In this document: positions 1 through 11,137 of the stretch, piece by piece
Position numbering within the stretch: position 1 is the first letter of the stretch
How the letters are laid out: every line of letters starts with the position of its first letter
Origin: a virus
Lineage: Duplodnaviria > Heunggongvirae > Uroviricota > Caudoviricetes
IMG/VR virus record: IMGVR_UViG_2541047596_000006
Length of the DNA: 11,137 nucleotides
Direction: 5' to 3' (one strand)
The notes under the pieces: generated by a model
Told to the model about the DNA's origin: nothing
Database searches by the model: none
What the model saw: only the letters and a program-made list of their open reading frames with translations
Made by a program: the position numbers and the translations under genes

Positions 1-19
1 CTATTTGATAAATATTAAA

Positions 20-1315
20 TTAATTTTTCATTGCTTCGTTATGGGGCATGGTTGGGGCAAACTCGCTTAACTGTGTATTTAACAAAGCTACCTGTGCATT
101 ATTGTTTTCAGACATCCATTTTCCGTATACCTGAAATACCATTTGCGCATCTGCATGGCCCATCTGGTTTGCTATAAATGCCGGGTTAGCACCAGCTGTC
201 AGCGACCAGCAGGCATAAGTATGTCTCGACTGATATGATTTTCGATGGCGGAGTCCGGCACGTTTTATCGCTGCGTCCCACATCTGCCTTATTGAGTCAA
301 CGGTAAAATGGTCACCATAATTTTTTACTCTCGCTGACACTTCAGGTTGAAAAACAAAGGTGCATTTTTGTTTTTCTGTTCTGCCATACTCTCTGAGGTG
401 AACATCAATGATATGCTCTTTGCTCAGTCTCGTTAATGTCATCTGACTCCGGAGAGCGTCGATTGCTGGCTTAATAAGATGAATGACCCGATTGGTTCCC
501 GCCTGTGTTTTTGGTACCGTGAAACGGTCTTTTGCTAAATTTCTCCTGATCATCATTGTTCCATTTTTCAGATCTATGTCCTCCCATCCAAGTGCACACA
601 GCTCACCAGGGCGAACGCCAGTATAAACAGAAACACACCATAAATTTTTTGCTTGCTGATTTCTGCACGCATCGATAAGACGGATAAATTCTTCCCGCGA
701 AAGAGGATCCGGAATGGTTCTTGATTCCTTTAATGGCGAGATCCCCTTAAACGGATTATCTGCCAGGTAACCGTTATCAACACCAAACTGGAACACGGCG
801 TTAAGATTTGTCATGTAATTAATTACAGTTACAGCCGATCTCCCTGGTTGTGTAACAATATAGTTACTTTTGGGGATCTGGTATCCAGTCAGTAACTCTT
901 TACGAACCTCCAGTAATTTTTCTTTATTAATCGATGAGGCAAGATTTTTTTCACCGATTATGCTCAGGATATTTTTGATGACGGCACGGTATGTGTTGAG
1001 TGATGTTTTGGCGACTTCAGTTTCTTTCAGTGCCAGAAATTTTTCAGCCAGTTCTTTTATGGTTAAATCTTGTCGGGCCTCACCAAATTTTTCCAGATTG
1101 CGTGAGGAGGGAAACTGTTTTGCATAGTCGAAAACACCAGTTTTTATTGCGTAACAAACAGAGGAGCGTAGTTCACCTGCAACGCGCCTGTTTTTTGCTG
1201 TGTCAGGAACCCCCAGATTTTCCCTGACTCTTACGTCTTTATAAACAAACCAGATACGTAATTTCCCTCCATGGTTTTCCACGCCTGTCGGATATTTCAT
1301 TTCAACTTCTCTCAT
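20..1315 (-). CDS. Phage-type tyrosine integrase (site-specific recombinase), 431 aa
   Basis: Longest ORF in the window. The C-terminal half carries the tyrosine-recombinase catalytic layout (conserved R, then H-x-x-R, then a Y near the C-terminus: ...HTYACW...). Position at the element edge with an xis-like ORF immediately upstream on the same strand is typical of lambdoid int. An alternative start at Met6 (MKYPTG...) is possible. Confidence 0.88.
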   Translation of the reverse strand: MREVEMKYPTGVENHGGKLRIWFVYKDVRVRENLGVPDTAKNRRVAGELRSSVCYAIKTGVFDYAKQFPSSRNLEKFGEARQDLTIKELAEKFLALKETEVAKTSLNTYRAVIKNILSIIGEKNLASSINKEKLLEVRKELLTGYQIPKSNYIVTQPGRSAVTVINYMTNLNAVFQFGVDNGYLADNPFKGISPLKESRTIPDPLSREEFIRLIDACRNQQAKNLWCVSVYTGVRPGELCALGWEDIDLKNGTMMIRRNLAKDRFTVPKTQAGTNRVIHLIKPAIDALRSQMTLTRLSKEHIIDVHLREYGRTEKQKCTFVFQPEVSARVKNYGDHFTVDSIRQMWDAAIKRAGLRHRKSYQSRHTYACWSLTAGANPAFIANQMGHADAQMVFQVYGKWMSENNNAQVALLNTQLSEFAPTMPHNEAMKN

Positions 1316-1334
1316 TAGTTAGTGTGGCTTTTAG

Positions 1335-1667
1335 TCAAGTAAGATGACGTCTTGGTCTCGCTGATGCCTGGCGCTCAATCCAGCGATCAATTTCTTCCAG
1401 GTTGTAAAAGCATGGACTGTTATCCCATGGCATACCGTCATGAGCGACATGCTTATATTCCCTTCCTTCCATAAACGATTTTTCCCGGGCCTTTTTTAAC
1501 GTACCTTTTTTTATTCCTTTCAGCGCAATTAACTGCTCTTCGGATGAGCGTTCTTGCCAGAGAGCTGGTAGCCAGTGGCGATGTATACAACTCCGGCTAC
1601 GGGTTATTCCCCTCTGAACAGGCGCGTAAGGACTGGCAAAACGCCCGCAAAAAACTCTCGAGGGCAA
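1335..1667 (-). CDS. Excisionase-like protein (lambda Xis-like segment in the C-terminal half); start codon uncertain
   Basis: The ORF ends 20 nt upstream of the int start on the same strand. The segment ...GTLKKAREKSFMEGREYKHVAHDG... resembles the lambda Xis core (...WVRECRIFPPPVKDGREYLFHESA...). The N-terminal 45 residues are Cys/Arg-rich and overlap a plus-strand ORF, so the true start may be internal or the gene may be decayed. Confidence 0.4.
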   Translation of the reverse strand: MPSRVFCGRFASPYAPVQRGITRSRSCIHRHWLPALWQERSSEEQLIALKGIKKGTLKKAREKSFMEGREYKHVAHDGMPWDNSPCFYNLEEIDRWIERQASARPRRHLT

Positions 1668-1840
1668 AGGTGAAGAAACCTGCTGTGGTTGATCCGGACC
1701 TTATCTGGTCATCACCTGACGGAGAAATACGTCGCTACGACAGTCGCCTAAACATAATCTGTCGCGAGTGCCGGAAGAGCGAAGTTATGCAGCGCATACT
1801 GGCTTTCTATCAGGGTAATTTTCAGGACGTGGCGCAGTGA
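1544..1840 (+). CDS. Hypothetical protein, overlapping the xis-like ORF on the opposite strand
   Basis: The ORF stop overlaps the GTG start of the downstream methyltransferase ORF by 4 nt (GTGA), a pattern typical of translational coupling. A GTG at 1670 preceded by GAGGG is an alternative start giving 56 aa and avoiding most of the overlap with xis. No family recognised. Confidence 0.3.
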   Translation: MSVLARELVASGDVYNSGYGLFPSEQARKDWQNARKKLSRAKVKKPAVVDPDLIWSSPDGEIRRYDSRLNIICRECRKSEVMQRILAFYQGNFQDVAQ

Positions 1841-2193
1841 GTGCACCGGCAACCATTCTTGATATGTGCTGTGGCAGCCGCATGTTCTGGTTCGATAAGT
1901 CTGACGAACGGGCGATATTCAGCGATATCAGAAAAGAAGGATACACATTACGCAATGGGAGACGCTTGATTATCAGCCCTGACATTATCGCAGATTTTCG
2001 TGCATTATCATTTGCAGACGCATCTTTTTCGATGGTTGTATTAGACCCTCCGCATCTTGAGAGTGTTGGTGATAACGCCTGGATGGGAAAGAAATATGGA
2101 CGGCTGAATAAAGATGCCTGGCGTGATGATTCGCGACAGAGATTTAAAGAAGCCTTTCGGGTGTTGAGGCCGCACGGCGTTCTGATTTTTTAA
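1837..2193 (+). CDS. SAM-dependent amino-methyltransferase fragment (N6-adenine/N4-cytosine type), probably truncated by a premature TAA
   Basis: Motif I-like LDMCCGSR (SAM-binding glycine-rich loop) and, about 55 residues later, a motif IV-like VVLDPPH ((D/N)PP(Y/F/W/H) amino-methyltransferase signature). 118 aa is too short for a complete methyltransferase fold, and the same frame stays open for 29 more codons after the TAA at 2191-2193 (to 2283). Confidence 0.55.
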   Translation: MSAPATILDMCCGSRMFWFDKSDERAIFSDIRKEGYTLRNGRRLIISPDIIADFRALSFADASFSMVVLDPPHLESVGDNAWMGKKYGRLNKDAWRDDSRQRFKEAFRVLRPHGVLIF

Positions 2194-2455
2194 TGGAATG
2201 AAACGCAAATACCGGTAAGCCAGATTCTGGCACTGACAGACAGAAAACCTGTTATCTGTCAACGAACAGGGAAAAAACGATAAAACCCACTGGATTATTT
2301 TTATGAAAGAGGCATCCAGTGAGTAGATTCGTAAGGCTACAGATACGTATATCTGAATAATTAAATTCAGTTCTGTAAATAAAATTTAATCCTTAACCGG
2401 ATGGATTTCTGCACCCTCAGAACATCAGGAGGCCGCCCGAAAGGGCGGTAGTGAA

Positions 2456-2638
2456 ATGCGAAAGTTCAAAATTATTATTGAAACGGGAATAGCTGGTGGA
2501 GATTTTGAGGATGTATTCGAAGTGGACGATGACGCAACACCTGAGGAAATTCATGACGGAGCATAAGAAATTTTCTTTAACTACTGCAATTACTCATACC
2601 ACGAAATAAAAGACGATGAGGAAGAACAAAGTGGCTGA
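2456..2638 (+). pseudogene. Small acidic ORF interrupted by one in-frame TAA (at 2564-2566)
   Basis: ATG at 2456 encodes MRKFKIIIETGIAGGDFEDVFEVDDDATPEEIHDGA, then TAA; the same frame continues as EIFFNYCNYSYHEIKDDEEEQSG to a TGA at 2636-2638. Protein-like composition on both sides of the stop. Confidence 0.3.
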
Positions 2639-2807
2639 TTTTTGTTCAGCTAAATATAACATCAGTTTTGAAGAGCGGGATGAACTATTAATGGACTATG
2701 GTGAGTTACGCGGTGGAAGTGCTGCTGATGTCGAATCCTAGCGTGATGACTATGAAGCGGGAAAAACTCCGGTCGAAGCATATTGTGATGAGTGGGGCGA
2801 TGAATGA
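2616..2807 (+). pseudogene. Small ORF interrupted by one in-frame TAG (at 2739-2741)
   Basis: MRKNKVADFCSAKYNISFEERDELLMDYGELRGGSAADVES, then TAG, then RDDYEAGKTPVEAYCDEWGDE ending at TGA 2805-2807, which overlaps the next ATG (ATGA). There is no in-frame start after the amber codon. Confidence 0.3.
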
Positions 2808-3090
2808 GCGAGATTAATTATCAGGAAGGGCATGAAACGGCGGGGCAAGCAAAACCAGTGGCATGGCGATATCGCTACGTGAAAAAAGGCGTTACGGACT
2901 TTCAGGGGAAGTAGTGGTCTGGTGACTGGAAATATGTACCGAAAAAAGAGGATTGTAACGACAGGCCGAACTATCAAATTCAGGCCTTATTCACTGCCTC
3001 ACCAGTCCCAGTTACATCAGAAGAACTGGTTAAAGCTGTGCACTTTTATGAACAACTAAAACGCGAAAATCCACCAACATCCGGCAACTA
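2804..3090 (+). pseudogene. 94-codon ORF interrupted by one in-frame TAG (at 2912-2914)
   Basis: MSEINYQEGHETAGQAKPVAWRYRYVKKGVTDFQGK, then TAG, then WSGDWKYVPKKEDCNDRPNYQIQALFTASPVPVTSEELVKAVHFYEQLKRENPPTSGN. Protein-like on both sides and no start codon after the stop. The start is coupled to the upstream ORF by an ATGA overlap. Confidence 0.35.
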
Positions 3091-3345
3091 GATTAATGGA
3101 TTAACTATGTCGGTTAAACGACCAGCCAACTGAAAAAGCGGAAACCTGATTACAGGTTGCCAGATAAGGCAATGAGCTACCTGGCGCGGAACGGACTGAT
3201 AAGTATGGGGAATGTTTTACGATGAACCTTTAGACTAAAGAGTTTGTAACGCTATGTAAGTGATTTTTTCTGGTTTAGATATTTATATGTCCGGCCAAAT
3301 TGAGGTGTGTTTAAATGTAATTGCACATTGATTGTAGGAGGAATA

Positions 3346-3525
3346 ATGAAAAACGCATTGCAGTTTTTGTTTGTTGCGTTCTGGTTGTTCGCATCATGTA
3401 TGCCCATCATCTTCACAGCAAGGTATATGGAAAAAGTTGATGTTTTGATATTAATATTTGGATATATAAATGCCCTTTTTTTAGGGGTGTTCATGGCGGT
3501 CATGTGCATTGAATACTGGCGGTAA
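3346..3525 (+). CDS. Small predicted membrane protein (59 aa, two hydrophobic helices)
   Basis: ATG at 3346 preceded by a near-consensus Shine-Dalgarno (GTAGGAGGAATA-ATG). The product MKNALQFLFVAFWLFASCMPIIFTARYMEKVDVLILIFGYINALFLGVFMAVMCIEYWR has two hydrophobic segments separated by a short charged loop. The ORF track's 72-aa version starts at an upstream ATG (3307) without a ribosome-binding site. Confidence 0.5.
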   Translation: MKNALQFLFVAFWLFASCMPIIFTARYMEKVDVLILIFGYINALFLGVFMAVMCIEYWR

Positions 3526-3831
3526 ATACAGCGAACTCCATTGGTTTAGTTGGATATTTACTGTGCTGGACAAAAACGGTTTGCGGGGAAATCTTAGTTA
3601 AGTAGAATGACTGCGGGTGCTTGAGGCTATCTGCCTCGGGCATGGACACCAACGGCAGATAGAGAAAAGCCCCAGTTAACATTACGCGTCCTGCAAGACG
3701 CTTAACATTAATCTGAGGCCAATTTCATGCTAGACACATGTAGGTTAGCCTCTTACGTGCCGAAAGGCACGGAGAAGCAGGCTATTGTTAACACCAAGCT
3801 GTAATGTCCCCTTTGAACCATTCTAAAATGT

Positions 3832-3858
3832 CCCCAGACAATTCTCTGGGGGATTTTT
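3832..3858 (+). promoter_or_regulatory. Terminator-like hairpin (CCCCAGA-caattc-TCTGGGG followed by GATTTTT) directly upstream of the transposase ATG; its 3' arm contains the likely ribosome-binding site
   Basis: Seen in sequence: a 7-bp stem (5 GC pairs) and a T5 run ending 2 nt before the ATG at 3860. The GGGGG that would serve as Shine-Dalgarno is inside the stem. Insertion sequences commonly use such a structure to block read-through transcription or translation of the transposase. Confidence 0.4.
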
Positions 3859-3859
3859 C

Positions 3860-5173
3860 ATGATCAAAGAGACTGTTACGATGAGTCATAAGGAACTCCA
3901 CCGACTTCAGATTATTCAGGAACAAGCTGCGGCACGCATTGGCATTTCTATTCGGCAGGTTAAACGTCTGGTGCAACGGTATAGAAATGAAGGGCCTTCT
4001 GGTCTGGTTTCCCACCGACGTGGAAAGCGTCCTAATAATTCCTTTTCTACTGAATTCAGAGCAACAGTAATTTCACTCCTCAAAGGCCGTTACGCTGATT
4101 TTGGACCTACGTTTGCGTGCGAAAAATTGCGCGAGATACACGGTTTATCTTTATCCGTTGAAACTCTCAGAAAGTGGATGATAGAAGAGGGGTTATGGCG
4201 TGAACGCCGTCGTAAAATTGCCCGTATATATCAACGCCGCATGCGACGACCATCTTACGGTGAACTGATCCAGATTGATGGCTCACCTCATGACTGGTTT
4301 GAAAATCGAGGCCCCAGATGTACACTGATCGTTTTCATTGATGATGCCACCAGTGCGTTGATGGCGTTGCGTTTTGTGCCTGCTGAAACAACCCGGGCTT
4401 ACATGGAAACCCTCCGGGGTTACCTTAATGATCATGGCGTACCGCTCGCTCTCTACTCTGATAGACACAGTATATTCAGGGTAAATAACCCAGAGCGGGA
4501 AGGTGAGCTGACCCAGTTCACTCGTGCGATAAAGACACTGGGCATCGAGCCAATCCATGCCAACAGCCCGCAGGCAAAAGGGCGGGTAGAGCGCGCCAAT
4601 CAGACACTACAGGACAGGCTGGTCAAAGAAATGCGGCTTCAGAATATCAGTGATATTGAAACAGCAAATGCATGGTTGCCGACCTTTATTGAAGCCTATA
4701 ACAACCGGTTCGCTACGTCGCCTCGTACTACTGATAATGCTCATCTTGATGTGCACCATTCTGAAGAGGAACTGGGTTATATCTTCAGCCTACAGGCGAA
4801 GCGCGTTCTGTCTAAAAATCTCACTTTCCAGTACAAAAGCAGTGCGTTTCAGGTACGCAGTGAGGGCCGGGGATATCGACTTAGGCATTCGGTTGTTACT
4901 GTATGCGAGAACTTTGACGGTGAAATTAACGTTCTGTATGACGGGAAAGCGCTGGGCTGGGAAAAGTATGTTGATGGCCCGGAGCCTATACCACTGGATG
5001 ATGAAAAGAGTGTCCATGAACGAGTGGATAATGCCCGTATTGATTTACGCTCAAAATACTATGTTAAACCTAAAGCTGACCATCCCTGGCTTACGCGCCG
5101 AACGCAAAGTCATCAGCAAGTTAAGCCCCCGAAGTTACCTAAAAAGAAGCCTGATCCCGATAAAAAAGATTGA
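3860..5173 (+). CDS. DDE transposase of the rve/integrase-core superfamily with N-terminal helix-turn-helix; most consistent with the ISNCY (IS1202 group) or IS481 family
   Basis: 437 aa. N-terminal helix-turn-helix (...RIGISIRQVKRLVQRYRNEG...). Catalytic core with D (LIQIDGSPH), D (LYSDRHSIF) and E (KGRVERANQTLQ) at the spacing typical of retroviral-integrase-like transposases. Basic C-terminal tail. Met8 (MSHKELHRL) is an alternative start. Confidence 0.85.
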   Translation: MIKETVTMSHKELHRLQIIQEQAAARIGISIRQVKRLVQRYRNEGPSGLVSHRRGKRPNNSFSTEFRATVISLLKGRYADFGPTFACEKLREIHGLSLSVETLRKWMIEEGLWRERRRKIARIYQRRMRRPSYGELIQIDGSPHDWFENRGPRCTLIVFIDDATSALMALRFVPAETTRAYMETLRGYLNDHGVPLALYSDRHSIFRVNNPEREGELTQFTRAIKTLGIEPIHANSPQAKGRVERANQTLQDRLVKEMRLQNISDIETANAWLPTFIEAYNNRFATSPRTTDNAHLDVHHSEEELGYIFSLQAKRVLSKNLTFQYKSSAFQVRSEGRGYRLRHSVVTVCENFDGEINVLYDGKALGWEKYVDGPEPIPLDDEKSVHERVDNARIDLRSKYYVKPKADHPWLTRRTQSHQQVKPPKLPKKKPDPDKKD

Positions 5174-5564
5174 AACCAAGATCGATTCGGTTGAGTGCAT
5201 ATCCATTCATAGGGTAGATTCTTAAGTCGCGTTTCTGGTGTTCATTTTCGGGTGGTTTGTTACTTGTTTTACCGGGGATATGCCAGAAACGCGCTGAGTC
5301 AGTCTGGGCGGTGCGCGTAATGAGGCGTTATGGTAAATAGCCTATGCTAATGTCCGCTAAGAGCAAGAAGCGGAAGTTGGCAGTTTTGTGGACTGTCCCC
5401 ACAAAAGTGACTACAGAAATAGTTGCAATTCATAATTGATCATGGGTTGTCAGTTAAACTCGTGGCGATTTAAATAGACTAATTGGGAGTGCGTCCATTA
5501 CTTATATCTTGTAATGTTAACTATCAGAAATGATACAAAGATAATATGTCTTTAAAGAAAAGGC

Positions 5565-5595
5565 TGATGGCGAAAAGTGGCCCGATGAGGGCCAC
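5565..5595 (-). terminator. Rho-independent terminator downstream of flxA
   Basis: Plus-strand GTGGCCC-gatga-GGGCCAC (5577-5595) is a 7-bp GC-rich stem. On the minus strand it is followed by a T-rich tract. It lies about 15 nt past the flxA stop. Confidence 0.5.
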
Positions 5596-5609
5596 AATAC
5601 GGCTGTCAC

Positions 5610-5942
5610 TTAGACGTAAATATCAATGGTGCCAGCGGTATTTGTATCGTCTTTTTTCTCTTCTTTTTTATCAGGCTGAACTGTCGCGTCTTCATTCTTT
5701 TTCTCTGCCTGCTGCCTTAACAACTGCTCCAGTTGAGCCCAGAGGCTTTCAATTTGCTTCTGTACCAATGCAGCCATTTCTTTTTTCTGCTGTGTCGTCA
5801 TCCCCTCTTCCGATGAGATTTTCCCAAGCTTTTCAGTCAGCACCTGAATTTGTCTTGTGATTTTGGCTATTTCTGATGTTCCTTCCGGGGCGGAGTTGTT
5901 TGAAATAACGGTTGAGGTATTTCCCTGAATTGTGACAGACAT
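5610..5942 (-). CDS. flxA: FlxA (sigma-28-dependent flagellar-regulon protein encoded in the Qin prophage)
   Basis: The 110-aa product MSVTIQGNTSTVISNNSAPEGTSEIAKITRQIQVLTEKLGK...TIDIYV matches my recollection of E. coli FlxA in length and sequence. Shine-Dalgarno AAAAGGAGA sits 7 nt upstream. A sigma-28-type promoter lies just upstream. Confidence 0.85.
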   Translation of the reverse strand: MSVTIQGNTSTVISNNSAPEGTSEIAKITRQIQVLTEKLGKISSEEGMTTQQKKEMAALVQKQIESLWAQLEQLLRQQAEKKNEDATVQPDKKEEKKDDTNTAGTIDIYV

Positions 5943-5965
5943 AGATTTCTCCTTTTAAAAAAGCA

Positions 5966-5992
5966 CTATCGGCATGCACAAAAAAATCTTTA
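5966..5992 (-). promoter_or_regulatory. Sigma-28 (FliA) class promoter for flxA
   Basis: On the minus strand TAAAGATT-N11-GCCGATAG, against the FliA consensus TAAAGTTT-N11-GCCGATAA (14 of 16 positions, exact 11-nt spacer). The -10 element lies about 25 nt upstream of the flxA ATG. Confidence 0.6.
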
Positions 5993-6144
5993 ATCGTATT
6001 TCTTGTGTCATTAATTGTTTGATGTTCAGATTGTTTTCCTCGCGGGCTGGCGCGCCTCAGAAAGTAAAGCTTGTTGACAGGGGTAAACGTTCGGCAATAA
6101 TTTTCTGCCGCATGCGGGTGTTGCATAAAACGTGTTACGTTCCT

Positions 6145-6450
6145 TTATCGACAGGTCAGGTCACCGCTCACCCGCCGACGAGAAAGCAACACTGACATGC
6201 TAAAGCAAAAAATAGATGAATAAGTTGAGTTGTGCATATGTAGCCTGACCGTCACAAAGTATATGGTGTCTGTACCAGTAAGATGATGGCCGGACTCTTT
6301 AAAAACGAGCAGACCTGCACAATACAGGATGGACTTAGCAATGGCTGCTCCTGGCACAAAGCGGACAGTGATCACCGTTCTTACGACTACTTTCTGACTT
6401 CCTTCGTGACTTGCCCTAAGCATGTTGTAGTGCGATACTTGTAATGACAT
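6145..6450 (-). CDS. Hypothetical ORF between flxA and relB (ydfV-like position and length); coding status doubtful
   Basis: 101-aa ORF in the position where E. coli K-12 annotates the 101-aa ydfV between relB and flxA. The composition is atypical and there is no recognisable domain. Confidence 0.25.
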   Translation of the reverse strand: MSLQVSHYNMLRASHEGSQKVVVRTVITVRFVPGAAIAKSILYCAGLLVFKESGHHLTGTDTIYFVTVRLHMHNSTYSSIFCFSMSVLLSRRRVSGDLTCR

Positions 6451-6463
6451 TTGTAATTACAAG
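6411..6463 (+). promoter_or_regulatory. relBE promoter with overlapping operator palindrome
   Basis: TTGCCC-17nt-GATACT is a sigma-70-like -35/-10 pair. The inverted repeat CTTGTAAT-gacatttgta-ATTACAAG (6438-6463) contains two TTGTAAT hexads and overlaps the -10 element, consistent with RelB/RelE autorepression. Confidence 0.6.
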
Positions 6464-6474
6464 AGGTGTAAGAC

Positions 6475-6714
6475 ATGGGTAGCATTAACCTGCGTATTGA
6501 CGATGAACTTAAAGCGCGTTCTTACGCCGCGCTTGAAAAAATGGGTGTAACTCCTTCTGAAGCGCTTCGTCTCATGCTCGAGTATATCGCTGACAATGAA
6601 CGCTTGCCGTTCAAACAGACACTCCTGAGTGATGAAGATGCTGAACTTGTGGAGATAGTGAAAGAACGGCTTCGTAATCCTAAGCCAGTACGTGTGACGC
6701 TGGATGAACTCTGA
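6475..6714 (+). CDS. relB: RelB antitoxin (type II toxin-antitoxin)
   Basis: The 79-aa product MGSINLRIDDELKARSYAALEKMGVTPSEALR... is near-identical to my recollection of E. coli RelB. Its stop overlaps the relE start (TGATG). Confidence 0.95.
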   Translation: MGSINLRIDDELKARSYAALEKMGVTPSEALRLMLEYIADNERLPFKQTLLSDEDAELVEIVKERLRNPKPVRVTLDEL

Positions 6715-7001
6715 TGGCGTATTTTCTGGATTTTGACGAGCGGGCACTAAAGGAATGGCGAAAGCTGGGCTCGACGGTACGTGAACAGTTGAAAAAGAAG
6801 CTGGTTGAAGTACTTGAGTCACCCCGGATTGAAGCAAACAAGCTCCGTGGTATGCCTGATTGTTACAAGATTAAGCTCCGGTCTTCAGGCTATCGCCTTG
6901 TATACCAGGTTATAGACGAGAAAGTTGTCGTTTTCGTGATTTCTGTTGGGAAAAGAGAACGCTCGGAAGTATATAGCGAGGCGGTCAAACGCATTCTCTG
7001 A
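6714..7001 (+). CDS. relE: RelE toxin (ribosome-dependent mRNA interferase)
   Basis: The 95-aa product MAYFLDFDERALKEWRKLGSTVREQLKKKL...VISVGKRERSEVY matches E. coli RelE and is translationally coupled to relB. Confidence 0.95.
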   Translation: MAYFLDFDERALKEWRKLGSTVREQLKKKLVEVLESPRIEANKLRGMPDCYKIKLRSSGYRLVYQVIDEKVVVFVISVGKRERSEVYSEAVKRIL

Positions 7002-7072
7002 ACCAAAGCATGACATCTCTGTTTCGCACCGAAGGTGACACTTCTGCTTTGCGTTGACAGGAGAAGCAGGCT

Positions 7073-7228
7073 ATGAAGCAGCAAAAGGCGATGTTAATCG
7101 CCCTGATCGTCATCTGTTTAACCGTCATAGTGACGGCACTGGTAACGAGGAAAGACCTCTGCGAGGTACGAATCCGAACCGGCCAGACGGAGGTCGCTGT
7201 CTTCACAGCTTACGAACCTGAGGAGTAA
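7073..7228 (+). CDS. hokD: Hok-family type I toxin (HokD/RelF), 51 aa
   Basis: Not in the supplied ORF track (under 60 aa). My translation is MKQQKAMLIALIVICLTVIVTALVTRKDLCEVRIRTGQTEVAVFTAYEPEE: an N-terminal transmembrane helix and the conserved Hok C-terminal half. It is the third gene after relBE, as in Qin. Confidence 0.85.
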   Translation: MKQQKAMLIALIVICLTVIVTALVTRKDLCEVRIRTGQTEVAVFTAYEPEE

Positions 7229-7296
7229 GAGACCCGGCGGGGGAGAAATCCCTCGCCACCTCTGATGTGGCAGGCATCCTCAACGCACCCGCACTT

Positions 7297-7327
7297 AACC
7301 CGCTTCGGCGGGTTTTTGTTTTTATTT
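7297..7327 (+). terminator. Rho-independent terminator ending the relBE-hokD transcript
   Basis: AACCCGC-ttcg-GCGGGTT stem-loop followed by TTTTTGTTTTTATTTT. Confidence 0.6.
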
Positions 7328-7438
7328 TCAACGCGTTTGAAGTTCTGGACGGTGCCGGAATAGAATCAAAAATACTTAAGTAGCGCGCAGGGATAAGAGG
7401 GATGGTCCCTTAAGGGTAAAGGGATTGTTCTGGATGAA

Positions 7439-7672
7439 AAAAGAACCCGGTTTCATGGCGTACCGGTATATAAGATTTGTGGGCGTTGTAATGGAAACCG
7501 GTTTAGTCGTTTACCGACCACGCTGGCACGACGTCATGTCCAGAAGCTGGTACCAGACCTGACCGATTATCAGTGGTATAAGGGGTATGCGGACGTCATT
7601 GGTAAACTGGTAACAAAGTGCTGGCAGGAAGAAGCATACGCGGAAGCGCAATTGAGGAAGGTGACGAGATAA
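7439..7672 (+). pseudogene. 3' remnant of a Q-like late antiterminator gene (no start codon)
   Basis: Open frame without an ATG start translating to KRTRFHGVPVYKICGRCNGNRFSRLPTTLARRHVQKLVPDLTDYQWYKGYADVIGKLVTKCWQEEAYAEAQLRKVTR. It has a Cys-rich zinc-finger-like segment and a basic C-terminus, and sits where Qin carries quuQ, between hokD and cspF. The family call is by recollection and context. Confidence 0.35.
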
Positions 7673-7703
7673 ATGATTTTTGCTGAAGATGGCGACATGA
7701 TGT

Positions 7704-7732
7704 TTGCATTTTTCAAAAAATATGGATAAAAT
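7704..7732 (+). promoter_or_regulatory. Strong sigma-70-like promoter (TTGCAT-17nt-TAAAAT), candidate late promoter (PR'-like) downstream of the Q remnant
   Basis: The -35 TTGCAT and -10 TAAAAT with a 17-nt spacer were read directly. It lies about 35 nt past the Q-remnant stop and about 45 nt before a strong terminator, the arrangement of PR'/qut/tR' in lambdoid phages. Confidence 0.35.
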
Positions 7733-7777
7733 TTTTTCAACGATGGGCTTTGTATACCCGACGTTAAGAAAAAGTAG

Positions 7778-7805
7778 AAAACCCGCTGATGAGCGGGTTT
7801 TGTGC
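7778..7805. terminator. Strong, probably bidirectional, intrinsic terminator (AAAACCCGCT-gatg-AGCGGGTTTT)
   Basis: A 10-bp perfect stem with T-rich flanks on both strands. Confidence 0.55.
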
Positions 7806-8093
7806 TTTAAATGGGGCAATGGTAATGTTGAATCTCATCCCGGGACTCATGTCTGTTAACTTATTATTTAGCTGGTGACTTGGTTATTTGCCTGATGTTT
7901 AAAATGTTTTCTTCCAGTACAATGTCCCTAAACACAATGAGTCTGCTTATTATATTATTAGCAGAGCTATTACGGCCAAAGTACAGCATAAGCTTTTAAA
8001 GCCAATCAACCAGTCATCAAGACAGACGGGGTTATTCATAAAAACTCTCCATGTGTGATCCGATGGGGCCTGAAATTAAAGCTTTAATATAGC

Positions 8094-8306
8094 TCATGAA
8101 AGGTAAACATTGGCAGCTGAAGGGCCACGCAGACCATTTATCCGGCAAAATTCCACGCGTAATCCGGTGGTAATTTCTTCTGCATCGCGGAGATTGAGCG
8201 CTGAAACATGAAGCTGGACATCGATACGACCATCGGATGGGGTGATAAGACCCTTGCCGCTTTTGCCGTCAAAGGTTTTGACAATTCCTGTCATTTTACG
8301 GGACAA
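8094..8306 (-). CDS. cspF: CspA-family cold-shock protein paralog (CspF-like), 70 aa
   Basis: [70 protein letters not shown] has the cold-shock-domain architecture but degenerate RNP motifs, as in CspF/CspH. It is divergent from cspB, as in Qin. Confidence 0.85.
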
Positions 8307-8606
8307 AAAAATTCCTTAATACTGATAACTTGGCGCACTATACACACGTTCCTGAAGAAAGCTATAGTTTTTTGATGGGGTTGAAGATGGCTGGATGTCT
8401 AAAATAAACATTGCTTCATATGTTCAACTATGCGTTAATGATTGCGTCGGTTTGAAGAACAGACGATATACGAAGTAGTTTACTAAAGCAGTTCTCATTT
8501 CAGGTGTTATTCACTTATTCCTTCTTTGAGTCTCTCCAATTAAGTACGAAGTCGTTTCTGTTATGCAAACCATTTATGCCGAAAGGCTCAAGTTAAGGAA
8601 TGTAGA

Positions 8607-8822
8607 ATGTCAAATAAAATGACTGGTTTAGTAAAATGGTTTAACGCTGATAAAGGTTTCGGCTTTATTTCTCCTGTTGATGGTAGTAAAGATGTGTTTG
8701 TGCATTTTTCTGCGATTCAGAATGATAATTATCGAACCTTATTTGAAGGTCAAAAGGTTACCTTCTCTATAGAGAGTGGTGCTAAAGGTCCTGCAGCAGC
8801 AAATGTCATCATTACTGATTAA
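8607..8822 (+). CDS. cspB: Cold-shock protein CspB, 71 aa
   Basis: [67 protein letters not shown]... has the canonical RNP1 (KGFGFI) and RNP2 (VFVHF) motifs. A long upstream untranslated region (about 300 nt to cspF) is typical of cold-shock genes. Confidence 0.9.
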
Positions 8823-8933
8823 AATTCATCGCTCGTCTGTATACGATAACGAAGAAGGCTGATGCCTGAGTAGAGATACGGACAGAGTAGTGAATATTGG
8901 ATCTCTTTAATAAAAAGTAAGGAGGTCCAATAC

Positions 8934-8969
8934 ATGAAACAATGGCTAGCATATTTGGCAAAATCTTAA
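8934..8969 (+). other. Tiny ORF (11 codons, MKQWLAYLAKS) with a consensus Shine-Dalgarno; function unknown
   Basis: TAAGGAGGT lies 8 nt upstream of the ATG. Two further tiny overlapping ORFs follow (MLTIVVKCRFAA at about 8990; MNSFTAEANCWHGKTKCVSG, coupled by ATGA) before the terminator at 9104. Confidence 0.25.
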
Positions 8970-9103
8970 TCAGGAAAAGTATGCTAACCATTGTGGTGAA
9001 GTGCAGGTTTGCTGCATGAATAGTTTTACAGCAGAAGCTAACTGCTGGCATGGCAAAACAAAGTGCGTAAGTGGATGACTCCCACAAAAAGCACCACAAT
9101 CTC

Positions 9104-9130
9104 AAACCCGCTCAGGCGGGTTTTTTATTA
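9104..9130 (+). terminator. Rho-independent terminator (AAACCCGC-tcag-GCGGGTTT followed by TTTATTAT)
   Basis: An 8-bp GC-rich stem followed by a T-tract on the plus strand; it terminates the cspB and tiny-ORF transcript. Confidence 0.6.
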
Positions 9131-9185
9131 TCTGCTTTAAATATATTATTAAAATATAAAAAATACTTGTTACTAATAAAATCAA

Positions 9186-9356
9186 TCAGGCTACAGCTTT
9201 AAGATTTGTCTGGAATACTTTGTTGCAATGAGGGCAGATCAAAAGGGCACCTTTTTGTACTCTTGAAAAACTGTGTTCTGACTCTTGGGTGCAGTTTGGG
9301 CAGGAACATTTAACGAGATAATTACGGCGTGATTTTGAGTTTTTACGTTCTGACAT
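9186..9356 (-). CDS. Small zinc-ribbon-like protein (56 aa; C-x-C-x2-C ... C-x2-C)
   Basis: From the internal Met: MSERKNSKSRRNYLVKCSCPNCTQESEHSFSRVQKGALLICPHCNKVFQTNLKAVA. AGGA lies 9-12 nt upstream. The ORF track's longer version (start at 9407) adds a hydrophobic extension without a ribosome-binding site. It may correspond to one of the small Qin/Rac cold-shock-associated genes, but I cannot confirm. Confidence 0.45.
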   Translation of the reverse strand: MSERKNSKSRRNYLVKCSCPNCTQESEHSFSRVQKGALLICPHCNKVFQTNLKAVA

Positions 9357-9575
9357 AGGCTTTTCCTGTATAAATGGCCGTATACAGTACACTAAATATG
9401 AAAACATTTCTCGTATTATTATTTTATATATGACTTTCTTTCAAAATAATTACCCACATTTTTAATGTGTATGTTTTTTTAGCGCCGTTGAGAACAACGT
9501 GTGCTGTCAAAACTACCCCGTAGACTCCGATCTTTTCAAACATATTGCACCATCCGTGTACATCGGGGTGAGGAT

Positions 9576-9791
9576 ATGAAATCAATGGATAAGTTAACAA
9601 CAGGTGTTGCCTATGGCACATCGGCGGGTAATGCTGGTTTCTGGGCATTGCAGTTACTCGATAAAGTAACTCCGTCACAGTGGGCTGCAATCGGTGTGCT
9701 GGGTAGCCTGGTTTTTGGCCTGCTGACGTATCTGACAAATCTTTATTTCAAGATTAAAGAAGACAGGCGTAAGGCTGCGAGAGGAGAGTAA
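9576..9791 (+). CDS. essQ: Phage holin, 71 aa, lambdoid phage 21 S-type (pinholin-like) with a dual-start motif
   Basis: [71 protein letters not shown] has two transmembrane segments and a charged C-terminus. The Met1-Lys-Ser-Met4 start resembles the S21 holin/antiholin dual start. The ORF track starts 25 codons upstream (9501) without supporting signals. Confidence 0.85.
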
Positions 9792-9795
9792 TCCA

Positions 9796-10103
9796 ATGAC
9801 TCAAGACTATGAACTGGTTGTGAAAGGAGTCCGTAATTTTGAGAATAAAGTTACGGTAACTGTAGCCTTACAGGACAAAGAACGCTTTGACGGTGAAATT
9901 TTTGACCTGGATGTCGCCATGGACCGTGTTGAAGGAGCTGCGCTGGAGTTTTATGAGGCAGCAGCCAGAAGGAGCGCCCGGCAAGTCTTCCTGGAAGTAG
10001 CAGAAAAATTGTCAGAAAAAGTTGAGTCTTATCTGCAGCATCAGTACTCCTTTAAGATTGAAAATCCTGCCAATAAGCACGAGCGTCCTCATCATAAATA
10101 TCT

Positions 10104-10107
<4 letters not shown>
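9796..10107 (+). CDS. ydfR: Conserved phage protein of unknown function located between holin and endolysin (YdfR-like), 103 aa
   Basis: Ribosome-binding site GAGGAGAG. It sits between the holin and the endolysin as in Qin (essQ-ydfR-rrrQ), and its stop overlaps the endolysin start (ATGA). Confidence 0.75.

Positions 10108-11137
<1,030 letters not shown>

Follow-up and report, generated by a model that had tools for sequence, protein, structure and literature searches.

Apparent decay of a phage methyltransferase gene beside the integration module in a deleted copy of the Escherichia coli prophage Qin

Qin and the small phage methyltransferases

Qin (Kim) is a cryptic prophage of Escherichia coli. 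It is found at an rspAB-side site and carries int, xis, an ISNCY element, ydfW, flxA, relBE, hokD, cspB/F and lysis genes. ORF50 of Listeria phage A118, a 'putative methyltransferase', is a relative of the methyltransferase gene considered here. It is a single-domain protein of ∼150 amino acids encoded in an early replication/recombination module, and genes of this type often overlap the upstream gene by 4 nt. The 'cytosine' and 'DNA' labels of A118-type homologues are assigned by similarity only. At the level of protein fold, enzymes of the Trm11 and M.TaqI type with a (D/N)PP(Y/F) motif offer a further comparison; these share the class I fold, and their motif I stands N-terminal to the (D/N)PPx motif that follows strand 4. 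The sequence (D/N/S)PP(Y/F/W) after strand 4 is the motif IV position of exocyclic-amine methyltransferases.

The window, the whole 11,137-nucleotide stretch of DNA analysed (IMG/VR record IMGVR_UViG_2541047596_000006), is a copy of Qin adjoining rspA-rspB, as determined by megablast against complete E. coli genomes and by RefSeq annotation of the matching loci. It has the site and all of the Qin genes listed above. On the 3′ side of positions 1335–2311, RefSeq annotation places the ISNCY element, ydfW, flxA, ydfV, relBE, hokD, cspF/cspB and the lysis genes, and the window ends at an IS1 terminus. The RefSeq equivalent of the integrase has 426 amino acids and corresponds to positions 20–1300; a 'site-specific integrase' is annotated beside rspB both in the locus of strain MB06232 (L001) and in that of strain O15_8X (L005). 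The window copy differs from other Qin variants by a 4,672-bp deletion of its own, seen nowhere else, which removed the DNA from dicA and dicC through replication gene O. This private deletion of 4.7 kb is the sole new item here, and it is of no general interest.

The region was initially singled out from the sequence alone because a truncated amino-methyltransferase gene stands next to int and xis, and it was proposed to be the remnant either of an orphan DNA methyltransferase or of a modification-dependent defence module. The sequence statements of this original prediction are all confirmed: an open reading frame of 118 codons that starts with GTG and ends with TAA, a 98-codon frame upstream, a GTGA overlap between the two, and an overlap of the latter frame with one on the minus strand. 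The features are collected in Table 1.

The following history is proposed, with a probability of roughly 0.88 for the account as a whole, from ancestral operon, dead gene and deletion to the inferred descent from a DNA amino-methyltransferase. A rightward early operon would have consisted of dicC (cro-like), a ydaT-like gene, the gene for replication protein O, the DUF977 gene and then a gene for a stand-alone methyltransferase of ∼157 amino acids. Positions 1544–2311 would hold two gene remnants of this early (replication/nin) operon of Qin. The methyltransferase gene probably was dead in the Qin lineage before the deletion, as K119 had become TAA, one extra base had shifted the frame (+1) and four invariant residues had been replaced. 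One recent deletion of 4,672 bp by illegitimate recombination probably then put the remnants beside the int-xis module. Lost with it would have been the part of the operon that holds its promoter and regulators, the replication gene, and the first codons of both DUF977 (42) and xis (14). Because of the prior decay and the deletion, nothing within positions 1335–2311 is expected to be functional.

Table 1. Features of the int-xis end of the window (positions of the window; strand + or −)
Feature	Positions	Strand	Remarks
Tyrosine integrase	20..1315	−	Apparently intact; Pfam Arm-DNA-bind_2 E 3.8e-22, Phage_integrase E 4.1e-18
Excisionase (DUF1233/XisR-type) remnant	1335..1545	−	Codons 15–83 of 83; Pfam DUF1233 (PF06806) E 5.9e-26
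Deletion junction	1543..1545		3-bp microhomology GAT; breakpoint mapping against L005
Putatively spurious 5′ extension of xis-like frame	1546..1667	−	Apparent antisense read-through into DUF977-derived DNA, to TTG
DUF977 gene, 3′ remnant	1544..1840	+	98-aa frame, last 98 of 140 codons, from an internal Met; N-terminal 42 residues gone; stop TGA lies inside GTGA
GTGA overlap	1837..1840	+	Methyltransferase GTG start over DUF977 TGA stop; 4 nt
Probable methyltransferase pseudogene, translated part	1837..2193	+	GTG start, codons 1–118 and premature TAA
Nonsense codon TAA	2191..2193	+	Lys in 98 of 98 aligned homologues; AAA in L004 and L003
Untranslated 3′ remainder of methyltransferase	2194..2311	+	Recognisable; one extra G (+1) in GGG run 2269–2271 shifts frame

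The deletion junction and the genes at its two sides

The DNA of strain O15_8X matches window positions 1–11115 with 100.0% identity, in two pieces that span 15.8 kb (megablast). In base-by-base mapping, colinearity of the left piece ends at window position 1545, which is L005 position 3045, and that of the right piece begins at window position 1543, which is L005 position 7715. Between int/xis and the DUF977 remnant, 4,672 bp of O15_8X are missing from the window. The junction flanks are identical to L005 at 1545 of 1545 and 2155 of 2155 bases, and this identity on both sides indicates that one event, of recent date, took place in a prophage like that of O15_8X. In the segment that was lost lie an exonuclease pseudogene, dicA, dicC, the ydaT-like gene, the replication protein O gene and the 5′ end of DUF977. 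At each of its ends the deletion cut into a gene, and it left xis without its first 14 codons and DUF977 without its first 42.

No single piece with this junction was found by megablast among 5,426 complete E. coli genomes, and the exact 42-mer across it is absent from the GTDB species representatives and the JGI metagenome contigs. Since the junction is absent from all of these, the deletion is most readily regarded as private to the source strain; less likely, it is an assembly error. An assembly or chimeric artefact, with no real deletion between int/xis and DUF977, would account for the failure to find the 42-mer in all three of these collections, and the IS1 terminus at the window end suggests a draft contig. 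However, the order and orientation of both sides are those of the parent prophage, a clean microhomology of 3 bp, too short to fool an assembler, is what illegitimate recombination typically leaves, and comparable internal deletions are present in other Qin variants. An artefact is therefore quite improbable.

On the minus strand, a mechanically called open reading frame of 110 amino acids (1335–1667) carries the excisionase domain DUF1233. The match covers profile positions 11–69 of 70 but only the C-terminal 59 residues of the frame, which is not a complete excisionase gene with a start of its own. The intact excisionase of L005 has 83 amino acids (MSEVIMIVSPGKWVSEEQL...); the window copy lacks its first 14 codons (MSEVIMIVSPGKWV), the ATG among them, and is retained only from SEEQL onward. 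Beyond position 1545 the minus-strand frame would belong to no gene by descent, the DNA there being by all appearances that of DUF977. No gene on record encodes the 110-aa fused xis product. A 45-aa restart frame has been annotated in so many unrelated settings that it says nothing about a second occurrence of the junction.

The 98-aa frame on the plus strand matches Pfam DUF977 (PF06163; E 8.5e-17) at profile positions 48–134 of 134, and is thus short of full length; the intact DUF977 protein has 140 amino acids (124 in one annotation). An intact relative also matches phrog_142, 'Ren-like exclusion protein' (E 2.6e-46), and the DUF977 gene occupies the place of ren in lambda. The puzzle of the two overlapping frames is solved by the junction at 1543–1545, since this is where the 98-aa frame starts and where the beheaded xis begins to read into DUF977 DNA. 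It had been supposed that one of the overlapping readings was wrong. This holds for the xis-strand frame, which past 1545 is a read-through, but the 98-aa frame is no intact gene either, so that neither the xis-like frame nor the 98-aa frame appears to be an intact gene.

The GTGA overlap, in contrast to the int-xis adjacency, appears to be ancestral. The same 4-nt overlap between DUF977 and the methyltransferase gene is annotated in four of the compared loci (L001, L002, L004 and L005), and an AGGA sequence (1824–1827) stands ahead of the methyltransferase GTG. The methyltransferase gene also shows a 4-nt overlap with unrelated upstream genes, as in L003, in A118 and in Gordonia and Acinetobacter phages. 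Because a 4-nt overlap with whichever gene lies upstream is common in the family, GTGA is best viewed as ordinary operon packing. The idea that the methyltransferase requires DUF977 as its DNA-binding partner was also rejected: O157 prophages have another gene at the upstream position, as do all of the non-enterobacterial phages that were examined.

The adjacency of the methyltransferase gene to int/xis would thus be secondary, a product of the 4,672-bp deletion and not an organisational feature, and the functional link to the integration module implied at the outset finds no support. A promoter and terminator scan of positions 1200–2700 did not yield sites in excess of the number expected from shuffled sequence. 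With xis function and the dicA/dicC immunity region lost, this copy of Qin can neither excise nor be regulated in the manner of K-12 Qin.

Decay of the methyltransferase gene

The 118-aa fragment matches the PADLOC profile MTase_II (E 4.5e-45) over profile positions 3–122 of 169, and the last quarter of the protein can still be made out in the DNA that follows the stop codon. It contains motif I (ILDMCCGS, 1855–1878) and DPPH (2044–2055). The family was compared by means of 98 homologues from Enterobacterales and Firmicutes, 51–89% identical to the E. coli reference. In this diverse set 37 columns are invariant; P72 and H73 of the DPPH motif are among the invariant residues, and D70 and P71 are found in at least 90%. 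The identification as a truncated SAM-dependent methyltransferase with a DPPH of the amino-methyltransferase type is thus upheld.

The intact relative has ∼157 amino acids, and the window allele has no uninterrupted frame of ∼150–165 amino acids. An intact homologue is WP_001275735.1 of strain 2014C-3655, a 157-aa protein of the phrog_954 family, whose gene follows a DUF977 gene with a GTGA overlap. Window positions 1540–2420 are 88.9% identical to the DUF977-methyltransferase DNA of that locus. Alignment with this full-length protein, which was among the checks initially suggested, confirms the truncation: the window product is a shortened form with K119*, the +1 frameshift from an extra G, four substitutions, and the upstream half of the operon gone. 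The 29 in-frame codons past the stop (2194–2280) read WNETQIPVSQILALTDRKPVICQRTGKKR, which closely resembles the corresponding WNETQIPVRQILALTDRKPVIGQRTGK of intact homologues. When the stop is read through and one G of the GGG run is removed, ...LIFKWNETQIPV...GKNDKTHWIIFMK is restored.

The window allele has D40N, P58S, F69L and G102R at columns that are invariant in the 98 homologues, and C39R at a column conserved in 96 of 98. The nonsense change replaces an invariant lysine, while motif I and DPPH are retained. Invariant residues K119, W120, Q124, P138, H151, W152 and F155 lie beyond the truncation. In an AlphaFold2 model of the intact E. coli member (pLDDT 79.5, pTM 0.79), strands 140–143 and 150–156 come after the position of the stop. 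Because of these lesions, the product cannot include the final two strands of its Rossmann-type sheet.

Other copies are broken as well. The annotation of one Qin allele reads 'frameshifted; internal stop', and in an O157 copy W95 is changed to a stop. The genes just 3′ of the methyltransferase also show decay: a stop codon interrupts the DUF7167 gene, and a frameshift the gene after it, beyond which lies the ISNCY element. Since different copies are broken differently and the 3′ neighbours are also pseudogenes, neutral decay in a cryptic prophage is the explanation suggested. Accordingly, the gene at 1837–2193 reads as a pseudogene of a small phage class I SAM-dependent methyltransferase family, and not as a working member of it.

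The 118-aa product is identical to WP_001310834.1 (strains MB06232 and O15_8X), named 'class I SAM-dependent methyltransferase'. The exact protein is found on at least 1000 public contigs, and 382 complete-genome records are at least 99% identical over positions 1837–2340. This raises the question of whether the truncated protein has been retained as a functional product, such as a SAM-binding or regulatory fragment. Its wide occurrence as an annotated protein, and the preservation of motif I and DPPH, would be consistent with such a role. But vertical inheritance of Qin explains the wide occurrence, and the fragment is without its last two β strands and the seven invariant residues past the stop; the four substitutions at invariant columns, the second lesion downstream, as neutral decay predicts, and the deletion of the operon promoter region in the window also speak against retention, which makes it very improbable indeed.

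Equally, a full-length enzyme might be thought to arise by recoding, with read-through of the TAA and a frameshift at the G/A run, given that the frameshift falls in a homopolymer-rich stretch (GGGAAAAAAC, 2269–2278). Two independent events would be needed, however. Intact homologues are plain open reading frames with AAA and GG at the two lesion sites, invariant residues are mutated, and the arrest of the O157 copy at W95 and of the other Qin allele by still other lesions is as expected of random decay. The likelihood of recoding is close to nil.

A pseudogene thus remains the preferred interpretation. Hundreds of genomes already have an annotation for the feature, which is non-functional here. 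As RefSeq names the truncated product like a normal protein on the at least 1000 contigs, a pseudogene flag would be better. What looks like a methyltransferase or defence module linked to int-xis is the debris of decay in a well-known cryptic prophage, and has very little biological weight.

The methyltransferase family and its probable substrate

Profiles matched by the intact protein include phrog_954, 'DNA methyltransferase' (E 3.8e-85), and the PADLOC profiles MTase_II (PDLC03288, E 1.2e-73) and oMTase, 'orphan methyltransferase' (PDLC03730, E 2.2e-49); it has no match to a Pfam or NCBIfam family entry. The family is large and conserved to an unusual degree. By tblastn, homologues are present in 256 records of phages whose hosts belong to 36 genera, and an exhaustive HMMER scan (E up to 1e-3) yields 2,008 clusters at 50% identity. 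Between phages of Proteobacteria, Firmicutes, Actinobacteria and Bacteroidetes and a haloarchaeal virus, the proteins are 38–66% identical. Identity is 64–66% in Gordonia phages, ∼50% in A118 ORF50 and in Streptococcus, Enterococcus, Vibrio and Porphyromonas homologues, and 38% in a Halorubrum virus. Unlike the window copy, the homologues in A118, in Streptococcus, Enterococcus, Gordonia, Vibrio, Acinetobacter and Porphyromonas and in the Halorubrum virus are intact and have other neighbours, with no DUF977. Neither the N-terminally extended relatives nor the C-terminal extension of 248-aa variants carries extra Pfam domains. In literature on phage orphan methyltransferases and A118, on DPPH and motif IV, on DUF977 and on methyltransferases lacking a target-recognition domain, no characterised relative or experimental study of the family was found; nor was a solved relative found by sequence. 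The K-12 gene yfdM ('putative methyltransferase', prophage CPS-53) was rejected as a homologue, since it shows no similarity and is a fragment of the Dam-like NPPY type. The parent family may merit experimental work.

Intact members are found after various genes. The gene directly before the methyltransferase is DUF977 in E. coli lambdoid prophages, or a yfdS-like gene in those of O157; it is gp49 in A118, a large DNA methyltransferase gene in a Gordonia phage, and in an Acinetobacter phage a hypothetical gene of small size, with recA-like and int genes nearby. In a Bacteroides phage the family member lies within a cluster of DNA methyltransferases. No nuclease or conserved partner is present beside it in the E. 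coli prophages or in the Listeria, Gordonia, Acinetobacter, Enterococcus and Bacteroides phages. In the absence of a nuclease or fixed partner, a restriction-modification or modification-dependent defence module is unsupported. Intact relatives are placed in replication and recombination modules where their neighbours vary, which lends no support to the second of the two origins first proposed.

The order of motifs in the family is motif I (ILDMCCGS), motif II (D30), motif III (D53-F54) and then DPPH, which in the AlphaFold2 model of the intact relative comes immediately past strand 64–69 (strand 4). A conserved insertion of 20 residues follows, with L74, G78, W82, Y87, G88 and L90. Motif I (residues 7–14) thus precedes DPPH (70–73), the opposite of the order in β-class N6-adenine/N4-cytosine DNA methyltransferases, and the family does not fall into that class. 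Against Pfam, the 118-aa frame gives only weak generic methyltransferase matches (Methyltransf_11, E 3.5e-4), and with the repaired, joined sequence N6_N4_Mtase (PF01555) scores 15.6 bits against a cut-off of 26.7. The profile search on the joined sequence assigns it to no specific non-DNA family, and the resemblance to methyltransferases is far beyond chance, as the MTase_II and phrog_954 matches show.

Foldseek places the tRNA m2G10 enzyme Trm11 first (E 2.6e-6), and its matches also include M.TaqI, TTHA0409, TrmM and an m4(2)C synthase. Every one of these enzymes is an amino-methyltransferase of nucleic acids, but the TM-scores are low, 0.42–0.56, and the fold is generic. With Trm11 only the catalytic Rossmann domain aligns (TM 0.46–0.56), and the 157 residues hold no THUMP or other RNA-binding domain. 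Enzymes of the Trm11 and M.TaqI type show no significant match at the sequence level. The phage family further differs from them in having His in place of the aromatic residue and neither a THUMP nor a target-recognition domain.

The intact family is well supported as a nucleic-acid amino-methyltransferase, and it would methylate the exocyclic amino group of a base. Genomic context and the curators' classification point to DNA as the target. Most likely this would be phage DNA in lytic growth, with the protein acting as an orphan anti-restriction modification enzyme. The part of the original prediction that concerned an orphan DNA methyltransferase thus stands as regards the remnant of a stand-alone phage enzyme; its DNA substrate is an annotation-level inference, the N6_N4_Mtase score being below the cut-off. 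The lack of a target-recognition domain in 157 amino acids suggests low or no sequence specificity. Perhaps, then, the family is no conventional sequence-specific DNA methyltransferase but a promiscuous DNA amino-methyltransferase or an RNA-modifying enzyme of temperate phages, which is possible though doubtful.

It is rather unlikely, though a serious alternative, that the ancestral enzymes were not DNA methyltransferases but modified host or phage RNA, as tRNA or rRNA methyltransferases of the Trm11/RsmD kind or as other amino-methyltransferases. The fold similarity to Trm11 comes with low TM-scores (0.46–0.58) for a generic fold, and an RNA-binding domain such as THUMP is missing. M.TaqI, a DNA enzyme with an equal order of motifs, is also among the Foldseek matches. 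Both the PHROG and the PADLOC (REBASE-style) curators class the family with DNA methyltransferases, and the gene lies in replication/recombination modules and beside DNA methyltransferases.

A second deletion and the truncated methyltransferase

Many other Qin variants (L006–L011) carry a separate deletion of 1,350 bp, at about locus position 5995, which corresponds to window positions 1538–1546. It leaves a ydaT-like gene truncated to 94 aa and joined to the very DUF977 remnant that lies upstream of the methyltransferase pseudogene, and the junction displays the microhomology TATC. The right breakpoint is only ∼5 bp from that of the window's own deletion, a coincidence that is partly ascertainment bias because these contigs were retrieved via look-up of the same 98-aa open reading frame, i.e. 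the DUF977 remnant.

The nonsense-truncated 118-aa product of the pseudogene (window 1837–2193), WP_001310834.1, has been given an ordinary protein name by PGAP in many genomes, whereas an allele 98.6% identical to it is marked 'frameshifted; internal stop'. The annotation is thus inconsistent. Some relatives of the methyltransferase are longer: a C-terminal extension of ∼90 aa is found in P0011, P0081 and other 248-aa proteins, and an N-terminal extension of 60–160 aa in P0246, P0252 and other proteins of 200–320 aa. Neither the C- nor the N-terminal extensions of these relatives gave a Pfam match. Perhaps these add-on domains are relevant to substrate choice.

Decayed genes and RNA elements in the window

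Additional features of the window are listed in the table. The first two represent more decayed early genes, downstream of the methyltransferase. In the prophage of strain 2014C-3655 the intact methyltransferase is followed (L004 4588–6223) by two genes of opposite orientation, for an 'sce7726 family protein' and for a 'beta family protein'. The region may be a slot for defence or moron cargo, where the window has decayed small genes.

Features of the window outside the methyltransferase pseudogene
Feature	Position	Strand	Evidence
DUF7167 fragment, 36 of ∼60 aa	2456–2566	+	Pfam, E 6e-7
Decayed gene	2616–3060		RefSeq annotation 'frameshifted; internal stop'
sok antitoxin RNA family (RF01794) match	3615–3786	+	Rfam, full-length, 104 bits vs gathering score 59
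cspA-type thermoregulator RNA element (RF01766)	8446–8838	+	159 bits

The sok match is directly upstream of the ISNCY transposase gene (3860–5173), and no hok-like open reading frame is evident near it on either strand. The match may represent an orphan hok/sok locus or one disrupted by the insertion sequence. The cspA-type thermoregulator is a feature expected in Qin, and is found at the site annotated as cspB by RefSeq in the matching locus of strain O15_8X.

Right end of the window

The final 22 bases (11116–11137; GGTAATGACTCCAACTTATTGA) diverge from the Qin sequence within rzpQ. They resemble an IS1 terminal inverted repeat. If they are indeed an IS1 terminus, an IS1 element is inserted at this position in the source strain, and the end of the window is probably a draft-contig break.

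Follow-up and report, generated by a model that had tools for sequence, protein, structure and literature searches.

Stepwise prophage decay as the probable origin of a run of interrupted genes in a Qin-type prophage of Escherichia coli

Four interrupted reading frames in a stretch of Caudoviricetes DNA 11,137 nucleotides in length (IMG/VR record IMGVR_UViG_2541047596_000006, hereafter 'the window') are very probably ordinary decaying pseudogenes, the remains of dispensable accessory genes from the operon of a Qin-type prophage. Their pseudogene status is already known, for public annotation flags these genes: RefSeq/PGAP describes the gene of the DUF7167 family as carrying an 'internal stop' and the last gene of the run, which in its intact form encodes 171 amino acids, as 'frameshifted; internal stop'. 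Nothing specific to these genes was found in the literature on ECOR13 prophages and Qin pseudogenes. The run of in-frame stops is striking to the eye, but as normal prophage decay it has little importance beyond correct annotation.

We propose that positions 1540-3225 represent a run of decaying accessory genes in the rightward early operon of a prophage integrated beside rspB, and that these genes lost their function step by step through five nonsense mutations, frameshifts caused by one added base and by a 4-bp deletion, a 90-bp deletion between short direct repeats, and a weakened start codon. The 171-aa gene would have broken first, with the lesions of the methyltransferase, DUF7167 and 58-aa genes arising later, on the Qin/rspB lineage, and a 4.7-kb deletion added in this window only. 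The lesion-bearing allele would then have spread to, or been inherited by, hundreds of strains, within which neutral decay would be continuing. Such genes would die together because they form one operon with one selective fate, and an upstream stop may, through polarity and the loss of translational coupling, have lowered expression of the overlapping genes downstream.

Interrupted genes of a rightward prophage operon

Matches to E. coli chromosomes identify the window as a Qin-type lambdoid prophage adjoining rspB and place it between rspB and cspI/gnsB, with dicA/dicC, relBE, hokD, cspB/F, essD, rrrQ and rzpQ alongside. Positions 1-1545 and 1540-11115 match a fuller Qin copy (L007) at 1501-3045 and 7712-17287 respectively, and the intervening deletion has removed exo, dicA, dicC, ydaT and O, genes that other Qin copies retain (Table 1). 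No match spanning the resulting junction of xis with the DUF977 gene was returned by megablast from 5,426 complete E. coli genomes, and an exact search of GTDB species representatives likewise found none. This deletion is the only reason that the decayed genes lie beside int and xis in the window. Their assignment to an early-left operon in the original prediction was wrong: in fuller copies they follow the replication gene O in the rightward operon, where lambda has its nin region, in the order O, DUF977, methyltransferase, DUF7167, 58-aa gene and 171-aa gene. Decay of the prophage extends further, to an ISNCY transposase pseudogene and large deletions, and relatives have truncated copies of Q and exo.

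The 4-bp overlaps that had been taken as the mark of a once-coupled operon are present (GTGA at 1837, ATGA at 2804), and the overlapping genes probably form a translationally coupled operon. PGAP ends a 423-bp DUF977 coding sequence 4 bp inside that of the methyltransferase (loci L001 and L002), with homology to the window beginning at 1540.

Table 1. Features of the decayed region and its left-hand junction (positions are those of the window)
Feature	Position	Strand	Details
Deletion junction, ~4.67 kb lost	1540..1545	.	6 bp microhomology; truncated xis joined to truncated DUF977 gene
DUF977 family gene, 3' remnant	1540..1840	+	5' part lost to deletion; stop overlaps methyltransferase start (GTGA)
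Small class I SAM-dependent (DNA) methyltransferase pseudogene, ~162 aa repaired	1837..2326	+	AAA to TAA at 2191-2193; +1 G in run 2269-2271
Conserved intergenic module	2353..2455	+	AGGAGG 2427-2432; 6-7-bp GC stem with GAAA loop, 2432/2433-2448/2449; 6-7 nt; ATG 2456
DUF7167 pseudogene, 60 codons	2456..2638	+	One lesion: AAA (Lys37) to TAA at 2564-2566
58-aa acidic protein pseudogene	2631..2807	+	Start ATG to GTG (2631); TGG (Trp37) to TAG at 2739-2741
171-aa phage protein pseudogene (phrog_660)	2804..3225	+	TAG 2912-2914; 90-bp deletion 3067/3068; TAG 3089-3091; 4-bp deletion 3122/3123

All four of the in-frame stops first noticed in this region are present (from 2191, 2564, 2739 and 2912), and beyond each of them the frame stays open for 23-60 codons; the post-stop parts of both middle ORFs lack any in-frame ATG, GTG or TTG, as had been claimed. 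Alignment with intact homologues, found for all four genes, confirmed that the stops interrupt conserved proteins, with sense codons at every site (AAA, AAA, TGG and, in the last gene, CCG, CAG, CTG or ATG). The repaired proteins match full-length PHROG or Pfam profiles, and none of the four matches an NCBIfam model. The further claim that each gene is broken by exactly one stop and no frameshift holds for the DUF7167 and 58-aa genes, but not for the methyltransferase, with its additional G, nor for the last gene, with its second stop and deletions; the impression of one stop each arose because the true gene ends were not known.

Both lesions of the methyltransferase gene are seen when it is aligned and its translation compared with those of 28RC1, an Stx2c phage and a Klebsiella phage, and IMG/VR copies of the gene carry AAA at the stop site and are without the extra G. 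The frame had appeared open to 2283 because the +1 G frameshift alters the C-terminus; comparison with intact homologues of ~160 aa reveals the inserted base, and the real end is the TAG at 2324-2326. Once repaired, the protein matches phrog_954 ('DNA methyltransferase') over residues 4-161 with E=6e-80. Two motifs are visible in its translation: DMCCGSRMF, a candidate SAM-binding motif, and DPPH, which may be read as a catalytic motif of the DPPY type. Pfam returned only Methyltransf_11, below the cut-off, and a sequence search of the PDB found no relative.

With its stop read as X, the DUF7167 protein matches PF23768 (E=3.1e-13; 50.0 bits against a cut-off of 24.4) from residue 2 to 53, covering positions 1-60 of the 60-position profile; it also falls in phrog_1997 (E=1.6e-29) and has intact 60-aa homologues in WP_001224662 and WP_001224679. 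The 58-aa protein belongs with phrog_519 (E=1.6e-13) and with the intact homologues WP_000753058, WP_000753059 and WP_000753064. These homologues set its start at 2631, giving an 8-bp overlap with the DUF7167 gene, and a start at the ATG at 2616 was ruled out. In the 171-aa gene, whose intact homologue matches phrog_660 with E=4e-75, the apparent end proves to be a further nonsense mutation, CAG to TAG, and the gene in fact ends with the TGA at 3223-3225. Against the loci that encode WP_001289994 (L005 and L006), its 90-bp deletion is in frame and its 4-bp deletion is frameshifting.

Nonsense bias, spread and order of decay

The region had been described as a run of nonsense-only lesions, a description that fails once two frameshifts, the 90-bp deletion and the 4.7-kb deletion are seen to lie in the same run. 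A random substitution in these genes would yield a stop in some 4-5% of cases, and the tally of five nonsense to two frameshift lesions has P ~0.04-0.28 under an assumed indel:substitution ratio of 0.05-0.1. A nonsense share of 5/7 point lesions is somewhat high, and would be significant if that ratio were 0.2. Adding the later lesions of sister copies brings the count to ~5 nonsense and 5 frameshifting indels; on the strength of these P values and of this even tally, the nonsense-heavy pattern is not beyond chance. The two small genes have accumulated around a dozen neutral substitutions, a rough estimate, and their 2 stops exceed the ~0.6 expected, though not significantly.

That estimate is rough because no immediate ancestor of the window allele was recovered: a repaired query of 1,230 nt, with seven lesion bases reverted, found nothing above 99.4% identity (~seven mismatches) in the 5,426 complete E. 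coli genomes. A near-full-length match occurs in 384 of these genomes, and the best 40 of the 384 all score like the window allele, with ATCC 8739, W, 042, IAI39, CE10 and O55:H7 among them. Every lesion is kept in each of the 23 close copies that were aligned base by base (15 from IMG/VR and 8 E. coli or phage records). That the genes are dispensable is in keeping with PhiR42_1 of ECOR13, a 48.7-kb Qin relative that carries the same lesions together with a full annotated set of head, tail, Q and lysis genes. In a CFT073-like clade, 93-95% identical, the DUF7167 and 58-aa genes are intact, while TAG 2912, the 90-bp deletion and indels peculiar to that clade are already there. The 171-aa gene thus broke first, since its lesions are common to a related clade with intact neighbouring genes, and the lesion series as a whole puts the steps by which a widespread Qin haplotype decayed into a dated order.

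Sister copies have gone on to gather lesions of their own, including 1-bp deletions at 2842 and 2888, a 2-bp insertion at 2882, the loss of a start codon (ATG to ACG at 2457) and, in one copy, a change of TAG to TAA at 2741. Polymorphism inside the lesion-bearing clade looks unconstrained: the pre-stop segments hold 10 nonsynonymous and 4 synonymous changes, small counts of low statistical power, and the density of polymorphism is similar in post-stop and intergenic segments. Between the window allele and intact alleles pN/pS is 0.12-0.27, and from this low ratio the neutral phase would have been short.

Competing explanations for the stops

A very different account has translation continuing past the stops, whether because the original host supplied a suppressor tRNA or because readthrough is programmed, so that low, regulated expression persists. 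We consider this very improbable. In principle UAA and UAG might both be decoded by an ochre suppressor, and the frames do remain open past the stops. The survey of Belinky et al. (PMC7918605), which names TGA as the leaky stop, makes the case that bacteria tolerate and read through some in-frame stops. Here, however, the stops are limited to one clade, every one of the sites is a sense codon in homologues, and readthrough could not rescue two of the proteins: the methyltransferase has a +1 frameshift downstream of its stop, and the 171-aa gene has a second stop, a 4-bp frameshift and a 90-bp deletion. UAA, present at two of the four sites, is generally held to be the least leaky stop in E. 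coli. The frameshifts that follow the stops in sister copies, the lost start codon, the exchange of TAG for TAA and the mostly nonsynonymous polymorphism within the clade all weigh against continued expression. ARAGORN found no tRNA gene in the window, and a search for recoding signals there returned Rfam matches to sok and cspA elements only. The suppressor background or programmed readthrough raised in the original prediction is therefore not supported, and such explanations are unnecessary.

Adaptive loss deserves somewhat more credit, although we judge it unlikely. Here the methyltransferase and the small acidic proteins would impose a cost on the lysogen or the phage, or do it harm, by off-target methylation, for example, or by interference with host functions; knock-outs would be selected, and nonsense would be merely the first lesion available. 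The methyltransferase seems to have been lost repeatedly in independent lineages, having been broken at least three times: by the TAA and extra G here, by TGG to TAG in an O157-type prophage (strain 28RC1) and by a frameshift in Salmonella phage Oslo, a phage isolated from sewage. The half-length 'DNA methyltransferase' families phrog_11564 and phrog_6151 in PHROGs, which hold the N- or C-terminal part only, are compatible with frequent truncated copies. Furthermore, the lesions are fixed, with no exception among the full-length copies found, and are already present in the structurally complete prophage PhiR42_1, and the low pN/pS against intact alleles makes inactivation recent relative to divergence. 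Recurrent loss of dispensable accessory genes is, however, also expected from neutral decay, and fixation is explicable if the lesions hitch-hiked on a single prophage haplotype, the interior of which hardly varies from strain to strain. Nor are the genes intolerable in general, since intact copies of each of the four are common elsewhere among prophages and phages. Nothing found here requires the inactivation of a toxic operon that had been suggested.

An extended form of the adaptive account is just as doubtful. It would have knock-outs selected in a cluster that pairs an orphan DNA methyltransferase with small acidic proteins, possibly a lambdoid anti-restriction or anti-defence cassette, and that is repeatedly silenced after the phage settles in a host; in that case the module at 2353-2455 would act as a portable split ribosome-binding cassette marking the exchange junction for such accessory genes. 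As for a sequencing or assembly artefact in the window, its probability is negligible, and the idea is refuted by the occurrence of the same bases in hundreds of independent complete genomes, a phage record and IMG/VR contigs. Stepwise decay of dispensable genes is accordingly the explanation that we retain.

A conserved hairpin module and comparison with known systems

The hairpin noted ahead of the first small ORF (CCGCCC-GAAA-GGGCGG, 2433-2448) is real and belongs to a conserved module. Homology to many lambdoid prophages begins at 2353, and the module adjoins differing flanking genes; across 121 IMG/VR contexts, the arrangement of Shine-Dalgarno (SD) sequence, hairpin and start codon precedes at least 4 different genes. 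In the window the SD lies 23 nt from the ATG at 2456, the spacer TAGTGAA has no SD-like run, and the same is seen in at least 4 other gene contexts. Both minimum free energy and centroid folds contain a 7-bp stem with a GAAA loop, which 6-7 nt separate from the AUG. Of 138 copies, retrieved with a search pattern that fixed the stem sequence and so left divergent stems unsampled, 137 have the same stem, and the one exception, a C to T change, keeps a G-U pair; no covariation can be obtained from an invariant stem. Neither of two other roles was adopted. For a terminator, there is no T-tract after the hairpin, which the terminator scan did not call. Lambda boxB has a GNRA-like loop, but no convincing boxA was seen upstream and the constant geometry of SD, hairpin and start fits a split ribosome-binding site better than a nut-like boxA/boxB element.

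Split initiation regions of this kind are known from phage T4, where the SD sequences of genes 38 and 25 lie 22 and 27 nt from the AUG and a hairpin brings the spacing to 5 and 11 nt (PMC3014915). The module resembles them in having a strong SD 23 nt away that the predicted hairpin would bring to ~6-7 nt. It differs in belonging to lambdoid rather than T-even phages, in being common to several downstream genes and in being known here from its sequence and predicted fold. By this analogy, we regard it as a candidate lambdoid example of a T4-type split ribosome-binding site.

The stops themselves recall several known systems. Among prokaryotic genes, in-frame stops are commonest in the COG category of phages and transposons, where many have been suggested to be pseudogenes (Belinky et al. 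2021, PMC7918605), and domestication and decay of defective prophages are the subject for which that paper cites Bobay et al. (2014). As in the mobilome stops of that survey, orthologous in-frame stops in prophage genes are here common to many genomes; unlike them, in that the survey's case for tolerated readthrough rests on dN/dS <1 near stops, the changes within this clade look unconstrained and are accompanied by frameshifts. Laboratory phages grown on suppressor hosts likewise have amber and ochre conditional-lethal mutants, in which the change of one base creates TAG or TAA within a gene, but the present alleles are natural, come from wild isolates of many sources, affect genes that are not essential, occur alongside frameshifts and deletions, and have no suppressor in the window.

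Another parallel is the Qin/Kim region of K-12 (dicA-dicC, relBE-hokD, cspB/F/I, essQ-rrrQ-rzpQ), which occupies the same chromosomal neighbourhood as the window. K-12 Qin has presumably lost int, xis and the methyltransferase/DUF7167 segment; the window variant differs in retaining them, and in its own 4.7-kb deletion between xis and DUF977, unseen in 5,426 complete genomes. The two nevertheless share the rspB flank, relBE, hokD, flxA, ydfV, ydfW, cspF, cspB, ydfR, rrrQ and rzpQ, and, like the window, cryptic prophage Qin with its annotated pseudogenes has decayed by point lesions, IS insertions and deletions.

Structure of the interrupted genes

The four interrupted genes that follow the DUF977 remnant are ordinary decaying pseudogenes of a widespread prophage haplotype, and their state is already annotated: in RefSeq, PGAP labels DUF7167 'internal stop', the last gene 'frameshifted; internal stop' and, in some strains, the methyltransferase likewise 'frameshifted; internal stop'. 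The original prediction was partly right in its observation and mostly wrong in its interpretation. Sequence and translation checks place the four stops where it had put them, with frames open beyond each, and its GTGA and ATGA overlaps agree with CDS overlaps in annotated relatives. Its description of exactly one stop and no frameshift per gene, however, survives alignment with homologues in just two genes, DUF7167 and the 58-aa gene. Intact methyltransferase homologues are ~160 aa long, ending ...QRTGKNDKTHWIIFMKEA..., and carry neither the stop nor the extra G of the window, so the frame thought open to 2283 is the wrong one. The 58-aa gene begins at 2631 rather than the proposed 2616, and the last gene, 171 aa in intact copies, has four lesions, among them a second nonsense codon that had been read as its natural end. 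The methyltransferase stop (context 2186-2193, TTTTTAAA -> TTTTTTAA) lies where two homopolymer runs meet, and one might speculate that transient misalignment could have produced the substitution. Profile matches of the repaired proteins, in which the window lesions are reverted, are full length; NCBIfam searches with the four proteins and a PDB sequence search with the methyltransferase yielded nothing further.

Features of the region, with profile matches of repaired proteins (intact homologue for the 171-aa gene)
Feature	Position	Detail	Profile match
Integrase	20-1315	minus strand	
Deletion junction	1540-1545	6 bp microhomology	
GTGA overlap	1837		
Methyltransferase			phrog_954 'DNA methyltransferase', E=6e-80, residues 4-161
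 nonsense	2191	AAA -> TAA	
 insertion	2269-2271	extra G in run	
 gene end	2324-2326	TAG	
Intergenic module	2353-2455	103 bp	
 Shine-Dalgarno	2427-2432	AGGAGG	
 hairpin	2433-2448	CCGCCC-GAAA-GGGCGG	
DUF7167	start 2456	ATG	Pfam PF23768, E=3e-13; phrog_1997, E=2e-29
 nonsense	2564	TAA	
58-aa gene	start 2631	GTG (ATG in intact copies); 8 bp overlap with DUF7167	phrog_519, E=2e-13
 nonsense	2739	TAG	
ATGA overlap	2804		
171-aa gene	2804-3225		phrog_660, E=4e-75
 nonsense	2912	TAG	
 deletion	3067/3068	90 bp, in frame; flanking AATCCRCCA repeats (read by eye in alignment)	
 nonsense	3089	CAG -> TAG	
 deletion	3122/3123	4 bp	
sok antitoxin (Rfam)	3615-3786	104 bits	
hokD	7073-7228		
cspA thermoregulator (Rfam)	8446-8838	159 bits, full length	

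Prophage context and spread of the lesions

In megablast comparisons with 5,426 complete E. coli genomes, both the region and the whole window matched a Qin-type lambdoid prophage adjoining rspA-rspB. The integrase is followed by xis, the studied region, an ISNCY transposase pseudogene, ydfW, flxA, ydfV, relBE and hokD, and further on by a Q remnant, cspF, cspB, essD, ydfR, rrrQ and rzpQ. The studied genes abut int/xis in the window only because a deletion of ~4.67 kb, which truncated both xis and DUF977, has removed exo through O; its junction had no match in the 5,426 E. coli genomes or the GTDB species representatives. Fuller copies carry dicA, dicC, ydaT, replication gene O and then the studied genes on a rightward operon, a nin-like accessory position incompatible with the early-left operon that had been proposed. 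The cspA thermoregulator match lies 5' of cspB, as expected for Qin cold-shock genes. The homology that other prophages show to hok/sok breaks off at 3785 and restarts at 7059, just upstream of hokD; the sok/leader region is therefore separated from the coding sequence of hokD by 3.3 kb holding the ISNCY transposase pseudogene, ydfW, flxA, ydfV and relBE.

When 1837-3067 was searched against complete E. coli genomes with seven lesion bases reverted, the best matches were all 99.4% identical (~7 mismatches over 1,230 nt), and the window-like allele was not outranked by any copy with fewer lesions. Near-full-length matches occurred in 384 genomes, including ATCC 8739, W, 042, IAI39, CE10, UMNK88 and an O55:H7 strain. 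Among 121 contexts from an IMG/VR scan for the hairpin, 15 copies have 99% identity or more with the window, and all of these share TAA 2191, the extra G, TAA 2564, GTG 2631 and TAG at 2739, 2912 and 3089. Further changes in some of the 15 are a 1-bp deletion at 2888 or a 2-bp insertion at 2882, and a single copy shows TAG -> TAA at 2741. The extra deletions recur in three E. coli relatives (~99% identity), which also show ACG in place of ATG at the start of DUF7167. A CFT073-like clade (93-95% identical) retains DUF7167 and the 58-aa gene intact, with TAG 2912 already present alongside A-run indels of its own, and a clade at ~88% identity is intact throughout (AAA, ATG, TGG, CCG, CAG; 90 bp and 4 bp retained). 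The 171-aa gene thus broke first and the other three later, with decay ongoing. Codon 2912, where uninterrupted, is CCG, CAG, CTG or ATG, so that TAG probably arose from CAG in a single step. Between IAI39 and O15_8X, strains of different phylogroups, the flank (rspA/rspB, integrase, xis) differs at 34 of 3,748 nt (0.9%) and the prophage interior with the pseudogenes at 4 of ~10,277 (0.04%), a contrast suggesting that one Qin haplotype spread recently, by re-lysogenisation or recombination, rather than by ancient vertical descent.

Readthrough, selection or chance

Programmed readthrough or origin in a suppressor background had been offered as explanations. Even a survey proposing frequent bacterial readthrough finds in-frame stops commonest in the phage/transposon COG category and suggests that many of these are pseudogenes (PMC7918605). 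Five results argue against readthrough or suppression here: the stops are conserved within one clade and not beyond it, two of the four genes are past rescue by readthrough, sister copies accumulate breaks in the frames downstream, one stop has changed to a different stop codon, and the window contains no tRNA gene (Rfam finds only the sok and cspA elements). Selected inactivation of toxic genes, or knock-outs that were otherwise adaptive, might draw on the independent breakage of the methyltransferase in an O157-type prophage of strain 28RC1 (TGG -> TAG, L004 2503-2976) and in the sewage-isolated Salmonella phage Oslo (frameshift, L009 586-1080), and on half-length methyltransferase families in PHROGs; yet all four genes are commonly found intact elsewhere, and selection need not be invoked. 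PhiR42_1 of ECOR13, a 48.7-kb Qin relative annotated with a full head, tail, Q and lysis gene set, carries the lesions as well, which marks the studied genes as dispensable accessory genes; the lesions may be older than the large deletions that left Qin cryptic.

Chance could account for the run of stops. Between 4.2 and 5.1% of random substitutions in these sequences create a stop; on the assumption of an indel rate 0.05-0.1 times that of substitutions, nonsense changes should account for roughly one-third to one-half of disruptive point lesions, and at least five of seven would be nonsense with P ~0.04-0.28. Counted clade-wide with the later sister-copy indels, the tally is ~5 nonsense to 5 frameshifts. 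Clustering is expected of overlapping genes sharing one operon and one selective fate, and an upstream stop would lower expression of the coupled genes downstream. The window's DUF7167 and 58-aa genes give pN/pS of 0.12-0.27 against intact alleles, so their divergence dates mostly from a functional period and the window carries a distinct, formerly working allele; intact related alleles have some of its amino-acid states. Across 24 sequences of the lesion-bearing clade, pre-stop segments hold 10 nonsynonymous and 4 synonymous polymorphisms, at a density similar to post-stop and intergenic segments, which, for such small counts, is consistent with relaxed constraint.

The intergenic hairpin

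The predicted hairpin is present, with a stem of 7 bp including a G-U closing pair (2432-2449) in both minimum-energy and centroid folds. An intrinsic terminator was rejected, as no T-tract follows the stem. The hairpin sits in a conserved module that starts at a mosaic junction and is common to many lambdoid prophages, with differing genes on either side. The strong Shine-Dalgarno sequence lies directly 5' of the stem and the start codon 6-9 nt after it; across the IMG/VR contexts, four or more different genes are preceded by this arrangement. Among the copies retrieved with a search pattern that fixed the stem sequence, the stem is invariant but for one change that keeps a G-U pair, and is thus too uniform to show covariation. 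In the predicted fold, stem formation would cut the spacing from Shine-Dalgarno to AUG from 23 nt to ~6-7 nt, and the module may thus act as a split ribosome-binding site. Split initiation regions are known for T4 genes 38 and 25, where Shine-Dalgarno sequence, hairpin and AUG have the same geometry as in this module (PMC3014915).

Follow-up and report, generated by a model that had tools for sequence, protein, structure and literature searches.

A selectively maintained gene for a predicted two-helix membrane protein upstream of hok/sok in a Qin-type prophage

Introduction

Small hydrophobic open reading frames (ORFs) in prophages raise two questions, whether they are genes at all and, if so, to which element they belong. 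Both arise at a 59-codon ORF in an Escherichia coli Qin-type lambdoid prophage, deposited as IMG/VR record IMGVR_UViG_2541047596_000006 (Caudoviricetes), of which we analysed a stretch of 11,137 nucleotides, referred to here as the window. An earlier note, made from the sequence alone, had read the ORF, in an otherwise decayed region and upstream of a structured region, as a gene that has been maintained and that encodes a small membrane protein of two helices. Toxins, superinfection exclusion and abortive infection were the roles it named as frequent among such prophage proteins. It had also suggested that an inverted repeat just upstream could be an operator, and had left undecided whether the gene is cargo of an adjacent IS-like element or an independent moron. 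Here we ask what the ORF encodes, whether it has been kept by selection, how it relates to its neighbours and what its product might do.

Results

The ORF runs on the plus strand from the ATG at 3346 to the TAA at 3523–3525, and its product is MKNALQFLFVAFWLFASCMPIIFTARYMEKVDVLILIFGYINALFLGVFMAVMCIEYWR (59 aa; MKNALQ...IEYWR). Conservation in three lineages (A, to which the window belongs, T and B; see below) and a helical hairpin model accord with the ORF list in placing the coding sequence, stop included, at 3346–3525. A Shine–Dalgarno sequence read directly from the DNA, AGGAGG (3336–3341, plus strand), ends 4 nt 5' of the ATG, and in lineage T a purine-rich GGGGGG is its counterpart at the identical position. 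The ORF list also offers an in-frame GTG start at 3307, giving 72 aa; it is the 59-aa form that the Shine–Dalgarno sequence precedes and that the most distant paralogue shares, a stop there closing the extension of the 72-aa form.

The product is strongly hydrophobic (GRAVY 1.27), with hydrophobic stretches at approximately residues 4–24 and 33–55. AlphaFold2, run on a 10-sequence alignment, placed helices at residues 2–24 and 30–57 with a mean pLDDT of 71, and the protein is accordingly predicted to be a two-helix hairpin. The two predicted transmembrane (TM) helices are linked by a short, mostly acidic loop. The N terminus is basic (K2; K/R at 2–3) and the loop is acidic in two of the three lineages (T and B), so that by the positive-inside rule both ends are likely cytoplasmic (N-in/C-in). 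Small or polar residues are conserved in both helices (S17, C18, P20 and T24; G39, N42 and G47), as is the C-terminal tail, IE-x-WR. Thus the earlier reading of a hydrophobic 59-aa ORF behind a strong ribosome-binding site is borne out, and that of a two-helix membrane protein is upheld by prediction.

The inverted repeat upstream of the ORF exists, one base from where it had first been placed (3314–3329 rather than 3313–3328), and has 5-bp arms (AATGT-AATTGC-ACATT). Its proposed role as an operator was rejected. Perfect 5-bp inverted repeats with loops of 3–8 nt occur about once per 100 nt in the window and the exact AATGT/ACATT pattern was present in 37 of 200 shuffles, which puts the repeat at chance level; the arms are not complementary in lineage T (AATAT...GCATT), and one of them is polymorphic within lineage A, at 3325. 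Folding of the leader RNA of the ORF revealed no structure in excess of that of shuffled versions (z = +0.22). A strict scan of the surroundings of the ORF detected neither promoter-like sites, on either strand, nor terminator-like sites on the plus strand; since it also missed the inferred hok promoter described below, a weak or non-consensus promoter may have escaped it. A minus-strand terminator-like hairpin with a T-run, probably coincidental, lies at 3143–3158 within the decayed upstream gene.

Homologues of the protein fall into the three lineages only. At a threshold of ≥95% DNA identity, lineage A is present in 1,570 of 5,426 complete E. coli genomes (~29%); its ORF is also found in three deposited phages, and the exact 59-aa protein is recorded on at least 1,000 contigs. 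Lineage T, from a prophage of E. coli TA280, has 78% amino-acid identity. Lineage B, found in B2-phylogroup strains, is 41% identical over all 59 residues without a gap (BLASTP E 1e-18) and is carried by 1,045 of the 5,426 complete E. coli genomes (~19%), ATCC 11775 and ST131 among them. This paralogue (positions 6001–6300 of locus L091, from E. coli CP042246.1) lies in the ttcA–uspF interval, the Rac attachment region, with a perfect TTGACA approximately 80 nt upstream. The island around it is degraded, holding an integrase fragment, fragments of a sit-type ABC permease and a hok remnant of 66 nt, 55 nt downstream from the ORF, that matches at 80% identity (E 1e-13). No feature lies under the match in the 25 RefSeq records listed.

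The homology searches proposed in the earlier note returned nothing beyond these lineages and fragments of them, whether by exhaustive phmmer against 1.84 billion representatives or by a profile search of 5.8 billion proteins, and metagenome, phage and plasmid searches likewise gave no further lineage. When 185,579 species were scanned, each represented by one genome, the family appeared in Shigella and E. coli only; all homologues are from Escherichia or Shigella except one 9.5-kb record labelled Klebsiella oxytoca.

Family libraries were equally silent. The 59-aa protein had no match in Pfam at E values up to 10, and scans of PHROGs, NCBIfam and PADLOC with three family members gave nothing above noise (PADLOC at E up to 1); no known toxin, holin, exclusion or defence profile in the four libraries matches the family. 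The holin family phrog_785 was touched weakly by one of ten family members (E 0.0075–0.015) and not by the protein of the window. A profile search of PDB sequences with the family found no match, and Foldseek comparison of the AlphaFold2 model with viral structures returned generic helical hairpins only, all at E ≥1.4. The family is therefore without a model in Pfam, PHROGs, NCBIfam or PADLOC, and is a new family of a familiar kind, the small prophage membrane protein.

Genome annotation barely registers the gene. GenBank labels the protein 'hypothetical protein', with a single 'membrane protein', and in the two RefSeq records inspected, which are identical to the window over 3146–3800, no feature covers the ORF. 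E. coli MG1655 is without the region that carries it, so that K-12 ribosome-profiling data are not applicable. For CFT073, a small-protein Ribo-seq preprint (10.64898/2026.09.28.754932) might extend to the B paralogue; its accessible part describes SMP7, which is unrelated to the 59-aa family. We also observed that a 4.83-Mb genome labelled DH5alpha (NZ_CP026085.1; locus L001) has in full the dicC-YdaT-O-like-...-ISNCY region, a segment missing from K-12 MG1655 between dicC and ydfW; this genome may not be a true K-12 derivative.

Comparison of the three lineages indicates that the ORF is selectively maintained. Start, stop and length of 59 codons are identical in all three, with zero indels, across 15% and 40% nucleotide divergence. 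Nei–Gojobori dN/dS values, from the three pairwise comparisons that three lineages provide, are 0.32 (A–T), 0.19 (A–B, for which dS is saturated) and 0.22 (T–B), and the synonymous excess is significant (Fisher p = 0.007 and 9e-5). Differences between A and T number 8, 4 and 15 at the first, second and third codon positions. In simulations of unselected substitution, in which indels were not counted, the ORF survived in 8.7% of cases at the A–T level of divergence and in 0.3% at the A–B level. Nucleotide identity between A and T is 85% in the ORF versus 68% and 78% in the immediate flanks, and in the B copy the ORF is retained while the flanks cannot be aligned with those of A. Finally, when IMG/VR loci were collected with a 26-nt motif from the start of the ORF, 79 of the 80 had the 59-aa frame intact. 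The conservation in related prophages on which the earlier claim of a maintained gene depended is thus present.

Variation within lineage A is of a different character. Its members are 93–100% identical and all five polymorphisms are non-synonymous (A16V, V31I, I37M, Y40H and L44I), so that purifying selection is not apparent over short periods; several alleles with a truncation or a frameshift are also known, all of them rare. The low diversity of the ORF among 29 haplotypes (2.8% versus 9–22% in the flanks) was rejected as evidence of constraint because the loci had been retrieved by similarity to the ORF, an ascertainment effect, and because the flanks are recombinant mosaics. At one of the IMG/VR loci L181–L260 the ORF breaks off after codon 25 and continues into ...VMTPTY, the residues with which the last, Rz-like ORF ends at the right edge of the window (11117–11137); the fusion is possibly a recombination or deletion junction.

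Two phage records, PV340562.1 and ON470612.1, annotate in place of the sense ORF an 85-aa ORF on the minus strand (3252–3509), called 'hornerin' in one instance and a hypothetical protein otherwise. The antisense frame is open in lineages A and T. In lineage B, however, several stops interrupt it, and only the sense frame is open. It shares its third codon positions with the sense frame, and an antisense frame in that register is expected to be open when the sense frame avoids TTA, CTA and TCA. For these reasons we regard the antisense ORF as spurious and its annotation as probably a mis-annotation.

The ORF lies in a decayed neighbourhood of the prophage. Besides an integrase gene (20–1315, minus strand) and a methyltransferase gene, the window holds decayed nin-region genes, flxA, ydfV, relBE, hokD and cspF/cspB, and ends in a lysis cassette (essQ-like, ydfR, rrrQ-like and Rz; 9501–11137) whose essQ-like holin gene occupies 9501–9791. 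The two genes upstream of the ORF are pseudogenes in the two RefSeq records inspected, as the description of an otherwise decayed region had it. A cspA-type thermoregulator 5'UTR (Rfam RF01766, 159 bits; 8446–8838), expected for Qin cold-shock genes, extends over the 5'UTR and coding sequence of cspB (8607–8822).

Within these surroundings the ORF forms part of a discrete cassette. Alignment with the sister locus L278, together with GC values, delimits a segment of approximately 333 nt (3227–3559, borders approximate) that comprises the ORF and a leader of ~120 nt. Its GC content is 35.6% versus 43–51% in the flanks. The cassette lies between the end of a conserved nin-region gene (...TTTTACGATGA) and the hok promoter region, and its place is taken by a 27-aa hydrophobic ORF in sister prophages whose hok locus is near-identical and whose upstream gene ends likewise (...NGLISxEDxLR, TTTTACGATGA). 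A discrete insertion of deviating base composition between conserved genes is one mark of a moron, another being a promoter and terminator of its own for expression from the repressed prophage; by the first of these the cassette is an independent moron-like insertion or replacement. The orientation of the ORF matches that of the rightward O/P–nin–Q operon in intact phages.

The structured region downstream of the ORF proved to be the hok mRNA 5'UTR with the sok antisense region (3615–3785, plus strand; Rfam RF01794, 104 bits, match 3615–3786). An inferred hok promoter (TTGCGG, 16 nt, TAGAAT; 3581–3608, plus strand), read from the sequence upstream of the Rfam model start at 3615, stands between the 59-aa ORF and the hok transcript. 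In intact copies (phage vB_EcoS-640R1 and strain TA280) the hok 5'UTR/sok region is contiguous with an ORF identical or near-identical to HokD. In the window 3,274 bp separate the two sides of this join (GGCTAT|G), such that the 5' half of the locus is orphaned 3.3 kb from the hokD coding sequence (7073–7228, plus strand), the latter identified from the ORF list and the comparison with intact phages.

The DNA that splits hokD is an IS1202/ISNCY-type transposon unit (3786–7059, plus strand) comprising an ISNCY-family transposase gene (3860–5173), flxA, ydfV, relB and relE. It is bounded by terminal inverted repeats matching at 22 of 30 positions, the sole such match in the window, and by exact 15-bp direct repeats (GGAGAAGCAGGCTAT; 3771–3785 and 7060–7074) that represent the target duplication. 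In the IS1202 family, both long target duplications and members carrying passengers have been documented (PMC10132070). These observations suggest that a transposon inserting into the hok start codon brought in the classical relBE of Qin as a passenger. The arrangement is hidden in MG1655 by deletion of the left part.

Although the unit starts only 260 nt downstream of the 59-aa ORF, the ORF is not its cargo. It ends before the unit, outside both the terminal repeats and the target duplication, and it occurs where the element does not: hok is uninterrupted at 46 of the 77 informative IMG/VR loci with the ORF (split by the transposon at the remaining 31), and the ORF is likewise present without the element in phage vB_EcoS-640R1 and strain TA280. 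Of the two origins considered in the earlier note, that of IS cargo is thus dismissed in favour of the independent moron. Overall, it is very probable that the 59 codons form a real gene, that the product is a two-helix membrane protein and that the gene is not IS cargo.

Lastly, the position next to hok recurs. In all three lineages the ORF lies directly upstream of hok/sok or, in B, of the hok remnant. More widely, an ORF of 20–110 aa that is preceded by a Shine–Dalgarno sequence, encodes a TM segment and ends no more than 200 nt before the 5' end of hok was found at 43 of 76 prophage hok loci, versus 1.2% of random positions on the same contigs, although these loci are from related prophages and the counts are neither independent nor corrected for relatedness. 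The small TM ORFs are of at least four kinds, a 27-aa ORF (for example MTWPEALTTVGIAMAVALVVYSICRWG), a 29/34-aa family (29-aa example MLVLKCALAIAAVMAIYCLAVVLMDRLSD), an 81-aa PHROG 3772 protein and the 59-aa family (the examples are from IMG/VR loci L277–L351, such as L278, L277, L290 and L348); 64 of the 76 hok loci are without the last of these. Hok genes are described as enriched in prophages in the accessible part of a recent preprint (10.1101/2025.08.07.668861), where a term search returned no mention of neighbouring genes or membrane proteins.

Discussion

Overall, the data are best explained by a genuine gene for a 59-aa inner-membrane protein, moron-like, transcribed early and serving an accessory membrane function, and we consider this explanation as a whole reasonably probable. 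The protein would probably be made from the rightward early transcript of the prophage by way of its strong ribosome-binding site. Early transcription is suggested by an orientation that is the same as that of the replication, nin and Q genes and by the lack of a recognizable promoter or terminator of the gene's own, and we put expression from the early operon at about an even chance. Once made, the protein would insert into the inner membrane and work through helix–helix contacts. Its target would probably be the membrane or a membrane protein, and its function a dispensable accessory one, such as phage exclusion or altered membrane energetics; this specific role, guessed from architecture and position, is put forward tentatively.

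The closest parallels to such a role are the superinfection-exclusion proteins Imm of phage T4 and gp15 of phage HK97, which are small inner-membrane moron products. The 59-aa gene resembles them in encoding a small membrane protein from a compositionally distinct cassette between conserved phage genes, and it is dispensable as morons are, since other ORFs replace it in sister phages. It differs from exclusion morons in that the strict scan detected no promoter or terminator of its own, and in that its product has no sequence or profile similarity to exclusion or defence proteins.

Two other readings concern whether the sense ORF is a gene in the first place. It could be non-functional, a frame not yet hit by mutation in the AT-rich, hydrophobic-codon-rich DNA of a prophage segment that spread recently. 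The near-identity within lineage A, its five non-synonymous polymorphisms and rare truncated alleles would all suit such a frame, as would the small target for disruption that 180 nt presents and the failure of the two inspected RefSeq records to call it. This reading is nonetheless very improbable, because it would have to account for a frame, start and stop conserved without indels at both levels of divergence, for dN/dS values of 0.19–0.32, for an ORF better conserved than its flanks between A and T and retained in B where the flanks are unalignable, and for survival that chance alone would give in 0.3% of simulations at the A–B level. Still harder to credit is the antisense 85-aa ORF as the true gene. 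Its annotation as a CDS in two phage records and its openness in lineages A and T speak for it, but the stops in lineage B fall in the antisense and not the sense frame, and the openness elsewhere is what shared third codon positions would lead one to expect.

The remaining readings accept the gene and dispute its function. The protein could be toxic in its own right, a membrane peptide akin to type I toxins, GhoT or pinholins that is silenced by an unseen antisense RNA or by repression. This is unlikely, albeit the protein has the look of one: it is extremely hydrophobic, has two helices and a strong Shine–Dalgarno sequence, falls within the size range of type I toxins (<60 aa) and sits in a prophage beside two toxin systems, hok and relBE, and one family member weakly matches a holin PHROG. 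Like the Hok/Gef toxins, it is a small hydrophobic prophage-borne membrane peptide, and it adjoins hok/sok or a hok remnant in every lineage. Unlike them, it has two helices rather than one, has no match to Pfam PF01848, and comes without a mok-like leader ORF, a fold-back mRNA or an antisense RNA. Indeed, no cognate antisense or adjacent small RNA emerged from the Rfam search over the ORF (3226–3560), the minus-strand promoter scan or the folding of the leader, although a novel RNA might be present, and neither Pfam, PADLOC nor NCBIfam yielded a toxin match. GhoT, a type V toxin of E. coli, has ~57–59 residues and two predicted helices and is very hydrophobic. The 59-aa protein matches it in size, predicted helices and hydrophobicity, but showed no sequence similarity in any library, and its gene has no adjacent antitoxin gene. 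With class II holins (about 60–70 aa) and pinholins such as S21 of phage 21 it shares a comparable size, two predicted TM helices and a likely N-in/C-in topology. Its gene, however, belongs to the nin region and is separated by ~6 kb from the downstream lysis cassette, where the prophage has an essQ-like holin gene of its own, and the phrog_785 match (best E 0.0075) is marginal and confined to a single family member. The conserved polar and small residues, moreover, would suggest specific packing over generic pore formation.

Functional coupling to Hok, with the protein acting as a membrane-level modulator or immunity factor, or as an alternative membrane toxin in a slot for small TM peptides, is distinctly unlikely. 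It draws on the adjacency to hok/sok or its remnant in all three lineages and on the excess of small TM ORFs of at least four kinds upstream of hok. We keep it as a low-probability rival because the hok loci come from related prophages, because the 59-aa family is absent from most of them (64 of 76) and because the ORF survives a broken hok, being intact whether hok is whole or split and in B2 strains that have the hok remnant only; the ORF, located as it is before the hok promoter, is also not part of the hok transcript. The wider proposal is more doubtful still. In it, a slot directly before the hok promoter recurs in prophage hok/sok loci and is taken up by unrelated genes for small TM peptides that act with Hok at the membrane; such peptides might, for example, tune or neutralize Hok while the phage itself develops, or serve as a second killing module. 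The accessory moron-like gene is the favoured reading.

Without a phenotype, the 59-aa protein is one more 'hypothetical small prophage membrane protein' of the ordinary sort. Its history in the databases illustrates how annotation systematically misses small membrane proteins, the ORF having been omitted from the two RefSeq records inspected and the wrong strand called in phage records. The constant position next to hok/sok offers in addition a cheap and concrete hypothesis on prophage-encoded membrane effectors.

Follow-up and report, generated by a model that had tools for sequence, protein, structure and literature searches.

Introduction

In the hok/sok system of plasmid R1, the 5′ end of the hok leader pairs with the fbi box at the 3′ end of the mRNA, which keeps hok mRNA translationally silent; 3′ processing then leads to refolding. 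Translation of mok is coupled to that of hok, and the antisense RNA Sok, made from the opposite strand, blocks translation. The relBEF operon of E. coli K-12 is also a known system (Gotfredsen & Gerdes 1998; Ramisetty et al., PMC6379469), and the relBEF literature (PMC6379469) already states that integration of relBE cut the hokD ORF from 70 to 51 codons. Most catalogued members of the IS1202 family of insertion sequences are ~1.3–1.75 kb in length; the family table also holds longer members, such as ISKpn21 (2,278 bp) and ISRel10 (2,528 bp), and flags a two-ORF “transporter IS” (PMC10132070). In that family, ISEsa1 is 1,609 bp with no detectable duplication, and the ISAjo2 group targets dif/pdif site-specifically and in a fixed orientation (Harmer & Hall 2023, PMC10132070).

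Here we compare these systems with a locus in an 11,137-nt stretch of DNA from a virus of the Caudoviricetes (IMG/VR record IMGVR_UViG_2541047596_000006), hereafter the window. A first-pass annotation of its sequence had drawn attention to about 300 nt of densely structured, non-coding sequence before a transposase gene, which it thought could be a regulatory leader, an sRNA or an RNA component tied to the transposase. Our analyses indicate that the stretch at 3540–3859 is, very probably, a composite of a hok/sok leader, which is target DNA, and the left end of an ISEsa1-type transposon. The structure is thereby assigned to the long-studied hok/sok family and an IS end, which removes a candidate new RNA; the RNA belongs to a known family and the part that is possibly new is the targeting behavior of the element.

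The hok/sok Leader

The Rfam scan recommended in the first-pass annotation gave a plus-strand match to RF01794 (“sok”, the hok/sok leader) at about 3615–3785, which scored 104.1 bits (gathering score, 59; E 2.6e-23) and covered positions 1–157 of the 157 in the model. A leader of this kind adjoining an IS end bears out the remark that the stretch holds more structure than a simple IS end needs. The hokD-type hok mRNA 5′ leader (3615–3785, plus strand), identified by Rfam, its identity to empty sites and RNAalifold, consists of a 5′ tac/fbi-partner box, a hairpin at 3627–3662, a long hairpin at ~3668–3720, the mok start region, a AGCCUCUUA box (3747–3755), a further hairpin (3756–3771) and the hok Shine-Dalgarno GGAG (3771–3774). 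The first hairpin pairs CTATCTGCC (3627–3635) with GGCAGATAG (3654–3662) across an 18-nt loop; GCGTC (3686–3690), ctgcaa and GACGC (3697–3701) form a second, flanked by GTTAACATTA (3675–3684) and CTTAACATTA (3701–3710), and the hairpin at 3756–3771 is CGTGCC-GAAA-GGCACG. All of the features listed in the first-pass annotation were recovered, either where it had placed them or no more than 1 nt away.

The fold of 3615–3786 has a minimum free energy of −64.5 kcal/mol (z = −4.66), which none of 200 shuffles equalled, and the longer interval 3540–3860 gave z = −4.29 against shuffled sequence. Structure conservation, which the annotation had also proposed examining, was evident when RNAalifold was applied to 10 diverged leaders of different hok loci. 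This analysis, based on a MAFFT alignment that is rough in the variable hairpins, gave 20 pairs, five of them with compensatory, double-sided changes, among them the long-range pairing of the 5′ box with AGCCUC. Scores against the Rfam model were 81–128 bits for diverged leaders.

The leader is 98.4% identical to the MY732 leader that directly precedes hokD, and the window differs from an intact hokD locus (L002) at only three of 191 positions (3610, 3645, and 3770). Homologues of the leader were present in 4,332 of 5,426 complete E. coli genomes, where homology ends at window position 3785 and hokD/Hok genes are annotated; RefSeq records carry no annotation under the leader match. The locus shares with the hok/sok family the full-length model match, a mok start, the hok Shine-Dalgarno, an antisense Sok-like hairpin with a U-tail, and complementarity between a 5′ box and a 3′ fbi-like box. 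It differs from a typical member in that mok is cut to 25 codons, the putative sok −35 is mutated and the next ORF after the leader is the transposase gene, with the Hok/Gef ORF (hokD) 3,274 bp further on. Given that this leader runs directly into hokD at the empty sites (loci L002 and L003), it is a disrupted member of the family and not a non-member.

The earlier statement that no credible ORF covers the stretch needs one correction, for a truncated mok-type ORF of 25 codons (3727–3804, plus strand). Translation shows that the mok start and first 19 codons are retained and that the insertion cuts the frame, which ends at a TAA inside the IS end; in the intact locus, by comparison, the mok frame has 70 codons and is in frame with hokD. 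Equivalent mok stubs on plasmids are named “DUF5431 family protein” by PGAP. The mechanical ORF list also held a 60-aa ORF on the minus strand (3500–3682).

A Sok-like antisense RNA is predicted on the minus strand at 3664–3737; it would begin with a single-stranded 5′ tail and finish with a long terminator hairpin followed by UUUUC. Its fold has a free energy of −29.4 kcal/mol (z = −5.21), and its probable ends were placed by analogy with R1 Sok. A putative sok promoter, positioned by homology, would comprise a −10 TAACCT (3747–3742), a 17-nt spacer and a −35 GTGCCT (3770–3765) on the minus strand; intact hokD loci have TTGCCT at the −35, from which the window departs by an A-to-C change at 3770. 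On the plus strand, the leader start at 3615 suggests a hok promoter with a −35 TTGCGG (3581–3586), a 16-nt spacer and a −10 TAGAAT (3603–3608), which ends 7 nt before the first base of the leader. A consensus promoter scan of 3500–3900 returned no matches, neither for this promoter, whose −35 matches at only three of six positions, nor for that of sok, so both were placed by homology or inference. The idea of a regulatory leader or sRNA stands insofar as the stretch is regulatory RNA-level sequence with a probable minus-strand Sok-like sRNA; the leader, however, belongs to hokD and not to the transposase.

The toxin ORF itself, hokD (relF; 51 aa), is at 7073–7228 on the plus strand (Pfam HOK_GEF, 82.9 bits; RefSeq). 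It is followed by a 3′ region (7279–7320, plus strand) with an fbi-like box and then a terminator hairpin and T-run. Apart from a 1-nt bulge, the box, CCTCAACGCACCC (7279–7291), is the complement of the 5′ end of the leader, GGGTGCTTGAGG (3615–3626), and the known architecture of hok mRNAs suggests that it would act as an fbi box.

Boundaries of the ISEsa1-Type Element

In MY732 and S1-KEN-03-A, in which the insertion is absent, the leader is contiguous with hokD. Window positions 3595–3785 and 7059–7416 align to overlapping coordinates of these empty-site loci, and the element between leader and hokD is 3,274 bp in length (3786–7059). Comparison of the junctions and the empty sites revealed a perfect 15-bp target-site duplication, GGAGAAGCAGGCTAT, with its left copy at 3771–3785 and its right copy at 7060–7074. 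The left copy runs from the hok Shine-Dalgarno to the first two letters (“AT”) of the hokD ATG, and the insertion point falls just after this “AT”, ahead of the G. Reading the duplication as 16 bp with a single mismatch was rejected, as comparison of many elements assigned the “A” after GTTGAC to the element.

The left end of the element (3786–3859, plus strand) fills the last 74 bases of the structured stretch, and an identical left end recurs in copies on plasmids and in genomes whose flanks are unrelated. It begins TGTTAAC and has subterminal TGTCCCC motifs at 3805–3811 and 3829–3835. The right inverted repeat (7010–7059, minus strand) reads TGTCAACGCAAAGCAGAAGTGTCACC...GAGATGTCATGC as its reverse complement, and its two TGTC motifs have offsets equal to those of the left-end pair. 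The terminal repeats, TGTTAACACCAAGCTGTAATGTCCCC on the left against TGTCAACGCAAAGCAGAAGTGTCACC on the right (reverse complement), with termini TGTTAAC... and ...GTTGACA, are imperfect inverted repeats of roughly 24–26 bp, a trait of the IS1202 family. The element shares with that family both these imperfect, TGT-starting repeats and the identity of its transposase to that of ISEsa1, and its 15–16-bp duplications were counted as a match to the 16–17 bp of an IS1202 subgroup.

The two direct copies of AATGTCCCC reported upstream of the transposase gene are present, as conserved subterminal motifs of the IS end, and are most likely transposase-binding sites. A third, related copy had been reported downstream of the transposase gene. 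There is indeed a TGTCCCC at 5394–5400, but the three copies in the window (0.87 expected) are only weakly above chance, at least three having occurred in 11 of 200 shuffles, and this copy is probably a chance occurrence. We rejected it as a remnant inverted repeat because of its direct orientation, its location in variable cargo and the chance-level count.

The terminator-like hairpin noted just before the transposase ATG was found at 3831–3852, followed by ATTTTTC and then the ATG at 3860. It was the sole terminator-like match in 3500–3900, shuffles of which gave a mean of 0.2. Its 3′ arm is a G-run, GGGGGA, upstream of the ATG that overlaps the G-rich ribosome-binding region, and the hairpin would pair this region with the C-run of the second TGTCCCC motif. 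Such pairing would probably shield the transposase gene against transcription and translation coming from outside. ISEsa1 proper does have the hairpin, but across the wider family RNAalifold analysis of 11 relatives gave no consensus pairs and no covariation.

The transposase gene (3860–5173, plus strand) encodes 437 aa and is ~98–99% identical in nucleotide sequence to plasmid genes that PGAP names “IS1202-like element ISEsa1 family transposase”. Pfam identifies N-terminal HTH_32, HTH_29, and HTH_28 domains and an rve_3 domain at 24.4 bits, just below the 26.5 cut-off. Compared with the 446-aa plasmid copies, the gene in the window has a 27-bp in-frame deletion that removes 9 aa in the N-terminal HTH region. 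A relative in Hahella, an IS of 1,449 bp with a 62% identical transposase, has the same termini and two TGTCCCC motifs per end. In this IS the first 50 nt of the left end are 84% conserved, and 15–16-bp duplications were found in eight copies.

These boundaries bear directly on whether the IS encodes the structured sequence as a guide, bridge or regulatory RNA functionally tied to its transposase. The RNA-guided insertion sequences (IS110/IS1111 with a bridge RNA or seekRNA; IS200/IS605 with an omega RNA) likewise have a structured non-coding region beside the transposase of a site-specific element, and in most copies of the element studied here the region immediately precedes the transposase gene in the same orientation, in addition to folding far better than shuffled sequence. 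However, the region lies outside both the inverted repeat and the target duplication, it is entirely missing from element copies at non-hok sites and from the simple Hahella relative, in which the transposase ATG is 72 nt from the end, and it varies in sequence among sites while the element is 98–100% identical. In empty sites, moreover, it belongs to hokD, and the transposase is of the DDE/rve type with an HTH and rve core, not DEDD or TnpB/HUH. No complementarity-based guide was found for the element. We consequently rejected this explanation on the element boundaries and the transposase type, and find it barely credible; the RNA component proposed in the first-pass annotation falls with it, as the boundary at 3786 leaves the structured region outside of the element.

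Because the boundary, marked by the terminal inverted repeat and the 15-bp target duplication, falls at 3786, the sequence at 3540–3785 is flanking target DNA, the 5′ leader of a hokD type I toxin-antitoxin locus. The element owns only 3786–3859 of the stretch, with its inverted repeat, two TGTCCCC motifs and hairpin. The first-pass annotation had said that a clean IS terminal inverted repeat would mark the stretch as ordinary flanking DNA; a terminal inverted repeat is present at 3786, and the sequence before it is a hok leader with conserved structure.

Consequences of the Insertion for hokD

The insertion severs the leader, along with the truncated mok and the sok gene, from the toxin ORF, now 3.3 kb downstream. 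The displaced hokD can then be read only from transcripts leaving relBE, which is the classical relBEF arrangement. Cut off from its toxin ORF, the leader is a relic. It would yield at most a Sok-like RNA and a truncated plus-strand transcript of ~240 nt, and the latter would be expected to stop at the IS-end hairpin and U-run.

Alternatively, the orphan leader may have been retained, with its Sok RNA neutralizing hokD-type mRNAs of co-resident prophages or plasmids in an anti-addiction role. The near-identity of this leader to intact hokD leaders and the Sok-like fold of its antisense strand are consistent with such a role. So are the median of two hokD-type leader copies (maximum nine) in E. 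coli genomes and the presence of the junction in 784 of 5,426 genomes. Yet one of the three changes hits the putative sok −35 (TTGCCT to GTGCCT) in the commonest variant, K-12 lost the whole leader with no known consequence, and the high identity may reflect recent insertion. We consider retention for this purpose rather unlikely, and a relic leader to be the better description.

Recurrence at hok Leaders

Left junctions abutted a hok leader in 128 of the 166 surveyed. When only distinct left flanks were counted, 33 of 52 were hok leaders and five more were hok-related; as about 19 of the 52 had no recognizable hok leader, any targeting is a preference and not an absolute rule. Six more loci, whose leaders have diverged (pnd, hokE-like, and others), gave Rfam sok matches that stop precisely where the left inverted repeat starts. 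The junction usually follows the GGCA hairpin of the leader by 16–17 nt; of the 36 distinct hok-type flanks, 30 have this spacing from (G/T)GCA. Exact duplications of 13–16 bp were found in 14 of 22 distinct flank pairs, with three more having one mismatch, and in the flanks that were read the duplications consist of local hok sequence. As a pattern, then, ISEsa1-type elements insert preferentially at an exact point of hok leaders. The first-pass annotation had asked whether the upstream region travels with the transposase; it does recur beside other copies, but this is because the element inserts into hok leaders, and it does not carry one. We found no description of hok targeting by ISEsa1-type elements, nor of the wider reading proposed below, in a search of mostly open-access literature. 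In the ISAjo2 group, the target is dif, whereas the preferred target here is the hok translation-initiation region.

A single ancient insertion that homologous recombination then carried from one hok locus to another could have produced the same association. Hybrid flank pairs, with a hokD-type left flank and another hok type on the right, show that element copies do recombine. Several observations nevertheless make a single origin highly improbable: at least 10 sequence-distinct hok loci each have their own local sequence duplicated on both sides, the junction shifts by 1–2 nt, duplication lengths range over 13–16 bp, one insertion at the same 15 bp is reversed, and there are tandem double insertions at the same target. 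In addition, a GGCAA-like pentamer, a motif chosen post hoc, was present 15–16 nt upstream in seven of 24 non-hok flanks against a background of 1.9%. Target choice accounts better for the recurrence.

Only one hok-associated flank (L023) has the reverse orientation; in the rest, the left end with its transposase gene points away from the leader. This strong bias, together with the extension of the mok frame into the IS end, speaks for a co-opted hok leader that serves to express the transposase: hok-promoter transcription would read into the element, and Sok or leader folding would control transposase synthesis. Against this, a terminator-like hairpin with a U-run is positioned between the leader and the ATG, elements exist at non-hok sites, the transposase in the window has a 9-aa deletion in its DNA-binding region, and asymmetric target recognition, as in other IS1202-family members (PMC10132070), explains the orientation equally well. 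Co-option is therefore improbable in our estimation.

Passenger Genes and relBEF of E. coli K-12

Between the transposase gene and the right end, the element has a variable cargo segment (5610–6450, minus strand) with flxA (5610–5942) and ydfV (6145–6450), identified by Pfam FlxA and RefSeq, and the plus-strand genes relB (6475–6714; Pfam RelB, 112 bits) and relE (6714–7001; Pfam ParE_toxin, 51 bits). The flxA/ydfV segment is swapped for other genes in sister elements. A conserved right module of ~710 bp that includes relBE (window 6347–7059) was present in every complete element examined, and was 85–99% identical among elements of 2.6–9.1 kb, all of which are bounded by the same two ends. Two further elements (L006 and L007) have an ncr-cluster as cargo; the sequence covered for them stops short of the right end.

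With 3,274 bp and four passenger genes, compared with the ~1.3–1.75 kb of a simple, transposase-only IS, the element acts like a passenger-carrying (“transporter”) IS or a unit transposon. The catalogued ISEsa1 is 1,609 bp without a duplication, whereas here the 1.6 kb is the left module of duplication-flanked elements of 2.6–9.1 kb, and the catalogue entry appears to cover only that left module. Movement of the 1.6-kb module alone was considered and rejected, as no locus had the left flank repeated after ~1.6 kb.

The order and sequence of relB, relE, and hokD are the same in K-12, with 99.9% identity over window 4989–7416. A deletion that ends at window position 4989 has removed from K-12 the leader together with the left IS end and the greater part of the transposase gene, which is why the inverted repeats, target duplication and orphan leader are not visible there. 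Taken together, these data lead us to favor, with moderate confidence, a reading in which ISEsa1-type elements are passenger transposons that home to hok and uncouple the toxin, and relBEF of K-12 is the decayed right half of one. Such an element would consist of a left inverted repeat, transposase, variable cargo, relBE, and a right inverted repeat. It would insert in a fixed orientation, cutting 15–17 bp downstream of the GCC-N4-GGCA hairpin of the leader, and would free the toxin of mok/sok control while bringing along the relBE addiction module.

As hok loci are found on plasmids and prophages, homing to them would put the transposon on DNA that is itself mobile, and its relBE could stand in for the addiction function lost through the insertion. 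This reading would trace the origin of relBEF to a definite vehicle and insertion event and, if the targeting is confirmed, a second kind of target for the IS1202 family after dif/pdif. It also has a bearing on annotation: in addition to the unannotated orphan leader, the RefSeq gene “ydfW” (5024–5173) is a transposase fragment, corresponding to the last 49 codons of the transposase gene.

The hok leader in the flagged stretch

The structured non-coding stretch at 3540-3860, in which the first-pass annotation saw a possible regulatory leader, sRNA or RNA component tied to the transposase, resolves into two parts, both of known kind: a hokD/sok leader, now orphaned, and the left end of an ISEsa1-type transposon. 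The results do not support an RNA that acts as a component of the transposase. All four hairpins that the annotation described, and its repeated AATGTCCCC motif, are present at the positions it reported. Folding exceeds chance both for 3615-3786 (-64.5 kcal/mol, z = -4.66) and for 3540-3860 (z = -4.29), with no shuffle equally stable in either case.

A scan of the whole window against Rfam gave two matches above the gathering score, RF01794 (“sok”, the hok/sok leader family) and the cspA thermoregulator. The RF01794 match lies on the plus strand at 3615-3786, covers the full model and scores 104.1 bits (gathering score, 59). This model corresponds to the hok-sense strand and, at all loci examined, its match was directly upstream of and co-oriented with a Hok ORF or remnant. 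The hairpin at 3627-3662 is the 5' stem-loop of the leader, the GCGTC/GACGC hairpin, together with the TTAACATTA sequences on either side, is its long stem, and the CGTGCC-GAAA-GGCACG hairpin is immediately 5' of the hok Shine-Dalgarno. On the minus strand, the long stem would form the terminator of a predicted Sok-like RNA (fold z = -5.2). A mok-type ORF from 3727 has 25 codons in the window and 70 codons, in frame with hokD, at an intact locus. In ten diverged leaders, RNAalifold recovered the long-range pairing of the 5' box with AGCCUC, with compensatory changes at 5 pairs. The leader RNA belongs to an established family, and the mechanism presumed for that family here is the one described for R1 hok/sok, as summarised in a preprint.

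Downstream of hokD, at 7279-7291, is a box complementary to the 5' end of the leader with a 1-nt bulge, followed by a terminator. Both features, an fbi-like box and the hokD mRNA terminator (7279-7320), are intact, and a single hok mRNA architecture is therefore now split into halves 3.6 kb apart. Position 3770 is C in the window rather than the A of intact hokD leaders, which lengthens the CGTGCC/GGCACG stem to 6 bp and also turns the inferred sok -35, TTGCCT, into GTGCCT. Among surveyed junctions this position was C in 60 and A in 18. The two variants share the same insertion, and the A-to-C change therefore postdates it.

Separation of the leader from hokD

Leader homologues were found in 4,332 of 5,426 complete E. 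coli genomes, and their similarity to the window ends at 3785, precisely where those genomes have annotated hokD/Hok CDSs. In MY732 and S1-KEN-03-A the leader (98% and 95% identical) is continuous with hokD-rem-ydfU, and window 3595-3785 and 7059-7416 align to overlapping coordinates of these loci. The left junction reads ...GGCAC GGAGAAGCAGGCTAT / TGTTAACACC... and the right junction ...GCGTTGACA / GGAGAAGCAGGCTAT GAAGCAG..., which places a 3,274-bp insert (3786-7059) between copies of a perfect 15-bp duplication. The duplicated bases are the hok Shine-Dalgarno plus positions 1 and 2 of the hokD start codon. Within the insert are the transposase gene (3860-5173), flxA, ydfV, relB and relE; hokD (Pfam HOK_GEF) starts at 7073.

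The leader-IS junction was present in 784 and the intact leader-hokD junction in 4,034 of the 5,426 genomes. The leader and left IS end are invisible in the reference strain because K-12 MG1655 keeps only window 4989-7416, and for the same reason K-12 “ydfW” amounts to no more than the final 49 codons of the transposase ORF. In RefSeq terms, ydfW (49 aa; window 5024-5173) is the C-terminal end of a continuous 437-aa ISEsa1 transposase ORF that PGAP divides into a “partial ISNCY transposase” and ydfW. It is the sole surviving transposase fragment in K-12, with neighbours ydfX and dicC.

It has already been stated that relBE integration shortened the 70-codon hokD ORF (PMC6379469, citing Ramisetty & Santhosh 2016). 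In the searchable literature we did not find the vehicle (ISEsa1 ends and a 15-bp duplication), the architecture of the relBE-containing element or a preference for hok leaders. The interest that remains lies in apparent hok homing and in the structure of this relBE-bearing transposon.

Ends and cargo of the element

The transposase gene has ~98-99% nucleotide identity to plasmid genes annotated “IS1202-like element ISEsa1 family transposase”. Compared with the 446-aa plasmid copies it has lost 27 bp, in frame, from the N-terminal HTH region (3908-3921; 9 aa, SVNRHITQE), and the window copy may be non-autonomous. This deletion is common to about half of the surveyed complete relBE-type elements (3,273-3,274 versus 3,299-3,303 bp).

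Copies with unrelated flanks agree at every one of the first 60 nt of the insert. An IS from Hahella, a simple 1,449-bp element whose transposase is 62% identical, shares the termini of the insert (TGTTA... and ...TTGACA). It has two (A/G)TGTCCCC motifs, at approximately positions 18 and 41, at each end, and 15-16-bp duplications in eight copies. As the right end of the window's element has the same motif layout, the two AATGTCCCC copies represent conserved subterminal IS-end motifs. The window contains three TGTCCCC copies where 0.87 would be expected, a count reached in 11 of 200 shuffles; the third copy (5394) lies within variable cargo in direct orientation and is best regarded as a chance occurrence. 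In the hairpin before the transposase ATG, the C-run of the second motif pairs with the G-rich ribosome-binding region. The hairpin and U-run at 3831-3852 form the sole terminator-like site within 3500-3900. No consensus hairpin was predicted for the IS-end stem across 11 relatives, and an insulating role for the pre-ATG hairpin is therefore putative.

Common left and right ends bound elements of 2.6-9.1 kb in many Enterobacterales. A two-module layout was seen in the window (3786-7059) and in ten comparison loci (L010, L012, L013, L016, L020, L021, L024, L025, L027 and L080). The left module (~1,610 bp; inverted repeat and transposase gene) and the right module (~710 bp; relB, relE and inverted repeat) are common to all complete elements, and the cargo between them is variable: flxA and ydfV in the window, a cation-diffusion transporter and cytochrome b561-like gene in others, in L021 an ars operon together with a ClC channel and a fluoride riboswitch, and in some, extra inserted IS copies. 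The left module has the length catalogued for ISEsa1 (1,609 bp, terminal repeats 15/22 matching, no duplication detected; Harmer & Hall 2023, PMC10132070). No locus had a second copy of the left flank after 1.6 kb; where such a copy existed, it followed the relE-proximal end. In L006 and L007, nickel-resistance (ncrABCY) plasmids, the ISEsa1 left module occupies non-hok sites and precedes ncrY-ncrC-ncrB-ncrA.

Association of the element with hok leaders

The exact 26-nt left end was scanned in metagenome and viral contigs, with genome-derived loci added, and hok leaders were called by nhmmer (E <= 1e-3) with a profile from Rfam-verified leaders. A hok leader adjoined 128 of 166 left-end junctions. 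Among 52 distinct flanks, 33 were hok leaders and 5 more were hok-related; at six further loci with diverged leaders, Rfam sok matches stop exactly at the left end. The upstream region does recur with the transposase, but as target, not cargo.

In 30 of the 36 distinct flanks of hok type, the junction lay 16-17 nt beyond the (G/T)GCA that belongs to the last leader hairpin, and this spacing holds irrespective of the position of the hok ATG. From 75 complete elements we obtained 22 distinct flank pairs, of which 14 had exact 13-16-bp duplications and 3 more had one mismatch; where flanks were read, the duplications were composed of local hok sequence. Most of the other five were hybrids between two hok types, an indication that copies of the element had recombined. 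One insertion at the same 15 bp was in reverse orientation, and tandem insertions were also present. Taken with the pentamer described below, the junction position, the local duplications and the reverse and tandem cases point to independent, position-specific insertions rather than the spread of a single event, and the transposon apparently homes to hok translation-initiation regions. IS1202-family members with a specific target and fixed orientation are known for dif/pdif (PMC10132070).

A GGCAA-like pentamer, a motif defined post hoc, was 15-16 nt upstream in 7 of 24 non-hok-type flanks versus a 1.9% background. One non-hok insertion (L020, 7837-7950) is within an Rfam match to isrO, an Hfq-binding sRNA, and its flank carries GGCAT 16 nt before the junction. 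In an IncF plasmid from Enterobacter (L005, 1032-2398), the hok leader upstream of the element is also split by the IS3-family ISKpn8, so that hok leaders gather IS insertions of several kinds.

Other features of the window

The “small membrane-protein gene” of the first-pass annotation is a 59-aa hydrophobic ORF (3346-3525) with a GGAGG ribosome-binding site; it had no Pfam match and no CDS in the strain W5-6 RefSeq record. The cspA thermoregulator match (8446-8838, 158.8 bits) presumably represents the 5' UTR and the beginning of a cspB/cspI-type prophage cold-shock gene. At the left edge (20-1315, minus strand) is a 431-aa phage integrase (Arm-DNA-bind_2 and Phage_integrase). Beyond 7416 the window diverges from strain W5-6, so that its prophage backbone is a mosaic.

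Follow-up and report, generated by a model that had tools for sequence, protein, structure and literature searches.

The IS-family transposase gene in the window (the whole stretch of 11,137 nt analysed here) is, as judged from comparison of sequences, almost certainly part of a larger unit, a cargo-carrying transposon of 3,274 bp belonging to the IS1202 family (ISEsa1-type) and occupying positions 3786 to 7059. It is inserted into the translation-initiation region of hokD in a Qin-like lambdoid prophage. An earlier note on this DNA had recognised an IS-family transposase in a Qin-like gene order (flxA, relB, relE, hokD, cspF, cspB and the lysis genes), had proposed that it is single-copy and had found no usable ends in the 1.6 kb considered. 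These observations stand, the gene being present nearly always in a single copy per genome. The further interpretation, that the element is non-canonical, possibly domesticated, and lies in the position of the immunity region, does not. The features discussed are collected in Table 1.

Table 1. Coordinates of the transposon as delimited here, its component parts and the divided hokD locus in the window
Feature	Position	Strand	Remarks
Complete hok mRNA leader (mok/sok regulatory region)	3615-3785	+	Rfam RF01794, 104 bits
Left duplication copy	3771-3785		GGAGAAGCAGGCTAT; hokD Shine-Dalgarno through the AT of the ATG
Whole transposon	3786-7059	+	Order IRL, transposase gene, flxA, ydfV, relB, relE, IRR
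IRL	3786-3813	+	TGTTAACACCAAGCTGTAATGTCCCCTT; identity begins exactly here across >20 different left flanks
Terminator-like hairpin, then T-run	3831-3852	+	8 nt 5' of the transposase ATG; predicted by consensus scan only
Transposase ORF	3860-5173	+	437 aa; IS1202-family (ISNCY, ISEsa1-like) DDE transposase, 27-bp deletion allele
In-frame 27-bp deletion site	3908-3921	+	Between imperfect repeats ATTATTCAGGA and ATTACTCAGGA; from alignment with plasmid copies
Inverted repeat, 11-bp arms	5228-5293		Conserved, with conserved loop motif TTCGGGTGGTTTGTT
Hairpin closing the left module	5351-5376		Consensus TGTCCGCT-N10-AGCGGACA; right-side alignment of >8 contexts
Variable cargo segment	5377-6346		Here flxA and most of ydfV
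flxA	5610-5942	-	Cargo
ydfV	6145-6450	-	Cargo
Conserved right module	6347-7059	+	relB, relE, IRR; 91-99% identical in all relBE-bearing variants, whatever the cargo
relB	6475-6714	+	Right module
relE	6714-7001	+	Right module
IRR	7032-7059	+	AAGGTGACACTTCTGCTTTGCGTTGACA; beyond relBE
Right duplication copy	7060-7074		Source of the hokD Shine-Dalgarno and of the AT in its ATG
hokD (relF) toxin ORF	7073-7228	+	51 aa; separated from its own leader; 72 nt 3' of relE

The left terminal inverted repeat (IRL) is homologous to that of a relative with clean ends in Hahella, of which there are at least 10 identical 1,449-bp copies, their IRL and IRR both homologous and their duplications 15-16 bp long. 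The reverse complement of the right repeat (IRR), TGTCAACGCAAAGCAGAAGTGTCACCTT, is identical to IRL at 21 of 28 positions, and both ends open with TGT; imperfect terminal inverted repeats of this kind (about 24-28 bp, 5'-TGT) are those of the IS1202 family. The perfect 15-bp target duplication is found in the window only at 3771 and 7060 and brackets 3786-7059, not 3786-5376. At this and five other sites the direct repeat fits the 15-17-bp range of the ISTde1-type subgroup, and the transposase would cut its target with a 15-bp stagger, like that of the Hahella relative. Since flxA, ydfV and relBE are enclosed by the inverted repeats, the whole has the structure of a passenger-carrying IS or unit transposon. 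The interval 3790-5420, to which the earlier note had confined its search, does indeed lack a matching terminal inverted repeat or target duplication, and the motifs it described are present, namely AATGTCCCC at 3803 and 3827, CTGTCCCCA at 5393, and a perfect 11-bp inverted repeat (CGCGTTTCTGG/CCAGAAACGCG) at 5228 and 5283, the first arm lying 55 nt after the stop codon. The right end had been sought 1.7 kb too early; the canonical inverted repeats with a duplication, which by that note's own reckoning would make this an ordinary insertion, are found at 3786-3813 and 7032-7059. Two candidate right ends inside 5170-5420, an IRR-like sequence at 5270-5301 (16/26 against the Hahella IRR in a hand alignment) and the hairpin end at 5376, were dropped when the real IRR, with its duplication, was recognised at 7032-7074 and the empty sites described below came to light. 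Position 5376 is the boundary of the transposase module and the cargo. The sequence GAGAAGCGGA at the end of the left module was also considered as a decayed duplication of the left flank; it gave only 9-10 matches of 15 and was never identical.

The insertion divides the hokD locus. The match of RF01794 to the leader spans model positions 1-157 of 157 (gathering score 59). The consensus of the model finishes in AUG, where the window reads AU followed by the U of the transposon start, and the last leader bases are the AT of the hok start codon. The sequence left of IRL had at first been assumed to be a hok 3' end, and it was the Rfam alignment which showed it to be the 5' leader up to the AUG. 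Leader and hokD ORF (annotated as WP_000813254.1 in an identical genome) are not contiguous in the window, the 3,274-bp insert lying between them. By comparison, hok leader and hok ORF are contiguous within about 362 bp in at least 14 of the phages listed; a single one, PhiR42_1, carries the insert in full. Comparison with uninterrupted prophages, which the earlier note had recommended, fixes the junctions between 3785 and 3786 and between 7059 and 7060: at two empty sites (L084 and L085) the flank of 3785 adjoins that of 7060, the two sharing 16 nt, and the 15-mer is present once. The window leader is 99% identical to the one directly 5' of hokD in L085, and prophages and phages whose hok site is empty lack flxA-ydfV-relBE. 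After insertion the hok leader and sok region are left of the element and hokD is on its right, directly behind the element's relBE; hokD keeps a ribosome-binding site because the duplication includes the Shine-Dalgarno sequence. Each hok insertion would create a relB-relE-hok operon, which would explain the 'relBEF' arrangement of E. coli K-12. Chromosomal hok loci were reportedly studied by Pedersen and Gerdes in 1999.

With NCBIfam NF033594 ('ISNCY family transposase') the transposase gives 456 bits where the cut-off is 250, protein residues 14-368 aligning with model positions 7-365 of 368; it is also matched by Pfam HTH_32, HTH_29 and rve_3, giving the N-terminal HTH and DDE arrangement of the IS1202 family. 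Across 10 homologues, the most distant at 36% identity, residues D140, D161, D162, D201, E244 and Q251 do not vary, and they fit the signature D, DD, D, E, with two extra D and Q at E+7, described for the catalytic residues of that family (bioRxiv 10.1101/2022.12.17.520857); catalytic roles are assigned here by motif only. The intact 446-aa form, which is carried for example by pEnt261 and pSA20064858.1, bears the PGAP product name 'IS1202-like element ISEsa1 family transposase'. The deletion in the window copy takes ESINRHITQ out of the N-terminal DNA-binding region, and because these nine residues are retained by all relatives (9 of 9 aligned) this copy is probably immobile. The gene has a dN/dS of 0.09, as an estimate of selection between two enterobacterial classes. 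The terminator-like hairpin in front of it may serve as a block to read-through from outside the element; the possibility that the hok promoter drives the transposase gene was found unsupported, this hairpin standing between them.

The element has a tripartite structure: the transposase module is on the left, exchangeable cargo fills the middle, and relBE with IRR makes up the right module. Where the right-hand neighbours differ, the sequence common to the contexts runs only to 5364-5376; downstream of 5376 the cargo diverges, and in IncHI2 copies ISEsa2 sits at this point. Within the left module the stem at 5228-5293 is invariant even where the transposase genes are only ~72% identical, and no compensatory changes or covariation that would point to an RNA structure were seen in it across the compared elements. 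An Rfam search of 5228-5376 for a second hok-leader-like sequence gave no match even at E=10, and that idea was dropped. The same ends, with local 15-bp duplications, bracket versions of 3.3, 4.3, 6.1 and 12.8 kb. The largest (L087; 12,843 bp, with its own duplication) has the cargo segment swapped for ncrYCBA and chrBA, and the 6.1-kb version on IncHI2 (L089; 6,093 bp, likewise with its own duplication) carries ISEsa2, cytochrome b and a CDF transporter; both outer modules are kept in each.

A search for further copies, also proposed in the earlier note, revealed near-identical ones, spread over several replicons and genera and inserted at various sites. The 3.3-kb unit itself occurs at three sites, with 99.4-99.7% identity and different 15-bp duplications: in the window, on IncF (L002; GGAGAAGAAGGCCAT) and at the IncI pnd locus (L004; TGGAGGGGCTATGAT). 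Other cargo lies between the same ends in L087, L089 and L037, the last a chromosomal insertion at a non-hok site with the duplication CATTAAGCTGCAAAT; a further non-hok insertion (L075) has a duplication with two mismatches. These comparative data point to a mobile transposon. The full-length Rfam hok-leader model ends at the first base of IRL in the window and in L004, L006/L087, L010/L022, L013, L024, L039 and L089, and at least seven diverged hok loci carry the insertion at the same nucleotide. The hok leaders at these sites are mutually 57-90% identical, as against 90-100% for the left modules of the transposon. We infer that the transposase prefers the hok SD-ATG sequence. Eight of some 20 distinct left junctions are outside hok loci (for many loci the examined flank ended before IRR), and hok targeting is thus a strong preference rather than an absolute one. 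The sequence GGAGAAGAAGGCCATG occurs in the hok target region. Among 5,426 complete E. coli genomes, 1,168 contain the junction of IRR with hokD and 784 that of the leader with IRL, while the relE-IRR piece is found on 676 plasmids.

Homologous recombination between hok loci, or the survivorship of insertions which disarm a toxin, might also produce repeated leader-IRL junctions. Recombination is conceivable given that hok loci are homologous, insertions elsewhere might be lost more often, and three plasmid types have the identical 15-mer GGAGAAGAAGGCCAT. We nonetheless consider this unlikely, since the hok leaders of most pairs are 57-74% identical and too diverged for efficient homologous exchange, and each insertion is bordered left and right by a duplicated 15-mer of its own site. 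The junctions, moreover, fall at the same nucleotide +/-1, which selection alone would not give, and the non-hok insertions with a 15-bp duplication (L037, L075) show true transposition. Survivorship or sampling bias might still contribute to the hok-site pattern. An entirely different proposal, that the gene is a non-canonical or domesticated single-copy transposase without functional ends, draws on its being single-copy in the genomes of most E. coli, with an ORF intact in hundreds of genomes, and on the predominance of the 27-bp deletion allele (about 537 genomes vs 258 with the other form). It appears extremely improbable: the ends and duplication are intact, not the lost ends and fixed orthologous locus by which domestication is judged, and the same ends occur with different local duplications on IncF, IncI and IncHI2 plasmids and in other genera. 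The E. coli copies are highly alike because they occupy one common prophage locus, not through long-term conservation, and the deletion looks like decay rather than new function.

The same ends and duplication bear on the relation of this transposon to ISEsa1, a member of the IS1202 family (formerly the ISNCY/IS1202 group) which is catalogued as an element of 1,609 bp with terminal inverted repeats of 15/22 and no target duplication. Harmer & Hall (2023, PMC10132070) put it in a subgroup apart, that of 'no duplication'. ISEsa1 shares with the window element the kind of transposase (the catalogued length of 439 aa agrees with the intact 446-aa form less its first 7 residues), hosts among the Enterobacteriaceae and a TGT left end, but the window element and its relatives are of 3.3-12.8 kb, with 21/28 repeats, a 15-bp duplication, relBE and cargo. 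If the window held an ordinary 1.6-kb ISEsa1 (about 3786-5367/5376) lacking a duplication, beside a prophage-native flxA-relBE-hokD, this would agree with the catalogue entry and with the point at which sequence common to different contexts stops. We give this very little credence, because at the empty sites leader and hokD are contiguous and flxA-ydfV-relBE is absent, and because the unit flanked by the perfect duplication is 3,274 bp, not ~1.6 kb; a 1.6-kb unit with its own duplication was looked for among the copies and was not found. The distance from IRL to ISEsa2 in the IncHI2 copy L089 is 1,610 bp, matching the catalogued length, which suggests that the catalogued right end is an artefact. 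Compared by its catalogue description, this end coincides with the transposase-module/cargo boundary or the ISEsa2 junction, and ISEsa1 as catalogued is probably wrongly delimited, representing the left module only.

The cargo-carrying transposon described here has likenesses to several other systems. With the ISTde1 subgroup of the IS1202 family, characterised by 15-17-bp direct repeats (bioRxiv 10.1101/2022.12.17.520857), it has in common the TGT termini, inverted repeats of ~24-28 bp, the 15-bp duplication and a DDE transposase with two extra D and Q at E+7; unlike the window element, ISTde1-type elements have no reported target specificity or relBE cargo. The ISAba32/ISAjo2 subgroup of the same family, including the passenger-carrying ISKpn21, which is reported to move by copy-out/paste-in, shows oriented, site-specific insertion beside a short defined target, with IRL facing it, and passenger genes are present in some members. 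Their targets are XerC/D (dif/pdif) sites, with 5-6-bp duplications, in contrast to the hok SD-ATG and 15 bp of the window element. Transposons of the Tn3 family with type II toxin-antitoxin genes (Lima-Mendez et al. 2020, PMC7157771) likewise have the pair at a fixed place, beside the transposition functions or the ends, while other cargo varies; they differ in transposase family and mechanism, the window element having no resolvase or res and its pair adjoining IRR. A literature search on ISEsa1/IS1202, on hok/relF with transposase and on the Qin genes found no relevant prior description in the library covered.

The prophage context also requires revision. The transposase had been thought to stand where the immunity genes should be, but in the intact Qin-like phage PhiR42_1 cI/cro stand ~4 kb further left, with O, LygF and a methyltransferase downstream of them. 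Since the window is collinear with PhiR42_1 only from 1540 onward, the loss of the early/immunity region is, on this comparison, a separate deletion near 1540. The flxA-dicC order taken as the reference is itself a product of deletion in K-12. In its Qin prophage that strain retains 4989-7416 (ydfW/intK...relBE-hokD) at 99.9% identity, including IRR and the right duplication, and has lost IRL and the hok leader together with 1,129 nt from the start of the transposase gene; the deletion reaches ydfX, to which the last 185 nt of the transposase gene are fused, giving the order flxA-ydfW-ydfX-dicC. As a result of these losses the transposon is unrecognisable from K-12 alone.

Taken together, it seems likely that the ISEsa1-type elements are modular transposons preferring the hok SD-ATG in one orientation, that the relBE(F) of K-12 is cargo plus a captured hok, and that the same vehicle spreads genes, those for nickel/chromate resistance among them, across lambdoid phages and plasmids of the IncF, IncI and IncHI2 types. 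The puzzle of a transposase without recognisable ends is resolved, the transposon having normal ones, and an error in the delimitation of ISEsa1, as suggested here, would cause annotation pipelines to miss a widespread cargo transposon. Hok start regions would join the XerC/D sites as a second kind of site-specific target within the IS1202 family. If this is true, hok loses its mok/sok control with each insertion and comes to lie behind relBE, which would provide an origin for the odd layout of K-12, where hokD (relF) lies behind relBE without mok/sok, and a mobile element which also bears metal-resistance cargo would link a type I addiction system (hok) with one of type II (relBE).

The DDE transposase gene recognised by the earlier note in this prophage belongs to a larger transposon, which carries left and right terminal inverted repeats (IRL, 3786-3813, and IRR, 7032-7059). 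In an alignment with plasmid and genome copies from more than 20 different contexts, identity starts exactly at 3786, at TGTTAACACCAAGCTGTAATGTCCCC... A 1,449-bp relative, with a transposase 62% identical, occurs in at least 10 identical copies in a Hahella genome; its 28-bp inverted repeats are clean and its duplications measure 15-16 bp. Since the IRL of this relative shows clear homology to the window at 3786, where identity also begins, the left end is canonical. In Hahella sp. SMD15-11 (2929-5849 of locus L026) two such copies are arranged in tandem with about 17 bp between them, the second lying within or beside the target duplication of the first. The window IRR is AAGGTGACACTTCTGCTTTGCGTTGACA, the reverse complement of which agrees with IRL at 21 of 28 positions, and GGAGAAGCAGGCTAT is present at exactly two places in the window, 3771-3785 and 7060-7074. 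In two E. coli prophages with an unoccupied hok site (L084 and L085) the hok leader, the mok/sok regulatory region upstream of the toxin ORF, is 94-99% identical to that of the window and is followed directly by hokD-rem-ydfU-ydfT. BLAST against these uninterrupted prophages split the matching window sequence into two blocks, one ending at 3785 and the other starting at 7059, which overlap by 16 nt in the uninterrupted locus; this locates the insertion junctions at 3785/7060. Judged from these sequence comparisons, the empty sites, the IRR and the 15-bp repeat identify 3786-7059 (3,274 bp) as the mobile unit, flanked by a perfect 15-bp duplication and holding the transposase gene, flxA, ydfV, relB and relE. 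The duplication length agrees with that of the Hahella relative and with the 15-17-bp class of the IS1202 family. Among the matches listed from a phage collection, the intact Qin-like phage PhiR42_1 (ECOR13) has the entire insert at 99.9% identity, and hok and its leader are contiguous within about 362 bp in 14 other phages.

The earlier note had placed the element at 3790-5420 and proposed a non-canonical or domesticated transposase. Its end-proximal motifs were recovered at their coordinates, and its observation that this interval holds no usable terminal repeat pair stands; the proposed reading is refuted by the canonical inverted repeats and target duplication, which make this a canonical insertion. 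Where the right-hand neighbours differ, the copies cease to match at 5364-5376, a small hairpin, which was rejected as the right end: no target duplication follows it in any context compared, and the real IRR lies at 7032-7059. The published "no duplication" description of ISEsa1, a catalogued ISfinder element of the IS1202 family, fits this absence. Nor, on gene order, was the immunity module replaced by the transposon, as had been supposed. PhiR42_1 has the order cI - cro - cII - O - LygF - methyltransferase - ... - hok leader - transposon - hokD - rem - ydfU - Q, with cI and cro about 4 kb to the left of the element, and its collinearity with the window starts at 1540, within LygF/DUF977, extends to 7416 and resumes at 7411. 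The early region (exo, dicB, ydfABC, cI/dicA, cro/dicC, cII, O) is present in PhiR42_1 and L084 and missing in the window; given the collinearity from 1540, loss of the immunity and replication genes is thus due to a separate deletion running from the int/xis side to that point.

At 1540-1545 the left side (integrase 20-1315 and an excisionase-like ORF) runs straight into the LygF/DUF977 gene, midway along it. Compared with PhiR42_1 and locus L001, about 2.18 kb are also missing at 7411-7416. This second deletion took out rem, ydfU, one hypothetical gene and, from the Q antiterminator gene (ydfT), the 5' part, which explains the "Q remnant" of the earlier note. Rfam also matched the cspA thermoregulator at 8446-8838 (159 bits; cspB 5' UTR and gene), as expected for Qin cold-shock genes.

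The transposase matched NCBIfam NF033594 ("ISNCY family transposase") with 456 bits against a cut-off of 250, and the IS481, IS21 and IS3 models more weakly; Pfam HTH_32/HTH_29 and rve_3 domains were found. Complete E. coli genomes 100% identical over 3600-5600 carry the annotation "ISNCY family transposase" plus "ydfW", and gene copies with 27 additional bases are annotated "IS1202-like element ISEsa1 family transposase". Harmer & Hall (PMC10132070) give ISEsa1 a length of 1,609 bp, 15/22 inverted repeats and a transposase of 439 aa; they record no detectable target-site duplication and assign the element to a small IS1202-family subgroup described as "no duplication". The 439 residues equal the 446-aa plasmid protein less its first seven. 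Against the plasmid copies, 27 bp are missing in frame from the window gene, between two imperfect 11-bp repeats within 3908-3921. The N-terminal DNA-binding region thereby lacks ESINRHITQ, which all nine relatives aligned have kept. D140, DD161/162, D201, E244 and Q251, the catalytic signature described for the IS1202 family, are invariant in the alignment, and dN/dS between two enterobacterial classes is 0.09. A terminator-like hairpin with a T-run (3831-3852) lies inside the left end, 8 nt 5' of the transposase start, and may shield the gene against read-through from the hok promoter. The inverted repeat at 5228-5293 (11-bp arms, invariant loop motif TTCGGGTGGTTTGTT) is kept where transposase genes are only about 72% identical; no covariation was seen among the conserved elements compared.

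The same IRL and IRR, each pair with its own local duplication, were found at six further sites, and comparison of the copies divides the element into three modules.

Features of the transposon in the window and copies at further sites
Feature or copy	Location	Strand	Size	Duplication	Content or basis
Transposase ORF	window 3860-5173	+	437 aa		DDE type
Left transposase module	window 3786-5376				comparison of copies
Variable cargo	window 5377-6346				comparison of copies
Right relBE-plus-IRR module	window 6347-7059				comparison of copies
L002 (pEnt261)	IncF, hok locus		3.3 kb	GGAGAAGAAGGCCAT	cargo as in the window
L004	Salmonella IncI, pnd locus		3.3 kb	TGGAGGGGCTATGAT	cargo as in the window
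L087 (CP032294.1)	IncFII/IncR, 11258-24100		12,843 bp	GGAGAAGAAGGCCAT	ncrYCBA, chrBA, other genes and relBE
L089	IncHI2		6,093 bp	GGAGAAGAAGGCCAT	nested ISEsa2, cytochrome b, CDF transporter, relBE
L037	Scandinavium chromosome, non-hok site		4.28 kb	CATTAAGCTGCAAAT	different toxin-antitoxin pair, two enzymes, without relBE
L075	non-hok site			GGATTCACGACGGAT / GGATTCACAGCGGAT, two mismatches	degraded transposase gene and relBE

Since it carries ncrABCY (nickel resistance) and chrBA (chromate resistance), the L087 version is a metal-resistance vehicle on IncF/IncR plasmids. In L037 (Scandinavium hiltneri, 4550-7173) the IRR tip is the same and, from by-eye reading of ORF translations, relBE is replaced by a DUF1778-like/GNAT-like pair, a hexapeptide acetyltransferase and a GrpB-like protein. 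The hairpin at 5351-5376 (TGTCCGCT-N10-AGCGGACA) is the exact point of cargo difference between copies, and ISEsa2 (IS110 family) is inserted there in IncHI2 copies (L089, 15677-17178); it may serve for the exchange of cargo or as a target of IS110 elements. The distance from IRL to ISEsa2 in L089 is 1,610 bp and module sequence resumes beyond it, which suggests that the 1,609-bp ISfinder entry for ISEsa1 may end at an ISEsa2-type junction.

Rfam RF01794 ("sok") matches 3615-3786 over 157 of 157 model positions (104 bits). In practice this model is the hok mRNA leader, its consensus ending with the hok AUG, and the aligned window sequence reads AU/U precisely at the start of IRL; the element therefore sits on the hok start codon. 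No hok ORF directly follows the transposase gene, and the leader/sok region on the left of the insertion has become an orphan. The hokD ORF, now 72 nt behind relE, still has a ribosome-binding site, since both the Shine-Dalgarno sequence and the AT of the ATG lie in the duplicated stretch. Just 3' of hokD a weak, sub-threshold IsrK sRNA match (7237-7318; 25 bits, gathering score 50, E=0.046) is probably due to chance.

K-12 matches the window only over 4989-7416 (99.9%), with the IRR and right duplication and without IRL and leader; its ydfW consists of the transposase gene's final 185 nt joined to ydfX. Retention of only the right part of the transposon would explain why hokD/relF in K-12 comes after relBE and lacks mok and sok. 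In a set of 5,426 complete E. coli genomes the IRR/hokD junction occurs in 1,168 and the leader/IRL junction in 784, the intact transposase allele in 258 versus about 537 with the deletion allele. The relE-IRR module was present in 676 plasmids of many genera.

The full-length hok-leader model ends at base 1 of IRL in the window/L016, L004, L006/L087, L010/L022, L013, L024, L039 and L089; L015, L038, L020 (opposite orientation) and L021 were added by eye. The hok leaders are 57-90% mutually identical versus 90-100% for the transposon left modules, and these are therefore separate insertion events at the same nucleotide, plus or minus one. By eye, L021 (Leclercia sp. EMC7) also has a second element after the IRR of the first, at the hokD site: at 2889-2960 relBE-IRR is followed by 10 bp (GAAGGCTATG) and the IRL of a diverged element (73% class), which looks like repeated insertion at one hokD start. 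In a one-genome-per-species sample, hok starts account for about 12 of 20 distinct left junctions, with eight elsewhere; counted this way, the targeting is a strong preference, not an absolute one. No earlier description of re-delimited ISEsa1-type elements, of their hok preference or of the relBE-hokD origin was found in the literature searched. Within that literature it appears to be new that these elements, delimited afresh, are modular transposons with a 15-bp duplication, that they prefer the start regions of hok genes, and that the relBE-hokD arrangement has its origin in a transposon.

Follow-up and report, generated by a model that had tools for sequence, protein, structure and literature searches.

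Gene Organization of the Locus

The stretch of DNA analyzed here, hereafter called the window, is 11,137 nucleotides long and, judging by its sequence, is as a whole a decayed copy of Qin, the lambdoid cryptic prophage of Escherichia coli. Four complete E. coli genomes (FORC_082, NCCP12480, B-JRPT-4119 and O15_8X) matched the segment 7230–8100 with 100% identity, and the Qin prophage of K-12 MG1655 corresponded to the window from 7411 to 11115 with a single base differing. Based on the RefSeq annotation of the identical genomes, the order of genes, relB–relE–hokD–Q remnant–cspF–cspB–essD–ydfR–rrrQ–rzpQ, agrees with that of Qin.

The genes upstream of the region of interest are relB (6475–6714), relE (6714–7001) and hokD (7073–7228). 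They are followed on the plus strand by a pseudogene of an antitermination protein with a missing N-terminus (7412–7672, annotated in all four identical genomes). Further downstream, RefSeq places a 29-aa ORF (7950–8039) and cspF (8094–8306) on the minus strand, then cspB (8607–8822), and then ynfU, also on the minus strand, between cspB and essD.

The earlier note on this DNA had pointed to a lysis cassette downstream of the antiterminator gene, and such a cassette was indeed found. The lysis genes essD (9576–9791), ydfR (9796–10107) and rrrQ (10104–10637), placed by the RefSeq annotations of FORC_082 and O15_8X and by the ORF list, and rzpQ (from 10634), placed by RefSeq and the ORF list, are located 3′ of the putative control module and on the same strand (plus), the late genes as a set spanning 9576–11115. 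The sequence of rzpQ departs from its relatives at base 11116, and the final 22 bases of the window are unlike rzpQ. No genome in the collection was collinear with the entire window. An additional 4,666 bp, which include dicA, dicC and the replication gene O, are present in O15_8X but not in the window.

The Antiterminator Remnant and the Deletion Junction

The reading frame that closes at TAA 7670–7672 encodes 86 residues, which were 100% identical to residues 165–250 of QuuQ (YdfT) of K-12, a protein with a full length of 250 aa. This 3′ remnant of quuQ/ydfT (7412–7672, plus strand) consists of 86 codons and a stop codon and has no start codon. No ORF of at least 20 aa beginning with ATG, GTG or TTG was found in its frame, and an in-frame TAA is located 5′ of it at 7394–7396. 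The earlier description of the gene as the 3′ portion of a Q gene devoid of a start codon is thus correct. Its left limit had been set at 7439, which is 27 nt too far to the right: the true limit is a deletion junction at 7411–7413, and the remnant runs from 7412.

To locate the junction, exact matches to the K-12 locus were extended from either side, and the sequences were aligned. Its TAA is common to both parental sequences (a 3-bp microhomology), and the hokD–rem intergenic region is fused here to quuQ codon 164/165. In comparison with K-12, 2,186 bp are absent at this point, comprising rem, a hypothetical gene, ydfU and codons 1–164 of quuQ. With only codons 165–250 left, the window carries no functional cognate Q in cis.

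The remnant matched the Pfam family PF03589, 'Antitermination protein Q', with an E-value of 1.7e-27 and 95.8 bits (cut-off 26.7), covering profile positions 10–87 of 87. A Pfam search with QuuQ returned PF03589 plus the DnaJ CXXCXGXG motif (PF00684) and nothing else; lambda Q and QuuQ score in one Pfam family, PF03589. The alignment with Q proteins that had been proposed as a check assigns the remnant to the lambda type, since it belongs to PF03589 and full-length QuuQ matched the lambda Q chains (PDB 7UBM, 4MO1 and 7UBJ) with an E-value of 4.6e-36. In the PDB sequence search with QuuQ at E-values up to 1, the lambda Q chains were the sole antiterminators, and none was named phage 21 Q. Of the lambda, 82 and 21 types named in the earlier note, the comparison thus covered lambda Q and phage 21 Q, the latter also being of solved structure.

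According to the alignment, Cys118/Cys121 and Cys144/Cys147 of lambda Q, its zinc ligands, correspond to Cys161/Cys164 and Cys187/Cys190 of QuuQ, respectively. The remnant begins at Lys165; the first CxxC pair (Cys161/Cys164) is therefore gone, while Cys187/Cys190 are retained, and two of the four cysteines aligned with the lambda Q CxxC pairs are absent. Without a start codon, the remnant should not be produced, and, starting at Lys165 with half of the last CxxC pair set missing, it should not fold even if it were translated.

The Putative Promoter and the Predicted Initial Transcribed Region

The stop codon of the Q remnant (7670–7672) is followed on the plus strand by a putative PR′-like late promoter with the −35 hexamer TTGCAT (7704–7709), the 17-nt spacer TTTTCAAAAAATATGGA (7710–7726) and the −10 hexamer TAAAAT (7727–7732). 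The arrangement TTGCAT-17-TAAAAT described in the earlier note is therefore present, at 7704–7732. This arrangement of Q stop codon and −35 hexamer recurs in K-12 and eight phages whose Q is intact. The −35 hexamer was invariant in nine of nine prophage and phage copies and aligns with TTGACT of lambda PR′; at −10, the relatives have TAAGAT or TAGGAT. In lambda, the Q-binding element (QBE) sits between the −35 and −10 hexamers. The spacer is a candidate QBE of qut; 14 of its 17 positions were invariant in nine copies, a hand count against the spacer of lambda PR′ gave 11 matches in 17, and by analogy with lambda it would be the site at which Q binds.

The predicted transcription start is A7739, the first base of the initial transcribed block AACGATGGGCTTTGTAT (7739–7755), which was assigned by its identity with lambda PR′ and by its conservation (16 of 17 positions invariant in nine copies). 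This block begins with AACGATGGG (7739–7747), located 6 nt past the −10 hexamer; it is the same word at the same distance as in lambda PR′ and was invariant in all nine copies. Lambda PR′ is composed of TTGACT, a 17-nt spacer, TAAATT, TGACTC and AACGATGGG, and its counterpart in the window of TTGCAT, a 17-nt spacer, TAAAAT, TTTTTC and AACGATGGG. The window contains a single instance of the pattern TTGNNT-17-TANNNT-6-AACGATGGG, whereas 200 shuffled sequences contained none.

The first six bases of the word, AACGAT (7739–7744), probably represent a −10-like sigma70 pause-inducing element, having the same sequence as in lambda. It has been shown for lambda that AACGAT at +1 to +6 is −10-like and holds sigma70, that the polymerase pauses at +16/+17 and that Q can then load (PMC4005639, PMC7876045). 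Given the identity with lambda PR′, a pause would be expected at the AACGAT of the window as well.

The promoter had earlier been called near-consensus, which holds for the −10 hexamer (5/6) and fails for the −35 hexamer (3/6). The promoter scan itself preferred TTTGCA with an 18-nt spacer (−35 match of 4/6), with a total score of 9/12. Between 7000 and 9000, promoter-like sites showed no excess (7 against 4.5 ± 2.3 in shuffled sequences), and because such sites are not enriched, a consensus match alone carries no evidential weight. The evidence for the putative promoter is its lambda-type architecture and not its consensus score.

A search of the Cappable-seq supplements gave no match to a mapped start at K-12 1,642,422 (−), which corresponds to window 7739, and the RNET-seq tables of sigma70 pauses showed no relevant match at the module among the matches listed. 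Searches of the literature linking quuQ/ydfT to antitermination or small RNA gave no paper on a promoter between quuQ and cspF; the paper on the prophage sRNA svsR makes no mention of Qin, cspF, a late promoter, a terminator or antitermination. Small ORFs in the module, including a 51-aa TTG ORF at 7704–7859, were considered as genes and rejected: they span the putative promoter and the terminator, and past the hairpin the relatives have unrelated sequences.

The Terminator and the 3′ End of the RNA

A tR′-like intrinsic terminator (7778–7808, plus strand) was assigned on the basis of folding, conservation and Term-seq data. Its hairpin, AAAACCCGCT-GATG-AGCGGGTTTT (7778–7801), has a 10-bp stem (7778–7787 paired with 7792–7801) and a 4-nt loop, GATG, and is followed by GTGCTTT in a T-rich tail. 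The stem starts 45 nt past the −10 hexamer, in agreement with the earlier note, where a terminator with a 10-bp stem had been placed about 45 nt after the promoter. For the predicted 71-nt RNA (7739–7809), the folding energy was −30.4 kcal/mol against −13.2 ± 2.7 kcal/mol for shuffled sequences (z = −6.5). In the pattern scan, only the minus-strand version of the hairpin received a score, with the tail CTACTTTTTC; the plus-strand hairpin was missed because the T run was counted into the 10-bp stem.

The pairing was preserved in all relatives through G-U pairs and one-sided changes. In the covariation analysis of the terminator stem (nine sequences), zero pairs were changed on both sides, which is uninformative rather than negative; the structural support therefore comes from conservation, thermodynamics and Term-seq, not from covariation. 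In addition, the hairpin carries a terminator annotation in the records of phages SfV and Ayreon.

The segment 7673–7810 of the window corresponds to NC_000913.3 1,642,488–1,642,351 (−), where the sole annotation is "cryptic prophage Qin". In the Term-seq data of Adams et al. (2021) for MG1655, an "orphan" 3′ end is recorded at 1,642,356 (−) in three of three conditions, namely LB at OD 0.4, LB at OD 2.0 and M63 (PMC7815308, supplementary file 1), with the flanking sequence ...AAAACCCGCTGATGAGCGGGTTTTGTGC/TTTAAATGGG (PMC7815308). This position corresponds to C7805 of the window, the K-12 sequence being identical, and is the base at which the feature described in the earlier note ends. No opposite-strand 3′ end was recorded within the coordinate ranges searched around the hairpin (PMC7815308). 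Since the 3′ end lies on the plus strand of the window and none was found opposite to it in those ranges, the terminator works on the predicted strand. The K-12 RNA ending at 1,642,356 (−) presumably begins at PR′, and the 3′ end could partly stem from upstream read-through rather than from PR′.

An Rfam search at permissive E-values found no family at 7673–7810. A sub-threshold isrK-like match at 7237–7318 was the only one nearby.

Conservation and Distribution of the Module

The 171 bases at 7660–7830 matched 35 phage records. These include PhiR42_1 (100%), 2H10 (93%), Tritos, HannyBb, SfV, mEp460 and Ayreon, as well as fifteen Stx2c-converting phages and the Salmonella phages 118970_sal3 and F1055. 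In all eight phages whose sequences were fetched, a full 250-aa Q was found directly 5′ of the module. Compared with QuuQ, these proteins were 86–94% identical over residues 1–164 and 93–97% identical over residues 165–250. Among the carriers of a 92–97% identical Q (SfV, mEp460, 2H10, Ayreon and the Stx2c phages), the −35 hexamer, the spacer and the segment +1 to +17 were almost invariant.

The conservation of the separate segments was expressed as the mean pairwise identity in a nine-sequence alignment of prophage and live phage copies. The values were 1.00 for the −35 hexamer, 0.95 for the spacer, 0.87 for the −10 hexamer, 0.70 for the discriminator, 0.99 for +1 to +17, 0.67 for +18 to +39, 0.77 for the hairpin, 0.54 for the tail and 0.37 beyond the tail. 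This profile tracks the functional anatomy expected of a promoter, a qut site and a terminator. It is worth noting that phage 2H10 carries cspF and cspB 3′ of the module, as in Qin, and the arrangement is thus compatible with a live phage.

At the megablast level, the module was found in 1,628 of 5,426 complete E. coli genomes (~30%). In different strains, quuQ remnants of 162, 261, 324, 414 and 654 nt were observed, and in others IS1 insertions adjoin ydfT. To judge from these alleles, at least five different deletions, together with IS1 insertions, have damaged quuQ independently in different strains. In K-12 and about 1,600 other E. coli genomes, quuQ, whether intact or damaged in another way, is followed by the same promoter–terminator pair; the module is therefore nothing unusual, and it is only the orphaned state that is particular to this strain. 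An element of this kind is already known, the cryptic prophage that bears it is well known, and there is no departure from known biology.

Functional Interpretation

Based on the above results, we consider it highly probable that this is the module through which Qin controls its late genes (PR′, qut and tR′), and from which a 2,186-bp microhomology-mediated deletion has removed the 5′ two-thirds of the lambda-type Q gene. The PR′/qut/tR′ module is a member of its family by descent, but it is orphaned. A reading of this kind had been offered tentatively before, and it is now borne out by the lambda type of the Q protein, by the collinearity with lambda PR′, including AACGATGGG, by the Term-seq end in K-12 and by the lysis cassette downstream on the same strand.

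We suggest the following course of events at the module. RNA polymerase with sigma70 would start at about A7739. Sigma region 2 would then re-bind AACGAT at +1 to +6, and the polymerase would pause around +16/+17, as the identity with lambda PR′ implies. In an intact phage, Q bound at the spacer would load on the paused complex, which would pass the hairpin at 7778–7801 and proceed into the lysis and morphogenesis genes. Since the remnant is probably neither made nor folded, transcription in the window is expected to terminate at 7805 and to yield an RNA of about 67 nt, with the lysis cassette remaining silent from PR′. Provided in trans, a Q with 92–97% identity would probably still act at the site; such a Q could come from a phage of the SfV/mEp460/2H10/Stx2c group, whether co-resident or superinfecting.

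PR′ promoters are constitutive, and short terminated RNAs are made from them in lysogens (PMC7547250). A short constitutive RNA, which the earlier note had set against the control module as an alternative, is hence an expected by-product of such a module, as with lambda 6S RNA and StxS (PMC7547250); the RNA itself is retained here and its status as a rival explanation is not.

The value of the analysis lies mainly in annotation. It places an unannotated promoter, qut site and terminator in the gap between quuQ and cspF, and it gives the likeliest source of the "orphan" Term-seq 3′ end of K-12 at 1,642,356 (−). Furthermore, the lambda Q family has a second branch, of 250 aa, that shares the sigma70 pause element of lambda, AACGATGGG, letter for letter. 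The repeated damage to quuQ agrees with the idea that loss of the lysis activator is what tames cryptic prophages. If the short RNA or a trans-activatable qut site is functional, this would be one more case for the class of PR′-derived RNAs.

Alternative Explanations

It is conceivable, though in our opinion unlikely, that the ~67-nt RNA (7739–7805) is itself functional as a trans- or cis-acting sRNA, like StxS or IsrK of Gifsy-1, independently of Q, and that the promoter–terminator pair is kept for the sake of this RNA. The strong K-12 3′ end at the terminator in all three growth conditions agrees with this, and regulatory RNAs arising from termination downstream of PR′ have a precedent (PMC7547250). 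The segment +18 to +39, however, is the least conserved transcribed part (0.67), which argues against a conserved seed; the RNA matches no Rfam family, and no report of Hfq binding, processing or targets was found for the Qin RNA. A total of 1,246 E. coli genomes carry the module with an identity of 99% or more, but such identity within E. coli may just reflect the recent common descent of Qin. The module also persists in several strains with an independently truncated Q; since the search query contained the module, the sample is biased, and this retention is not readable as selection.

A more speculative proposal, to which we give little credence, is that the orphaned PR′–tR′ pair has been domesticated as a gene for a constitutive ~67-nt RNA, which the host has kept after repeated independent losses of Q. 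Such an RNA might act on transcripts of the host or of rival phages, or else the pair might serve as a sensor that sets off the resident lysis cassette once a related phage provides Q, resembling an abortive-infection trap.

We find it very unlikely that there is no active promoter at 7704–7732, that upstream transcription (e.g., from the rem-proximal promoter-like site at 7337–7366 that is now fused to the remnant) produces the RNA ending at 7805 and that the likeness to PR′ is a decayed relic. A promoter-like TTGAAG-18-TAGAAT does lie upstream at 7337–7366 on the same strand, the −35 hexamer of the putative PR′ is weak, and evidence of a start site was not found in Cappable-seq or, among the matches listed, in the RNET-seq tables. 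Nevertheless, phages deposited with complete genomes, whose late promoter has to work, have the identical or a nearly identical sequence, and the −35 hexamer, the spacer and +1 to +17 are the most conserved segments, as one would expect if the promoter and qut site are under constraint and not if they are a relic.

Finally, the idea that the hairpin is the terminator of the convergent minus-strand cspF and 29-aa ORF (7950–8039), with the promoter-like sequence beside it by coincidence, has in its favor the minus-strand call of the pattern scan with the tail CTACTTTTTC, the symmetry given by an A run 5′ of the stem and the convergence of cspF on the hairpin, but we regard it as extremely improbable and reject it as the main role, because the Term-seq end lies on the K-12 minus strand, i.e., the plus strand of the window, in three of three conditions with none opposite in the ranges searched, and because phages without cspF (SfV, Ayreon, mEp460, sal3, SKA5 and F1055) keep the hairpin at an equal distance from the promoter. 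In a secondary role, the hairpin may be bidirectional.

Comparison with Known Systems

The orphaned Qin module can be compared first with the late region of lambda, which consists of Q, PR′, qut, tR′ and the 6S RNA. Lambda Q belongs to the same protein family as QuuQ (PF03589), and in both cases the module directly follows the stop codon of Q. The spacing TTGNNT-17-TANNNT-6-AACGATGGG is shared, with 11 of the 17 spacer positions identical, and an intrinsic terminator is situated ahead of the lysis genes. The differences lie in the dimensions and surroundings of these elements. The Qin terminator is located at about +40 to +67, whereas that of lambda is at about +194, and the corresponding RNAs are about 67 nt and 194 nt long. 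QuuQ, with 250 aa, has four CxxCxGxG motifs against two in the 207-aa lambda Q. Unlike in lambda, cspF, cspB and ynfU are inserted in Qin between tR′ and the holin gene, and the Q gene of the window is destroyed.

With respect to its predicted RNA, the module resembles StxS (EcOnc15) and lambda 6S RNA, which belong to the class of PR′-to-tR′ transcripts of lysogens (PMC7547250); the Qin RNA likewise has a terminated 3′ end in K-12. It differs from StxS and 6S RNA in that no sequence similarity or Rfam match was detected for it.

The phages SfV, mEp460, Ayreon, 2H10, Tritos and the Stx2c phages show the same promoter/qut block and a terminator hairpin after a 250-aa Q. In contrast to the window, their Q is intact, and the genes beyond the terminator are unlike (identity 0.37). 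The closest counterpart is Qin of K-12 itself, which retains the full-length quuQ, ydfU and rem that the window is without; in its quuQ/ydfT–cspF intergenic region, the promoter–terminator pair and the Term-seq 3′ end lie in the same sequence as that of the window.

Inactivation of quuQ and Other Losses in the Qin Prophage

Based on the comparison with loci fetched from other E. coli genomes (L013-L016 and L001), the 5′ part of quuQ (ydfT), the Qin gene for the Q antiterminator QuuQ, was removed by at least five different, independent deletions. These deletions left remnants of 162, 261, 324, 414 and 654 nt. In addition, IS1 was found beside ydfT in several further E. coli genomes. Together, the deletions and the IS1 copies represent recurrent inactivation of the late-gene activator.

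Besides Q, this copy of Qin has lost its immunity and replication region, since 4,666 bp present in the E. coli strain O15_8X are absent from the window at about 1540-1545. The missing segment carries dicA, dicC, the replication gene O, a ydaT-family gene and an exonuclease fragment, and it also takes in the end of the excisionase gene and a portion of a DUF977 gene. At the other end of the window, positions 11116-11137 read GGTAATGACTCCAACTTATTGA and diverge there from rzpQ of K-12 and of the strain FORC_082. This sequence is probably an IS1 terminal inverted repeat, and rzpQ would be cut 16 nt short of its stop codon by this putative IS1 end.

RNA Elements and Transcript 3′ Ends

At 3615-3786 (+), the sok antitoxin RNA family (RF01794) was matched strongly (104 bits, E = 2.6e-23). 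The match is next to an ISNCY transposase fragment (about 3860-5173) and represents a second hok/sok-type locus of the window. The sok/ISNCY part of the window gave no alignment to the fetched K-12 stretch.

Directly 3′ of hokD, an Rfam search gave a sub-threshold match to isrK at 7237-7318 (+), which scored 25.1 bits where the gathering score is 50 (E = 0.046). This stretch ends in a terminator-like hairpin (7297-7314), and in K-12 the isrK-like element lies upstream of rem-ydfU-quuQ. Because Term-seq places a hokD 3′ end near window position 7265, the element may be just the 3′ end of the hokD mRNA.

A second RNA 3′ end labelled "orphan" in the K-12 Term-seq data (PMC7815308) lies at K-12 position 1,642,188 (-), corresponding to about 7973 (+) in the window, and is listed for just a single growth condition out of three. 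It is located on the same strand as the terminator tR′, 168 nt beyond it, and is antisense to a 29-aa ORF (7950-8039). An imperfect hairpin, GTCTGCT...AGCAGAG, precedes it without a T tail. Transcripts that read through tR′ and are then processed, or terminated with the help of Rho, could give rise to this 3′ end.

Comparison with Lambda and the Phage 2H10

The first 27 nt of the transcript predicted from the late promoter PR′ (7739-7765, +) can form a 5′ hairpin by pairing of AACG with CGUU and of UGGG with ACCC. CGTT at 7762-7765 was invariant in all nine relatives, while its flanks were variable. As read from the sequence, the lambda PR′ RNA (L011 788-810) has an analogous AACGA/UCGUU complementarity, between +1..+5 and +19..+23.

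Further downstream, the cspA thermoregulator 5′ UTR family (RF01766) was matched over its full length at 8446-8838 (+), with 158.8 bits, and the match spans the cspB leader and gene. Therefore, the phage late operon contains a cold-shock-regulated gene, placed after tR′ and ahead of the holin gene, and the live phage 2H10 likewise carries such a gene in this position.

K-12 QuuQ (quuQ, L002 4510-5262), whose gene was compared with its remnant at window positions 7412-7672, matched the DnaJ central-domain profile PF00684 (E = 1.3e-8). It contains four CxxCxGxG motifs (CEHCSGTG, CQHCHGKG, CRGCKGKG and CGRCNGN), whereas lambda Q has two; according to the alignment to lambda Q, the extra pair derives from a 39-residue insertion (residues 121-159).
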